A DNA stretch of 63,788 bases, counting the filler, from Octopus bimaculoides (lineage: Eukaryota): NCBI RefSeq assembly GCF_001194135.2. It is 10 parts of 8 records of this genome, joined end to end, with 100 filler letters (N's around TTAATTAATTAA, not from the genome) between each part and the next. Parts side by side here need not be neighbours in the genome. Positions count along the whole stretch, not along the records: positions 57,665 to 60,474 come from NC_068991.1; 9 more parts are not named here. One strand, 5' to 3'. Shown piece by piece: positions 1 to 63,788 of the stretch. Position 1 is the first letter of the stretch. Each line of letters starts with the position of its first letter. The position numbers were made by a program, and so were the translations under genes. Under the pieces are notes generated by a model. It worked only from the letters and a program-made list of their open reading frames with translations, did no database searches and was not told the DNA's origin.

Positions 1-510
1 ATATATATATTTAGAAGTGTGCGTGTGTGTGTTATTCTTGCTTGTTAATTTGTCTTGTTATGTCTCCTCACGGAACTACGAGAATGTGTGTATAGACCGT
101 TAGTTTTATCTTTTGTCGTGATAGCGAATTCAATTTGTGTATACGATATGTTGTGTAGCCTTCTATAAGAGCAAACCGAGGACTTTTTGTTTTTATAGCT
201 GTTGTTGAAAAGACATGTGTCGAACTTTGGGATAAATTATGTTTTAGGTTGTCTATTAAATGGGATATGAATAGCGATATCAAAAAGATAAAAATATCTC
301 ATTTTAATGTTCAATTTTTTTAAATTGGATTTTTAATATTTGGGAAATTTTGCCTAACTAGAAATTTGTTTCTGAATGTATTAGAAGCTTCGCTCATATT
401 GGAATGTGAATTCATCCAGACATTTTTCATGTTGCTGATCCTGTTAATATGTTCGGTTATGTCCATTGGTTATAGTAGCCATCCAAAGTTACTCCTTACT
501 ATTATAGACA

Positions 511-708
511 GGGCGACGAGCTGGAAGAATCATTAGCACACTGTTGTTTAGTGGCATTTTTCCGCACGTTCTGAGTTCAAATTCCGCCTAGTTCAACTTT
601 TCATCTTTTCCGTGTCGATAATATAAGTACCAGTTGGATATAGGGCTCAACATAATTGACCTACCCACTGCCCCCAAATTGCTGACCTTCTGCCAAAGTT
701 TCAAATCA
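511..708 (+). mobile_element. tRNA-derived SINE, degenerate
   Basis: GGCGACGAGCTGG head and B-box-like GTTCAAATTCC. The same family recurs in reverse at 26943-26990 and 61845-61998. Confidence 0.7.
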
Positions 709-990
709 GTGTTACAGATACCTCTGTGGGGGAACTGTCTGATACTATGCACCCTATTTCAAGAAGTAAGTTCCCCAGTTGATAAACAGCTTTACATCAA
801 TACGTAAAAATGAACATTTTATAAAGTGAATATTTGCTCAAATAAGTTTAAGTATACGATCGTTGTTTTTGAAAACTTTGTGAGGAGTATTTTTTTAATA
901 GTAAATGTAACGTTTACACTGCCACAAAAATTCATGGAGATCTTCAACAGGATAAACTATATATTAATGCTTAGAGAAATCTCATGAATT

Positions 991-1888
991 TACGAGATGG
1001 TATCAAAACGTTCGCGGACTGGTTTTCTTTAAGAAAAAATAGCTTGTTTACTTAAGTTTTAAAATTATCTTCTTCCAAATACTCACCTTGCGCAGCAGTA
1101 CACGTGTCCCTGCCACTTTTGGATTCCGACCGGGAAGTTGTTTTCCGTAAGCAAGTAGAGGACTTTCTGCGATTTTCTCTCAATCTCGAAAGCGGTATTA
1201 AAACAGCGAACTTTGAGTTGCTTTTTCATCTTGGGGAAGAGACAGAATTTTGCTTGCGCTAAATTTGACGAATAGGGCGAGTGCCTAAACGGTACTATGT
1301 TGCTTTTAGCGAAAAACTCACGAGTGAGGAAAGTTTGATTACAAAGTGCATTGTCGTCGTGAAGAATCTAATTCTTCGGTCCGCAGATCCTGTCTCTTTC
1401 GTCAAATGTCTTCCCTCAAACACTTCAAACGTCGCAGTAGAACTCTTGGTGGACGTTCAGACCTTGGGGAATGAATCCTCGATCATATTTCCAGGAGTAA
1501 CTCTCTTAGTAGGTTTTCCAGATCGATCATCGTCTTTCAGGGATGTTCTGCTTTAGAAGCGCCCATGTCACTCGAGACATTGCGTACAACCCATTGGCTC
1601 ATCGCTTCAACTTGCCAAAGCATGTTCAATGTCTCCGCAGCAGACCTCCAAAGTTTAACAAAATTTCACATTGTCTCTTTGTTCCTGTCGATGATAAAAT
1701 CGCAGACTACAGTATACAGGTGAACACAAAATCATAAATTTCACTTCTTGTGAAGTAAATAAAGCGATGTCACTCGGCGCACTGCTTCATGGAGGTTACT
1801 ACTAGCTCTCATTGTGTAGGGAACCGTATGCTGCCATCGTTTAATGCGCTACAGAAATAGTTCAGGAACTATTTGATACCACTTCGTA
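991..1888 (-). mobile_element. Mariner DNA transposon, internally deleted, both TIRs present
   Basis: Imperfect ~30-bp TIRs (TACGAGATGGTATCAAAACG at 991; ATTTGATACCACTTCGTA ending 1888) with TA at both ends. Minus strand near 1230-1285 reads HSPYSSNLAQAKFCLFPKMK, matching the mariner HPPYSPDLAPxDFxLFPKLK motif. Confidence 0.8.
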
Positions 1889-3023
1889 TGAAACGGGAAA
1901 TCATACTTATAACCTAAATCAAGAAGAATTACTTCTGAAATGCTTGTTTCAGATAAACACAATTACATATACACACATATAAGACTTTATAACCTATTTC
2001 GGTATATACATATATGTGTGTGTGTGCGTCTGTATGCGCTCGTGTGTGTGCGTCTGTATGCGCTCGTGTGTGTGAGTGTGTCTATGTTCATATATAAATA
2101 AATATGTATATATATATATATATATATATATGTACATGTGTGTATATATTCCTCTGAAGCCTAATTGTATTTACCTGCATTTCTACGTCTCTCTTTCTCC
2201 CCTCTCTCTCTCCCCAAATATATATATATATACATATATAAGCACACGTTTATGCGTTTATGTGTATATGTGCACATAACTACGTATATATACATACATA
2301 TGCATATGTCATATTTTACTCTCCTCAGTTCTCAATATATGTCCAAATATAAATATATTATGAACATCTATGTTTGGCATAGTGCAGACACAAAAGTAGT
2401 TACCTATATCAAATTATGACAGGAGGAGCCAAACTGTGAAAAGAAACCGATCGAATCATAAAAAAAAATTGAGTTCTATAAAATAAAAAAATATATATGA
2501 TAAAAATACGATGATTGTATTAAGAATAGTGAAATCATATAAACAGAATATTGTAGATGAATGACAGGAGAAAATATTTCAAATAAATGATACCGAAATG
2601 ATATTATCTTTTTTTTTTTTTATTTCACAAGAACAAAATGAAACATGAATATGTTCCCTTATTTATGGTTTTGATTCTTTTCCGCCCAAGNNNNNNNNNN
2701 NNNNNNNNNNNNNNNNNNNNNNNNNNNNNNNNNNNNNNNNNNNNNNNNNNNNNNNNNNNNNNNNNNNNNNNNNNNNNNNNNNNNNNNNNNNNNNNNNNNN
2801 NNNNNNNNNNNNNNNNNNNNNNNNNNNNNNNNNNNNNNNNNNNNNNNNNNNTTTTTTTTTTTTTTTTTTTCATATTCCTTCAAATATTAAAGTTTTTTAT
2901 TAAACATTTAAATGGCTTCTACAGCGACATACTCCGCGTAATTTTACACTTCAAAATTACTGTAAATTCTTGGACGCGTATCAGCTTTCCTGTATATATA
3001 TGCTTCGTACAAATATACAAACA

Positions 3024-3066
<43 letters not shown>

Positions 3067-3323
3067 GCATGCAGTGAGAGCTGGTAGTAACTTCATAAGG
3101 CAGTGTGCCGAGTGACATCGCTATGTTTACTCCGCACTCACATTTATACATCTGTACTTGTATCTTTATATTCTTACATATTTAGTTTGTGTATCAATGC
3201 ACGAACTTCAGAATGGGCTGTGTACACAAAGGATTATTTACACATATTTGTATTTATGGTTTTATATATATGTGTGTGTGTTTGCGTGTATACATTTGTG
3301 TGTTTGCATATGAGTGTGTGTAT

Positions 3324-3367
<44 letters not shown>

Positions 3368-3414
<47 letters not shown>

Positions 3415-3657
3415 CGATGAGTAAATGCAAGAAAAACTCAGGAGTAGCAAATATTTGCAACGGTAATATTAGTTTCACTCTTGAAATGAAAGGAAAATTA
3501 TTTTGACGTTACGGATGCCTGCCTTTCATCAGGAAAAGCGAAAAAATTTTAAAAAGCAATGTAAAAGAGAGAAGAAGAAGAAGAAGAAGAAGAAGAAGAA
3601 GAAGAAGAAGAAGAAGAAGAAGAAGAAGAAGAAGAAGAAGAAGAAGAAGAAGAAGAA
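3368..3657 (-). repeat. Penelope-like terminal-repeat remnant between (GAT)n and (GAA)n microsatellites
   Basis: Minus strand 3505-3532 reads CTGATGA-AAGGCAGGCATCC-GTAACGTC, a decayed minimal hammerhead core of the kind found in Penelope-like terminal repeats. (GAT)n at 3368-3413, (GAA)n at ~3572-3657. Confidence 0.45.
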
Positions 3658-4084
3658 TTAGTCTAGTTGGAGTTCGGTACTGTGGGAAGAGGAGGGGGGA
3701 CGTTTATTTCTTGCAAGGTAGGATAAGATCAATCAAAATATTCGCAAGTGATATACAAGAACTGCTTGATAGTCCAAACTGAGCTTGATATTATAGATGG
3801 TATCAAATATTAATTATTTTCTTTATTTCGTGGCATAGATATCTGCATTAAAACTTTATTCATGTAGTAGAACATAGAAATATTTGTAGTAAAGAATGGA
3901 AAATGATATATATTTTATTTGATCAATATTCTTCTCAGCTTTTCGTGTGATATTGATAACTTATCCTTTCTAACTACAAATATCTGGTTAATATGATTTT
4001 ATAAACAATTCACCTCATTTAAACATTTAACTATTTTTCATAAACAGTTTTTGACACTATATTAATTGCTCTACATCAACTTCT

Positions 4085-4181
4085 CTTTTCTCTCTTATCT
4101 CTTTCACTTCCGCTCTCTCCCTTTCACTCTCTCTCTCTCTCTCTCTCCCTCTCTCCCTCTCTCTCTCTCTCTATCTCTCTT

Positions 4182-4276
<95 letters not shown>

Positions 4277-4278
4277 GT
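4085..4278. repeat. (CT)n microsatellite
   Basis: Direct sequence. Confidence 0.95.
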
Positions 4279-5669
4279 CTTTCTTACAATGTCATTATTA
4301 TCCTCACAGTTTTTATACACGTTTTAATCATCATTACCCTATTTGTGTTAAAGAACTAATTGTTTTGGCACAGTTGGAAAATGTCATTTAACTAAGAAAT
4401 CTTTCCTTGAAACATTGCTGGGAGCAATCATATTAGAAGGTGTGATGAACAACATTATTTTCATTTCCTGATCACGGTGACTCTTGTCGAGTCTGGTTCA
4501 TTTTAATTAGTTTATCCCTAAAGTTCTTCCCTTACTTGTAAGTAAACTGTTCAGTCACTCTATGACTACTTCAATAGTTAGTCACGTCTGTAAAGTTTAT
4601 GAACCCCTATTGACTTGTTGAATACAAGCTATGCTTACCTTCATTTCCTCACCCATTGCCTTTAGTTGCCATGACAGTTTGATTTACCATTCACTAGTTC
4701 ACATTGATAACTCGATAGAACATCAACTCACAGAGGCAAGTTGCTACAAAGAAGTAGTTTTATGTGAGAACTGTACTGTCAGTAGAATTTATTGTATTTA
4801 TATAGTTTAAATTATTATGATACGATATTAAGTCGAAGCCTTGACAGGTTAGCAGTGTAAACTGTGTACAGTTGAAGGTGGGCTGATAGTTCTTCATGAT
4901 CTGTGACTTTAGCACTAACAGATATGCTTCAATGAAATCATTTTCAAAATCCATCTAGCTCACCTTTAAAGTTATAAAATCCAAGATCGATGATTGGCAA
5001 ATTAAACCATAACAAGGATCTAATGGACTTCGAATCTGTTAACTATCATTAGCTTCCACCTGTTATAGTTCAAAATATGAACAGAAACAGCGACGGTAAA
5101 ATGTTCTTTAATGCTTTCCTTTTTCTGAAAGTTATGCCACGAATAATGAATATGCGATTGTTTATATTTAATCTAATAGAATCGGTTGTCAAGAAAACGC
5201 TTATGTATTATGTTATGTATCGTAATATTGGAGTCATACAAACAATACAGCGAGCTTTCGTAATTACTAATAATTTTATTTCATTAAATAGATAATAGTT
5301 ATTCTCTGTTAAAATATTCATCAAAATGTTTTAATCATTAAAGTGAATCGATCGATAACATTCTGAATTATGTATTAATCGATTCGGGGAACATTATTCT
5401 CTGATAGGAGAACTGTAGTGATGGTGACTTTCTTCCACAGATATTTATAATACAACCTAGCTGCTGTGCATTCCACACGAAGTGAAAGTAATACCAAAAC
5501 AGCGCTTTGCCGTATGATTAGTTTCTAAATATAATGACTCTTGTTATATATAAATTTTGGTACCTTTCCGAAGTATATTATACTGTGAAAGGTTGTTCAC
5601 CTTTGACATAAATATAATTAAATATTAGTGTTTCATGAATGTTAGATGTTTGTAAATATAATGAATTTC

Positions 5670-5711
5670 TACTAATATTTTTCCTTTTTTTTTTTTCATC
5701 TTTAGGTAAGT
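5670..5711 (+). promoter_or_regulatory. Candidate recursive splice site (3' splice site followed directly by a 5' splice site)
   Basis: Branch-point-like TACTAAT at 5670-5676, ~27-nt pyrimidine-rich tract, TAG at 5703-5705, then GTAAGT at 5706-5711. Confidence 0.5.
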
Positions 5712-6842
5712 CTATTTCCTTTCACGTTACTAACAAAAATCTGAAGAATTGATCAAGTTTCCCACTGCAAAAAGCTGTTTACTATTGGTAACATTAAACA
5801 AACTTAGTAAGTACATAAACACACAAGTGTCATTTCATAAGAATATATATGTGGCACTTCTGTTTATATTTTTTTATCCTCACAGAATGAACAATATGCA
5901 TTCCAACTCAGAAACAGTGTTCTTTCATTAAAATTTAGAGATTATCAACTAAGAAGCTATGTATATGTCTAGTAAGAATCCATGTGCGTAAGTGTACACG
6001 TATTCATGTGGTTGTTTTTATCTATGTGCTCGGCTGTATACATGTGCATATTTGTATGTATGTGTATGTTTTTTTTTTATGTATCATGCATGAATGTTTC
6101 TCTATGTGCAAATACGTTTTGTAAGCATAATAATAATTGTGGATAATGACTTAGGATTGGCAATATGTGCGCGTAAAAAAACTGCACTCATAAGCAGGTT
6201 AAATTCACCACAATTGCTTTTGTTTCCATTGTGGATTTGTTATATGAATATGTTGTGGAATTTTAGTTTTTGTTAGTTTACATACATACACGCTAAAGCA
6301 TGATCGCATAATATATAAAATAACACATTGCTGTTGTTTTGTTTAGTTTTATTTTTCTACAGAGCACTACATTATAGAAGTAAACATATTACTATATTGA
6401 ATTTTAGTTCTACAACGTCAGTTGTTTCATCTGCATGAGGCATATGTCGACTATAGATTTAATGTTGTGGAGAGAATTGTTGCAAGAGAATACCCTGCTA
6501 GTTTACATTGTTAATGAGGGTATGCTGACTTTAAACTTTTTAGATATTCAAGTCACCTTCAAGCGATGTCTTCTTTTCAGCATATAACATAGATCAGCTA
6601 AACAATTTTGTATAACAATCGAGGCGTACTCCGCAGAGCAGAATATAATACAATTGCAAACAATTCAAACTCAAACACACAGAAACACATGCACACGTAT
6701 ATACACACATACACACATACACTCACACGCAAACACACAAGGTAATAAACATACACGGGCGTACACACACACTTTCACACATATATATACGCAAAAAATA
6801 ACTTTAAATTAGATAGTCAAAAATATATAATGCGCATATATA

Positions 6843-6877
<35 letters not shown>

Positions 6878-6977
6878 NNNNNNNNNNNNNNNNNNNNNNN
6901 NNNNNNNNNNNNNNNNNNNNNTTAATTAATTAANNNNNNNNNNNNNNNNNNNNNNNNNNNNNNNNNNNNNNNNNNNN
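6878..6977. other. Artificial scaffold join (44N-TTAATTAATTAA-44N), first of nine
   Basis: Identical 100-bp cassette at 6878, 14557, 16648, 25701, 35570, 39947, 57565, 60475 and 62593. The 12-mer has stop codons in all six frames. Confidence 0.95.
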
Positions 6978-7040
<63 letters not shown>

Positions 7041-7189
7041 AAGATGTATATGTACACGTATACATATAGATATAGATATATATATGGATATAGATCTATA
7101 TGCATACATGTAAATTTGGAAATTATATTCTATGCATAACGGCCATAACCCCCGGACCTCCTAAAAAAAAGGGCAAATCATCGAATCCA

Positions 7190-9945
7190 TACAATGTGAC
7201 ATGTACACAATCGAATGGCAAAAAAGGGGCCTTCCACATACTCATATCCTGCTTTGGCTCTCAACGAAGATCAAATCAACTGACATCGACATCATAATCT
7301 CTGCAGAACTTCCTGATGCACCTTTAGACAAAGTACTATACGACATACTTAAAGCAAACATGGTCCATGTGGACATGGATTCAACATTAACTCACCATGT
7401 TTGAAAGACAGCGTATGTTCAAAAAAGTTTCCAAGGAAGTTCCTACAACAAACTCAGACAGGTGCTGATGGGTATCCATCATACAGACAGAGAAAACCAC
7501 AAGACGGCGGTTTCACAGCAACTATCGGACAGCACGAGGTTGATATTTTCAATGCCCACATTAACGTTGACTTTTGCAACTCCATTAAGTATGTTTGCAA
7601 GGGCTCTGATGCTGCAATGTTTGCACTTCAACAATACTGCCAGGATGAGGTGACGCACTATCAGGTGGGACACTACATAAGTAGCAACTAGGCTTTCTGG
7701 CACATCATTGGCTTTCCACTTCACCACCGACACCCCGCCATTCAACAGCTTCCAGTGCACCTGGAAAACGGTCAAAGAGTGTACTTCACTGATGCTAATG
7801 CTTCTCTGTTGGCAGAGCAACCAAGGGATAGCACACCCACTGCATTCTTCAAGCTCTGTCAAGTGGATCCATTCGCTCAAACCTTACTGTATCCACAGAT
7901 TCCATCGTACTACACTTGGAATGGAAAACAATGAACCCCAAGGAAAGCAGGTCAAAATATTCATGGATACCCTGGCATTAACTTTGACACTTGCCTTGGC
8001 CGAGTATACACAGTACATCCCACTCGACGAGAGTGCTTCTACCTCCGCCTACTACTGCATGAGGTCAGAGGCCCCACGTGTTTCCAGGCCCTAAAAACCG
8101 TTCATGGACATGTCTGCACAACATACAGAGAAGCCTGCTATCGACAAAGACTGTTAGAAGATGGTGCACAATGGGATGCAACTTTGGGAGAGGCTGCTTT
8201 ATCACAATCACCTAAAAGTTTCAGGGCACTATTTGCAGTATTACTACAGACATGCGAACTATGTGATCCTGCAACTCTATGGCTCAAGTACAGGGACAAA
8301 CTGGCTGAAGACTTTCAGCGGCAAGCTCAACAGCTCTATCCTGACATGGAAGGTATTAGCAATGAAGTCTACAAAACTCTCTGTAACATTGAAGACAATT
8401 GCCACACTGGGTGGTAATGAATTGTCCACATATGGCCTACCACAAACATTCAGGTCAGGGTCAAATAGCCTTCCCACTGCTGTCATTTATGAAACATCTT
8501 ACAACACTCAAGCGCTTTCAAAGTACATTGCTGAAAACGAGCATAAATTACTTCGGACCAGCTGCAGGCCTACACACCTATTAACAGTGTACGCCAACGT
8601 GAGGGACGATTGTTCCTCCTTGATGCTCCTGGAGGGACAGGAAAACCATTTATAACAAAGCCTCTCCTTGCAGAAGTTAGGCAGCATCAGGTTATTGCAG
8701 TAGCAGTGGCTTACCCTGGGATTGCAGCTACTTTGTTACCTAGTGGCCAGGACAGCACACTCGACTTTCAAACTCCCTCTCAATTTAGCAGCATCCGACA
8801 TACTTACATGCAACATCACCAAAAGCTCAGATCAGGGGCAGGTACTTCAAAGGTATCATCTAATTGTCTGGGATGAATGCACCAAGAGAGCTTTGGAAGC
8901 ATTAGATAGAGCCCCAAAAGACATTCAAGACTGTTACGCTTCAGGTGATTTCAGGCAAACTCTTCCTGTCATTCCGAAAGGTACTAGANNNNNNNNNNGC
9001 CCCAAAAGACATTCAAGACTGTTACGCTTCAGGTGATTTCAGGCAAACTCTTCCTGTCATTCCGAAAGGTACTAGAGCAGATGAGGTCCAAGCATGCCTA
9101 AAGTCCTCTACCCTGTGGCATCATGTTACCATTCTCAGTCTTAACACTAACATGACAGCTCAGCTACATGGCGATCAAATGTCCAAAAAGTTTGCACAGG
9201 ACATTTTGACAATTGGTGATGGCAAGGTGCCCCTCAGCGCTGCACGAGAAATGGAAGTATGGCCATTTTGCTCTGTTGTTAATTCTGTAGATGACCTCAA
9301 ACACAAAGTCTTTCCCAACTTCAAAGAAAACCACCTAAATCACAATTGGCTGTGTGAAAAGAGCAATATTAGCTCCAAAAAACATAGCTGTTACAAAAAT
9401 TAATCAATAGCTGATGCATTCTCTTCCTGGCAATTTTCAAACTTACAAGTCTGTTGATATAGTTCCAGATACAAATGAAGTGGGGAACTATCCTCCTGAT
9501 TTTCTCAATTCGTTGGAGCCTCCTGGACTACCTCCTCACATATTATCGCTTAAAGTTGGAACGCCTGTTATGCTACTCCACAATCTGGAACCACCAAGAC
9601 TTTGCAATGGAACATGACTCGTGATAAAGATGATGACACACGTTATCGAGGCTATCATTCTTTCTGGATATGGAAAAGGTGATGTCTTTATTCCAAGAAT
9701 TCCTCTTACTCTATCAGGAGCAGACATTCCTTTTACATTCAGAAGACTTCAATTCTCCCTTCGTGTCACTTTTGCCATGTCCATTAACAAATCTCAGGGT
9801 TAAACCTTCTTTGTAGCTGGTCTTCTCTTGGAAGAGCCCTGCTTCTCACATGAACAACTGTATGTTGGCTGCTGAAGAGTGGGAAGCAAAACAAACCTAT
9901 TTGCATATGCTCCACAAGGAATATTGTTTACAATGAGGTGTCATA
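7190..9945 (+). mobile_element. Helitron Rep-Helicase (Rep plus Pif1-like helicase) remnant, frameshifted
   Basis: Rep motifs IEWQKRGLPHTHILLW and KYVCKG. Helicase motifs [56 protein letters not shown]. Many stops and frameshifts. Confidence 0.95.
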
Positions 9946-10057
9946 ATGACAACAGCAAGAAAGTATGTACATAATCACCTTCTTTTACCAAATTTCATTG
10001 ACTTTCATGTATTTATATTGATATACATATATGCATTTGGGTGTGTGTATATATATA

Positions 10058-10654
10058 TCTATATATATATAAAGATGAAAATGTGTGTGTGAATCCCTAA
10101 AACACGAGAACTACACAACCAATTTCATTCCAAATTTAAACATGCCTCACTTAGGGTACATGTAGTGTCTTTGGCCATAAAATTTTCTAACTTCTTGCAT
10201 AGTTTGAGCCCACACTTCCACTATTTCAGTATTACGTGTCAAAAGTGAAACAATAACATGTCGCTCCTGTAATTTCAAATACTTTCAATTTCATACTGAA
10301 ACTATACTCTTACATATATACAGGCATACTATAAGACCTAAGTTAAAAACATTCCCAACAATTTAACTTCTCTCGTTGACATTAACACACCCATCCCCAC
10401 ATTTTAGAACTCCATTTTTCAGGAGCAAAATCTTTTTTACAGGTTCCAGAAGACTGGAATTTTGGAATATGCGTATAAAGATCAATAGTATGGGATACAT
10501 GTGTCATGATTAGAATTTTTTACAGTGTGTAAAAAGGGAAAGAACCCTCATGTGCAATTTTATGAAATTTGAATCATAGGCATTTCAGTTCCTTACAGAA
10601 AAATCTCATTCTTCAAATGCATGTAACATGGGCAACGCCGGGTATTTCTGCTAA
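10058..10654 (+). mobile_element. Non-autonomous Helitron-like element, or the 3' end of the upstream Helitron
   Basis: Starts A|TCTATATATATATAAAG at 10058. Ends with a decayed GC hairpin (GGGCAACGCCGGG) followed by TATTTCTGCTAA|T, close to the CTRR|T Helitron terminus. Confidence 0.65.
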
Positions 10655-11330
10655 TCTAATATAAATGTAAAAACTAATTTGTGTCAGTGTGTCGCATTTG
10701 GACCCACTCTCATGATTCAATGATACTCCTACTGTTCTTTGTGCTGGGGTGAGAGTAATAGTAGGCATAAAGACGGTGAATGTGGTGGCAAAGACAGATA
10801 GAGAGAGAGAGAAAGAAAAAGACAAAGAAAATTAGGGAGAGCTGATGATGTTTTATTAAAAGTTGTAGTGCTGATGGTGGCAGTTGGAGTAATAAGAAAG
10901 AGAAACTGAACACCGATGGCAATGGAGTGATAGTAACAGTATGAGCTGTAGTCATGATTGTGGCTGAAGTGGTAGCCAAGGCAGTCAGGGATGATGGTGA
11001 GATAAAGTGATGTAAAAGACAGAGGTGAAGGTGGCGGCGTCAGAAATGTGAATGATGTAAATGGCAGACGTGCGGTACTGTTGTTTACCATGCAGCTTTG
11101 CAATAAGTTCCAAGTCGACAAATTATACCATTGCTTTGATGAAAATTGTCCATTGGTTGAAAAACATCGTTGAAGTTAAGAAAATCTAATATGTACGCAA
11201 TGCATGAATTGTCAATGTTGGACCTGAGGCCTAATGAAGAGCCCTCCACAGGATCTAGCTCAAAAGCCACCCTATTGGGCATCATGTACGCTAGTCAAAC
11301 ATATAGCAAAAGGAATTTTTTTTTAAATAT

Positions 11331-11336
11331 TTTATT
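11331..11336 (-). terminator. Possible polyadenylation signal of the HMGB gene
   Basis: AATAAA on the minus strand ~1 kb downstream of the stop in AT-rich, repeat-free sequence. Such hexamers are common by chance here. Confidence 0.25.
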
Positions 11337-12356
11337 TCAGTTTAAATAGAATAATTACATCTTAAATTGTTCCTAAGACAACTAATCCTTGCAAGTTGAG
11401 CAAGCCTTCAGGGTATAATAATAGTAAAGAGATCATATTCTTGAATGGAAAGGGGATAAACTGTTTACCTAACCAATTTTTTTTTTTTTGTGATAGTTCA
11501 ACAGGATACTATTTTAAAGGAAAACAACATTTTAAAGGTCATATGAAAACCAATTTTAAAAATATAAGAAAAATTCTTAATTTTACAATATGAAATAGGA
11601 ACACTGAAGTGGTCAAAGTGATATACTGAAGTAACCAGAAATTGTAAAACAAAATATCTTCATTAATTTTATAAACAAGGCACTAATAGCTAAAATTTAG
11701 CCTGTTTTAAAGTTACAAAACTGTATATTCTGTCAATAAACCTGATAAAACACATAGTTAAATGGCAAGAGAGAAAAACAGTTATAAGCTGTCAAGTGAC
11801 ATGAAGAAAATAATCATTTGAAGTCATAACCCTGCCAACCACAATGGAGACAAATCAATGCCACTGATGAAGCAGCAGGATTGTCCAATAAGAATTCAGT
11901 TTATAAAGAATTTACACCCCCACCCTCTACAAAACAACAAATAAATTTTAATTATTTTACACTAAGTTAAATTGCATTGAATTCTCTTAAGTGCACACTG
12001 AGAGTAAGGCACACTTCTATCATCTGAATATAAAATAATCTGTAATCTAATTTCAAAAGGAATGTGAATAATGAAAACATATACAGAACAAAAATGAAAT
12101 GTCTGATGTCAAATGATATATATAAACCACAAATCATAGCATAAAGAAAAAGAAGTTGTGGTTTAAAGTTAACATTTAGATCTTTTTTTTTTTTTTATGA
12201 CGAGACACATCAACTTGGGTATAAGACAATGGCAGTGATGGAGAGAAAAATAAATCTGAGCGAAATCACCTCTCTTCTATACATTCTACAAATAATGTTT
12301 CAAGTCATTTGTAAGAATTACTGGATGAATGTCCAATATAATTTTAATTTCTCCAC

Positions 12357-13509
12357 CTATTCATCATCCTCTTCCTCCTCTTCTTCTTCCTCCTCTTCTT
12401 CATCACCTTCACCCTCTTCCTCGGCTTCCTCTTCATCATCATCAGCCTCTTCATCATCTTCATCCTCCTCCTCTTCCTCCTCAACCTTTGCTTTCTTGAC
12501 TGAAGAAGCACCTTTAATTTGTTCACCACTTTTCTATAAGCAACAATAAATAAATAAAGCTTAAACTCATGTTTTCTCATCAAAAATCATCTTTCAATAC
12601 AAATTTTTTTTTGTTTTTAGCTAAAGACAATCAAGTTAACATTACCTTTTTGTATTCAGCAATTGCTACATCATACTTCTTTTTTTCTTCTCGATTTCTT
12701 TTTTCATATGGTTTCTTAACTTCATCTGTCATCTTTCTCCACTCCTCTCCAGCTAAAATAAACATGTAATATATATTTCAAAAACTAGATGCATAATGGA
12801 TAATGCTTTAGTTTATCACAATCATAGAATTACAAAGAAATTTCAAATAAAAAATGAAAATATTACAAACCTAATCTGAGTATCTCTTTGTGATCAATAC
12901 CCTTCCCATTCATTTTCAATCTGAAGTCATTTAAGAACAGGAAATATGAAGATTGTGGTCTTTTTGGTTTATTTGGATCACCTGAATTTTTCTGTTTATA
13001 ATCTGACATCTATAGATATGAAAATATAAAACAGTAAAGATATAGACCTCTACAATACATTTACCCTACTTTTTACACACACTGACTTTCATTAGATATG
13101 CTTAGTGTATGTTACCTCTTTAACGTATCTGGCTTTATCCTTGGCAGCTTTCTCCTCAAAGGGCTTTTTCTGTACAACAGTTAGAGCCTTCCATTTTTCT
13201 GAGCATTCTTTGGTAAAATCTGAAACCTAACAATATAACTTATTACAATACAAGAAAAATTCAATACCACATTCCAAACAAGCCTAATCAATAACTGCAC
13301 CAGTTCAACTCACATTTTAAGAGGCTTAAATTAAAGCAAAGCATATTATAGTATCCAACTTACTTTAGGAATGGTTTTGCCTGATTTAGCAGCCTGCTCT
13401 CTGCAATGTGCCATATAATAGAAGTAAGCAGATGTAGTTCGTTTGGGCCTATTAACATCCTTCGGCTTCTTTCTTTTACGGCCTTTGGTTGCAGCTGCAG
13501 GGAGACGAC
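12357..13509 (-). CDS. HMGB: HMGB-family protein (two HMG boxes, acidic C-terminal tail); five well-supported coding exons
   Basis: Exons 13509-13364 (RLPAAATKGRKRKKPKDVNRPKRTTSAYFYY...TIPK), 13226-13116 (VSDFTKECSEKWKAL...ARYVKE), 13009-12871 (MSDYKQKNSGDPNKPKRPQSSYFLFLNDFR...ILRL), 12752-12646 (AGEEWRKMTDEVKKPYE...AEYKK), 12533-12357 (KSGEQIKG...poly-D/E, TAG). All introns GT-AG with matching phases 0, 0, 1, 0. Family call only; exact orthologue not determined. Confidence 0.95.
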
Positions 13510-13651
13510 CTAGAAATGCAAGAAAAAAAATTTCAACATAATTTATCTCAATCACAAAAACACAAAAGTAAATTGTTCAGTTTAGGGATGTCAAAAAAGT
13601 AAATAAGAATTATTGGGAAGATAACTAGTAAAGGGACATAAATCAACTTAC

Positions 13652-13669
13652 TGTTGAACAACATAAACA
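13652..13669 (-). CDS. HMGB: Candidate 18-nt first coding microexon of the HMGB gene (MLFN-S)
   Basis: Minus strand TTTCCAG|TGTTTATGTTGTTCAACA|GTAAGT. ATG at 13664-13662 ends in phase 1, as the next exon requires, giving a 230-aa protein. Confidence 0.5.
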
Positions 13670-13879
13670 CTGGAAACAGTAACCAAAAAGTGAACAAATG
13701 TCTCTCTTCAATGTGTGTGTAAGAGGACAAATTTGTTTATATATAAAAAAACATATATAACAGATAACTTTATGAGGATAAAAATAAACCTTTTCTATGT
13801 TATTCAATAAAGCCACCTTCAGCTTCAACAACTGCTTCTATAAGTGATCTAAATCACATATAGAATCAAGTGGTCCTGG

Positions 13880-14232
13880 TTTATTTTAGACATTACTCTA
13901 TTGTAGCTTTCAAAGAATCTTTGGTTTTATGGACGTGTTTATTAACCTCTCAACAATGCTCTACATGTAATTGTCCAATGGACTAAGATCTGGGGAATTA
14001 GGAGGCCAAATGTTAGGGATTATGTGATCATGAAAATTTTCAGCCATCTATTCCTATTTTACTAGAGCCATGTGTGATAGTGCAGAGTCTTACTGAAATA
14101 TATATGGCCCTCCATTGGCATACTCTGTCAATCCAAGGCTTAACAATTATATCCAGGACCTCAATGTAGGCAGCAGAGTTAACTCTAAGGCCTCGTGGAC
14201 AGAAGTAAGGAGGCATTACATGTCCTTCAATG
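13880..14232 (-). mobile_element. Tc1/mariner (maT/DD37D-like) transposase fragment in the HMGB 5' intron
   Basis: Minus strand reads GHVMPPYFCPRGLRVNSAAYIEVL...KPWID...NIWPPNSPDLSPLD. Confidence 0.8.
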
Positions 14233-14485
14233 AATCCGGGACCCGGGGGTCCCCCCTTCCCGAACTAAAATAAGGGATTTGCAGCATATAAGGTCAGGGT
14301 AGTTGATTCCATGCAAAAAATCCGAGTTTCTTTTTTTTTTTAGTGAAAATCGTGCGGGTGTGTGTTACTCTGAAAAATTACCAAAAATTGGTTTGCAAAA
14401 TTCTAATTAAAAATATATTCACATGCTAGAAATAACAGCCAAATCTCACAAAACTGCGATAACATAATGTAATCAATCTACTCAC

Positions 14486-14556
14486 CTTTCTGCAAAGATT
14501 TCTTTCAGAGTAATTTCCCGCAAGTAATATGACAAAGTAATTCATGTGAAATTAGA
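14486..14556 (-). other. Probable 5' UTR exon of the HMGB gene, cut by the scaffold join
   Basis: Consensus donor AAAG|GTGAGT at 14486/14485. The phase-1 frame has an in-frame stop, so it cannot code directly into the HMG exon. Confidence 0.45.
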
Positions 14557-15835
14557 NNNNNNNNNNNNNNNNNNNNNNNNNNNNNNNNNNNNNNNNNNNN
14601 TTAATTAATTAANNNNNNNNNNNNNNNNNNNNNNNNNNNNNNNNNNNNNNNNNNNNTGTGTATGTATGTATATATGTATGTATGTATGTAGGTATGTATG
14701 TATACTGTTTAGAAAGATGTGCTCAGAATTCTAGAGAGGTAATCTCGTAATTTCTCGCATCCAAATACCATCGCCGCTGTCACCGCCGTTGTCGATGTTT
14801 TTGCTTTTGTTCTTGTTTAGCCCTTACATATATCAGATCTATGATCAAAATCCTTCTGGCTACGACATTCCTATCTTTGATTTAGACAGAGTATCTCGAA
14901 CTCACTATCATATGTGCCTATCCACTGCAGCTTAAGAACGTATGGTGTTGTTTCAGTCAGTTCTGGTGGCCATTTCTAGTAAGTTGAGTCACTGCGGAGA
15001 GCTCTTCCCCTCTGAGTTGGCTCGCAGAAATGTGACTCATTGAAATATCGAATGCCTCCCACCTCTTTATTAACAATTGTTACTATTTTCACTTCAGGAT
15101 GGCGTCCTACATATTCAAATAGATGTTGTTTGCTTTCTGTTATTTAACGTCATTCAACTAAAACCTCAGACAACTCTACAAATACTTATTATTGAATCCA
15201 AACAGCCATAGCAGTCAATATTTTATAAATTGCTACAGTCTAACGAGGCAGTAAATGCACATTGATCGGTTCTCAATATATCATTGTATCATCACGAAGC
15301 TCTTGTCAGTAGGACGGTTACATCTTCAGCTATGAAAGTCCGTATCTCCAACAGAAGCTACTAAACTGCTTACTTAGATGACTTGCACTAAAAAAGTATA
15401 CTTCTGCTATATTTGTGATATATGCGACATTTTTATCTCTATGCTATAATGTTTATTCCTGTAAGCTGATTCTTTTTTATGTTAAATTCGGTTATCAGAG
15501 TACTTTTAGAAAATGCTTTTCATTTTTTATGTTAAGTTTTCGGGCGAACATTCTTAGTGCCCTCGGCTTCACCCGTTATTTTCCGGTGTTAATTCCTATA
15601 CTTTACTAGCTTTGCATATATGTAGTAATTTTGTTCTTTGCCATCCGCTGATGAGAGCAGCTGAAAAAATGGGAACGATAGGAAAGAATATCCATATCTA
15701 ATCCATGGTAATGTGTTATTAACATATAGCTTTTGTGGTGTATACAAAACCGAACGAAGCCAAACAGGCGTGTATAATTTCCAGGAAACACCCTATGTGG
15801 ATAATATGGATAAATTAATCAACTGTGGTTTTCTG

Positions 15836-15886
<51 letters not shown>

Positions 15887-15907
15887 NNNNNNNNNNTGTG
15901 TGAGTGA

Positions 15908-15944
<37 letters not shown>

Positions 15945-16294
15945 GGTTGATTTATTGATGTTTATTGTATATTTGTTGTGATGTATTTAATATTGTTGCA
16001 AGGGATATGGTAATTTTGTTATTAAATTATTTTTTAATATGGTGGTTAAGTTTTTCAGTATATCTATTTATACAATGAATGAGAGTTTTGTATAGAAATT
16101 ATAAGTTATAATTGGATAAATTTGTGCCAGCATCTGCGGTTATTCATATAATTTAAATTAAAAATTTTTGGTTGAAAGTAAAGTAAGATGATGATTATAT
16201 TAAATTTATAATTTTACACGCAAGGTATATCTTTTATATCTTTTATAAATATAGAATTTTTAAAATAATAGATACAATGATTACCATACAACAG

Positions 16295-16445
16295 AAGTTT
16301 ATCTCAACGATGTGACTAGTTTCGGATCTTATTAGCTCTTCGTCAGAGAAAGAATAACCTTGTTCTATAATACTTTTCACTGATGAAAACCTGACAATAT
16401 CAGAAACTGATTAAGCTGAAGCTATTTTTTTTCTCTCCACAGAAA
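16295..16445. repeat. Divergent pair of Penelope-like terminal-repeat remnants
   Basis: Minus strand CTGACGA-AGAGCTAATAAGATCC-GAAACTAGTC (16346-16314). Plus strand CTGATGA...GAAAC (16380-16407), much more decayed. Confidence 0.45.
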
Positions 16446-16569
16446 GAAAATGTTCTGTGATGATGATGATGATATATATATATATATATATATTGATTGA
16501 TTGATTACTTTTTTGATGTGACAAAAATTGCGTTTATTCAAACAGATATGACTTACATTTCATAGATAC

Positions 16570-16601
<32 letters not shown>

Positions 16602-16602
16602 G

Positions 16603-16647
<45 letters not shown>

Positions 16648-16914
16648 NNNNNNNNNNNNNNNNNNNNNNNNNNNNNNNNNNNNNNNNNNNNTTAATTAAT
16701 TAANNNNNNNNNNNNNNNNNNNNNNNNNNNNNNNNNNNNNNNNNNNNTAACATACAGAAAATTGCACTAATGGGTACTGCACACATTCTACGCAAAACAC
16801 TTTCAAGACAGTAAACATAAGAGCACCACAGCAAACCACAGCACATACCCAAGGCGCACAGAGCTGCGCTCGGTAGTGAAGTGAAAGCACGTTATAAAAA
16901 TAAAACTACTGAAC

Positions 16915-16981
<67 letters not shown>

Positions 16982-16984
16982 TTT

Positions 16985-18900
16985 ATAACGAGGGAGCTAA
17001 AACAGCGCCTCGTTGCAAAAGAAAGCAATGATATAAGATACGACCAAAGAATGAAAGGTTACCACGAGAATAATTTATTCAGAGTAGATCACAAGAGATT
17101 CTACAAAAAAAAAAAATAAATAAATAGAGAGTGTACAGTTGAAAAGTTGATACCAGGTAACATTGAACGTCAAAGATTTTGAGTTGACATCTGGAGCAAA
17201 GACAAGGAACACAAGAAGGATGCTGAATGGTTGCAAGAAGTGAAACAAACAGAAGTCTGTCCAAAACAGGCAGAACTAGTTATTTCAATTAGGTAAGTGA
17301 AGGAAATCAGCAAAAAATGGGCACCTGGGACTCCCCGGGAGCAGATGAATCAAAATATTTGGTGAATGTCATGTACGAATAGCTGCACAGCTCAAGACCT
17401 TGTTATATGCCAACCAAGTAATACGAGAGTGGTTGACGATGGGTAGGACAATGCTGTGCTTGAAAAACATCGTGCAAAGCAAAAATAGATTCCTGCTGCA
17501 TGAGCAGAAAGATTACAATTGTAAGTGCACAGGTGCCAAGTATCAACACCTCGTAGTCAAATCTCTACTTAGAGACAGCAAGAGGAGGAAAACTAACTTA
17601 GCCACGTCATGGATCGATTATTGTAAAGCGCACGATATGATCCCACATTCTTGGAATATGGAATGTATGAACCTATTTGCTATTGCATTGAATGTTGAGC
17701 GATTGCTTGGAAAATGTATGGTGAAATGGAGGACAGAACTGACAGCATATGGTAGAAGTTTAGGAATAATGGAGATCAGGAGAGGTATCTTCGAAGGGTC
17801 TGCCTTTTCCCACTGATCTTTGTACTGTGCATGATTCTACTAACACAGATTCTGAGGAAAGCCAAGGCTTGGTATTTATTCAAAAGCCGCCAACCATAAG
17901 TCAACGTCTTGTTATTCATGGATGATCTGAAACTTTTTGCTAAAGATGAATCCCAAGTCAATTCCTTTGTTGATATGGTGTATACTTTCAGTGCTGATAT
18001 CAGAATGGATTTCGGGCTGAATAATGCAGAGGGCATTTAGAAAGGAATATGAATGAATCGATGCTATGAATAAGAAATATCTGTAAATATACTAGCCATC
18101 TCAGTTATTTAGAACTCCAACATAATAAACTGAAAGAGATTAGACAGAAAACTTCAGGGGGAAAATACTCATAGAGGTATCCAGTCAATACCTTGAAATT
18201 ATAGAAAGAATATGTGTGTATTACATAAAGAAAACGGATCTGACACTAATACAGGATATTTTTATACAACAATAAATGAGATTTAAAAATATATAGACAC
18301 AAATAAATGGAAATTAGTTGCTGTAATGACGAAATATGAAAATAAGAAATGTGATCTGATAAGGAGTAAATTGGAAGTTAACTTACGAGAAGGTGAATAT
18401 TCAGGCAAAGAAAAAACAATAAAGCATACTTAAAATCAAAACACAATTCAAAGACATTCTATATTCCAAGGCCAATATGCATCAATTGACTGGGAGGCAG
18501 TAAGCCATCAGACTCTCGGATCTCATGGACAAAGGTAGAAACAAAAGTTCTCATTTTAGTTGCACACGTGTGTTACCATAACACAAGAAATATCCAAACC
18601 TAATAAAGGAAAATATTAATATCGATTTTACAATATGCAATGACTACAATGAGAAAAGTATACATCTTATTTGTCGCTTCCCAATCCTTGTTAACACAGA
18701 ATTTATTCATAAAAGGATGCTTCGACGAGATTAGAAGTCATACAAACATGGACTAATCATAGTTTGGAGTACAAGTTCCCCTCAGTCGTCTGAGACATTC
18801 CAGTACAAATAGGTTTAATTATCAAAATTCTTTGAACTGTGAGAGATAACCCGGTTAATCCGAAAACCAACACAACTGCCTGAAGAAAGAGGTAAATTAA
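16985..18900 (+). mobile_element. R4/Dong-like (RLE-clade) non-LTR retrotransposon remnant
   Basis: RT motifs WIDYCKAHDMIPHSW, IRRGIFEG and LLFMDDLKLFAK. Starts right after (AAT)n at 16912-16978. The 3' part (18400-18900) is much more decayed. Confidence 0.8.
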
Positions 18901-21398
18901 AATAATGATGATGTGAAAGTGAAAATGTACTCATAAATATGATTAAAAATAACATGAATGAAAAAGACAGGTATCACAGTTGTATGTACATCTTACAGAA
19001 TAAGCTCTCCTAGTCAGGGAGCACACTGTAGTCAAGCAAATATGTGTTAGAGAATAGAACTCCAATAGTACATTTGCTACATAGAAAACTTAACTTAATA
19101 CACTCACCATTCAATCACAACTAGCACAAAAAGTAGTTCACAAAATTGTACAAAAGAATATCTCGCAACCCACACATCTCATGCATTACTATCATCACTC
19201 AATTAAAGACGTCATGCACTTAAACCGTCACACAATAACACCAATAACACAGCACATTCAAAAAGTTGACACTATCGTACAACAAATGACACCACACATT
19301 GCACATACTCTAGATATAAGTGGAAAAGAAAAAAAGAAAAGTAACGATAAAACACATTCCAAAACAAAGCAAAAATGTATCTAACATAACGGAAGACATT
19401 TATATCCTCAAAAGACAACACTTATTCACCTGAGGAACAAATAGCTATATCTGATGGTAGGAGAGAAAATTTAATAAAACTATAAATGTGAATGCAAAAA
19501 ATAATCATGCACTTGATATCCTAAGAAACGCAAACAAGTTCCGTTGCATTAAGTAATCCATTTGTACAAAAGTACTACAAATACACCAGTAAAAATGCAT
19601 AGTTAAATATCTAAGAAAGCCGCCTAGAAAATGAACACATGGGAATGGAAACATCTCGATGAAGTGTTTCATATCGTTATACAAACAAAAAACACGAGCA
19701 CCGCATATGTGTAAGTCGAGACTAAATGTGCAAAAACGACTATGCAGGACACCAAGGAAGTTTCAAAGTACTCTTTGTTGGATAGTCTGAAGCAGAATAT
19801 TAAACCGAAATACTGCATGTCGGGAAAGTTGTTTGAGCGCGTCAGCTAAATGCTAGCTTAATTATCCACAATGCCACAAGAATTTAATATAAGACTTGAG
19901 AGGATTACTATTTACTTCACTGGAAGGAAATGAGGGCATCAACTACAAGTAAATTGTAGAAATATTTCTTAGAGACATTTAGAAAATAATTGGTGTAATT
20001 ATGTTGGATATTCATATGCACACAGTTAAGTAGGCAAGAGTGAAATATCCGATATGAATTTCGAACACAAGGGATTCAAAACTTGAGCACTAAATTGCCA
20101 AAATAACAATAATAGCTCGATAAAAATTGAGAAAATTATTCTCGTATAGAAATCCTGAATGATTATGAATCATGCTATACTTACTTGGACGATTTGCGAT
20201 GGGGCAATTCGATAACATAGTATGCCTAGGAGGTTTCCATATAGTATACAAAGCAGTAGTGTATGTGAAGAAAATTAAAGCATTATAATCAAAAATCTAA
20301 TCTATCATAATTTTGAGATTTCATGGTGGTATGGGACCTCAAATATTGCTATACAGTTTATAATTTATTTCATTAAGATCTATTTATGTAATAAAGCTGA
20401 CGCTTGTAAATATTCCTCATATTAACCGGTGAATCATATGCAGTACAGTCTCAATTTAATAGGCAACTCAAACAATACACACTCTGTTCACTTAACACAC
20501 TTTATACAGTCAGATCGCAATAATAGTACACAGCTCAACTGTAATTAACAGCAAACAATATAGCACGACTTGGAAAACTTCTGCTCTACAGAACACTCCC
20601 ATAAAATATTACACAGCACATCTCTTACATAATAGGTATAACATCAATGTTCCATACAAATAGCGTATTTCACAATTTCTATCCTTTGATGTAAAATAAC
20701 CCCTACAGCATGTTCTCTAAACAACTTTCTTCTCGCGCATAGCACCAGCTACTCCGCATATGCATAACGCAAACATTTCATATCAAAATAAGACAGCTAT
20801 CAATACATAGTCTGCAAAATGGACAAACTGTTTAAATATCCGGACAACAAAATATCTAATCTCACAACAAAGCTATGTTGAAGTATTTTTCTACGAATAT
20901 CTACACGGTGACTCTGTAGAGGCACGCATAAAACAATGATGATTAATCAAACAACACTGATGATATGCAATGATAAAATAAATGCAAGTGTTTTAGTTAT
21001 GATATAACTTTCAAGGAGAATAACAAAAATATGTGTACCCTAAAAATCATCCTGGTCTTTTCCAACCAAAATATTGCGCAAATGAAGACAATAAGATATC
21101 AAAATAATGGTAAGGAAAAGGAAATATGCACGAATATCAAGATTGTGCGATTAATAATTATCACGCTGTCTACTCAGAAGAACAGGTTGAACAGAAATAA
21201 ACGAAAACAATCATTGGACTCAATAATCTATATACGAACCAGAAAAGAAATTTGGCCTGCTGGACACAAACAACATCGTACACAATAGCATAGTTCAATT
21301 TTATGCAATTTATTCCATACCTTAGACAATAGATACTAAAATTGATGTACTTTTGAGAAAGAGACACAGCAGAGCTCTTAAATATTCAATGCCCGATA

Positions 21399-22420
21399 TT
21401 ATTAGGTTGGTACAAAATAATGCGGTTTTTAAGACAGAATATTTAATTTTTAATGAATGTTATTATAGCAAAATATTAAACATTGATATATACTAAATTT
21501 TGCCAGCAGGAAATACATGTATTTAGAATGGTCGAAAAGAATTCCTAGGTTCTGCAATCAATGGATTCTTCGAAGACGTTCTGTGTTATTGATTGTTTGG
21601 AGAAAAAATATTCGTTTCTTGGAAGTTATAGAGATGTTCGAAAGCATGGTGATCATCGGATAAAAGTCTTACAATAAGTCGGGTGAAGTAGTAAATTTAC
21701 ATAGACAATTTTGTTATATTTATTTGGAGGCATTTGCGAGGTATAATTGAGAAAAAAAATATTCTGGGCGTATATGCTATAGGTCTTTGTGAAATTTATC
21801 AATTTATGACAACGATTTTCGGCTATGATATTTCTATTATTCAAGAAATATATTCTGATAACTCTATTCGCAGCCTGAAAAATATTAGCCATAGCGTTCT
21901 TTCGCTACGTCTTACGTTTTAAAAGTTATTTTTGTGCTTCACAAGATTTCGGCCACCGCTCAGAACATTGTCAATTTTAGTACAGTATAGATTTTATGTT
22001 TCATATAAGAAATGGATCGCTTTAATTGTTCCTGATTTCGTAAACGAGGATATTTAGTCTCATTCATTTTGGGTAGATCTCATTTTCTGAGCATTTGTTA
22101 AAAACAAATGCTCCAAAAGAAGTTAAGTAGTGAAAGTGTAAGTCTTTTGGAAATACTGGAGTCATTAAAGTTTCTCAATTAATTATTGTAAATAATGTGA
22201 AACCTTATATACATGTGAAACCTTGCTCATCTCCTTGTGTCCGTACGAAAGATTTGAAATTACTGGTGAGCTTTATGTTCGTTGATGGTTCCTTGTAAAA
22301 CGCTTGGTAAATATTAAAAGTACTTCCAGCAATTTTTTGTTGCATTTTGAATTACTACAATAAAATCGCCTCAAGTAGTTTTGGTGTTTCCGCCTTTAAT
22401 GTGAACAACGAAATCAGTAA
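21399..22420 (-). mobile_element. Old Hsmar1-like mariner remnant with one TIR
   Basis: TIR TATTAGGTTGGTACAAAATAATGCGGTTTT at ~21399. Minus-strand LLLHPTYC...FRTSL resembles the HPPYSPDLAPSDYHLFRSL motif. Far boundary approximate. Confidence 0.55.
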
Positions 22421-25288
22421 AACAAATATGTGCTTCAAAATAGTATATCAAATGAATATAGTTTAAAAAATCTTATTTTCAATTATCAAATTTTAGAACA
22501 AGTAAGTCTACTGATATTTTAGCATTAGCATAATACAACACACACCACATAATGTCATCAGCACATTCTGACCATACGCTTACATATCTAATATTAGCCT
22601 CTGAATCACATACCACAGCTCACAATGCATGTGAAGCATACATCATTTCATAGAAATCTATGCACTCCCCAGAAATATGGAAGCCGGTGACGAGTAAAAC
22701 AACTCAAAAAATTTAGCTCCTCATATTTGTACATGGCACTAACTTATTAGATTTACATATGATCGAACAACTAATGAATTGATTTGATTATCCTATGTTG
22801 TGTATATTTGTTATATATAATTCATCAATAGAGAATTAAATTACAATTTAGCTTAACACGCCTGATTCCGTGGTAGCAATTCCATAGGTTTTGATTCTCT
22901 GGAATGGATGTTACCTTTGTACGGTAAGTATTATATTGCGTTGATTAGGTGGTTGCATTGACTCATATTAATTGGGATTCAGCGCTAGGGCATAAGACAT
23001 CACGTGGTTGTTATTTCTATATGAAATCGGAAACATTTAGCGGATAAATTCTGTAGCTATAGATGTTAAACTTAATTTAGTTTCTACCGATTGTATGCCG
23101 AAATAGAGACCATTGATATTTCTTTCCATGTTTATGTCATGTTTTTTCCATTTTAAGTGAGATAGCATTTTCATATTGTTTACAAAAACCATACAAAATA
23201 ATTGCAATCTCACAGGAGAGCGTATTTTCTTTACTATGAAACATGATAGCATTTCTTATACGCACTTATTCTAGGCGAGAACACATAAGAGATGCGAATG
23301 GATCACAAGATCATTTTGCTCGAAGTTATAGGAAAATAAAACACTGCTAAAGGAAGCCTTGCAAATTCAAAAGCTTAATCAAACGTTAATGGATGTAATG
23401 GCGAAACTCTACAACAGAAAATGATTTATGATGTTTCTTTTTAAAATATCGTTGGGCTAAAGCAACTGGATTTTATTCAGCAATACCCACGTAAATTCGC
23501 TCCGATTTCTTCTACGAAATCTCCGGAAATCAGCTATTCCCATTAAAACTCTCTGGCAGATACAAGGAGCAAATTCTACTGACCAAAACAATGTATTATA
23601 ATACAAATTACCCATTTCTAATAACAATACCGTTTTTAATTCGAGTAAAATCACTCTGAAGACTGCAGGCTTCCATGTATTTGTTAAAACTTTAGGAAAG
23701 TAGAGAGCAGTCTTTTGAGGTTAGTGTAGAGGTTAATTTTCTCAATCTTGTTTCATTTTCAAGCAATAGAATTTTCACAGCTTGGTATATAATTCGCCAA
23801 CAAGTTCTGGCTTACACATTTCAAGTTTCAAACGACGTACACACAATCACACGCAAACATGCGCACATAAGTTCACATACCTACACCCTACATGCTGATA
23901 CACACATAAACATATGCATACGTGTGTATGTGTACTAGAGAATATAGGGATTTCAGCCAATGCCTTTTACAGGCTAAGCACACATTGCAACATCAGATGT
24001 AAACTCTTACTGTTCTCGCCGGGATATGAGAAATAAAGGGAAACTCGAATTATATTAGATACACAAACTCATACACATGCAGAAGCACACACAAACACAC
24101 ACATACGTAGACACTTATGTGAGTGTGTGTATATTCTGTGTGTGTATTTGAGAAAAGTCATATTACTTTCTTTTAAATCATAACTTTGTCCTTTCTTAAA
24201 CTAATCCATCAATGATTTTATAAGCGAGGCGATTAAATTCCAGTTTGACCACTTCTTTTAGAAATTAAATTATGGAAAGATAGCCGAGTCGCAAGTTTTG
24301 ATTCAGCTGCTACTTTCGTATATTTGTTAAGAATTCACGGTAGCTGCTGCAGTCATTTATTATTATGATATGGATTGTTAGTACAGAATTTTGATTTCTG
24401 TCACAGAAAATAATATCAGTTTTTTCGTCTATTAAGTAGAAAACTGTCTGTATACTGAAACCCCATTGTATTTCCTGATGACAGCTGGCGTTTCATATGA
24501 AGTTCCATGAGCAGGTGTATTCTGACAAGATTTGCTGCGTGTTGTCTTGGAATTATATTTCATATGACTTTGTGATAATAATAATTACTTGCTATAGAAA
24601 TATGCACCACACACCTGATGTTTGGAAGATAAGATAGACATATTATAAATATGCATTAGATATTAACCAATGTATTATGAATTATTGGTTGCTAACAAAG
24701 TTTCACTTGATGTTAGTAGCTCAAAAAGTACTCAGGTTTCATTCAAGTATTATAATTATTTCTTCTACGATTATGATTCACTTACTACTTAGTCTATAAC
24801 CCTAATCAAGCTGAACGCGTAGTCCAAACTTCATCTGAGTTCCTGAGTAGGAAAGATAACGATAATATATATATATATATATATATANNNNNNNNNNNNN
24901 NNNNNNNNNNNNNNNNNNNNNNNNNNNNNNNNNNNNNNNNNNNNNNNNNNNNNNNNNNNNNNNNNNNNNNNNNNNNNNNNNNNNNNNNNNNNNNNNNNNN
25001 NNNNNNNNNNNNNNNNNNNNNNNNNNNNNNNNNNNNNNNNNNNNNNNNNNNNNNNNNNNNNNNNNNNNNNNNNNNNNNNNNNNNNNNNNNNNNNNNNNNN
25101 NNNNNNNNNNNNNNNNNNNNNNNNNNNNNNNNNNNNNNNNNNNNNNNNNNNNNNNNNNNNNNNNNNNNNNNNNNNNNNNNNNNNNNNNNNNNNNNNNNNN
25201 NNNNNNNNNNNNNNNNNNNNNNNNNNNNNNNNNNNNNNNNNNNNNNNNNNNNNNNNNNNNNNNNNNNNNNNNNNNNNNNNNNNNNNNN

Positions 25289-25326
<38 letters not shown>

Positions 25327-25648
25327 TTAAACACAACGGTGTGACTCTGTAATATACTACCAAGTTCTATTGTAAGGATGCTTACTTATCAGATTTGTGA
25401 TGTAAGCAAGATGTGATACAGGTATATACTCTTTTTTCATACGAAGCTCTGCAGATGATGTAAGGTTCCACATCAATAATACAGAGTTATTTAACAAAGC
25501 ACCTGTCTTCCTTTCAAATGCAATAGAAGCATTAAAGTATTCGATCGAGCTATACATCCTGCAAAAATCAAAATTTAACACCTAACATTTGAAAAATAAA
25601 GCTAAAAGGTTCAATACAGCGTATTGAAGCATGTATGCATATATATAT

Positions 25649-25700
<52 letters not shown>

Positions 25701-26359
25701 NNNNNNNNNNNNNNNNNNNNNNNNNNNNNNNNNNNNNNNNNNNNTTAATTAATTAANNNNNNNNNNNNNNNNNNNNNNNNNNNNNNNNNNNNNNNNNNNN
25801 ACACACACACACACACAAGGGCACGTGCTATGGTTGTCCCGGATGCCATACAAAAGAGGTCATAACTTGTTTATTAACTGATGCATGTTATTCAAAATGA
25901 ACGTATTGGTAGAGTAAGTCTTCCTCCTCAGTAACTGTTTCACTGCAGTAACTCTTCTTCCTGTCCGTCGTCATTAACAGCGATTAACGTCTAGAAATTA
26001 GATGCAATTATTAGAAATAATAGTCACATTAATTACACAAGTATGTTATGTTTTTGCTATTATATAAATGCGTTTAAATATCAATTCTACGTGGATTTAA
26101 TTATACATGCGAGGATGGGGGTCATTTTAGGTGGACGTTTACTACTGCGAAGCATAACTGAGAAGCACAAAATAACTCTATAAGGTCGGTAAGGTTCTGA
26201 CACCATACGTTGTAGGGCTCGGTTGAGTTTGTAAAGTAACAAAAATAATTGGGCATTGTTTGACCATGAATAGAAAATAGAGTCAGTTTTTGATATACGG
26301 GGCTGAAACTTGAACCCTCACCAAAAAGCTTGAAAAACAAATAGACAGGGGCTACACAA

Positions 26360-26700
26360 GAATGTTAAGAATGGTTCTGAATGTTACATGGAGAGCGCAT
26401 TTAACCAATGGACAGCTTTATTAAGATCTACTCAAAGTGGCTGAGAAGATTCAGCTAAGAAGAATGAGAATTGCTGGTCATTGCACCCAGAAGAATCTGT
26501 GTGTCAACTGGTCTTATGGCAGTCACTTGAAGGAAGAAACAACAGGAAAAGAAAACGTCTAACCTATGTGGACAATTGCTTCACGACAGTGGAATGGTAA
26601 ATGCTGACGAATTAGGAACATGCACGGGGGACTGTGATGGATAACATGCTCACATGAAGTCATTGAAGCACCTAGAAAGACGACCAAACTAAGTAATTAA
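26360..26700 (+). mobile_element. RTE-like LINE 3' fragment
   Basis: Reads VTWRAHLTNGQLY*DLLKVAEKIQLRRMRIAGHC...LVLWQ...RKRLTYVD, typical of the C-terminus of RTE-group ORFs. Confidence 0.7.
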
Positions 26701-27054
26701 GAAGGATCAGTCCTGGCTATGTTAAGGATGCTCTTTCGCCATGAGAAATCCTCAGTGACAGTAAGAATCAGTAACTGGAGCGATTTAGTTGAGTGCTGCT
26801 ATTATGATTAAATGTGGTGTGGTCTGTAAATTATATATATATNNNNNNNNNNNNNNNNNNNNNNNNNNNNNNNNNNNNNNNNNNNNNNNNNNNNNNNNNN
26901 NNNNNNNNNNNNNNNNNNNNNNNNNNNNNNNNNNNNNNNNNNAGCATTTCGCCCGGCGTGCTAACGTTTCTGCCAGCTCGCCGCCTTAGTCACGTAAAAT
27001 ATTGTTACATAGAAACATTACAGTAACACACACACACACGCACACACACATACA

Positions 27055-27087
<33 letters not shown>

Positions 27088-27576
27088 TGTACTAGTATAT
27101 GTTAAGTACTTTGAGAACGCTATTAGATGTGTTATAACAATGTAAAGTATTTATTTGTAACCTCTTAACATCTTGTGAATATTAAGTGTTCTGAATTCAT
27201 CTAACTTACAGTCAGAACTGCTCTTGTTTTCAATTGCCGTGAGAAGGAGTTGTTTTCTTGGGAGAGGGGAGGGTGAGGTGGTTTGCATTTTTCTTTTTCT
27301 AACAAACTTTTACTTAGATTACTAAATATAATGCCGGTTTCTACATCATTTCCGGATTAATCTGGAGACAACAACTATGACTTGTTGAATTTTCCTAGAC
27401 TGCTATAAATTTTCGATCACAACTGTTAAGCAAACATATGTATCTTAGTTGTGTGCGTGTGTGTGTGTATGTGTATAAATATGAGTGTGTGTTTGGATGT
27501 GTGTGTTTGGATGTGTGTGTGTGTGTGCGTGCGTAGAGACACTCACATACATTTACACACACACACACACACACAC

Positions 27577-27997
27577 ATTCTTTTATTCATTTACTTGTTT
27601 CAGTCATTTGACTGCGGCCAGGCTGGAGCACAGCTTTCATGGTTTTTAGTCGAAAAAATCAACCCTGGGGCTTATTCTTTGTAAGCCTAGTACTTACCTT
27701 GTCGGTCCCTTTTGCTGGACCGCTAATGTTGCGGGGACGTAAANNNNNNNNNNAATGTTGCGGGGACGTAAACACACCAACGCCGGTTGACAAGTGGTGA
27801 TGGGTGGACAAACACAGGCACAAAAATACACACACACACACATATATATATATATGTATACGATGGGCTTCTTTCAGTTTCCGTCTACCAAATCTACTCA
27901 TAATGCTTTTGTTGGCCCCAGGCTATAGTAGTGGGATTGAACTCGAAACCATGAGGTTGAGAAGCAAGCTTTTTGCCTCACAACTACGTCTCCGTTC
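27577..27997 (-). mobile_element. tRNA-derived SINE with internal (CA)n; same family as 31974
   Basis: Shares GGAAACTGAAAGAAGCCCGTCGTATA and AGTACTAGGCTTACAAAGAATAAG blocks with 31974-32251, 34605-34830 and 41529-41905. Confidence 0.85.
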
Positions 27998-29505
27998 TCT
28001 TAAATACATGTAAAAAGGTTCTTACAAAGCCACTGCAGATATTTTTTCAGAGTTACCTTGCATGTTGTAATCTTCCCAACATGCTAAAAGAGGATACAAT
28101 ATACCCTGTCCATAAAGGAGGGAGCAGAGCAGCTGCTAAAAACTACTGGCCTATCTCTCTGACCTCACATGTTAGCAAGACAATGGAACGCATCGTCAGA
28201 AAAAGGCTGATCACGTTCCTAGAAGAAAACAAACTTCTCACAAACACGCAACGTGACTTCCGTCCAGGGAGGAGCTGCCTCACACAGCTACTGCAGCACT
28301 TTGACTGGGTACTGAAGCAACAGCTTAACCAGACAGCTGTAGACGTGATATACCTCGACTTTGCCAAGGCCTTCGACAAGGTTGATCATGGCATGATATG
28401 TCACAAGTTGCGAAACCTTGGTATTACTGGGAAACTGGGAGAGTGACCGCATGATTTTCTGAAGGGCAGGAGTCAGAGAGTTGTAGCTAATGGTGCTCAC
28501 TCTGAAGAGACACCAATTCTCAGCGGAGTCCCACAGGGAACTGTACTAGGGCCACTACTATTTGTGGTGGCCCTCTCAGACATGCCCTGCACAGTACAGT
28601 CAGCCAATCTGACCAGTTATGCTGATGACACAAAAGTATTGCAGGCAGTTAGGAACCCAGAAGACATCATAAAACTGCAGAAAGACCTGAATGAAATATA
28701 CGAATGGACTAACAAAAATAACATGCAGTTAAATGCTATGAAATTTCAGGCACGCCACAATCGGCCCAAAACCAGGCTAAAATCGGAATACACTGGACCA
28801 GAAGATAATACAATCCCAGAGTCAGAGTCGGTGCGTGATCTGCGAGTTCACATGAGCAATGATGTAACATTCTATGTGCATATTACCAAGATGACAACAC
28901 TGTGCAGGCGAGTGGCAGGATGGATTCTGAGGACATTCAGAACCAGGAAAAGGGAGGCCCTGCTACTCCTATGAAGAACTTTCGTTCTCAGCCGCTTGAA
29001 CTACTGCTCCCAACTATGGTCCCCAGAGAGTGTGAAACAAACTGTGAAACTCGAAGCAATCCAGTACCAATACACAAAGAAGATTGACTCGATGCAAAAG
29101 ATGGGCTACTGGGAGAGGCTAAAGGAGCTGATTCTCTATTTCCTGGAGAGATGACGAGAGAGATATGTGGTGATATCTATTTGAGAGATATTGGAGGGTT
29201 TAGCTCCCAATTTTGGAATTGACAACCATACCAGTCCCTGAACTGGACGACACTGCTTCATACCAAAAATCCCGTCTTCCCAATCTAAAATATGGACACA
29301 GTACTGCAATAGTCTGGGCTTCAAGGGCCTGCAATTGTTCAACACCCTGCCAGGCAACCTTAGAGATCTACATGGTGTTGATGTGGAAGTTTTCAAGGAA
29401 CGTCTGCACAGGTTTCTGTCTGAGATACCAGATGAACCTACATCGCGGCAGGAGACACAAAGAAGTACAGCTCCGTTCAACTCGTTACCTCACCCGAAAT
29501 AATAC
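27998..29505 (+). mobile_element. CR1/Jockey-group LINE, 5'-truncated reverse transcriptase
   Basis: PISLTSHVSKTMERIV, FRPGRSCLTQLL, YLDFAKAFDKVDH, SGVPQGTVLGPLLF, YADDTK. In-frame TGA at 28444 and later frameshifts. Confidence 0.95.
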
Positions 29506-29520
29506 CGGAAACAACACCGA

Positions 29521-29600
29521 GTAACTACGAGATTCGAACTAACACGGAGAGACCCCAAAGGATTAGCAGTCCACTGCTTTAACCACTCGGACACCTCATC
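29521..29600 (-). pseudogene. tRNA-Ser(GCT)-derived pseudogene
   Basis: Minus strand GATGAGGTGTCCGAGTGGTTAAAGCAGTGGACTGCTAATCC...GTTCGAATC: A box, GCT anticodon loop, long variable arm, B box. The 3' acceptor strand is missing and stems are mismatched. Confidence 0.8.
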
Positions 29601-29622
29601 TTCTTGTAGCAAGTGCATGAAA

Positions 29623-29665
<43 letters not shown>

Positions 29666-29799
29666 TATGTATTATGTATGTATGTATATATATGTATGTA
29701 TGTCTACATATATAAGTATATGTGTATATGCATGTATACCTGTACACATGTATACATACTATCTATATGTATGCACACACATGCATACATACAGACAAA

Positions 29800-30001
29800 C
29801 AGGTTGTCCTAAAAGTTCCCAAGAGTGCCAAAAATATGATGTTTCATTGTTAAAATATTTCAAGTAAATTTTAATTAAATTTCTATCACCAAAGGGTTTC
29901 AAAATCTAATAATCTTTAATCTAATTAAGTTTGAATATTTCAACACTAAGAAGTCTTATTAGATTTTTTTTTATATTCCTCGGGGCTTTTGGGACATACT
30001 G
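29800..30001. mobile_element. Tc1-like MITE
   Basis: Imperfect ~20-bp TIRs (CAGGTTGTCCTAAAAG / CTTTTGGGACATACTG) with TA on the right flank. Confidence 0.55.
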
Positions 30002-30569
30002 TATACATACATACATTCATACATTTGTGTGTGTGTATGTGTGTGTGTGTGTNNNNNNNNNNATATATATATATATATATATGAATACACACACAATATG
30101 TATATTTAATATATATATATATGTTTCTGTGTGTGTACATACATACATGCATACATACATATGTATATACTTATATGCATACATATATATATGTATATAC
30201 ATAGCCTACATAGTTGTATACTTGACATACAACGTGCAAATACCTAAGCATGCACCGACCTATTCAGGTCACATCAACCCAAAGAGTTATCTTGACTAGG
30301 ACAATAGAGGCTTACCACTGTGTTAGTGACCGACTGGAATTCTGAAAATGTAAAAAAGCTTAAATAAATTATGAAGTAATACACACGTTTATATACATAT
30401 GTACATGCATACAACAGCACATAAGTATACGTAAATGTAGACTTAAATACTTGCAAGTATGCATATATATTTATATACGTATACACGTACATACACATTA
30501 ATATGCGTGCATAGTTAAGAACATACATACATACATACATACATACAGTGAAAAAGAGAATATCTACGC

Positions 30570-31047
30570 TGAACTATTGAAAAATTTGCAGTTACTCTAT
30601 CCAGATTACAAGTTCAGGTTTATAGCAGTAACTACTGGAGCACTGGGGTATGTAACACACTGCCTAAATACCAATCTTGAGAAATTAGGCTTCTCAAAAC
30701 CAGAAAGGAGAAAGCTGATTCAAAAACTACAGATCCCAGGCATCACTGGAGCTGTAAAAATCTGTAAAACTTTTCAAAAGTTTATCATTTACCTATATAT
30801 GAGCATGTCTAGATATGCAAGTCTATGCATGAGTAGATATACATAAGACAAAAACATTAAAATCTGTACGTATACATACATACATACGTACATACATACA
30901 TACGTACATACATACATACGTACATACATACAAAAATACCCCGTTGATGTTGTTGAAATTCCAATGAAGGAGCCTTGGCTCTAGCTTAGAAACCGGTTCT
31001 TTCTCTATTGGCAAAAAAAATTTTGAAATAAAAGTGAATAATGACAT
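30570..31047 (+). mobile_element. RLE-clade non-LTR element 3' end and 3' UTR
   Basis: C-terminal YKFRFIAVTTGALGYV...KLQIPGITGAVKICKTF, set among (TACA)n repeats. Confidence 0.6.
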
Positions 31048-31730
31048 NNNNNNNNNNNNNNNNNNNNNNNNNNNNNNNNNNNNNNNNNNNNNNNNNNNNN
31101 NNNNNNNNNNNNNNNNNNNNNNNNNNNNNNNNNNNNNNNNNNNNNNNNNNNNNNNNNNNNNNNNNNNNNNNNNNNNNNNNNNNNNNNNNNNNNNNNNNNN
31201 NNNNNNNNNNNNNNNNNNNNNNNNNNNNNNNNNNNNNNNNNNNNNNNNNNNNNNNNNNNNNNNNNNNNNNNNNNNNNNNNNNNNNNNNNNNNNNNNNNNN
31301 NNNNNNNNNNNNNNNNNNNNNNNNNNNNNNNNNNNNNNNNNNNNNNNNNNNNNNNNNNNNNNNNNNNNNNNNNNNNNNNNNNNNNNNNNNNNNNNNNNNN
31401 NNNNNNNNNNNNNNNNNNNNNNNNNNNNNNNNNNNNNNNNNNNNNNNNNNNNNNNNNNNNNNNNNNNNNNNNNNNNNNNNNNNNNNNNNNNNNNNNNNNN
31501 NNNNNNNNNNNNNNNNNNNNNNNNNNNNNNNNNNNNNNNNNNNNNNNNNNNNNNNNNNNNNNNNNNNNNNNNNNNNNNNNNNNNNNNNNNNNNNNNNNNN
31601 NNNNNNNNNNNNNNNNNNNNNNNNNNNNNNNNNNNNNNNNNNNNNNNNNNNNNNNNNNNNNATATATATATATATATATATACATACATACATAATAGAT
31701 ATATACATGCATACATACATACATACATAT

Positions 31731-31970
31731 CCGGCGGAAGGATAATCCTGTGGTCAGAGAAATAAGAACCCACAGTATGGTAGAAGCCATAGCCACTCGT
31801 AATAAGGAGTACTGGTGGAATGTCCTAGTGAAAACCACAATGAAATGTAATTGTGATATTCCTGACATAGTGATTTCGGACAAGAGCAACTGTGTACAGT
31901 TATGAAGATCAGCTGCCCAACAGATGTTAACATAAAGCTAAAATATCTATACTGAGCTATTGAGAAATCT
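31731..31970 (+). mobile_element. RLE endonuclease fragment (PD-D/ExK type)
   Basis: Reads ...DIPDIVISDKSN...ISCPTDVN, following a (CATA)n repeat. Confidence 0.6.
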
Positions 31971-31973
31971 GCA

Positions 31974-32251
31974 GGCGCAGGAGTGGCTGTGTGGTAAGTA
32001 GCTTGCTTACCAACCACATGGTTCCCGGGTTCAGTCCCACTGCGTGGCACCTTGGGCAAGTGTCTTCTACCAAAGCCTTGAGAGTGGATTTGGTAGACGG
32101 AAACTGAAAGAAGCCCGTCGTATATATGTATGTGTGTGTGTGTGTGTGTGTTTGTCCCTCAACATCGCTTGACAACCGATGCTGTAACAAAGCGGTTCGG
32201 CAAAACAGGCCGATACAATAAGTACTAGGCTTACAAAGAATATGTCTTGGG
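31974..32251 (+). mobile_element. tRNA-derived CORE-like SINE
   Basis: A box GGCTGTGTGGT, B box GGTTCAGTCCC, and CORE-like GGCACCTTGGGCAAGTG. Ends at a gap. Confidence 0.9.
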
Positions 32252-33396
32252 NNNNNNNNNNNNNNNNNNNNNNNNNNNNNNNNNNNNNNNNNNNNNNNNN
32301 NNNNNNNNNNNNNNNNNNNNNNNNNNNNNNNNNNNNNNNNNNNNNNNNNNNNNNNNNNNNNNNNNNNNNNNNNNNNNNNNNNNNNNNNNNNNNNNNNNNN
32401 NNNNNNNNNNNNNNNNNNNNNNNNNNNNNNNNNNNNNNNNNNNNNNNNNNNNNNNNNNNNNNNNNNNNNNNNNNNNNNNNNNNNNNNNNNNNNNNNNNNN
32501 NNNNNNNNNNNNNNNNNNNNNNNNNNNNNNNNNNNNNNNNNNNNNNNNNNNNNNNNNNNNNNNNNNNNNNNNNNNNNNNNNNNNNNNNNNNNNNNNNNNN
32601 NNNNNNNNNNNNNNNNNNNNNNNNNNNNNNNNNNNNNNNNNNNNNNNNNNNNNNNNNNNNNNNNNNNNNNNNNNNNNNNNNNNNNNNNNNNNNNNNNNNN
32701 NNNNNNNNNNNNNNNNNNNNNNNNNNNNNNNNNNNNNNNNNNNNNNNNNNNNNNNNNNNNNNNNNNNNNNNNNNNNNNNNNNNNNNNNNNNNTCTCTGTG
32801 GGTGTGTCTGTCTGTGTGTGTCTGTGTTTGTGTGTGTCTGTGTGTGTGTATGTGTCTGTGTGTGTGTGTGTGTGTCTGTGTGTGTGTCTGTGTGTGTATG
32901 TGTCTGTGTGTGTGTGTGTGTGTCTCTGTGTGTATGTGTGTGAATAATTTTCACTGAGATTTGCTCAAGTTTTGCTTTCCTAGAATTTTAAGTTGGACAC
33001 TAAGAAAGTGCATGTATGTATGTATGTACGTATGTGTACATATGTATGCATGTATACTTGTACATATGTATGTTTGTATGTAAGCATTATGTGTGTGTGC
33101 GCGCACGTGCGTGTGCGTATGTATGCGTACATGTAAGTACGCATGTATGCAAATATGTATGTTGATAGCACATGTATTGATTGTATGTGTGCGTGCGTGC
33201 GTTTACGTATATGTTTATGCTTGAGTATGTGTGTCCATTTCTATCTGTATATGTGTTTAATACGCATACATATATTACACACACACACACGCACACACAC
33301 ATATATATATATATATGTGTGTGTGTATGTCTGTATGTATGTATATACGAATACATATGTATATATGTTTATATGTCTATATGGCGGTTGTTATTG

Positions 33397-33428
<32 letters not shown>

Positions 33429-33819
33429 GGTGGTGGTGGTGGTGGTGACGGTAGCTGTAAGTTTATATTATTGAAGCTTAATGGAATCCAAGACAGGGAC
33501 TTAGTGAGTGACATATAGAACGTATAGAGATATAGAGAGTGATGTATAGCGACAGAGGCGTATAGAGAAGTATACTGAGCCGTAGAGAGACATATAGAGA
33601 CGTGCAAAGACATGTAGATATATTTAAGAATGCATAGAGGTATTCAAAGACATATAAACACATAGAGCTATACAGAGACATCTGAAGACATTCAGAAGCT
33701 TATAGTGACGAATAGAAGCATACACCGATGTACGCAGACATAAATGTACAGGGACATTCAGAGACATTTAGAAACATACAGAAATATATTGAGGCATATA
33801 TTATTATTTAAAACAATTT

Positions 33820-34262
33820 GATTTGGCCCCATGCGACTCATAGTTTGTTGACGTAAAACCTCTCTTTCGGGTATCCTTACAAGAAAAAATCCGAGCTGGT
33901 CAAGTCTGGGAAACGTGAAGGCCAGTTGATATTGCCGTAGCGGGAGATTATTCTCTCTCCAAAACACTGCCGTAGCAACTGCATTGTTTCTCTTACGCTA
34001 CGAACAGTTGCCCCATCTTGCTGGAACTATGTGTGAGGTCTACCTTGAATGGCCTTCACGTTCCCCAGACTTGACTAGCCCGGATTTTTTCTTGTAGGGG
34101 ATACCTGAGACCTGATGCAACTGAAGGAGAACATCAATAGGGAAATCAGAGAAGCGGGATCTGAAACTCTTGAGGGTATTATGGTGCAAGTTTTAGAAAG
34201 AGCACGGACGTGCGAAGTTGAAAATGGCTGCCATTTAAGCGATGTCCTTTTTCATATGTGAT
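33820..34262. mobile_element. Tc1/mariner transposase 3' fragment with an internal inversion
   Basis: WPSRFPDLTS and FQQDGAT on the minus strand (33890-34028). WPSRSPDLTSPDFFL*GYL...ENGCHLSDVLFHM* on the plus strand (34050-34261). Confidence 0.8.
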
Positions 34263-34604
34263 GTAGTGGTGTTGCAAAATTTGACTTGTGCATATTAATT
34301 TCCATTAGGTCTTTTATATTGTATCAATATTTCATGCATTTATTTGTAAAGTTAAAGGAAGTTATNNNNNNNNNNNNNNNNNNNNNNNNNNNNNNNNNNN
34401 NNNNNNNNNNNNNNNNNNNNNNNNNNNNNNNNNNNNNNNNNNNNNNNNNNNNNNNNNNNNNNNNNNNNNNNNNNNNNNNNNNNNNNNNNNNNNNNNNNNN
34501 NNNNNNNNNNNNNNNNNNNNNNNNNNNNNNNNNNNNNNNNNNNNNNNNNNNNNNNNNNNNNNNNNNNNNNNNNNNNNNNNNNNNNNTATGTATATATTTG
34601 TGTA

Positions 34605-34830
34605 TCTGTGTTTGTTCCCACCCCACCATCGCTTGACAACCGATGTTGGCGTGTTTACGTCCTCGTAACCTATCGGTTCGGCAAAAAAGAGCGATAAAAT
34701 AAGTACTAGGCTTAGAAAGAATAAGTCAGTCTTGGGGTCGATTTGTTCGACTAAAACCCCTTAAGGTGGTGTTCCAGCATGGCCGCAGTCAAATGACTGA
34801 AACAATTAAAAGAATAAAAGAATAAAAGAA
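34605..34830 (+). mobile_element. SINE 3' half (family of 31974)
   Basis: CATCGCTTGACAACCGATG and AGTACTAGGCTTA blocks with an AAAGAATA tail. Confidence 0.8.
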
Positions 34831-35061
34831 TATTTAGAACACTTCATATACACGCAAAAAATTATATTGAAATATATACAAATAACTACAGTCGTACATA
34901 GATATTCAGAAATATATAATGATATGCAGAACATTAAGAACATATTGAAGAATAGATAACAACAGACATGTATAGGTACTCGAATACAATAGGATATATT
35001 GAACATTACTAAACACATACAGAAACATACTGAAACGAATAGAGACATATAAAGATATAGA

Positions 35062-35268
35062 GAGAGACATGGAGAAGATATATAGAGAGACATGGAGAAG
35101 ATATATAGAGAGGCATGGAGAAGATATATAGAGAGACATGGAGAAGATATATAGAGAGACATGGAGAAGATATAGAGAGAGACATGGAGAAGATATATAG
35201 AGAGACATGGAGAAGATATATAGAGAGACATGGAGAAGATATAGAGAGAGACATGGAGAAGATATATA
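35062..35268. repeat. Minisatellite, nine copies of a 23-bp unit
   Basis: Unit GAGAGACATGGAGAAGATATATA with TATA/TAGA variants and no spacers. Confidence 0.95.
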
Positions 35269-35511
35269 GACTTAACAGAAACATATATGTATATGATACA
35301 CACACACACACACACCTAAGGACAACAGAGACCTGCCACCCACACAGTAACAAAATAATGTCAGAAGGAAAATTATGATATCCAATGACAACCAAACATT
35401 AGCTTTTAGAATGCGAAGGAGATAATTAACAACAAACAGAGAAACAACAAAAGAAAAGAAAAGAAAAATAGCACTGAAACGCCGGAATGCATAACATGCA
35501 GCCACCACCAC

Positions 35512-35569
<58 letters not shown>

Positions 35570-35669
35570 NNNNNNNNNNNNNNNNNNNNNNNNNNNNNNN
35601 NNNNNNNNNNNNNTTAATTAATTAANNNNNNNNNNNNNNNNNNNNNNNNNNNNNNNNNNNNNNNNNNNN

Positions 35670-35870
35670 ACGAAGTCACGTATTGTCCTTGCCTTCGAAA
35701 CACGTAGTAGATAAAACAGGGTCAACTGACGAAGGGGTATACTCTTTATGTTGCATGTCTCGTTTCTCTGTTTTTTTCGTTGTTCGAAAAAAGTTCGTTT
35801 TCTATGTTTTAGTTTTTATGTTTTCGTTTCTCATTGTGTTTAACGTTTTTTTTATGTCCTGTACCCATAT
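35670..35870 (+). repeat. Penelope-like terminal-repeat remnant; second copy in reverse at ~60035-60260
   Basis: Both copies share CTTCGAAACACxTAGT...CAACTGAyGAAGG and the GGGTACAGGA end. Confidence 0.55.
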
Positions 35871-36090
35871 ATGCATGTATATATACATATATGTATAGGT
35901 ATGTACATATATGCATGGATATATGCATATATTTATATATTATTTATATTATTATGTGATCGAACGCCACACATCCTTTTCCAAGTAAGTTTATATATAT
36001 ATATATATATATATATACACGGATGTGTATGATATAGAATAAAATATTACTCAAAGAATTTCCAACTTTGATTTTCACATTTTATTTACA

Positions 36091-37370
36091 ATAGGTTGTT
36101 CGGAAAATAATGGCCGATTTCAGAAACATAATTTTATTCTGGAATAATTGCCACTAGAAATGTTTTGATTAGTCAAAGTATGAGCCGTGAACATGTGTGC
36201 ATCTCTGCCATCGATCAACGAGATTATTTATGCCTCGTAGATAAAAGACTTATTGGCTTTGATGCTAAGAAACTTTGAATGTTGATTCCGCTTCTGGTAT
36301 GGACCTGAAGGTTTTATCACTTAAAAACGTGTTTAAATGTTTAAAAATGGTAGTCAGTAGGTGAAAGATCAGGAGAATATGAAGGATGTGGTAAAGTTTC
36401 GAATCCCAAGTCTGTGAGTTTCTGCAGCGTCATTCTTGCAACATGTGGCTTTGCATTATCGTGGAGCAGAATTGGGCCACGCCGATTCACCAATGCGGGT
36501 CTCATTTTTTGCAAGTGAGCATGCATTTCAGCGAGCTGATTGTAGTAAGCATCTGCTGTAATGCTCTGATTGGCTTCCAGAAAGTTGTAATGGACAACAC
36601 CAATTGAAGACCACTAGACAGTCACCATAATCTTTTGCTGATGCAACTTTGGCTTTAGGAAATGTTTGGGGGGCTTATCACGATTAAGCCATTGACCTGA
36701 TCGTTTACAGTTATCATAAAGCATCCAATTTTCGTCACAAGTGACTATTCAGTCAAGAAAAGGATCATTGGTGTTTCGCAGAAAGAGTATCGAGCACACT
36801 CCATAACGCCGAACTTTTTGATTTTCATTGAGCTCATGTGGTACCCATTTATCGAGCATTTTCACCTCACTAATTTTCTGCAGATTACATGAGACCGTTG
36901 CAATACCAACACCAAGTGCCTGAGACATTTCTATGACACTTTGACGTGGGTTTTGTTCAACAATTGCTTTCAATTGTTCAATGTCAAGGCTGCGTGACCA
37001 CCCTCAACCTCCTTCATCTTCAAGGCTTTCATCACAACTACGAATTTCTGAAACCACCTTCGTACTATGTGATCACTTGTGGACTCCTCTTCTCATGCTC
37101 TGTTGATATTGGCAGCCAGCAGTTTGGGAGGCATTGTGCCCAATCTTGAATTCAGGCAAGAAAAGTAACTGAAGGTTCTTTTTTGTCATGTTCATAATTA
37201 AGGGTGCCTATACTTCAAGAATGTTTTCTGTCTGAAATAAGTATAAAATTATTAAAGGGCATACACCAAATATTAAGTATGTCGAAATTCACCTAAAATA
37301 TAATAAAAATACTATGATAAAATTTCAAAACAACACTTAAAGCGGCTATTATTTTCGGAACAACCTAATA
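36091..37370 (-). mobile_element. Full-length (~1.28 kb) Hsmar1-like mariner with a disrupted transposase
   Basis: TIRs TAGGTTGTTCGGAAAATAATGGCCG / CGGCTATTATTTTCGGAACAACCTAA with TA at 37369. Motifs WVPHEL, VTCDENWMLYD, HDNAKPHVA, HPSYSPDLSPTDYHF. Confidence 0.95.
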
Positions 37371-37393
37371 TATAATAATATAATATATTATAC

Positions 37394-38650
37394 AGTCAGG
37401 CATATTCTGGAAAACAACACATTCTCCTTCAAAGGAAAGAATTACATCCAAATTAAAGGCATGACGATAAGAACGAGGTTTACTCCTGTTTACGCGAACT
37501 CGGTAATGGAATATTTAGAACAACAACTCTACCAAGAAGTAGAGGAAAACTATAGCCCTGGATTTAGAAATTATATTGAAAATGCATAGAAGAGATACCT
37601 TGACGACTGTTTCATAATCTGAACAGAATATCTAAGTACTCTAAAAGAGTTCAATATCCTCCTGAAAAACCTACACCCATCTCTTTAATTTACACGAGAG
37701 ATGAGTAGTACCAAATTACCATTCCTAGATATAATGATAATTAAAAAGGACACCACCATTACCACAGATATATATACTACAACCACACGGACACACATCA
37801 GTACCTGAAATTTAAGTCATGCTATCCACCACATACAAGACGCAACATTCCATACTGTCTAGTCAGAAGAATTTGTAGCATTGTAGAAGATGCGAATATC
37901 AGGAACAAACGCCTAACAGAGCTCAGAGAATTTTTGCTCAAACAAAAATACCCGTCTCTACTTATAGAAAATGGCATACAGCGGGCTATAAAAATACCCA
38001 TACAACTGAGGCCAACCCAAAGAAGAGGAAAACAGGAACAAGTCATACCATGCCACAACTCATGCCACCAGAATGTCTTCAACATTGCCAAACCAAACGT
38101 ACCAATCATTGCTCAAAGTGATGAATTAAATGATATAATAATAGATCGAGCTATGGTTCTTAGTAAAAGACAGCCTAAAAACTTGAAAAAATTATTTAAA
38201 AAAATTATTAACAAAGGAAAAGTTTGACCTTAGCAACAAAGACCAATCATTCACTGTATCTAAATGCAATGATAGCCGATGTGGTACATGCCAATTCATA
38301 CATACCGGCCAATATATGAATACAAAAACCGGAAAAATATTCACCAACGCAAATGAACTGAAAAAGCAGAAATTCAATTTGCTGCATCAAATGCCCGGAT
38401 TGTGAAGAACTATATGTAGGTCAGACTGGAAATGCACTAGCAGAACGTTCACATGTGCACCGATAGCAAATTAGAGACCCAGATGTCCGTCAGATAACTT
38501 TGAGTAACCATCCAGCAACATACGGTCGGAAAATATTTACATTTCCATTCTACAAACTACACAGTCCAAGTGAAATTGAGAGAAAAATCAGAGAAAAGGA
38601 TTTTATAAATTCCAACTCAAGCTGAATAAACAATAATACTAATACTTAGA
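37394..38650 (+). mobile_element. Penelope-like element, RT C-terminal half plus GIY-YIG endonuclease, decayed
   Basis: YIQIKGMTIRTRFTPVYAN, RRYLDDCF, LPFLDIMI, HQYLKFKSCYPPHTRRNIPYCL, KRQPKNLKKL, KCNDSRCGTC and CPDCEELYVGQTGN. Confidence 0.9.
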
Positions 38651-38808
38651 GGCACTATTTCTGCTGCTACGACCGCTACTACTAACAACAACACTAATAC
38701 TAAAGGTGCTCATGATGACGATAGCAGGAAAATACTAGCTAAGTCAAGAGAAAAGTCAATAAAATAATCTTATTTGGGGTTTAAAGTTTTATTACCACAG
38801 CTACTAGT

Positions 38809-38840
<32 letters not shown>

Positions 38841-39228
38841 TAATAAAGGAGATGATAATGGTGATGATGATGACTGAAATGTAAAACTCCCTGGGAAATA
38901 TTGTTTACAACATTTCTAAAAATAGCCCAACAATTACTGCTTTAGTCAGAGTCAAAATACATGTCACTTGACATCATCAACAAACCGAGATGCTTAAACC
39001 AAACACCAATCAACTTAAGTAACTTAGTAAAATCACACACTGATTGGTCAGAATACAATCTGCAAAATATTAACATTCTGGAGCCTATACAAATGTATTT
39101 GAAGCACATGGTTTAGCCATCTGACGACAGTTGTAAATTGTAAAATATAACTGTCACCATTACTACATAAACTTGAAGATTGCTTAGTTTAATGCATGAA
39201 AGTACCAGTTCAATCAGAATAGATACAT

Positions 39229-39268
<40 letters not shown>

Positions 39269-39271
<3 letters not shown>

Positions 39272-39522
39272 TGGGTTGACGCATAGTTTTTGCGGCATTT
39301 TTTCAACAAATTTTATTCAACAAAAGCAATAACAACATGTAACAAAAACATCTTTAAATGAATATTCCGAAGCATATTCACCATCTACTTCAATTAATGC
39401 TTCCCAAATGCTTGGCAGACGGTCAGACCGTCATTTAAAAATGTTTTTTGTTAAATATTGTAATTGTTTTTGTTGCATAAAATTTGTTGAAAAAAAGCCT
39501 CAATAATTAGCCAGCAACCCAT
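39269..39522 (-). mobile_element. Mariner-derived MITE with long (~75 bp) imperfect TIRs
   Basis: TTGGGTTG... / ...CAACCCA ends with inner CAACAAATTTTAT / ATAAAATTTGTTG. Internal minus-strand RLPSIWEALIEVDGEYASE matches a mariner C-terminus. Confidence 0.75.
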
Positions 39523-39884
39523 TTGAAATCCAATCAGAAGGCTTTGGGTGACCCAAGGCTATAGTATAAAACATTTGCTCAGGTTGACTGAACCCAGAAC
39601 CATGTGCTTGGGAAGCAAACGTCTTACTTAACACACATGTGTTACGAATAGGCTAGCACTTTGCAACTGCTGCGCATTGTAGTATACATATTTACTTTAT
39701 CCTTCGTTCGATTGATTAATTAGCTAGAAGTACAGACCAGCTGGCTACCAAGCTATTCTTCTCAAAGCTAATATACATTCTCAGATTGTCGTAATATCAA
39801 CTGGAGAATTTACATAACCGTGTTCTATTTCCACGGAGTGCTTAAAGACCTAATAGTCTGAATTTGCTTAATTCCAATTCTCCT

Positions 39885-39946
<62 letters not shown>

Positions 39947-54361: not shown

Positions 54362-56564
54362 NNNNNNNNNNNNNNNNNNNNNNNNNNNNNNNNNNNNNNN
54401 NNNNNNNNNNNNNNNNNNNNNNNNNNNNNNNNNNNNNNNNNNNNNNNNNNNNNNNNNNNNNNNNNNNNNNNNNNNNNNNNNNNNNNNNNNNNNNNNNNNN
54501 NNNNNNNNNNNNNNNNNNNNNNNNNNNNNNNNNNNNNNNNNNNNNNNNNNNNNNNNNNNNNNNNNNNNNNNNNNNNNNNNNNNNNNNNNNNNNNNNNNNN
54601 NNNNNNNNNNNNNNNNNNNNNNNNNNNNNNNNNNNNNNNNNNNNNNNNNNNNNNNNNNNNNNNNNNNNNNNNNNNNNNNNNNNNNNNNNNNNNNNNNNNN
54701 NNNNNNNNNNNNNNNNNNNNNNNNNNNNNNNNNNNNNNNNNNNNNNNNNNNNNNNNNNNNNNNNNNNNNNNNNNNNNNNNNNNNNNNNNNNNNNNNNNNN
54801 NNNNNNNNNNNNNNNNNNNNNNNNNNNNNNNNNNNNNNNNNNNNNNNNNNNNNNNNNNNNNNNNNNNNNNNNNNNNNNNNNNNNNNNNNNNNNNNNNNNN
54901 NNNNNNNNNNNNNNNNNNNNNNNNNNNNNNNNNNNNNNNNNNNNNNNNNNNNNNNNNNNNNNNNNNNNNNNNNNNNNNNNNNNNNNNNNNNNNNNNNNNN
55001 NNNNNNNNNNNNNNNNNNNNNNNNNNNNNNNNNNNNNNNNNNNNNNNNNNNNNNNNNNNNNNNNNNATATATATATATATATAGATATATATGTATATGT
55101 ATACAAATAAATGCATACATGTGTATATTTCGGTAAATATATCTGTGCGTGTGTGTGTGTGTTTTTGTGTGTTTGTGTCTGCGTCTATGAGTATATGTGT
55201 GTATGTGTATACATATATGCATGTGTCCGTGTTTGTACAGAGGACAGAGATGAATAACGAAACGATGTTGATACAAAAGACCATAATAGCTTCATGCTAA
55301 ATGGACAAAGGAAACATCACATTCATCGACAATAAAAGATGAGAGAATAAAAAAAAAAAAATTCCCAGGAAAACTTCGCGGGCAGGAAATTCGGTTAATT
55401 ATAAACCCCGTATATATAACAGATTCGTGTATGTATACTTATAGTCATACGCCTAGCCAACTAAACAAATGGCTACCATGCGAATATGTCTGTATTTGTG
55501 TGCGCGCAAGCGTGTATGTATATATATATATGTGTGGGTGTGTGTATTTACGTATGCATGTGTAAGTCTGTTAACTTATTGAGCAAGTGCTCGTAATTAC
55601 AGAAAATATAGTAATTAAACTGACTAGATTGTTTCAGAAATAGGAATATCTACACAGATGCTCACACACGATATATATAATGTATATACATATTCATATA
55701 TATATATATATATATANNNNNNNNNNNNNNNNNNNNNNNNNNNNNNNNNNNNNNNNNNNNNNNNNNNNNNNNNNNNNNNNNNNNNNNNNNNNNNNNNNNN
55801 NNNNNNNNNNNNNNNNNNNNNNNNNNNNNNNNNNNNNNNNNNNNNNNNNNNNNNNNNNNNNNNNNNNNNNNNNNNNNNNNNNNNNNNNNNNNNNNNNNNN
55901 NNNNNNNNNNNNNNNNNNNNNNNNNNNNNNNNNNNNNNNNNNNNNNNNNNNNNNNNNNNNNNNNNNNNNNNNNNNNNNNNNNNNNNNNNNNNNNNNNNNN
56001 NNNNNNNNNNNNNNNNNNNNNNNNNNNNNNNNNNNNNNNNNNNNNNNNNNNNNNNNNNNNNNNNNNNNNNNNNNNNNNNNNNNNNNNNNNNNNNNNNNNN
56101 NNNNNNNNNNNNNNNNNNNNNNNNNNNNNNNNNNNNNNNNNNNNNNNNNNNNNNNNNNNNNNNNNNNNNNNNNNNNNNNNNNNNNNNNNNNNNNNNNNNN
56201 NNNNNNNNNNNNNNNNNNNNNNNNNNNNNNNNNNNNNNNNNNNNNNNNNNNNNNNNNNNNNNNNNNNNNNNNNNNNNNNNNNNNNNNNNNNNNNNNNNNN
56301 NNNNNNNNNNNNNNNNNNNNNNNNNNNNNNNNNNNNNNNNNNNNNNNNNNNNNNNNNNNNNNNNNNNNNNNNNNNNNNNNNNNNNNNNNNNNNNNNNNNN
56401 NNNNNNNNNNNNNNNNNNNNNNNNNNNNNNNNNNNNNNNNNNNNNNNNNNNNNNNNNNNNNNNNNNNNNNNNNNNNNNNNNNNNNNNNNNNNNNNNNNNN
56501 NNNNNNNNNNNNNNNNNNNNNNNNNNNNNNNNNNNNNNNNNAAAACAATTATCATTATCATCAT

Positions 56565-56578
56565 CATCATCATAATAT

Positions 56579-56661
<83 letters not shown>

Positions 56662-56807
56662 CCACTACCTCCACCAGAACTTCTGACTCCATGATCATCA
56701 TCATTGACATTAACTTGATCATGTCCATGAGGAGAATGCGCAGGAGAACAAGGACGGGGAGGAGAGTTATAAAATGTGGATTTTGATGATGAAGATGGCA
56801 GTGGTGG

Positions 56808-56840
<33 letters not shown>

Positions 56841-56855
56841 CAATGATGATGATGT

Positions 56856-56914
<59 letters not shown>

Positions 56915-57067
56915 ATAATGATGATGATGATGATGCTGATGATGATGGTGATGATGATGGTGAGGATGATGANNNNNNNNNNTTATAATGATGATGATGA
57001 TGATGCTGATGATGATGGTGATGATGATGGTGAGGATGATGAGGAGGATGACGATAATGACGACGAC

Positions 57068-57139
<72 letters not shown>

Positions 57140-57215
57140 GATGATGGTGATAATGATGATCGTGATGATGATCGTGGTGGTGATGATGAAGATGATGATG
57201 ATGATGAGCAGACGG
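56565..57215. repeat. (CAT)n followed by compound (GAT)n microsatellites
   Basis: Direct sequence. Confidence 0.95.
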
Positions 57216-57694
57216 TGTAGATGGGGGGAGAGTTATAAAATTGTAAAATAAAACTAAGCTCAATAAACAAACAAAAACTGCAAAATAGAGATGACAAACA
57301 ATTGTAAGAGATTAAAAAAAAAAAATATAGCCTTCCCAGCAGCCCTCTGTCCCCTGTCTAGCTAAAATAAAAAGAAAAAAAAATTGATATTTATTTTGAC
57401 GATGACAACAAAAATAGTTGATGACAAATTATAAAAGTATACGCTTACAAATTGAATTAAAACTTTGGAGAACTTTTATCCAATATTGTTTTTAATTTAC
57501 ACATAATTTTGTAATACACAGAAAACGTTGCTGTTTAAGAGAAAGAGAAATAGGAGAGAATGGGNNNNNNNNNNNNNNNNNNNNNNNNNNNNNNNNNNNN
57601 NNNNNNNNTTAATTAATTAANNNNNNNNNNNNNNNNNNNNNNNNNNNNNNNNNNNNNNNNNNNNATATATATCCATATATAAACACATACACAC

Positions 57695-57758
<64 letters not shown>

Positions 57759-58280
57759 CTCTCTCTCTATATATATATATATATGTATATGCACATATAC
57801 ACATATATATTCATTTTCTCTATCTATTTATTTATTTTTGGTGGTGTGTTGGGAGTATATTATAATGTAGGGGTCGGTAACTAAGAATTCTCATATACAC
57901 TTAGACACATAGACATGTTTGTATACATTTTTATTGTTCATCCAAAATGGGCAATTTACGCATGGAGCTCATTAGTAGTAGTTAATATTACAAAGTTCAA
58001 TCCAGACATTATAACGTGTATCTCTGTATCTAAATATTTAATCCTTAGTATGCACATTGAAGCATGAATGTAGTAAAAGTTGCTCTGCGATCACTTTGAC
58101 ACCTGACATGCGGTGTAGAGTGCACCTGTTCAGACAACGTTGATTGAACATATGTGTGACATGAACATTTGATCAATATAAACAAATCATTTGTACAAGT
58201 CATTTGGCAAAAGCTGAACGCTCATATGTTATCTTTGATAGGAGTGTCCATCATGTGTGTGTGTATTTATTAATGAATGT

Positions 58281-58560
58281 ATATGGCTCAGTGATTAGAG
58301 GGCCAGTCTTACAATTGTGAGGTTGTGAGTTCAATTCCTGGACTTGATTGTGTTCTTGAGCAAGACACTTTATTTCACATTGCTCCAGTTCACTGCAGAA
58401 ATGAGTTTTGATGTCACTGGTACCAAGCTGCATCGGATTTTTACCTATTCCTTGAACAACATTGGGGGTATTTAAAGGCAAACAACTTTGCCTGGACTTG
58501 TGTCTTGGAGGGGAACTTTCTGGGTGCATTCCCATGGTCATTCGCGACTGAATGGACTCC
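58281..58560 (+). mobile_element. tRNA-derived CORE-like SINE, second family
   Basis: A box TGGCTCAGTGA, B box GAGTTCAATTCC, CORE-like TTCTTGAGCAAGACACTT, and CCCATGGTCATTCGCGACTGAA tail (tail also seen at 46861-46900). Confidence 0.8.
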
Positions 58561-58580
58561 TGACCAGAAATATATATACT

Positions 58581-58830
58581 TTTTTATTAAGGCTGCAAAA
58601 ACATCACAAAAAACTGTGACTCAGAGTTTCACATTCCTGTTCCTTGGACAGTTGTGATCAAGACTACTTGAAATTTGAGAACATGAAACTCTGAGTCACA
58701 GTTTTTGTGATGTTTTTGCAGCTTTAATAAAAATGCATATTACTCTAACTTCACTATTCGAGTACTATCTTTTCCACATTGTTTTGCTTTTATGTGCTTA
58801 CTCGTGTAATATATAATACCTGTACATCAC
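58581..58830. repeat. Inverted pair of Penelope-like terminal repeats with hammerhead motifs
   Basis: ~52-bp inverted arms at 58581-58634 and 58681-58733. Minus strand 58651-58614 folds as a minimal type I hammerhead. Confidence 0.65.
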
Positions 58831-59316
58831 CTCCAAACCTTCTAATATATACATANNNNNNNNNNAAGAATGATAATAACAGAATCAATGATACAGGCGA
58901 CAGCAGGCCAAAAAAATAGCATTAAATAGCGGAGGGATTAAAATTAATCAAAGGACATATTAAGTATGTCTACCTGCTTGAAATAACAGTCAAATCTCAG
59001 TATTAAATCGGCAAAAATACACTGGTGATAACTACAGAGATCAAACGAAGGTAAATTTGGTTAAGACAATCTACTTACATACATTTAAGTATTTGGATTC
59101 ACATGGACTAGTTTCTGCATTGGCAAAATAAGCCTTAGCTTCTTCAGCATGCATTACCAAGATAAGAGATTCCCAACCTATCCTTCTGAAGTCTATGCCG
59201 CTACTGATTCATTTTGAGCCAAAACCACAGCAGCTTACCAGTGTAAAATAATCTCTAATAACGAGATTTGACTGTTATTTCAATCAGGTAGACATACTTA
59301 GTATGTTCTTTGATTA

Positions 59317-59698
59317 ATAACTATTAATTTCCAGTACCGCTGCCGTAGTCTCCTTTAGAGAGACTTAGAAATATTAATAACTCTATTTCTGAAAACCAGT
59401 GGATAGATTCCACTGAAATTAGATAAATAACCTTCGAGCAGATAGTCAGCAGCGCCGCCTGGCTAAGGCTTGGCTGCTCTGCATTGACAAGGGGCAACAC
59501 CCTGAAACTAGTCTGCAGATGCCAAACCAGCAGGGGGACACTGCTGACCTCCCCTGTTCGAAGGTTATAAAGGACACAGGTTTCGTGTGTCACATAGCTA
59601 GCTAGAGGCGATGGCTTCTTGGAGCTAATTCACGGCAGCTTTCGTCCTAATTTTGGGACTGCCATGTTGGCTTGGCGATAACTATTAATTTCCAGTAC
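59317..59698 (+). mobile_element. 340-bp structured insertion with a 21-bp target-site duplication; candidate retrozyme
   Basis: ATAACTATTAATTTCCAGTAC occurs at 59317-59337 and 59678-59698. The insert is GC-rich, non-coding and densely self-complementary. Confidence 0.75.
59470..59525 (+). ncRNA. Minimal type I hammerhead ribozyme with core transitions
   Basis: Stem I TCTGCA/TGCAGA, core TTGACAA (consensus CTGANGA), stem II GGGG-CAACA-CCCT, GAAA, palindromic stem III ACTAGT, GTC cleavage triplet ending 59513, outer TTGGC/GCCAA helix. Confidence 0.75.
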
Positions 59699-60268
59699 AA
59701 CATCCCCTCATGACATAAAAATGCTAGAAGCTAGGCTGAAAAAAGAAGATGAATGACATCGTCTTCTAATACCGAAGGATTGCCTATATATCTTGTACTT
59801 GTTTCAATCATTAGACTCTGGGCATGCTGGGGCAAAAGAAAAATGATTAGCTTATGAACTTCATTAGCTTACAACTGTTTCTTTTATAGGGTGTGGTGGA
59901 CTCATAGTTGAGTGCCTGAGTAATGCCTTACAGTTTCATTAGAGGCATACGTATATTGATACAAATAATATGTGAGTATATGCATATATGCGTACATGTA
60001 TGTACATACCTACATCTACATGTATATATCGATGCATATTTTGGGTACAGGATGTCACAAAAAACGTGGTCAAAATGAAAAACAGAACATAAACAAAGCA
60101 CGGAAAACAAACTTTTTTTCGGACAACGGTAGGAACACACAGGAAAACAGACAGGCCACATAGGGAACATTTCCTTCATCAGTTGCCCCTATTCTAAACT
60201 AAGTGTTTCGAAGATATTGAGTTCTACACCAGATCATTAGTATCGCAATACCTAAACGATTTATATAT

Positions 60269-60474
60269 ATCATCATCATCATCATCATCGTCGTTTAACG
60301 TCCGCTTTCCATGCTAGCATGGGTTGGACGATTTGACTGAGGACTGGTGAAACCAGATGGCTACACCAGGCTCCAATCTGATTTGGCAGAGTTTCTGCAG
60401 CTGGATGCCCTTCCTAACGCCAACCACTCCGAGAGTGTAGTGGGTGCTTTTACGTGCCACCGGCACGAAGGCCA
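60269..60474 (-). mobile_element. SINE with an RTE-like 3' tail and (GAT)n end
   Basis: Minus strand ends CCAACCCATGCTAGCATGGAAAGCGGACGTTAAACGACGATGATG. Cut by the scaffold join. Confidence 0.7.
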
Positions 60475-60574
60475 NNNNNNNNNNNNNNNNNNNNNNNNNN
60501 NNNNNNNNNNNNNNNNNNTTAATTAATTAANNNNNNNNNNNNNNNNNNNNNNNNNNNNNNNNNNNNNNNNNNNN

Positions 60575-60640
<66 letters not shown>

Positions 60641-61844
60641 ATTATTTAAAATTATAATACAGGGTATCAAGAGATACCACCACGCTGAAAAAATAGCAGT
60701 CAAATCCTGACTCTAAAACCACAATAAATGTCCGCATGGCACGAGTAGCGAAGACGAAGGCCAAATAAACCAGTATATATATATATGTTTGTATGCATAT
60801 ATGAAGAGGTGCATGATAATGTAGGTGTGTATGTGTTGGTGGTTGCCTGTGTGTATGTGTTTCTGCGTTGGTAAGAGATGAACACGATAATGGCTATATT
60901 CCATCGTGTTTTCTCAGTGCGGTAATTCAATTTCTTTTTATCTCTTCAAATGAAAACGAAGAATGCAGTGAACGGAATCATAAGTTCCTAATTGAAGTCT
61001 AGTGATTCTTAATAATGGCCAAATTGAATTATTTGAAAGTCTGAGAAGAAACGCATTACAATCAACTCGCTTTAGTTTTAAAAACGACGATGACGACGAA
61101 ACCAACAAGAGGATAACAACAACTGGGAGAAAGGAAATATGTATAATGGGATATGACATTAATAATATTAAAACTGCGAATGAGATCCATTTTGTAAAGG
61201 TGAGTTGTTGATGTAAATAATACAAGCATTGTTATATATCCTTATGGAATATCTGCCATTTAATATGCTGGGATTCAAGCCATACTGTAATTTGCTATTC
61301 CAATATCGCAGAACAATTCCTTGATCAAGAATATAAAGTATTCTGTAGGTGGGAGAGTGGCAGAATCCTTGTCGTGCCGGCAGAGATGCTTTACCGTATA
61401 CTTTGCGGCTCTCTACGTTCAGATCCCATCTGTCTGGAGAAGGCAACGGAAAACTTCTTCAGTATCCATTCCAGGTCGAATCATGGTAGCCTACTTATCG
61501 GTGTCATGGGAGGGTATGGGCCCTGCCATGTTTCGTATATTGAGTGCAGGAGAAGGTTCACATGCACAGAACCTGCCCACTACCAGAAACATTTGTATTA
61601 GTTTATTTTTTTCAATTCACAAATCGCTCTTTAGACCCTGATGTACGAAACATTGCCACCCTGGGACAGACGTCAGTCAATCGAGGGTAACTGCCTTTTA
61701 CAAGAGTTTGGTGTCAATTTATCGAAAATAGTTGATCGAAATTCGAAAAACATCAAAAGACAAATGGTTGAAGTAGCAATGTCTCGAATCAAAAAATGAT
61801 GGTTTCAAATTTTGGTTGAAGACCAGGGATGAGAGTGTGTGAAT

Positions 61845-61998
61845 CGATGACATCGACCCCAGGACCCAACTGTTATTTATTTTATCGACCTCGAAAAGAT
61901 AAAAGTCAACCTTGGCAGCATTTGAACTCAGATCATAAAGATGAACGAAATGCCGCTAAGCATTTTTGCCCGGCGGGCTAACAATTCTGCTAGCTCGC
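61845..61998 (-). mobile_element. tRNA-derived SINE (family of 511-708)
   Basis: Minus strand GCAGCGAGCTAGCAGAATTGTTAGC...CTGAGTTCAAATGCTGCC. Confidence 0.8.
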
Positions 61999-62269
61999 TG
62001 CTTTATTACAACAAATATTAAAGGACAAAAATGTACGGTGAAAGGGAAGTGGTTGTCTTGATAATTTTTATGAGGGGAATTCTTACAATTAAAATGCAAA
62101 ACAACATACGCGTGCACGCATGTGTCCACAGCGTAAAAACCTGTGAAGCTGGTGCTAATGTCCATTTAGCGTTGATTTCAATTCTGTGCTAATGGAATCA
62201 AATTTAAAGAAAAACCGTAGTAAATATTTTTCTATAAGAAGAACATTATGTAAATGCATTTAACTTCAT

Positions 62270-62592
62270 GGACAGCTGCAACCGAAACTACGAAGCCATG
62301 GTCTGCAGGAAGAGACTCAGCGCCCGCACACCGGAGTTCATTCGAACGCTTTTGAAACAGAGGCTTAGGCTCAATTCAGACAGCTATATGAAGCTGCTGG
62401 AGATTGTGCAGTTAAATCCTGGCTGGACAGGGTTGTTGCTGGAAGGACGTGTGTGGCATCAGGATTCGGTTCCTTGCCATACCGCTGGAAATAATCAGAA
62501 GCGGTCTTCGGAGAATTTCTACGATTCTTCAGACCCAATTTCTGGCTTCCTAATTCTCTAGATTGTAAATCCATGGATTACTATGTGTGGGG
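62270..62592 (+). mobile_element. Tc1/mariner (maT/DD37D-like) transposase fragment
   Basis: WHQDSVPCHT and WLPNSLDCKSMDYYVWG. Cut by the scaffold join. Confidence 0.8.
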
Positions 62593-62692
62593 NNNNNNNN
62601 NNNNNNNNNNNNNNNNNNNNNNNNNNNNNNNNNNNNTTAATTAATTAANNNNNNNNNNNNNNNNNNNNNNNNNNNNNNNNNNNNNNNNNNNN

Positions 62693-62746
<54 letters not shown>

Positions 62747-62931
62747 TACATGTACATAATATATATATGTATGTAGATATATATATTGTTATGTAGATCT
62801 CTCTCTATACCTATATGCACGTGCACAGACCCATGTACGTATAAATATGTGAATATGGCTATAAATATGTATATATCTATATCTATATATATATGTATAT
62901 ATATATATATATATCTATATATATATATCTA

Positions 62932-63013
<82 letters not shown>

Positions 63014-63152
63014 AAATCCTTTTTATATATTTATGTGGTGTTTCTTGTCAAATCATTTTTCTCCTACACAATCTGCAAAAACGTATCTTGTTCAAAAAAA
63101 GTATATAAAAAAACAGGAAGAACAAACGAAAGAAAGAAAGAAAGAGAGAGAA

Positions 63153-63191
<39 letters not shown>

Positions 63192-63579
63192 GAGAGACAG
63201 AGAGAGAGAGAGCGAATCAAAGAAAGGAAAAGAATAACAACAAAAGATAAATGACATAAATATACGTAACACGTGCCGTAGATATGAACTCGCGATAAAG
63301 GTAGTTTGTTGTCAATGGTCTAACACCCTATTCACTAATTCATTTGATGTACACCGAAATATGTTGCCTTATGTATTTATTTATTTACTTCGTTTTTGAG
63401 ACTATTTCACAATGCAGACGAAAAAATAAAAGGGTGAAAAAAGATATGAGGGCTCCGTGTCTTAGCGGAATGTAAAAAAGGGGGAAAAAAACAAAACAGA
63501 AAAGAAAGCTAATACTGTGATGTATACTTATCTAGTACTAGACACTGACGCCATTTTACTTTTGCCTTATTGAAATAAT

Positions 63580-63750
63580 CCCCGTAGTTGAGTGGTTAAG
63601 AAGTTCCCCTAGCCACTATCTACATGGATTTCGGTTCTATCCCTCTGCGCAGTAATTTGTGATAAGTGTCTGCTGCAACCACTGACTGACCATGGTTTTG
63701 TGTGTGAATTCGGTAGGTAGAAATTCTAAGGAACTTCGTCGTATACAGAC
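63580..63750 (+). mobile_element. Degenerate SINE (family of 31974)
   Basis: GAGTGGTTAAGAAG head, GATAAGTGTC, and GGTAGAAATTCTAAGGAACTTCGTCGTATA. Confidence 0.55.
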
Positions 63751-63788
63751 GTATATGCAGTTATATATATACATATATATATGTATAT

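What the first reader, a model, noticed from the sequence alone, without database searches (positions are those of the whole stretch)
59317..59698. Candidate retrozyme: 340-bp hammerhead-bearing structured RNA inserted with a 21-bp target-site duplication
Seen: a perfect 21-bp AT-rich direct repeat brackets a non-coding, GC-rich insert with no poly(A) and no real TIRs. The insert has a type I hammerhead at 59478-59519. It is nested in long helices: GTCAGCAG 59445-59452 with CTGCTGAC 59541-59548, and a 15-bp helix 59427-59441 with 59554-59568 (one G-U). Other hairpins are 59347/59365, 59367/59390, 59397/59415 and 59573/59591. Established: small non-LTR retrozymes with type I hammerheads, a few hundred nt long, occur in metazoans including a bivalve and yield circular RNAs; a palindromic stem III (ACTAGT here) is typical of minimal hammerheads that act as dimers. 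Inference: this is a unit-length copy of such an RNA, mobilised in trans, possibly by Penelope-like enzymes. The core changes (C3>T, G8>A, C11.1>T) suggest this copy is dead, but the family consensus may be active. I do not know of a description of this family in cephalopods, but could not search.
Basis: partly seen in the sequence, partly recalled or inferred. Interest (0 to 1): 0.85.

Follow-up and report, generated by a model that had tools for sequence, protein, structure and literature searches.

The report
Solo hammerhead-ribozyme retroelement insertion
A 340-bp non-coding insertion with a perfect 21-bp target duplication carries a genuine animal-type hammerhead self-cleaving ribozyme, so it is most likely one stranded copy of a "retrozyme"-class mobile RNA element: a known kind, apparently not yet described in cephalopods.

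Summary
A perfect 21-bp direct repeat (59317-59337 and 59678-59698) brackets a 340-bp non-coding block. That block folds far better than shuffles (z about -9; neighbouring blocks -1.8 to +0.7). Its central rod is tipped by a type I hammerhead at 59478-59519. Rfam reports no hammerhead. However, covariance models built only from four experimentally validated retrozyme hammerheads score it 28.0 bits, and 45.8 bits once helix Ib and loop 1 are included. Background maxima are about 10 bits. Helix sizes (6 bp, 4 bp, 1 bp plus a palindromic tetraloop) and loop 1 (UGC/U) match axolotl HHR_Amex1. U3-A8 is a published natural covariation, a non-Watson-Crick 10.1-11.1 pair occurs in an active axolotl ribozyme, and the intact duplication argues against decay. 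My best reading is a recent, solitary, complete copy of a small hammerhead-bearing non-autonomous retroelement, inserted by target-primed reverse transcription (confidence 0.55). The main rival is a 5'-truncated Penelope-like element end (0.2). The locus is a monomer, so the tandem criterion for a retrozyme is not met. Copy number, circular RNA and cleavage could not be tested because no cephalopod data were reachable. It is a new member of a known kind, of moderate interest.

The parts
59317..59337 (.). Left copy of the 21-bp direct repeat (target-site duplication). It begins 1 nt inside the TTAA that ends the upstream inverted-repeat element.
   Evidence: perfect copy, only two in the window, 0 expected. 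Adding it to the insert changes the circular fold by only -1.4 kcal/mol, so it behaves as flank and not as part of the structured RNA.
59338..59677 (+). The inserted element: 340 nt, non-coding, a compact branched RNA fold that fills the insert from its 2nd to its second-to-last base.
   Evidence: z about -9, controls -1.8 to +0.7; no real ORF; no known RNA family, no tRNA.
59339..59346 (+). 5' strand of the 8-bp closing helix (GCUGCCGU). It pairs with 59632-59639 (ACGGCAGC) and encloses the whole multibranch domain.
   Evidence: It argues that the 5' end is a natural structural boundary and not a random truncation point.
59632..59639 (+). 3' strand of the closing helix.
59427..59568 (+). Central 142-nt rod: a 15-bp helix, an 8-bp helix and several shorter helices, with the hammerhead at its tip.
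59470..59525 (+). Extended hammerhead: helix Ib (UUGGC/GCCAA), loop 1 (5' UGC / 3' U), then the ribozyme proper.
   Evidence: Model R2, built from axolotl Ax330, Ax353 and coral retrozyme hammerheads: 45.8 bits, E 7e-13, next best 10.6 bits in about 94 kb. The same dot-bracket architecture fits this sequence and Ax330.
59478..59519 (+). Type I hammerhead core. Helix I is 6 bp (UCUGCA/UGCAGA). Box UUGACAA carries the U3-A8 variant. Helix II is 4 bp (GGGG/CCCU, with G10.1-U11.1) and has loop CAACA. Then GAAA, helix III (A-U closing the palindromic CUAG), U16.1 and C17.
   Evidence: Model R1, built from four validated retrozyme hammerheads: 28.0 bits, E 2.4e-7, next best 9.3; background maximum 10.6 bits in 52 kb.
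59513..59514 (+). Predicted self-cleavage site, after C17 (GUC|UGCAGA). It lies 176 nt into the insert and 164 nt from its 3' end.
   Evidence: Position follows from the hammerhead alignment. Cleavage itself was not tested.
59678..59698 (.). Right copy of the 21-bp target-site duplication.

Best explanation
The 340-bp block is a recently integrated, solitary and probably complete copy of a small non-coding retroelement. It belongs to the canonical type I hammerhead class, the class that makes up animal non-LTR retrozymes.

Shown:
- It is an insertion bounded by a perfect 21-bp duplication of AT-rich target DNA.
- Its plus-strand RNA would fold into a compact branched structure.
- The central rod ends in a hammerhead with the standard animal architecture. 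That means helix Ib, loop 1 (UGC/U), a 6-bp helix I, a 4-bp helix II with a 5-nt loop, and a 1-bp helix III closed by a palindromic tetraloop.

Inferred:
- The element was copied from RNA into a staggered chromosomal break, with nicks 21 bp apart, by target-primed reverse transcription supplied in trans. A Penelope-like element enzyme is the most likely source, because these elements are abundant and recently active in Octopus.
- The predicted cleavage site lies in the middle of the insert. The template was therefore not a self-cleaved linear monomer but a circularised or longer-than-unit RNA.
- The core differences from the textbook hammerhead (U3-A8, G10.1-U11.1) are inherited family features, not decay.
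- Helix III is too weak for a single motif. Cleavage after C59513 would need two motifs pairing through ACUAGU (a double hammerhead).
- In the monomer the ribozyme is masked by the rod. The catalytic fold scores -4.1 kcal/mol, against -12.7 for the alternative fold of the 42-mer.
- With only one ribozyme, this locus cannot release a circular RNA by itself. It is a dead-end offspring copy, not a master.
For: - The target duplication is perfect and unique.
- Structure is exceptional compared with shuffles and with neighbouring DNA.
- Hammerhead models built only from validated retrozyme ribozymes (sequences from the PMC7229834 supplement) score it 28.0 bits (R1) and 45.8 bits (R2). Background maxima are 10.6 bits.
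- Neither model reported the genuine Penelope-type minimal hammerhead in the coral control locus L002. The match is therefore specific to the canonical, retrozyme-type ribozyme.
- Allowing the published cores (C3-G8 or U3-A8) and at most one other core mismatch, chance gives 2e-7 per position. That is 0.024 per 60.5-kb window and 1.4e-4 in the insert. Requiring canonical helix sizes as well gave 0 hits in 4e8 random positions.
- U3-A8 is a published natural covariation (PMC4209133). The helix sizes and palindromic loop 3 match the published description of animal type I hammerheads. Loop 1 and helix Ib match axolotl HHR_Amex1.
- Size (340 nt), GC below 50% and a duplication longer than 4 bp fit the published non-LTR retrozyme description. 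Dispersed monomer copies are described in preprint 10.64898/2026.07.22.740005.
- The first 9 nt form a perfect 8-bp closing helix with a distant segment. This favours a complete element over a random 5' truncation.
- Penelope-like elements make up 6.8% of the O. vulgaris genome and include 31 recently active families (PMC13282606). They integrate by target-primed reverse transcription with duplications of variable length (PMC8557442).
Against: - Rfam's curated hammerhead models give no hit, even at E<=10 on a 421-nt slice.
- Only one copy is visible and there is no tandem partner.
- No related sequence was found anywhere I could search. Those collections probably hold no cephalopod DNA, so this says little either way.
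- The fold is almost equally good on both strands, with 4 versus 8 G-U pairs.
- The fold is much stronger than those of four validated retrozymes, which gave z -1.1 to -4.2. The extreme pairing is therefore not a retrozyme hallmark and may mean something else.
- Penelope-like elements are so abundant in Octopus that a truncated end of one has a high prior.
- Activity of a hammerhead combining U3-A8 with G10.1-U11.1 is not demonstrated.
- The source organism was not verified with tools.
Confidence: 0.55

Rival explanations
1. It is a heavily 5'-truncated copy of an autonomous Penelope-like element. Only the last 340 nt of its 3' untranslated or pseudo-LTR region, which carries the element's hammerhead, was copied before reverse transcription stopped.
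For: - These elements are frequently 5'-truncated, carry hammerheads in their pseudo-LTRs and make duplications of variable length (PMC8557442).
- They make up 6.8% of the O. vulgaris genome.
- In S. mansoni most hammerheads of this origin are single motifs, and the U3-A8 variant was found there.
- Coral control locus L002 shows a hammerhead about 170 nt after the ORF stop, and an inverted truncated copy of it.
- A second hammerhead-like motif lies on the opposite strand 326 nt upstream. Opposite-strand pairs are reported for these elements.
Against: - There is no trace of RT or GIY-YIG coding sequence in the piece (tblastn with 120 coral PLE proteins, all E > 0.1). By my reading, all three plus-strand frames of the insert stop within 10 codons.
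- The ribozyme has the canonical geometry that PMC7229834 assigns to retrozymes. It lacks the minimal geometry assigned to autonomous elements: a long helix II, a bulge after A9 and a short helix I.
- Models R1 and R2 do not detect the real coral PLE hammerhead.
- The insert's 5' end forms a perfect closing helix. That would be an unlikely coincidence for a random truncation point.
Confidence: 0.2
2. The unit is 361 nt and the 21-mer belongs to the element. The locus would then be a slightly longer-than-unit cDNA of a circular RNA, made by rolling-circle reverse transcription and so terminally redundant, with no real target duplication. This is a variant of the main explanation.
For: - Rolling-circle copying is the proposed route to retrozyme tandem arrays.
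- The cleavage site is internal, so a circular or multimeric template is needed in any case.
- A 9-mer of the repeat region (TTAATAACT) recurs inside the insert at 59374-59382 (by eye).
Against: - The 21-mer adds only -1.4 kcal/mol to the circular fold.
- It is 29% GC, like the flank.
- The left copy starts exactly at the TTAA boundary of the neighbouring inverted-repeat element. That would require insertion precisely at that junction with no duplication.
Confidence: 0.08
3. It is a SINE-like hammerhead retroposon mobilised by a LINE, comparable to the Schistosoma Sm-alpha family, and not by a Penelope-like enzyme.
For: - A 21-bp duplication is in the usual range for LINE-type target-primed reverse transcription (general knowledge).
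- LINEs (12.9% of the genome) and SINEs (11.6%) are the most abundant transposable-element orders in O. vulgaris, and both include recently active families.
- Sm-alpha is about 335 bp with an active type I hammerhead (my knowledge, not checked here).
Against: - There is no tRNA-like or other pol III head.
- There is no A-rich or microsatellite 3' tail.
- There is only a 6-of-9 match to a B box at 59556-66 (by eye).
Confidence: 0.07
4. The block is a hairpin-rich DNA segment whose structure matters, if at all, at the DNA level. Examples are a foldback or palindrome-rich fragment captured at a staggered break. On this reading the hammerhead is a relic with no role.
For: - The fold is nearly strand-symmetric.
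- It is far stronger than in validated retrozymes.
- No expression data are available.
Against: - A 45.8-bit match to the full hammerhead architecture, including loop 1, cannot be a by-product of palindromes.
- There are no terminal inverted repeats.
- A 21-bp duplication does not fit any cut-and-paste transposon superfamily (general knowledge).
Confidence: 0.05

Closest known systems
Animal non-LTR retrozymes, especially axolotl Rtz_331 with HHR_Amex1 (Cervera & de la Pena 2020, PMC7229834)
   Same: - Unit size (330-350 nt there, 340 nt here) and GC below or near 50%.
- A self-paired RNA with a type I hammerhead.
- Ribozyme layout: helix Ib of 5 bp, loop 1 of 5' UGC / 3' U, helix I of 6 bp, helix II of 4 bp and loop 2 starting CAA.
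- Helix III: 1 bp plus a palindromic tetraloop (CAUG there, CUAG here).
- The ribozyme is expected to need a dimer for efficient cleavage.

   Different: - Here there is a single monomer with a clean 21-bp duplication and no tandem array.
- The core has U3-A8 and G10.1-U11.1 in place of C3-G8 and G-C.
- The RNA is much more base-paired (z -9.1 against -1.9 for Ax330).
- There is no sequence homology outside the ribozyme.
- Copy number and circular RNA are unknown.
Hammerheads of Penelope-like elements (Cervera & de la Pena 2014, PMC4209133), including the U3-A8 variant of S. mansoni Cercyon
   Same: - The U3-A8 core covariation.
- A palindromic helix III.
- Mostly single dispersed motifs.
- Target-primed reverse transcription with duplications of variable length.
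- Pairs of motifs on opposite strands.

   Different: - Typical metazoan minimal versions have a long helix II (7-8 bp), a short helix I (4-5 bp), an extra nucleotide after A9 and no loop-loop contacts. The coral control shows this.
- The window's ribozyme has the canonical geometry.
- No RT/EN coding remnant adjoins it.
Mussel retrozyme Mg353 (the only mollusc retrozyme characterised; PMC7229834)
   Same: - A mollusc host.
- A 350-390 bp unit.
- A type I hammerhead with a 4-bp helix II and a palindromic helix III.

   Different: - The mussel ribozyme lacks most of the loop 1/loop 2 consensus and has a large loop 1.
- Its GC is 37% and its fold is weak (z -1.1).
- It is tandem and has about 5000 copies.
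- It shows no sequence similarity to the window's element (30 of 69 aligned positions, mostly core).
Schistosoma Sm-alpha SINE-like hammerhead repeats (from my own knowledge; not checked with tools)
   Same: - A lophotrochozoan host.
- About 335 bp.
- A canonical type I hammerhead.
- Dispersed as well as tandem copies.
   Different: Sm-alpha has a pol III promoter of tRNA type. None is detectable here.

Membership tests
Animal non-LTR retrozyme | Contains a bona fide type I hammerhead (conserved core, helices I-III) | tested here: met
   R1 28.0 bits and R2 45.8 bits against a background of 10.6 bits or less. The core carries U3-A8, a published covariation, and a G10.1-U11.1 wobble. Rfam's own models do not report it.
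Animal non-LTR retrozyme | Loop 1 / loop 2 elements that support the tertiary contact of canonical type I hammerheads | tested here: inconclusive
   Loop 1 (UGC/U), helix Ib and loop 2 (CAACA against CAAAAA) mirror axolotl HHR_Amex1, which is said to keep all conserved contacts. Adding them raises the model score by 17.8 bits. The contact itself cannot be tested in silico here.
Animal non-LTR retrozyme | Arranged as head-to-tail tandem repeats (dimers to multimers), so that two ribozymes flank a unit | tested here: not met
   Only the 21-mer is repeated, and there is one hammerhead on the plus strand. At best the locus is a 'monomer derivative' as described in preprint 10.64898/2026.07.22.740005. 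I therefore do not file this locus as a functional retrozyme.
Animal non-LTR retrozyme | Monomer of about 150-450 bp, GC below about 50%, target duplication longer than 4 bp when present | tested here: met
   340 nt, 48.5% GC, 21-bp duplication.
Animal non-LTR retrozyme | [quoted passage not shown] | not testable with these tools
   No cephalopod genome or transcriptome was reachable. All collection scans were empty, apart from one chance hit in the viral collection.
Penelope-like element (truncated copy or pseudo-LTR) | Continuity with, or remnants of, an RT + GIY-YIG ORF | tested here: not met
   tblastn of 120 PLE proteins against the piece: best E 0.18. By my reading, all three plus-strand frames of the insert stop within 10 codons.
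Penelope-like element (truncated copy or pseudo-LTR) | Minimal hammerhead geometry (long helix II, short helix I, extra nucleotide after A9, no loop 3 or a tiny palindromic one) | tested here: not met
   The main ribozyme has canonical 6/4/1-bp helices and no bulge. The coral PLE control has the minimal geometry and is not detected by R1 or R2.
Penelope-like element (truncated copy or pseudo-LTR) | Sequence identity of the 3' end with an autonomous element of the same genome | not testable with these tools
   No cephalopod PLE sequence could be obtained. My PLE query retrieved coral elements only.
Rfam Hammerhead_1 (RF00163) and other Rfam hammerhead families | Score at or above the family gathering threshold | tested here: not met
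   No hammerhead family is listed at E<=10, either for the whole piece or for 59300-59720.
SINE (pol III retroposon) | tRNA-, 5S- or 7SL-derived head with internal promoter; LINE-like or A-rich tail | tested here: not met
   ARAGORN found nothing. Rfam found no small-RNA match. There is no tail.
MITE / cut-and-paste DNA transposon | Terminal inverted repeats and a short duplication of fixed length | tested here: not met
   There is no inverted repeat between the insert's termini, and the duplication is 21 bp.

The most novel reading that the evidence does not exclude
This would be a footprint of a so far undescribed cephalopod retrozyme family. Its active ribozyme would combine the canonical loop-stabilised type I scaffold with a U3-A8 catalytic core. 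This solitary copy is circularly permuted relative to the cleavage site and bounded by a pristine 21-bp duplication. It would then record integration of exactly one turn of a circular RNA by target-primed reverse transcription, giving a direct genomic handle on how retrozyme circles re-enter DNA. The unusually rod-like, viroid-grade pairing (z about -9) would belong to the circular RNA's biology.
Probability: 0.15. Interest if true: 0.7.

Novelty: new member of a known kind. Interest (0 to 1): 0.45.

Why it matters
Hammerhead-bearing retroelements (retrozymes and Penelope-like elements) are a recently recognised source of abundant small circular RNAs in animals. Their integration step is poorly documented, and no retrozyme analysis exists for cephalopods, whose genomes are rich in Penelope-like elements.

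A young copy with intact boundaries gives three things:
- Exact insertion junctions to compare across copies.
- A natural test case for the U3-A8 core inside a canonical type I scaffold.
- A concrete query for finding the master tandem arrays and their circular RNAs in cephalopod data.

If it turns out to be only a truncated Penelope-like element end, it is routine repeat annotation.

Tried and rejected
1. Rfam cmscan on the piece and on 59300-59720 at E<=10 found no hammerhead or any other credible family. The mir-297, mir-466 and mir-196 hits are AT/TG low-complexity sequence or inverted repeats.
2. I tried to fish for paralogues through the 89-aa minus-strand ORF. There were no hits, not even the ORF itself.
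3. Exact and gapped pattern scans of the metagenome, prokaryote-genome and viral collections with ribozyme and rod sequences gave 0 hits. One viral hit lacked the helices and is chance.
4. I recalled a PLE RT-EN sequence to reach cephalopod PLEs. It retrieved only coral elements in the top 120 of 2011 hits, so no cephalopod PLE end could be compared. The coral locus served as a positive control instead.
5. I searched paper supplements for the ribozyme sequence or for Octopus PLE consensi. Nothing was found.
6. I tested whether the upstream inverted repeat runs into the 21-mer, which would have proved that the 21-mer is target DNA. It stops at 59318.
7. I looked for homology between the insert and the upstream element carrying the second hammerhead-like motif. 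There is none (z -1 to +2).
8. A conserved distance from hammerhead to 3' end as a PLE signature does not hold. The coral PLE has about 60 nt, against 163-164 nt here.
9. I checked for a pol III head and for bacterial-type promoter or terminator signals. None were found.
10. Counting the motif as a hammerhead with up to 3 mismatches gave a chance expectation of about 0.9 per window. That descriptor alone is therefore rejected as evidence.
Full report
**Scope and limits.** Only 57665-60474 is real sequence. The SINE-like repeats in the piece look octopus-like to me from memory, but no tool confirmed the organism. That covers copy number, consensus, empty sites and RNA-seq. What follows rests on the sequence itself, on controls I could build, and on the literature.

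**1. The observation.** The 21-mer ATAACTATTAATTTCCAGTAC occurs exactly twice, at 59317-59337 and 59678-59698. No further copy appears at up to 3 mismatches, and none appeared in 100 shuffles.

The 340 nt between the copies have these properties:
- GC is 48.5%, against 37.5% for the piece.
- There is no poly(A) and there are no terminal inverted repeats.
- ARAGORN finds no tRNA-like part.
- The only ORFs are spurious. The longest is 89 aa on the minus strand and has no homologue among 5.8 billion proteins.

The block folds exceptionally well:
- The plus strand gives -147.9 kcal/mol with z -8.97. The minus strand gives -140.6 with z -8.39.
- Seven neighbouring 340-nt blocks give z between -1.8 and +0.7.
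In addition, an 8-bp closing helix at 59339-46/59632-39 makes the structured domain fill the insert almost base for base.

**2. Is the hammerhead real?** The motif reads UCUGCA|UUGACAA|GGGG-CAACA-CCCU|GAAA|CUAG|UC|UGCAGA (59478-59519). It is the only hit of a permissive descriptor on either strand of the piece.

Two results argue for caution:
- Rfam lists no hammerhead family at E<=10, even when only 421 nt are searched.
- A hammerhead with up to three core mismatches is common in random sequence. I measured 7e-6 per position, which is about 0.9 per 60.5-kb window on both strands and 0.005 in the insert.

Three further lines settle it in favour.

(a) The literature accounts for the mismatches:
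- Cervera & de la Pena 2014 report a natural U3-A8 covariation of the C3-G8 core pair in S. mansoni Cercyon PLE hammerheads, with about 1300 genomic hits (PMC4209133).
- The same paper defines the canonical animal type I ribozyme. It has a helix I of 6 bp, a helix II of 4 bp, and a helix III of 1-2 bp capped by a 2-4 nt palindromic loop. This is exactly what is seen here.
- The self-cleaving axolotl HHR_Amex2 has a U-U pair at 10.1-11.1. A G-U wobble there is therefore not disqualifying.

(b) I repeated the simulation allowing C3-G8 or U3-A8 and at most one other core mismatch:
- Random sequence gives 2e-7 per position. That is 0.024 per window and 1.4e-4 in the insert.
- Requiring the canonical helix sizes as well gave no hit in 4e8 positions.

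(c) I ran an independent model test:
- The supplement of PMC7229834 prints four validated retrozyme sequences: coral Amil224, mussel Mg353 and axolotl Ax353 and Ax330.
- Model R1, built from their four hammerheads alone, scores the candidate 28.0 bits (E 2.4e-7). The next best hit in the piece is 9.3 bits.
- In 52 kb of unrelated DNA the maximum is 10.6 bits.
- Model R2 extends the model outward to helix Ib and loop 1, using axolotl x2 and coral. It scores 59470-59525 at 45.8 bits (E 7e-13), against a maximum of 10.6 bits elsewhere.
- One dot-bracket string describes both the candidate and axolotl Ax330. It comprises a 5-bp helix Ib, loop 1 of 5' UGC / 3' U, a 6-bp helix I, a 4-bp helix II with loop CAACA or CAAAAA, and A-[palindromic tetraloop]-U. 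HHR_Amex1 is described as keeping all conserved loop 1/loop 2 contacts.

I conclude that this is a genuine canonical type I hammerhead.

**3.
- Two of the three 'changes' are a compensatory pair known in nature, and the third keeps pairing.
- The 42 bases of the duplication are identical and the helices are nearly perfect. If three random hits had landed in the 56 positions made up of the core and the duplication, all three would fall in the 14 core positions only about 1.6% of the time (my arithmetic). Forming a compensated pair by chance is less likely still.
- The differences are therefore most simply inherited from the source element.

What limits activity is architecture:
- Helix III is a single A-U pair around CUAG. 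Ribozymes of this type cleave poorly as monomers (6% in an hour for Rtz_331) and work as double hammerheads.
- In the 42-mer the catalytic fold scores -4.1 kcal/mol. An alternative fold that extends helix I through the core scores -12.7. The ribozyme is thus masked in the monomer.

**4. What is the element?** A 21-bp duplication without terminal inverted repeats points to target-primed reverse transcription. It does not point to a cut-and-paste transposon.

Retrozyme criteria met: size, GC below 50%, a long duplication, a self-paired RNA and a canonical type I hammerhead all match the published description of animal non-LTR retrozymes.

Retrozyme criterion not met: the defining tandem arrangement is absent, because this is one unit with one ribozyme. 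A 2026 preprint describes dispersed monomer derivatives of retrozyme families and argues that retrozymes derive from PLE pseudo-LTRs.

The predicted cleavage site (59513|59514) lies 176 nt into the insert. The template cannot have been a self-cleaved linear monomer. A circle or a longer transcript is implied (inference).

The main rival is a 5'-truncated PLE end. In its favour:
- PLEs make up 6.8% of the O. vulgaris genome.
- 31 families are recently active.
- They are mostly truncated on insertion.

Against it:
- There is no RT/GIY-YIG remnant.
- The plus-strand frames are closed from the first codons.
- The ribozyme geometry is the canonical one that PMC7229834 ties to retrozymes, not the minimal one tied to autonomous elements.
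- My models ignore the true minimal hammerhead of a coral PLE, which I located 170 nt after its ORF together with an inverted copy upstream.
- The insert's very first bases form a perfect long-range helix. That would be an unlikely coincidence for a random truncation point.

I give the complete small non-autonomous element 0.55 and the truncated PLE 0.2.

Whether the 21-mer is target DNA or terminal redundancy of a 361-nt circle cannot be proved here. Three points favour a true duplication:
- The 21-mer adds almost nothing to the fold.
- It is AT-rich like the flank.
- It begins at the TTAA edge of the neighbouring element.

**5. Oddities.**
- The fold is much stronger than in the four validated retrozymes, which gave circular-fold z values of -1.1 to -4.2 against -9.1 here.
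- The fold is almost strand-symmetric. The extreme pairing is therefore not explained by membership in the class.
- A second hammerhead-like motif lies on the minus strand at 59101-59152, inside the inverted-repeat element 58943-59318. It has exact CUGAAGA and GAAACUAGUC boxes, the same helix III and a 6-bp helix I. Its helix II is irregular and it scores only at noise level with R1 and R2.
- The second motif's cleavage site is 163 nt from that element's end, against 164 nt in the insert. Yet the two elements share no other sequence. I leave this open.

**6. Comparison and novelty.** The closest known systems are:
- The axolotl Rtz_331/HHR_Amex1 retrozyme, for ribozyme architecture.
- PLE hammerheads, for the U3-A8 core and the integration mode.
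- The mussel retrozyme, for host phylum.

I found no paper describing retrozymes in cephalopods. The giant squid genome paper lists 235 Rfam Hammerhead_1 loci without analysing them.

The finding is a new member of a known kind. Its interest is moderate. It would rise if genome-wide data show tandem masters and circular RNAs. It would fall to routine if the block is just a PLE tail.

Noticed in passing
window 59101-59152, minus strand: A second hammerhead-like motif: AUGCAUG|CUGAAGA|A-GC...GC-A|GAAA|CUAG|UC|CAUGU. The conserved boxes are exact and helix III (ACUAGU) is the same as in the main ribozyme. Helix II is irregular, and the motif scores at noise level with the covariance models (9.3 and 8.2 bits). 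Its cleavage site is 163 nt from the end of its host element, against 164 nt in the main insert.
   Followed up: partly
window 58943-59318: A 376-bp element with 63-nt terminal inverted repeats (92% complementary), bounded by TTAA on both sides. Its fold z is -12.95 because of the arms, while the 250-nt centre is unremarkable (z -1.75). It could be a TTAA-type MITE. It could also be a Penelope-style head-to-head pair made of a 313-bp minus-strand copy and a 63-bp inverted copy. It hosts the second hammerhead-like motif, and the main insert landed right at its edge.
   Followed up: partly
window 58574-58740: A foldback element with nested inverted repeats of 39 nt and 28 nt (92-93% complementary). 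It is the source of the spurious mir-196, SodC-thermometer and snoZ185 Rfam hits.
   Followed up: no
window 58283-58560: A tRNA-derived SINE-like head, seen by eye: tggctcagtgattagag ... gagttcaattcctgg resemble A and B boxes. ARAGORN does not call it a tRNA.
   Followed up: no
window 60268-60474: An (ATC)n microsatellite followed by a repeat that I recall as a common Octopus SINE (gtttaacgtccgctttccatgctagcatgggttggacg...). It runs off the end of the piece. This is my only clue to the organism and it is not verified.
   Followed up: no
window 57694-57785 and 59958-60042: (TATC)n, (TC)n and (TA)n microsatellites and TG/TA-rich low-complexity sequence. These give the sub-threshold mir-297, mir-466 and mir-1277 Rfam hits.
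   Followed up: no
window 58856-58865: A run of 10 N (an assembly gap) lies 78 nt left of the inverted-repeat element. The left context of that element is therefore uncertain.
   Followed up: no
L002 9311-12649 (Porites lutea contig, coral PLE control): A textbook Penelope-like arrangement. A 608-bp inverted 5'-truncated copy (9345-9952) is 100% identical to the 3' end of the main copy (12042-12649). Minimal hammerheads lie at 9400-9444 (minus strand) and 12550-12594 (plus strand). A further 49-nt inverted repeat at 9311-9359/9955-10003 may be the 'tail' extension.
   Followed up: partly
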